The position numbers were made by a program, and so were the translations under genes. Below are positions 1 through 10,917 of a stretch of 10,917 bases of DNA, piece after piece. Location: contig JAVHPP010000107.1 in the NCBI GenBank assembly GCA_036170655.1, positions 1 through 10,917 on the forward strand, given 5' to 3'. Positions within the stretch are counted from its first letter, which is position 1. Each line of letters opens with the position of its first letter. The notes below the pieces were generated by a model. The model was given only the letters and a program-made list of their open reading frames with translations. It was not told where the DNA came from and did no database searches. The DNA is from Candidatus Zixiibacteriota bacterium (GTDB lineage: Bacteria > Zixibacteria > MSB-5A5 > WJJR01).

Positions 1-588
1 GCTGAACTTCTGGCACGGAGGACAGACGGCAATCCCCAGCAGCGTGAGATGGTGGAGAAAATCCTCACCGGTGCGCACCACCTGAACAGTCTGGTCGAGC
101 GGCTGCTCGAGTTTGCCCGAGAACCGCGCCTCGATCGCCGTCCTTTGCAATGGGACCGTTTTTTCCACGCGACCGTTGACCAGTACGAGGAGAATGCGAA
201 ACGGCGTGGCGCGCGCCTGACACTTGTGCGCAACTGGCCCGAGAATCTGCCCACTGGCCGTGCCGACGGTTTATGTCTGCGTCAGGCCATCTGGAACATT
301 CTCGAAAATGCGGAACAGGCCACCGACGGTCAGGGGAGAGTCGAAATCGCTGCAGAGCCCATGCCCGGCGGCGGTATCCGTTGTCGCATCTCGGACAACG
401 GGAACGGCGTGGATCCCAAGATTGCTGACCGGATCTTCTCGCCGTTCGTCACAACCAAGCAAAAGGGAACTGGCCTGGGGCTGGCCACATCCAGAAAGTT
501 TGTCGAGGCGCACGGTGGCGCCATTCGCATCGAAAGTCAGCCCGGCGCCGGTGCCACAGTCACTATCGAACTCCCTGACCGCGAATAA
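1..588 (+). CDS. Sensor histidine kinase, C-terminal part (end of HisKA plus HATPase_c), 5'-truncated by the window
   Basis: The frame is open from base 1 (AELLARRTDGNPQQREM...), so ATG 49 is internal. N box 'QAIWNILENAEQA', G1 'ISDNGNGV', F box 'IFSPFVTTK', G2 'GTGLGLA'. Directly upstream of a receiver-domain gene. Confidence 0.95.
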   Translation, partial: AELLARRTDGNPQQREMVEKILTGAHHLNSLVERLLEFAREPRLDRRPLQWDRFFHATVDQYEENAKRRGARLTLVRNWPENLPTGRADGLCLRQAIWNILENAEQATDGQGRVEIAAEPMPGGGIRCRISDNGNGVDPKIADRIFSPFVTTKQKGTGLGLATSRKFVEAHGGAIRIESQPGAGATVTIELPDRE

Positions 589-606
589 AGACGGGGGAAA
601 AAACAC

Positions 607-2046
607 ATGCCAGCTTCAATTCTCGTTGTCGACGATGATCCGTTGGTCAATGACTTCCTCGTGACCATGCTAAGCGAGGCGAACTTCGCCGTCGAGCGCG
701 CCTATTCGGGAAGCGATGCCCTCGAAAAGGTGGACGAACGCGAATTCGATCTGATCATTTCCGACGTGAAAATGGAGGGAATCGACGGTCTCGAACTGCT
801 GGATCGCGTGCACAACTCCGCTCCGGATACGGTGGTGATCATCATGACGGCGTTTGGGCAGATTGCCGATGCCGTCCGCGCGATGAAGGCGGGCGCCTTC
901 GAATATCTGGTCAAACCCGTCGGCGCTGACGCCACCGATGCGGTGGTCGCCCGCGCGCTTGAGTACCGACGCCTGAAAGTGGAAAACCGCATGCTCCGCG
1001 AGGCCGTCGGAAAGCGTTTCTCCTCTGAGCAATTGATCGGCCAATCCGAGAACATGAAGAAAGTCTTCTCGCTGATCGATGCGGTCACCAACTCACGCGC
1101 GACCGTGCTCATCACCGGTGAATCCGGCACTGGCAAGGAATTGGTCGCGCGCGCCATCCATTTCCGCGGCGTGCGCCGTCAAGGGCCGTTCGAGGCGATC
1201 AACTGTGCGGCCCTCCCCGAATCGCTCTTCGAGAGCGAGCTCTTTGGCCATGAGAAGGGGGCATTCACCAATGCCATTCGCCAGCGTCGGGGGCTTTTTG
1301 AGGCAGCCTCCGGCGGCACTCTGCTGCTCGATGAGATATCCGAGATTCCGCCAACATTGCAGGCCAAGCTCCTGCGTGTTCTTCAGGAGCGGGAGATCCA
1401 GCGTCTGGGTTCCGACAAGAAGGTGGAGGTGGACCTCCGTGTAATTGCCACGACCAACCGCCACATTCCCACGGAGATCGCTGCCGGCAATTTCCGTGAG
1501 GACTTGTTTTACCGCATCAACGTGGTGAACATCGATCTGCCGCCCCTGCGCGAACGGCCAGCGGACATCGCCGCCCTTGCCGAACACTTTACCCAGCGGT
1601 ACTGTCTGGAGAACGGACGTAAGCCCAAGCGTCTGTCGGACGCCGTGCTGAAACTCTTTGAACAATACCATTGGCCGGGCAATGTCCGTGAACTGGAAAA
1701 CTTCATCGAACGGGCGGTGGTCGTCGCGGGTGGCGATGTCCTGACGCCCGATGACTTCCCCCGCGAGCTGGTCACGGGCGGACCACGCCCCAAGGTGGCG
1801 GGCGGCATACAAGCGGGACTCTCGATCTACGAAATGGAGAAACAATTGATCCTGGCAACACTCGATGCGGAAGGAAACAACCAGACACGCGCCGCCGACC
1901 GATTGGGAATCTCCTCGCGCACGCTCCGCAACAAGCTGCACGAATACGGTCTTAAGGGACCTTCCACCAGTACGGTAACAGAGACGGAAGCAGCCCCGGT
2001 GGATGCCGACGATCCTGTTTTCGAGGCCGGAGGGATAGACGGATGA
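607..2046 (+). CDS. Sigma54-dependent response regulator (REC - AAA+ - Fis-type HTH), NtrC/FleR family
   Basis: Receiver 'ILVVDDD...LIISDVKM...MTAFG...YLVKP'; Walker A 'GESGTGKE'; 'ESELFGHEKGAFTNA'; Walker B 'LLLDE'; 'FREDLFYRINV'; 'WPGNVRELEN'; HTH 'NQTRAADRLGISSRTLRNKL'. G-rich SD-like GGGGG at 593-597. Confidence 0.96.
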   Translation: MPASILVVDDDPLVNDFLVTMLSEANFAVERAYSGSDALEKVDEREFDLIISDVKMEGIDGLELLDRVHNSAPDTVVIIMTAFGQIADAVRAMKAGAFEYLVKPVGADATDAVVARALEYRRLKVENRMLREAVGKRFSSEQLIGQSENMKKVFSLIDAVTNSRATVLITGESGTGKELVARAIHFRGVRRQGPFEAINCAALPESLFESELFGHEKGAFTNAIRQRRGLFEAASGGTLLLDEISEIPPTLQAKLLRVLQEREIQRLGSDKKVEVDLRVIATTNRHIPTEIAAGNFREDLFYRINVVNIDLPPLRERPADIAALAEHFTQRYCLENGRKPKRLSDAVLKLFEQYHWPGNVRELENFIERAVVVAGGDVLTPDDFPRELVTGGPRPKVAGGIQAGLSIYEMEKQLILATLDAEGNNQTRAADRLGISSRTLRNKLHEYGLKGPSTSTVTETEAAPVDADDPVFEAGGIDG

Positions 2047-2462
2047 GTCTGCGGCAACGTCTTCTTAGCCGGTTGCTGGGGTTAGCGCTGATCATCTCCG
2101 GCGGTTTTGGGCCACTGAGTAGTGTGACCGCTGGCACAGCCGCCAAGGTCCAGCCGCAAAGACCGCGGCCGATGGTCGATCTCTATATGCTCATTGGCGA
2201 GAACCCCATCTGGTTTGGTTCCTCATTAGGTTATACGGTCTATCAGACTAGTCGTGTTGAAGCGCGCATCATGACCGCCGCGGGTGAAATCGTTCTGATA
2301 TTCAATCAGGGAGACCAGCAACCCGGCCAGTACACCCTCCCCTTCGATGGTACGAGGGATGGATCGCCCCTGGCGGGCTACTACACTTTTGAGTTGTACT
2401 TCGGGGACGAATACGCGGCCAAGTACCAGATGATCGCCAATCCGCTCCCCCAGCCACTCTGA
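2043..2462 (+). CDS. Small exported protein with a probable FlgD Ig-like domain
   Basis: ATGA overlap with the regulator's stop codon. The N-terminus is basic then hydrophobic, like a signal peptide. The C-terminal pattern 'VEARIMTAAGEIV..FNQGDQQPGQYTLPFDGTRDGSPLAGYYTFEL' resembles the FlgD_ig pattern (I.D..G..V...G...G......WDG....G..L..G.Y). Family assignment is by eye. Confidence 0.7.
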   Translation: MSLRQRLLSRLLGLALIISGGFGPLSSVTAGTAAKVQPQRPRPMVDLYMLIGENPIWFGSSLGYTVYQTSRVEARIMTAAGEIVLIFNQGDQQPGQYTLPFDGTRDGSPLAGYYTFELYFGDEYAAKYQMIANPLPQPL

Positions 2463-2469
2463 GCGGAAT

Positions 2470-2682
2470 ATGCTGTCGGCTCTGCTCCCAGTCCTCAGGC
2501 ACGACGTGGTCCAATGGCCGGACCAGCGGGAGGTTCCCTGCCGCGACATGGACTTTGATTGCTTTGCGTTCGACGGTGTGATCCCATTCGGTGACTACGC
2601 CCGCTGCGAGGCCTATGCTCCCGAGCTGGGGCGTTGCATCTTTCTCTCTGAATCTGGAGCGAGACGTGAAGCCGGATGTTGA
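2470..2682 (+). CDS. Putative small Cys-rich protein (70 aa), function unknown
   Basis: The ATG lies 7 nt after the upstream stop, with GAGCGG just before it. G/C at third codon positions is 47/70 by hand count (45/59 in the first 59 codons), consistent with coding. Cys at 24, 31, 46, 56 and 70. Confidence 0.55.
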   Translation: MLSALLPVLRHDVVQWPDQREVPCRDMDFDCFAFDGVIPFGDYARCEAYAPELGRCIFLSESGARREAGC

Positions 2683-2810
2683 CAGCATGGTTGCAGCCGT
2701 TGCTCCCACGAAACACCAACCGCAGGAAATTGCACGACCAGCGATTCCCGCGTGCACGGGGGAAAGCCACGGTCCTGGCACCGTTTTTCATGGGGCAGAA
2801 CCGGCGTAGG

Positions 2811-4142
2811 ATGAAGCACATCCGATTTGCATCGGTCATCACACCCGCTCTGTTGCTGGTTGGCGCGGCTCCGACCATGGCGTCCGAGCTTCCGTCCGGC
2901 GCCGCTGACGACACGATTGTCACCGTCCTGATTGCTCTGGTCGTCATCATGCTGGCGGCCAAGCTCGGCGGCAGCGTGGCCGCACGGTTTCGTCAGCCCG
3001 CGGTCTTGGGCGAACTAATCCTAGGCGTCATCCTCGGTAGTCTGTCGCTGGTCGGTGTCCCTTGGTTCGAGTTGATCAAACAGTCTCACACCATCGAACT
3101 GCTTGCGGAAATCGGCGTCATCATCCTTTTGTTTCAGGTCGGGCTTGAATCCAATCTTGGCGAAATGATGCAGGTCGGTCTATCGTCGTTGCTAGTGGCC
3201 TCGCTCGGTGTCGTCGCCCCGTTCTTCCTCGGGTGGGGGGTCGGCGCCTGGTTTTATCCGCACGCCTCGGTTTACATGCACATGTTTCTTGGTGCCACGC
3301 TGACGGCGACCTCGGTCGGTATCACCGCACGCGTGTTCAAGGACCTGAATCGTATCCACACCAATGAGGCGAGGATCGTCCTCGGGGCGGCGGTCATCGA
3401 TGATGTCATGGGACTTGTGATCCTCGCCATCGTTGCCGGAGTCATCACGGCTGCTGGCGGTGGACAATCGCTCAGTTCTCTTGGTGTCCTCTGGCTTCTG
3501 GCCAAGGCCATCTTGTTTCTCGGAGGTTCAATTGTCCTGAGCCGCTTGATCTATCCGCGTCTGTTCAAAGTGGCTGACTTTCTCAGAGTTCATGCGATGC
3601 TTTTGATCACGGCGCTCATGACCTGTTTTGTCCTGGCCATTCTGGCGGCCAAGGCCGGGTTGGCGCCTATTGTTGGCGCCTTTGCGGCGGGATTGATCCT
3701 CGATGATGTCTACTATCGCGATCTCCGCAGTTTTGCCCAACATCACGTCGAGGAACTCGTGGAGCCGATCGCCGACTTTCTCGTGCCCATCTTCTTTGTC
3801 CTGATGGGCATGCGTGTCGATTTGTCCACGTTTGGCCGGGTGTCGGTTCTGGGATTCGCACTGGTTCTGACCCTCGCCGCCGTTCTCGGCAAACAACTCT
3901 CTTCGTTCGGAGTTGTGACCAAGAATACCAACCATTGGATTGTCGGGCTGGGCATGATTCCGCGCGGTGAAGTTGGTTTGATTTTTGTCAGCATCGGCGC
4001 CGGACTGATGGTTGCCGGAGAGAAAATAGTCTCCCCCGAGGTCTACTCTGCGGTCGTGATCATGGTGATCTTCACAACTCTCATGACCCCACCGATCCTG
4101 AATTGGGCGTTCTGTCGGCGGAGTGCGCCGCCCTCAGCATAG
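2811..4142 (+). CDS. Cation:proton antiporter, CPA2 family (NapA/NhaS3-like Na+/H+ antiporter)
   Basis: Many hydrophobic helices; motifs 'QPAVLGEL', 'LLFQVGLES', 'TATSVGITARV', 'GAAVIDDVMGL' (tandem DD), 'GAFAAGLIL', 'PIFFVLMG', 'GMIPRGEVGLIF'. The start is uncertain: the ORF-track start at 2676 looks too long, and in-frame ATGs occur at 2790, 2811 and 2877. ATG 2811 gives a signal-peptide-like 'MKHIRFASVITPALLLVGAAPTMA'. Confidence 0.92.
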   Translation: MKHIRFASVITPALLLVGAAPTMASELPSGAADDTIVTVLIALVVIMLAAKLGGSVAARFRQPAVLGELILGVILGSLSLVGVPWFELIKQSHTIELLAEIGVIILLFQVGLESNLGEMMQVGLSSLLVASLGVVAPFFLGWGVGAWFYPHASVYMHMFLGATLTATSVGITARVFKDLNRIHTNEARIVLGAAVIDDVMGLVILAIVAGVITAAGGGQSLSSLGVLWLLAKAILFLGGSIVLSRLIYPRLFKVADFLRVHAMLLITALMTCFVLAILAAKAGLAPIVGAFAAGLILDDVYYRDLRSFAQHHVEELVEPIADFLVPIFFVLMGMRVDLSTFGRVSVLGFALVLTLAAVLGKQLSSFGVVTKNTNHWIVGLGMIPRGEVGLIFVSIGAGLMVAGEKIVSPEVYSAVVIMVIFTTLMTPPILNWAFCRRSAPPSA

Positions 4143-4309
4143 GGCGTGGAGCGAACCTTGCGGGAACACGGCAGCCGGCAACGATGTAGGCTATTCGGGA
4201 TCCCGAGGCGGCGCTGCGAGTTCAGATATCAGTCGCGGGGGATCACTGAAGATCTGCTCAACGACGGCAACGCAAAGAGAGAGGCACGCCCGACGAAAGG
4301 ACAGGTCGC

Positions 4310-5785
4310 ATGAGTGAGTTCATTACCCGCCGGCAGTTCCTGGGACACAGCATTCTGGCGACAACCGCGGTCGCCGTCTCGTCACTCGAGTTTCTGGATG
4401 TCACGAATGCGCGCGCCGCACGCGGTGGCGCGGGTGGAAAGGTGATCATTCTCGGTGCTGGTCTCGCCGGATTATCGGTCGGATACGAACTGACCCAGGC
4501 CGGCAACGACGTCGTGATCTTCGAGGCACGACCGTATGCCGGCGGTCGCGTGCACACGCTACGCAAACCATTCGCGGACGGGCTTTACGCCGAAGCCGGC
4601 GCGACGCGTATTCCTGAGGATCACGATCTGACCATGAAGTACGTCAAGCTGTTCGACCTCACGCTGGACGAGTTCCGCCCGATCGATCTTCTCGATGTTC
4701 AGTACATCCACGGAAAGCGAATCGTTGCGCATCACGGTGATCCGGTTGACTGGCCCGTGGACCTGACCCTTGAGGAGAAAGATCTCGGCCCGACCGGGCT
4801 TCGGCAGAAGTATATCAACCCGGTCCTGAGCGACATGGGGGATGTTTCATCGCCGGACTGGGTACCCCCCGATCAGGTGAAGAAGTACGATGACATGACA
4901 TGGATCGGCTTCTTGCGCGGCCAGGGCTTATCCCCCGGAGCGATTGAACTTCTCACCTTGGGTCACAGCGGAGGTATGGCTGACGAAGTCTCCGCGCTGC
5001 AGATGCTGCGTGTCTCGGCCCAAAGCCGGAAACGGCGGCAGATGTACAAAATCAGAGGCGGAAACGATCTGCTGCCACAAGCATTTGCATCACGATTGGC
5101 GAAGAAGATCCGCTACAGCACACCGGTCGTCAGGATCGATCAGGATGATCGGGGCGTTCGCGCGACCGTTTTGGACTCGGGGAAACAACAGATCGTCGAG
5201 GGTGCTCGGCTCATCTCCGCGATTCCATTCTCCGTCCTGAGAACCATCGAAATCAGTCCCAAGTTTTCTCCGGAGAAGCAGCGCGCGATTGACCAGTTGT
5301 GGTACACGTCAATCGCGCGTACCTACCTGCAAACGAAGAAGAGATTCTGGCTGGACGAGGGCGTGTCGGGTTTCGGCCGCACCGATCTTCCCATTCTGGA
5401 AACTTGGGACCTCAGTCACAATCTTCCGGGGGCGCATGGGATTCTGCTGGCCTATTCTTCGGGTGAACCCGCGAGAAGAGTGGCCGCGATGAGAGAGCCC
5501 GATCGCATATCCTTCGCGCTGGAACATATGGAACAGCTCTACCCCGGCCTCCATGAGCAGTACGAACTCGGCACATCCGTTTGCTGGGACGAGGAGCAGT
5601 GGACACGCGGGGGATGGGCATGGCTGAAGCCGGGCCAGGCCGCGTCGATCCTTCCCCATGTTGCGCGTCCCGAAGGACGAATCCACTTCGCAGGCGATCA
5701 CACGACCGCGTGGTCCTCATGGATGCAGGGGGCGCTGCAGTCGGGGAATCGGGTCGCCGCAGAGATCGCGTCCCTCTCACGTTGA
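4310..5785 (+). CDS. Tat-exported flavin monoamine oxidase / L-amino-acid oxidase family protein
   Basis: Twin-arginine 'TRRQFL' with a hydrophobic stretch and AxA; FAD-binding 'ILGAGLAGL'; 'FEARPYAGGRVHT'; 'AEAGATRIP'; C-terminal 'RIHFAGDHT...WMQGALQSG'. SD AAAGGA at 4296-4301. Confidence 0.92.
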   Translation: MSEFITRRQFLGHSILATTAVAVSSLEFLDVTNARAARGGAGGKVIILGAGLAGLSVGYELTQAGNDVVIFEARPYAGGRVHTLRKPFADGLYAEAGATRIPEDHDLTMKYVKLFDLTLDEFRPIDLLDVQYIHGKRIVAHHGDPVDWPVDLTLEEKDLGPTGLRQKYINPVLSDMGDVSSPDWVPPDQVKKYDDMTWIGFLRGQGLSPGAIELLTLGHSGGMADEVSALQMLRVSAQSRKRRQMYKIRGGNDLLPQAFASRLAKKIRYSTPVVRIDQDDRGVRATVLDSGKQQIVEGARLISAIPFSVLRTIEISPKFSPEKQRAIDQLWYTSIARTYLQTKKRFWLDEGVSGFGRTDLPILETWDLSHNLPGAHGILLAYSSGEPARRVAAMREPDRISFALEHMEQLYPGLHEQYELGTSVCWDEEQWTRGGWAWLKPGQAASILPHVARPEGRIHFAGDHTTAWSSWMQGALQSGNRVAAEIASLSR

Positions 5786-5789
5786 CGCA

Positions 5790-5820
5790 CAGCCGAAAAG
5801 TCCGGCTGGATAACTTTTAT
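5790..5820 (+). terminator. Possible weak intrinsic terminator after the oxidase gene
   Basis: Stem CAGCCG (5790-5795) / CGGCTG (5803-5808) starting 5 nt after the stop, followed by GATAACTTTTAT. The U-tract is short and offset from the stem. Confidence 0.3.
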
Positions 5821-5976
5821 GCAGACGTCCTCGCAGCGGTCCGAAAACAAGCCGGTGTTTGCAATATCTCTGCTCAATCCTTCCAGTCCTCGTCACGGAA
5901 TTGTCATCGATTATGATCCCTTGGCTGCGTGTCGTCATTTTGCGATACTTCGCGGGCGTGGAGCGCGTAGAACTTG

Positions 5977-5990
5977 ATGACCTTTATCAT
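5977..5990. promoter_or_regulatory. Palindromic ATGA-N6-TCAT site with Crp/Fnr-type geometry upstream of hemA
   Basis: ATGACCTTTATCAT has the TGA-N6-TCA core shared by FNR and CRP sites and lies about 100 bp upstream of the hemA start. Confidence 0.4.
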
Positions 5991-6007
5991 TCATGGCAAA
6001 AGCGCTT

Positions 6008-6028
6008 CCGTATGACACCCGTATGACA
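6008..6028. repeat. Perfect 10-bp direct repeat CCGTATGACA x2 with an 11-bp period
   Basis: Copies at 6008-6017 and 6019-6028. The minus strand reads TGTCATACGG-G-TGTCATACGG. Confidence 0.8.
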
Positions 6029-6068
6029 ACCACGAAATTCATCCTAATTCCTTGCGGGTGACTGGGAC

Positions 6069-6092
6069 GATAAGGGGATAAGAGGATAAGAG
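6069..6092 (+). repeat. Triple tandem 8-nt repeat GATAAG(G/A)G covering the hemA ribosome-binding region
   Basis: GATAAGGG (6069-6076), GATAAGAG (6077-6084), GATAAGAG (6085-6092), immediately followed by ATG 6093. Confidence 0.8.
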
Positions 6093-7496
6093 ATGATCTC
6101 ATTCGGTGTGATCGGTGCGTCGGTGCGGGGGGGGAGTATCCAGCTTCTCGAGGCATTGACTGTTCCGTCGGATCAGCGCGGGGCAACCCTTGCGGCGCTG
6201 AAGGAGGCATGTGGATTTGCCGAACTGACGCCGGTCTTTACCTGCAACCGCGTGGAATTCTACTACGTCGTCGCCGAGGGCCCAGCCGGTATCAGCTATC
6301 GCAACCGACTGCTCGATTTCTTCCTCAAGGGTCACAATCAGATCACCTTTGGTCCGTCGGACATCTATTCCTACTCGGCGTTCCGGGCCCTCAAGCATCT
6401 CTACCGTGTCTCTGCCTCCCTCGATTCGATGGTCGTTGGCGAGGCCCAGATATTGGGCCAGGTCAAGGAAGCGGTCGCGGCGGCGCGAGAGACGGGTCTT
6501 TTGGGGCCACGCCTCGAGGCGATCTTCGCGGATGCCTTCCGTGTGGCCCGGAAGATTCGTCGAGACACACCGCTCGGTGAGTATGCCGTTTCCATGGCAA
6601 CGCTGGTCGCTGATGCTGTCGGCGAGTACATGACCAAATGGGGACCGGTCACGGTCGCTGTTGTGGGTGCAGGCCCCATGTCACGCAAACTGGCCGAACA
6701 TATCGGCAAGCTCGAAAACCTCAAACTGCTGTTTGTCAACCGTACTGTCGCGAAGGCCGAAGCGCTGGCGCAGGAGTTTGGGGGATGTGCCCTGTCACTC
6801 GATGAGTTTCTCGCACATCCTCCGTCCATTGATATCGTCTTCAGTTCCACCGGGTCGCCGGACATCTTGTTCGATCAGGAGAAGGTCGACCGTATCCGCT
6901 GGGAACGCGATTCGTTGTCGCCATTGTTCCTGATCGATCTGGCCATTCCGCGCGACATCGAGCCAGCCGTTGGCACAATGTCCAATGTCGTGTTGCGAGA
7001 CATTCCCTACTTCCAGTCGACCGCAGACAAGAATCGGCGCGCCCGTTTCGTGGCGGTCGATCAGGCCGAACAAATCGTCGAGCAGGAGATCGCCCACGCG
7101 CACCGGGAGAACGCCGAACGGCAATTTCGTCCCGTCTTTTCCTCGACGTTGAACGAAGGTCTCGCCTATGCGCACGCGGGCCTGGACAAGCTGTTCTCCA
7201 CACGCCTTGACCACCTGTCCCCGCAGGACCGGGATGCCATCGCCTATTGGGTGGAAAAACTCGTTCGCTACACCAACCAACTCCCTGTCAGCGCGCTGGC
7301 GGAGCAGGCCGATACCTCTCGCGGTGACTGTTCCATGATTGCCGGCTACGGCTGCATGCAAACCCGTGCCGTTCCCGAACTCGCGACCGATGATCCGCTG
7401 GCCAACCGCTGCGCGCAACGCCAGGGACAGCCCTGTATCTTAGATGGACAACCTGCCGAGCCGGCGCCTGGCGAGTCTACCGGGACGGGCCGATGA
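6093..7496 (+). CDS. hemA: Glutamyl-tRNA reductase with a Cys-rich C-terminal extension
   Basis: Catalytic 'TCNRVEFY'; 'HLYRVSASLDSMVVGEAQILGQVK'; NADPH-binding 'VVGAGPM' and 'NRT'; 'DLAIPRDIE'. First gene of the hem cluster. Confidence 0.96.
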   Translation: MISFGVIGASVRGGSIQLLEALTVPSDQRGATLAALKEACGFAELTPVFTCNRVEFYYVVAEGPAGISYRNRLLDFFLKGHNQITFGPSDIYSYSAFRALKHLYRVSASLDSMVVGEAQILGQVKEAVAAARETGLLGPRLEAIFADAFRVARKIRRDTPLGEYAVSMATLVADAVGEYMTKWGPVTVAVVGAGPMSRKLAEHIGKLENLKLLFVNRTVAKAEALAQEFGGCALSLDEFLAHPPSIDIVFSSTGSPDILFDQEKVDRIRWERDSLSPLFLIDLAIPRDIEPAVGTMSNVVLRDIPYFQSTADKNRRARFVAVDQAEQIVEQEIAHAHRENAERQFRPVFSSTLNEGLAYAHAGLDKLFSTRLDHLSPQDRDAIAYWVEKLVRYTNQLPVSALAEQADTSRGDCSMIAGYGCMQTRAVPELATDDPLANRCAQRQGQPCILDGQPAEPAPGESTGTGR

Positions 7497-9136
7497 ATCT
7501 GGGCACGCGCGGGAGCGATCTGGCGTTGTGGCAGGCCCGCCTTGTGCGGGCCTTGCTGCTCCAGAAGGCCGGTATTGATGCTGAATTGGTCGTGATCAAG
7601 ACGCAAGGCGACAAAGACCAAGTCGCCACCTTCGACAAGATGGAGGGCAAGGGATTCTTCACCAAGGAAATCGAAGATGCGTTGTTGAACCATACCATCG
7701 ATATTGCCGTCCATTCTCTCAAAGACCTCCAGACCCAGATGCCGGCAGGACTGGCGATCGGCGGCCTGATTGAACGCGCGGACCGACGCGACATACTGCT
7801 CGTCCGCCCTGATGCTGCGGATGATTCGTTGACGCTGCACTTGCGCGAATCGGCCAAAGTGGGAACCACCTCCGCGCGGCGCGTCTCGCAGTTGCATTTT
7901 CTGCGTCCGGATCTGCACGTTCTCCCGTTGCGCGGCAACGTGCCCACGCGTCTGCGGAAGCTGCGCGAAGGCCACTACGATGCTATCCTGGTCGCGGCCG
8001 CAGGCGTGGAACGCCTGGCCCTGTCACTGGATGGGCTTGCCGTCTTTCGGCTGCATGAGAGTCTGCTGGTTCCCGCGCCGGGGCAGGGGGCCTTGGCCGT
8101 CCAGATTCGCAGCGATGATCAGCAAACCAAGCGTGCCGTCGCGTTGATTGCCGACACGGCGTTGATGGATGTCGTCTGGCTCGAACGCGAAATCTTGCGG
8201 CGTCTCGAGGGCGGCTGTCAGCTGCCGTTGGGAACATGTGTCGATCGCATACCGGGCGGCTTCCGCCTGAGCACCTATCTCGGCGGCCCCGATTTGCGAA
8301 GGCCGCGGCGTTTCATCATCGCCGGACCTGACCGGGCCGCGTTGGCGGGCAAAGCCATTGCGTATCTCAAGGGGGAGGCGGTCGCGGGATTTGACCGGGA
8401 ACGGTGCGTCCGCCTGTGGATTACGCGCGAACCCGCGCGCGCGGCGGAGTTCTGCAATGACTGCGACACCGCACGTTTCGACATCGCCGCGGTTCCGGTG
8501 TTCTACGCCGTCAGCGCCGGTTCCTCAGATCAGCATCGACGCATTCTGGACCGGTTGTCCACCTATGAATGGATCTTCTTCACCAGCCAGACCACGGTCA
8601 CCGAGTTCGCTGAGTTGATGCGCGCCAACAACGCCGTGCTGGGGGCGCAGACGAAAATCGCCGCTGTCGGCAATAAGACGGCCCGTGCCATTCAACAGCA
8701 CGGCTGGCGTCTCGACTTTGTGTCTCCGATTGCCGACGCAGAGTCTCTGGCTTTGGAATTTCAGTCGGCCATGCCCACCCCGGCTGGACCGATTCTCTTT
8801 CCCTGCGGCGCCAGGGCGTCAACCGATCTGGAGGAACTCGCCGCGGCGAACGGATATCAGATTGAGCGTTTTGTCTGCTACGATACCATCGAGCATCCCG
8901 ATCTTGGGCAGACATTGATGGCGTTGCCCGACCCCGATGCCGTCGTCTTCACCAGCGCTAGTGCAGTGAACTTTTTGATGGCGCGACGGTCTTTACCCAC
9001 GCATATCCCTGTCGTGTCGATTGGCCCTTCGACCACTGATGCGCTTTTGGCCGCCGGCTTCCCGATTGTGTGGGAGGCGGCTGACCGTTCACTCAAGGGC
9101 TTGGCCGAGGTCATCCATGGACTATTCCCTGAATAG
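7493..9136 (+). CDS. hemCD: Fused hydroxymethylbilane synthase (HemC) / uroporphyrinogen-III synthase (HemD)
   Basis: HemC motifs 'GTRGSDLALWQA', 'KGFFTKEIE', 'AVHSLKD', 'GTTSARR', 'LRGNVPTRL', 'PAPGQGAL' and 'LEGGC' (cofactor Cys). From about residue 307 (nt 8411), HemD motifs 'WITREP', 'WIFFTSQ', 'AAVGNKTA', 'YDT', 'VFTSASAV' and 'SIGPSTT'. No stop between the two parts. ATGA overlap with hemA. Confidence 0.94.
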   Translation: MNLGTRGSDLALWQARLVRALLLQKAGIDAELVVIKTQGDKDQVATFDKMEGKGFFTKEIEDALLNHTIDIAVHSLKDLQTQMPAGLAIGGLIERADRRDILLVRPDAADDSLTLHLRESAKVGTTSARRVSQLHFLRPDLHVLPLRGNVPTRLRKLREGHYDAILVAAAGVERLALSLDGLAVFRLHESLLVPAPGQGALAVQIRSDDQQTKRAVALIADTALMDVVWLEREILRRLEGGCQLPLGTCVDRIPGGFRLSTYLGGPDLRRPRRFIIAGPDRAALAGKAIAYLKGEAVAGFDRERCVRLWITREPARAAEFCNDCDTARFDIAAVPVFYAVSAGSSDQHRRILDRLSTYEWIFFTSQTTVTEFAELMRANNAVLGAQTKIAAVGNKTARAIQQHGWRLDFVSPIADAESLALEFQSAMPTPAGPILFPCGARASTDLEELAAANGYQIERFVCYDTIEHPDLGQTLMALPDPDAVVFTSASAVNFLMARRSLPTHIPVVSIGPSTTDALLAAGFPIVWEAADRSLKGLAEVIHGLFPE

Positions 9137-10100
9137 ACGGCCGCGCCGCCTGCGTCGCAATCCCCTGATTCGCGGACTGGTCGCGGAGACCATTCTTTCC
9201 CCTCAGGGCATGATTCAGCCATACTTTGTGGGGCAGAAATCCGACGAACGCTTTCCCATTCCGGGAATGCCTGGGATTTGTCGCGAATCGCCGGACTTGC
9301 TGATGGAGACCATTCGGCAGGATCTCCGCTTGGGGATCAGGCGCATCATGCTCTTTGGCGTGACCGATCGCAAGTCCGCGAATGCCGAATCCGCCTATGC
9401 CGACAACAACCCCGTCGTCGTGGCGATACAGCAGTTACGGCGGGAGTTTGGCGCTGATCTCTTCATCTCTGCCGATGTCTGTCTGTGTGCGTATACCGAC
9501 TCCGGCCATTGCGGTGTGTTGCGTGGCGGCGAAGTCGACAATGACGCATCGCTGGATGTCCTCGCGAAGATGGCGGTGCGTCTGGCCCAGGCGGGCGTGG
9601 ACTGGGTCGCGCCATCCGACATGATGGACGGTCGGATCGGCGCGGTGCGTCAGGCCCTCGACGGTGCCGGGTTCACCACTACCGGCATTCTCGCTTATAC
9701 GGCGAAGTACGCCTCCGCCTACTATGGCCCGTTCCGTGGCGCGGCCGAATCCGCGCCCCAGCATGGTGATCGCAAGTCCTACCAGATGGACTGGCGCAAT
9801 CGCCGCGAAGCGCGGCTGGAGGCACAACTCGATTTGGACGAAGGTGCTGATGTGATCATGGTCAAGCCGGCCCTGGCCTACCTCGATGTCATTGCCGATT
9901 TGGCCGCGGCCACCGATGTGCCCATCGCGGCCTACAATGTCTCCGGTGAATATGCCGCGGTCAAACTGCTGGTCAAAGAAGGCTTTGCCGAAGAACGAGA
10001 TCTCGTTTTGGAGAACCTGACTGCCATCACTCGCGCCGGTGCATCCGTGATCCTGACATACCACCTCCGCGACATCCTGCGTGAAAAATGGCTGTCGTAG
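9117..10100 (+). CDS. hemB: Porphobilinogen synthase (ALA dehydratase), Zn-dependent type
   Basis: 'RPRRLRR'; Zn-ligand motif 'DVCLCAYTDSGHCG'; 'APSDMMDGRI'; 'AKYASAYYGPFR'; 'MVKP'; 'AYNVSGEY'. The start is reassigned from 9021 to ATG 9117 (GAGG at 9107-9110), overlapping the end of hemCD by 20 nt. Confidence 0.97.
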   Translation: MDYSLNRRPRRLRRNPLIRGLVAETILSPQGMIQPYFVGQKSDERFPIPGMPGICRESPDLLMETIRQDLRLGIRRIMLFGVTDRKSANAESAYADNNPVVVAIQQLRREFGADLFISADVCLCAYTDSGHCGVLRGGEVDNDASLDVLAKMAVRLAQAGVDWVAPSDMMDGRIGAVRQALDGAGFTTTGILAYTAKYASAYYGPFRGAAESAPQHGDRKSYQMDWRNRREARLEAQLDLDEGADVIMVKPALAYLDVIADLAAATDVPIAAYNVSGEYAAVKLLVKEGFAEERDLVLENLTAITRAGASVILTYHLRDILREKWLS

Positions 10101-10127
10101 GCGAGGCTCCGCCCAGCGTTGTTGACT

Positions 10128-10917
10128 ATGTCCAGATCTGACGAATTATTCGCGCGTGCTCTCAAAGTCATCCCTGGCGGTGTCAATTCCCCTGTGCGCG
10201 CCTTTGGCGGTGTCGGGGGCGTCCCACGGCTCATCGCCCGGGGAGAGGGCTGCCGGTTGATCGATGCCGACGGACAGTCCTACATCGACTTCTGCATGTC
10301 GTGGGGGCCGCTCATTCTCGGCCACGCGCATCCCAAAGTCTTGGCGGCCATCGAGGCGGCGGCGCGCAATGGCTCCAGCTTTGGCGCGCCGACCGAAGCC
10401 GAGGTCCTTCTGGCCGAGAAAGTCTGCTCATGGGTCAAACCGGTTGAACAGGTCCGCTTCGTCTCTTCGGGTACCGAGGCGACCATGTCGGCCATCCGCC
10501 TCGCGCGTGGTTTCACCGGACGTGACCTCATCATCAAGTTCGCCGGATGCTATCATGGCCACGCCGACCATCTGCTGGTTCAGGCCGGTTCGGGGCTGGC
10601 AACGTTCGGCGTGCCGTCATCGGCGGGTGTTCCGTCCGCCATTGCGCAGTCCACGCTCGTCGCGCGCTACAACGACCTCGATTCGGTCCAAGCCCATTTT
10701 GACCGCCATGGGAAAGACATCGCCTGCGTGATCGTCGAGCCGGTGCCCGCCAACAATGGATTGATTCTTCCCGAGGGGAATTTCCTCCGCGATCTGGCCG
10801 CTATGGCTCACGGTTATGGAGCGCTCTTGATCTCCGATGAAGTGATTACCGGCTTTCGTCTGGGCCGCGATGGAGCGGCCGGCCGCTTCGGTTTTGAACC
10901 AGACCTGATGACATTCG
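10128..10917 (+). CDS. hemL: Glutamate-1-semialdehyde 2,1-aminomutase, 3'-truncated by the window
   Basis: Missing from the ORF track because it has no stop in the window. Hand translation gives MSRSDELFARALKVIPGGVNSPVRAF...YIDFCMSWGPLILGH...SSGTEATMSAIRLARGFTGR...GCYHGHAD...IVEPV...DEVITGFR...PDLMTF, ending just before the expected PLP lysine. Confidence 0.97.
   Translation, partial: MSRSDELFARALKVIPGGVNSPVRAFGGVGGVPRLIARGEGCRLIDADGQSYIDFCMSWGPLILGHAHPKVLAAIEAAARNGSSFGAPTEAEVLLAEKVCSWVKPVEQVRFVSSGTEATMSAIRLARGFTGRDLIIKFAGCYHGHADHLLVQAGSGLATFGVPSSAGVPSAIAQSTLVARYNDLDSVQAHFDRHGKDIACVIVEPVPANNGLILPEGNFLRDLAAMAHGYGALLISDEVITGFRLGRDGAAGRFGFEPDLMTF

Follow-up and report, generated by a model that had tools for sequence, protein, structure and literature searches.

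In most bacteria, archaea and plants, the supply of haem and chlorophyll precursors is controlled mainly at glutamyl-tRNA reductase (GluTR, the product of hemA). The hemA gene described here raises the question of whether such an enzyme can carry, within its own polypeptide chain, an additional element through which this control might be exerted. The window, i.e. the whole stretch of 10,917 nucleotides that was analysed, is one contig (C107) of a 2.6-Mb genome in 184 contigs, which the database names of close homologues assign to Zixibacteria. From the letters of this window alone, it had been noticed that the 467-residue HemA continues beyond the usual end of a GluTR, and that Cys413, Cys421, Cys440 and Cys448 follow one another there with the spacing C-x7-C-x18-C-x7-C. 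Translation of the gene confirms both the length and the arrangement of cysteines, with the four codons at 7329-7331, 7353-7355, 7410-7412 and 7434-7436, and the motif as a whole running from base 7329 to base 7436. Is this tail a genuine part of the protein, how did it arise, and what might its cysteines do?

The hemA gene and its product

On sequence grounds, HemA is a complete GluTR which bears every testable hallmark of the family except a complete PF00745 match, and from its gene context it is predicted to reduce Glu-tRNA(Glu) to glutamate-1-semialdehyde. It scores 238.2 bits against the hemA equivalog model TIGR01035 (cut-off 209.55) over residues 6-412, and GlutR_N (PF05201) and Shikimate_DH (PF01488) are its Pfam matches (Table 1). 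The alignment with PF00745, over residues 324-414 and positions 1-88 of the 99 positions of the profile, reaches 21.6 bits, just below the cut-off of 22.9. Residues T50, C51, N52 and R53 are unchanged across 30 aligned rows, and the catalytic C51, one of seven cysteines in the protein (40, 51, 232, 413, 421, 440 and 448), is present in 118/118 HemA homologues. The N-terminus of HemA (MISFGVIG...) is unusual.

Table 1. Location in the window of hemA, of the parts of its product and of the adjoining gene.
Feature	Position	Strand	Basis
hemA, glutamyl-tRNA reductase (GluTR/HemA), 467 aa + stop	6093..7496	+	ORF translation, TIGR01035, Pfam, Foldseek
Catalytic domain, residues 7-159, active-site Cys51 in TCNR motif	6111..6569	+	PF05201, E 1.8e-33
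NADPH-binding domain, residues 186-305	6648..7007	+	PF01488 (Shikimate_DH), E 1.2e-26
Spinal helix and dimerisation helices, residues 318-405	7044..7307	+	AlphaFold2 helices 318-370 and 377-405
Family-specific tail, residues 406-467	7308..7493	+	Tail profile matches restricted to HemA of a single family
First cysteine loop, C413-x7-C421 (CSMIAGYGC)	7329..7355	+	40-row alignment
Linker, residues 422-439; variable middle, R425 and P435-x-A437-x-R439 conserved	7356..7409	+	Alignment, 13 loci
Second cysteine loop, C440-x7-C448 (CAQRQGQPC)	7410..7436	+	40-row alignment
Variable C-terminal end, residues 449-467	7437..7493	+	Length and sequence both unconserved
hemCD fusion (hydroxymethylbilane synthase + uroporphyrinogen-III synthase)	7493..9136	+	Start overlaps hemA stop (ATGA)

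AlphaFold2 was run twice, with 30 aligned sequences and then with 40 tail-bearing rows, and gave mean pLDDT values of 84 and 80.8. The enzyme body folds confidently up to helix 377-405, and has the same three-domain layout as the canonical GluTRs of Methanopyrus kandleri (1GPJ) and Arabidopsis (4N7R, 5CHE and 5YJL). Foldseek matched the HemA model with 1gpj at an E value of 7.7e-24, and with the Arabidopsis structures at TM scores of about 0.6. Residues 405-467 have pLDDT values below 50 in both runs, so that the models show no convergence of the cysteines and speak neither for nor against it; going by these predictions, the tail could be intrinsically disordered.

Downstream of hemA lie hemCD, hemB and hemL, in a hemA-hemCD-hemB-hemL operon. 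The HemC Pfam match starts at residue 2 of HemCD, so the hemCD start at 7493 is sound. The ATGA overlap between the two genes, from which it had been argued that the tail is genuine and not the result of a lost stop codon, is confirmed, and overlap or abutment of hemA and hemCD is conserved across relatives within the family. The tail itself is in frame, residue 405 beginning at 7305 and residue 467 finishing at 7493. A search of the window against Rfam gave no match.

Beyond the position of residue 405 or thereabouts, canonical GluTRs continue with a short loop and an amphipathic helix. The TIGR01035 alignment extends to HemA residue 412 (position 403 of 416 in the profile), and alignment with canonical GluTRs places the first cysteine loop where the last helix of the dimerisation domain is usually found. 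Canonical enzymes keep this terminal helix, whereas the HemA described here has a 60-residue tail with four cysteines instead. The notion that the tail lies past the normal end of a GluTR therefore holds for about 40 added residues and needs correcting for the first cysteine loop, which takes the place of an existing helix; as judged from the alignments, the tail is a replaced last helix together with a net extension of about 40 residues. Two solved GluTRs lack the tail by sequence, in a comparison where the alignment with HemA reaches only residues 335-345.

In both halves of the HemA tail, C-x4-G-x2-C precedes an M or an I, and P435-x-A437-x-R439 forms the lead-in to the third cysteine, C440. 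The sequence-only reading had likened the two halves to an internal duplication. The motif is indeed present in both, the shared pattern across the alignment being C-[AS]-x3-G-x2-C-aliphatic, and hhalign aligned the two halves in register over 14 columns (P 0.0034). However, these segments are very short, the hhalign probability is 9.6%, and the second-half glycine is found in 26/40 rows, so that duplication of a C-x4-G-x2-C unit is a weak and at best suggestive interpretation.

Conservation and origin of the tail

Full-length HemA orthologues found in a search of 41 related genomes belong to the same family and share 53-75% identity, and their C-termini all keep the four cysteines. The sequence-only reading had proposed to look among close orthologues for loss of the tail or variation of its cysteines; the tail and all four cysteines are retained throughout. 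When 12 tails from genomes of the family were aligned, D407, C413, A417, G418, Y419, C421, A437, R439, C440 and C448 proved invariant. With the tail alone as query against 5.8 billion clustered proteins, 12 proteins were obtained from 47 candidates, all of them HemA of 458-472 residues. With whole HemA as query, the best 120 of 4816 hits were used for motif counts, and among these the four-cysteine motif occurs in 37/37 HemA clusters of at least 50% identity and in 0/83 homologues of at most 45% identity.

In a broader alignment of 40 rows, C413, A417, G418, C421 and C440 are invariant, and D407, R425, P435, A437, R439 and C448 are each at least 90% conserved. Residue 419 is Y in 32 of these rows and F in 8, and C448 stands in its column in 38/40 rows, P0013 and P0024 having a cysteine one or two residues earlier. 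Past the fourth cysteine, some relatives feature a fifth cysteine or a His-rich end; in clade members P0026, P0028, P0035 and L008 the His-rich end follows the fourth cysteine directly.

At the nucleotide level, each of the four cysteines is encoded by TGT in some of 13 loci and by TGC in others, so that selection acts on the residue and not on the DNA. In the same loci the linker between the cysteine pairs is 17-26 residues long and is variable in sequence as well. Such a variable linker between fixed cysteines fits a set of ligands that are under selection and joined by a free loop. As all orthologues found retain the four-cysteine pattern while the linker varies, this pattern is beyond chance by these comparisons, which also indicate that the tail is translated in frame, genuine and under purifying selection in one family. 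That the tail might be a neutral, lineage-specific extension devoid of function would accord with its disorder in the AlphaFold2 models and with the existence of sister clades that do without it. Nevertheless, this is scarcely credible for proteins which are only about 50% identical, in which synonymous codons have turned over, and in which the four cysteines and six more positions are invariant or nearly so.

The conserved residues Arg425 and Arg439, which flank the cysteine loops, bring up another possibility, namely that the tail is a docking element in which the cysteines shape a surface for tRNA-Glu, HemL, HemCD, a protease adaptor or some other regulator. Translational coupling of hemA and hemCD throughout the family would be in keeping with this. 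In plants, the C-terminal dimerisation region of GluTR is a regulatory surface to which FLU binds (PMC4726326). However, hemCD is the sole conserved neighbour of hemA in the loci of relatives that were examined: the amine-oxidase gene upstream of hemA in the window adjoins hemA in none of them, and no partner was identified. A docking function is very unlikely.

To trace the origin of the tail, 118 HemA rows were placed in a maximum-likelihood tree; P0002, P0014 and P0016-18 were excluded, as were the fragments P0042 and P0100. Only the first 400 residues were used, so the tail itself was unable to drive the tree. The 36 tail carriers among the 118 rows form one clade with an SH-aLRT support of 100, for which one change is needed; as far as can be told from this tree, the tail arose once. 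When the tail profile was run against 285 genomes of the phylum, the tail was detected in 14/15 genomes of one family (that of the window and 13/14 others); among 19 other families, with 270 genomes in total, there was one marginal match only (a 53-residue open frame at E 7e-4). In G007, a 100% complete genome and the only family member without the tail, GlutR_N gave no match either, so that every hemA gene found in the family has the tail. On this evidence the tail appears restricted to a single family, whose members are uncultured bacteria, and a cofactor-binding role there is putative. Sister lineages with the same type of HemA lack the tail, which argues that it is dispensable for catalysis. 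In a neighbouring family, HemA L017 features a tail with the pattern C-x7-C-x3-C, and a search with this tail returned itself alone.

A putative metal site

The sequence-only reading had not recognised the tail as a described domain, and wider searches agree. Compared with 1.84 billion protein representatives, the tail profile gave 5 hits, of which 2 are HemA. The three others are repeat proteins (P0016-P0018) and were judged spurious on reading their sequences. Among PDB sequences, the best match of the profile was to a StAR protein at an E value of 0.36, with neither a metal-binding domain nor a ferrochelatase retrieved; Pfam, searched with E values up to 10, returned chance matches only (Ice_nucleation and PDIA6_C). 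Residues 400-458 of homologue P0012, used as a query for the ESM Atlas, gave a best score of 0.84, under the lead threshold, and the first-loop motif is present in no other ORF of the same genome. Within the databases searched, the tail belongs to no described domain family and is found in no protein other than HemA.

Conserved sets of four cysteines in cytoplasmic proteins usually bind metal; against such a role here, the spacing C-x7-C is not classical for Fe-S clusters or zinc knuckles. A metal site is favoured here because the four cysteines are invariant in a cytoplasmic protein, are accompanied by an invariant Ala-Gly-aromatic motif and Arg flanks, and are separated by a free linker. Our preferred interpretation, which we put forward tentatively, is that the tail may bind a metal centre through which GluTR would respond to iron or redox status in its activity, its stability or its dimer state. 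The parts of this proposal differ in strength: that a metal is bound at all is reasonably probable within it, and that the metal centre is an Fe-S cluster which serves regulation, an idea drawn from analogy, is more conjectural. As to the nature of the metal, the best reading takes an Fe-S cluster as a first guess and zinc as a second.

The analogy is with ferrochelatase. In some ferrochelatases, a [2Fe-2S] cluster is carried by a C-terminal extension and has been proposed to link the stability of the enzyme to the supply of iron or Fe-S clusters, or to NO. That extension is likewise lineage-restricted, bears cysteines, lies at the C-terminus of a haem-pathway enzyme, and is dispensable for the chemistry elsewhere. 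Ferrochelatase, however, is a different enzyme from the opposite end of the pathway, its extension shows no sequence similarity to the HemA tail, as judged from PDB sequences, and differs in cysteine spacing, and the cluster in HemA is hypothetical. A regulatory or stabilising Fe-S centre is favoured on account of this analogy, of a presumably high demand for haem (see below), and of the His-rich ends; any sensing role of the tail is suggested purely by analogy.

If a metal is indeed bound, the four thiolates of the tail would constitute one Cys4 site, either within a subunit or across the two-fold axis of the dimer. GluTR dimerises via its C-terminal domain (PMC4726326, PMC3778395), as is also stated in a 2020 review on tetrapyrroles, and the two tails should therefore sit near the dimer axis. 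The tail would fold only with the metal in place. Iron shortage, oxidants or NO would lead to loss of the metal and unfolding of the tail, upon which the activity or lifetime of GluTR would fall, and the supply of 5-aminolevulinate (ALA) would be throttled. In its most explicit form, this scheme envisages that GluTR, the first committed enzyme of the C5 tetrapyrrole pathway, has an Fe-S cluster of its own, held by the Cys4 tail at the apex of the dimer. The enzyme would then respond directly to oxidants or to the supply of iron and Fe-S clusters, and would adjust ALA formation without a separate regulator. In such detail it is possible but doubtful.

Metal could also be bound without any sensing. 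In this case, the tail would be a structural Cys4 zinc mini-domain which replaces the lost helix and braces the dimerisation domain. The position of the first cysteine loop, at the site of the canonical last helix, is what such a brace would call for, and so is the strict conservation of the Cys4 pattern; small zinc modules often appear unfolded when modelled without metal, as the tail does in AlphaFold2, and some members have His-rich ends. However, the tail has no CxxC knuckle, C-x7-C is unusual in zinc ribbons, and no similarity to a zinc domain was detected in PDB sequences or Pfam. We consider a purely structural zinc site unlikely.

Two pairs of cysteines with fixed spacing could also form a thiol-disulfide switch, in which oxidation of the two C-x7-C pairs would alter the activity, dimerisation or turnover of GluTR. 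The habitat of Zixibacteria is presumably mostly anoxic, which speaks against such a switch. Moreover, redox switches rarely require four invariant cysteines whose Ala-Gly-aromatic and Arg neighbours are invariant as well, and the tail has no thioredoxin-like motif. Control of GluTR through cysteines does have a proposed precedent in plants, where NTRC and thioredoxin have been suggested to exert it (PMC3778395). All in all, a disulfide switch is quite unlikely in the HemA described here. In plants, furthermore, control involves separate proteins and scattered cysteines, whereas here a Cys4 module is built into the enzyme.

Relation to other forms of GluTR control

The metal-site proposal may be set against what is known of bacterial GluTRs, for which a 2024 review of bacterial regulation lists control by HemX, by haem binding, by phosphorylation and by pupylation (PMC10991733). 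Such post-translational control operates at the same point, i.e. the abundance or activity of GluTR, as is proposed for the tail. Haem binding deserves separate mention, as a thiolate of one of the tail cysteines could ligate haem and thereby provide end-product feedback on GluTR; in the same source, haem binding is reported for several bacterial GluTRs, including those of S. aureus and M. tuberculosis (PMC10991733). However, the tail contains no Cys-Pro motif, the residues that most commonly follow the four cysteines across 40 rows being A/S, V/M/I, A/S/T/G and L/I/V/R, and a single thiolate would suffice where four are invariant. This form of feedback is highly improbable for the tail.

In the accessible parts of the literature searched, which included a 2026 review on haem biosynthesis and a 2020 review on tetrapyrroles, no description was found of an intrinsic cysteine or metal module, or of a tail of this kind, on a GluTR. 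If the metal-site proposal is correct, it would represent a new means by which haem synthesis is coupled, at its first step, to the iron or redox status of the cell, mirroring at the start of the pathway what the Fe-S extension of some ferrochelatases may do at its end. With an Fe-S cluster, HemA would be the first GluTR to carry a metal cluster, and this in organisms whose cytochromes can contain dozens of haems. Indeed, multihaem cytochromes are many in the genome to which the window belongs: 15 ORFs contain at least three CxxCH motifs, the largest number in one ORF being 42, and the demand for haem and iron should therefore be high.

Two N-terminal types and the tail clade

The HemA lineage of the window carries the N-terminal pattern M-[IL]-S-F-G-V-I-G-x-S (window 6093-6170), and a more usual N-terminus of the C-G-I-N-H-K type is found in other genomes of the same class. 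Judged by these differing N-termini, the class contains two types of HemA. Within the enzyme body, 12 signature positions are specific to the clade bearing the four-cysteine C-terminal tail in the set of 118 HemA rows; these include Cys40 (window 6210-6212), present in 36/36 tail-bearing HemAs versus 8/82 others. In genome G007, which belongs to the same family as the window and is 100% complete, no hemA was found by protein, tail-profile or PF05201 search, and the C5 pathway may have been lost in this one member of the genus.

Cysteine- and histidine-bearing ends

Further cysteines occur near the C-terminus of homologues P0003-P0009, the closest relatives of the window's HemA among the matches listed (the best 120 of 4816), which have a fifth and sometimes a sixth Cys that the window's protein lacks. 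Histidine-rich ends extend beyond the fourth Cys in tail-clade rows P0026, P0028, P0035 and L008 of the alignment with 40 tail-bearing rows. Other lineages within the same HemA type also have cysteine-bearing ends, and these differ: HemA L017, from a neighbouring family, ends in C-x7-C-x3-C, with the C-x4-G-x2-C spacing there too, and a database search with its tail found no relatives; P0049 has one C-x7-C only; and P0044, P0048 and P0054 end in A-P-P-x-C.

Gene order and putative signals around hemA

The terminator-like hairpin and the promoter-like site ahead of hemA (see table) suggest, as consensus matches, that the hem operon is a separate transcription unit. The amine-oxidase gene of the window, whose product passes none of the NCBIfam cut-offs, does not adjoin hemA in the loci of relatives. 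Family relatives keep the HemC-HemD fusion in their loci, as well as the coupling of hemCD to the hemA stop. The true start of hemB is probably ATG 9117 and not TTG 9021, because in the long ORF the ALAD profile match does not begin until residue 39; the protein would then begin MDYSLNRRPRRLRRNP, and the gene would overlap the 3' end of hemCD by 20 bases.

Features flanking hemA in the window
Feature	Position	Strand	Remarks
Histidine kinase fragment and sigma-54 response regulator	1-2046		
Flavin amine-oxidase-family gene	4310-5785		upstream of hemA
Terminator-like hairpin	5790-5808		after amine-oxidase gene; consensus match only
Promoter-like site	5890-5917		5' of hemA; consensus match only
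hemCD	7493-9136	+	HemC and HemD in one protein, 547 aa; PF01379, PF03900, PF02602
hemB ORF, mechanical call	9021-10100		start codon TTG 9021

Putative multihaem cytochromes

Elsewhere in the window's own genome, 15 crude ORFs with at least three CxxCH haem-binding motifs were found on contigs C50, C59, C49, C145 and C19. One ORF of 1128 aa on C50 has 42 such motifs, with 20, 17 and 11 in the neighbouring ORFs; this suggests a large cluster of putative multihaem cytochromes.
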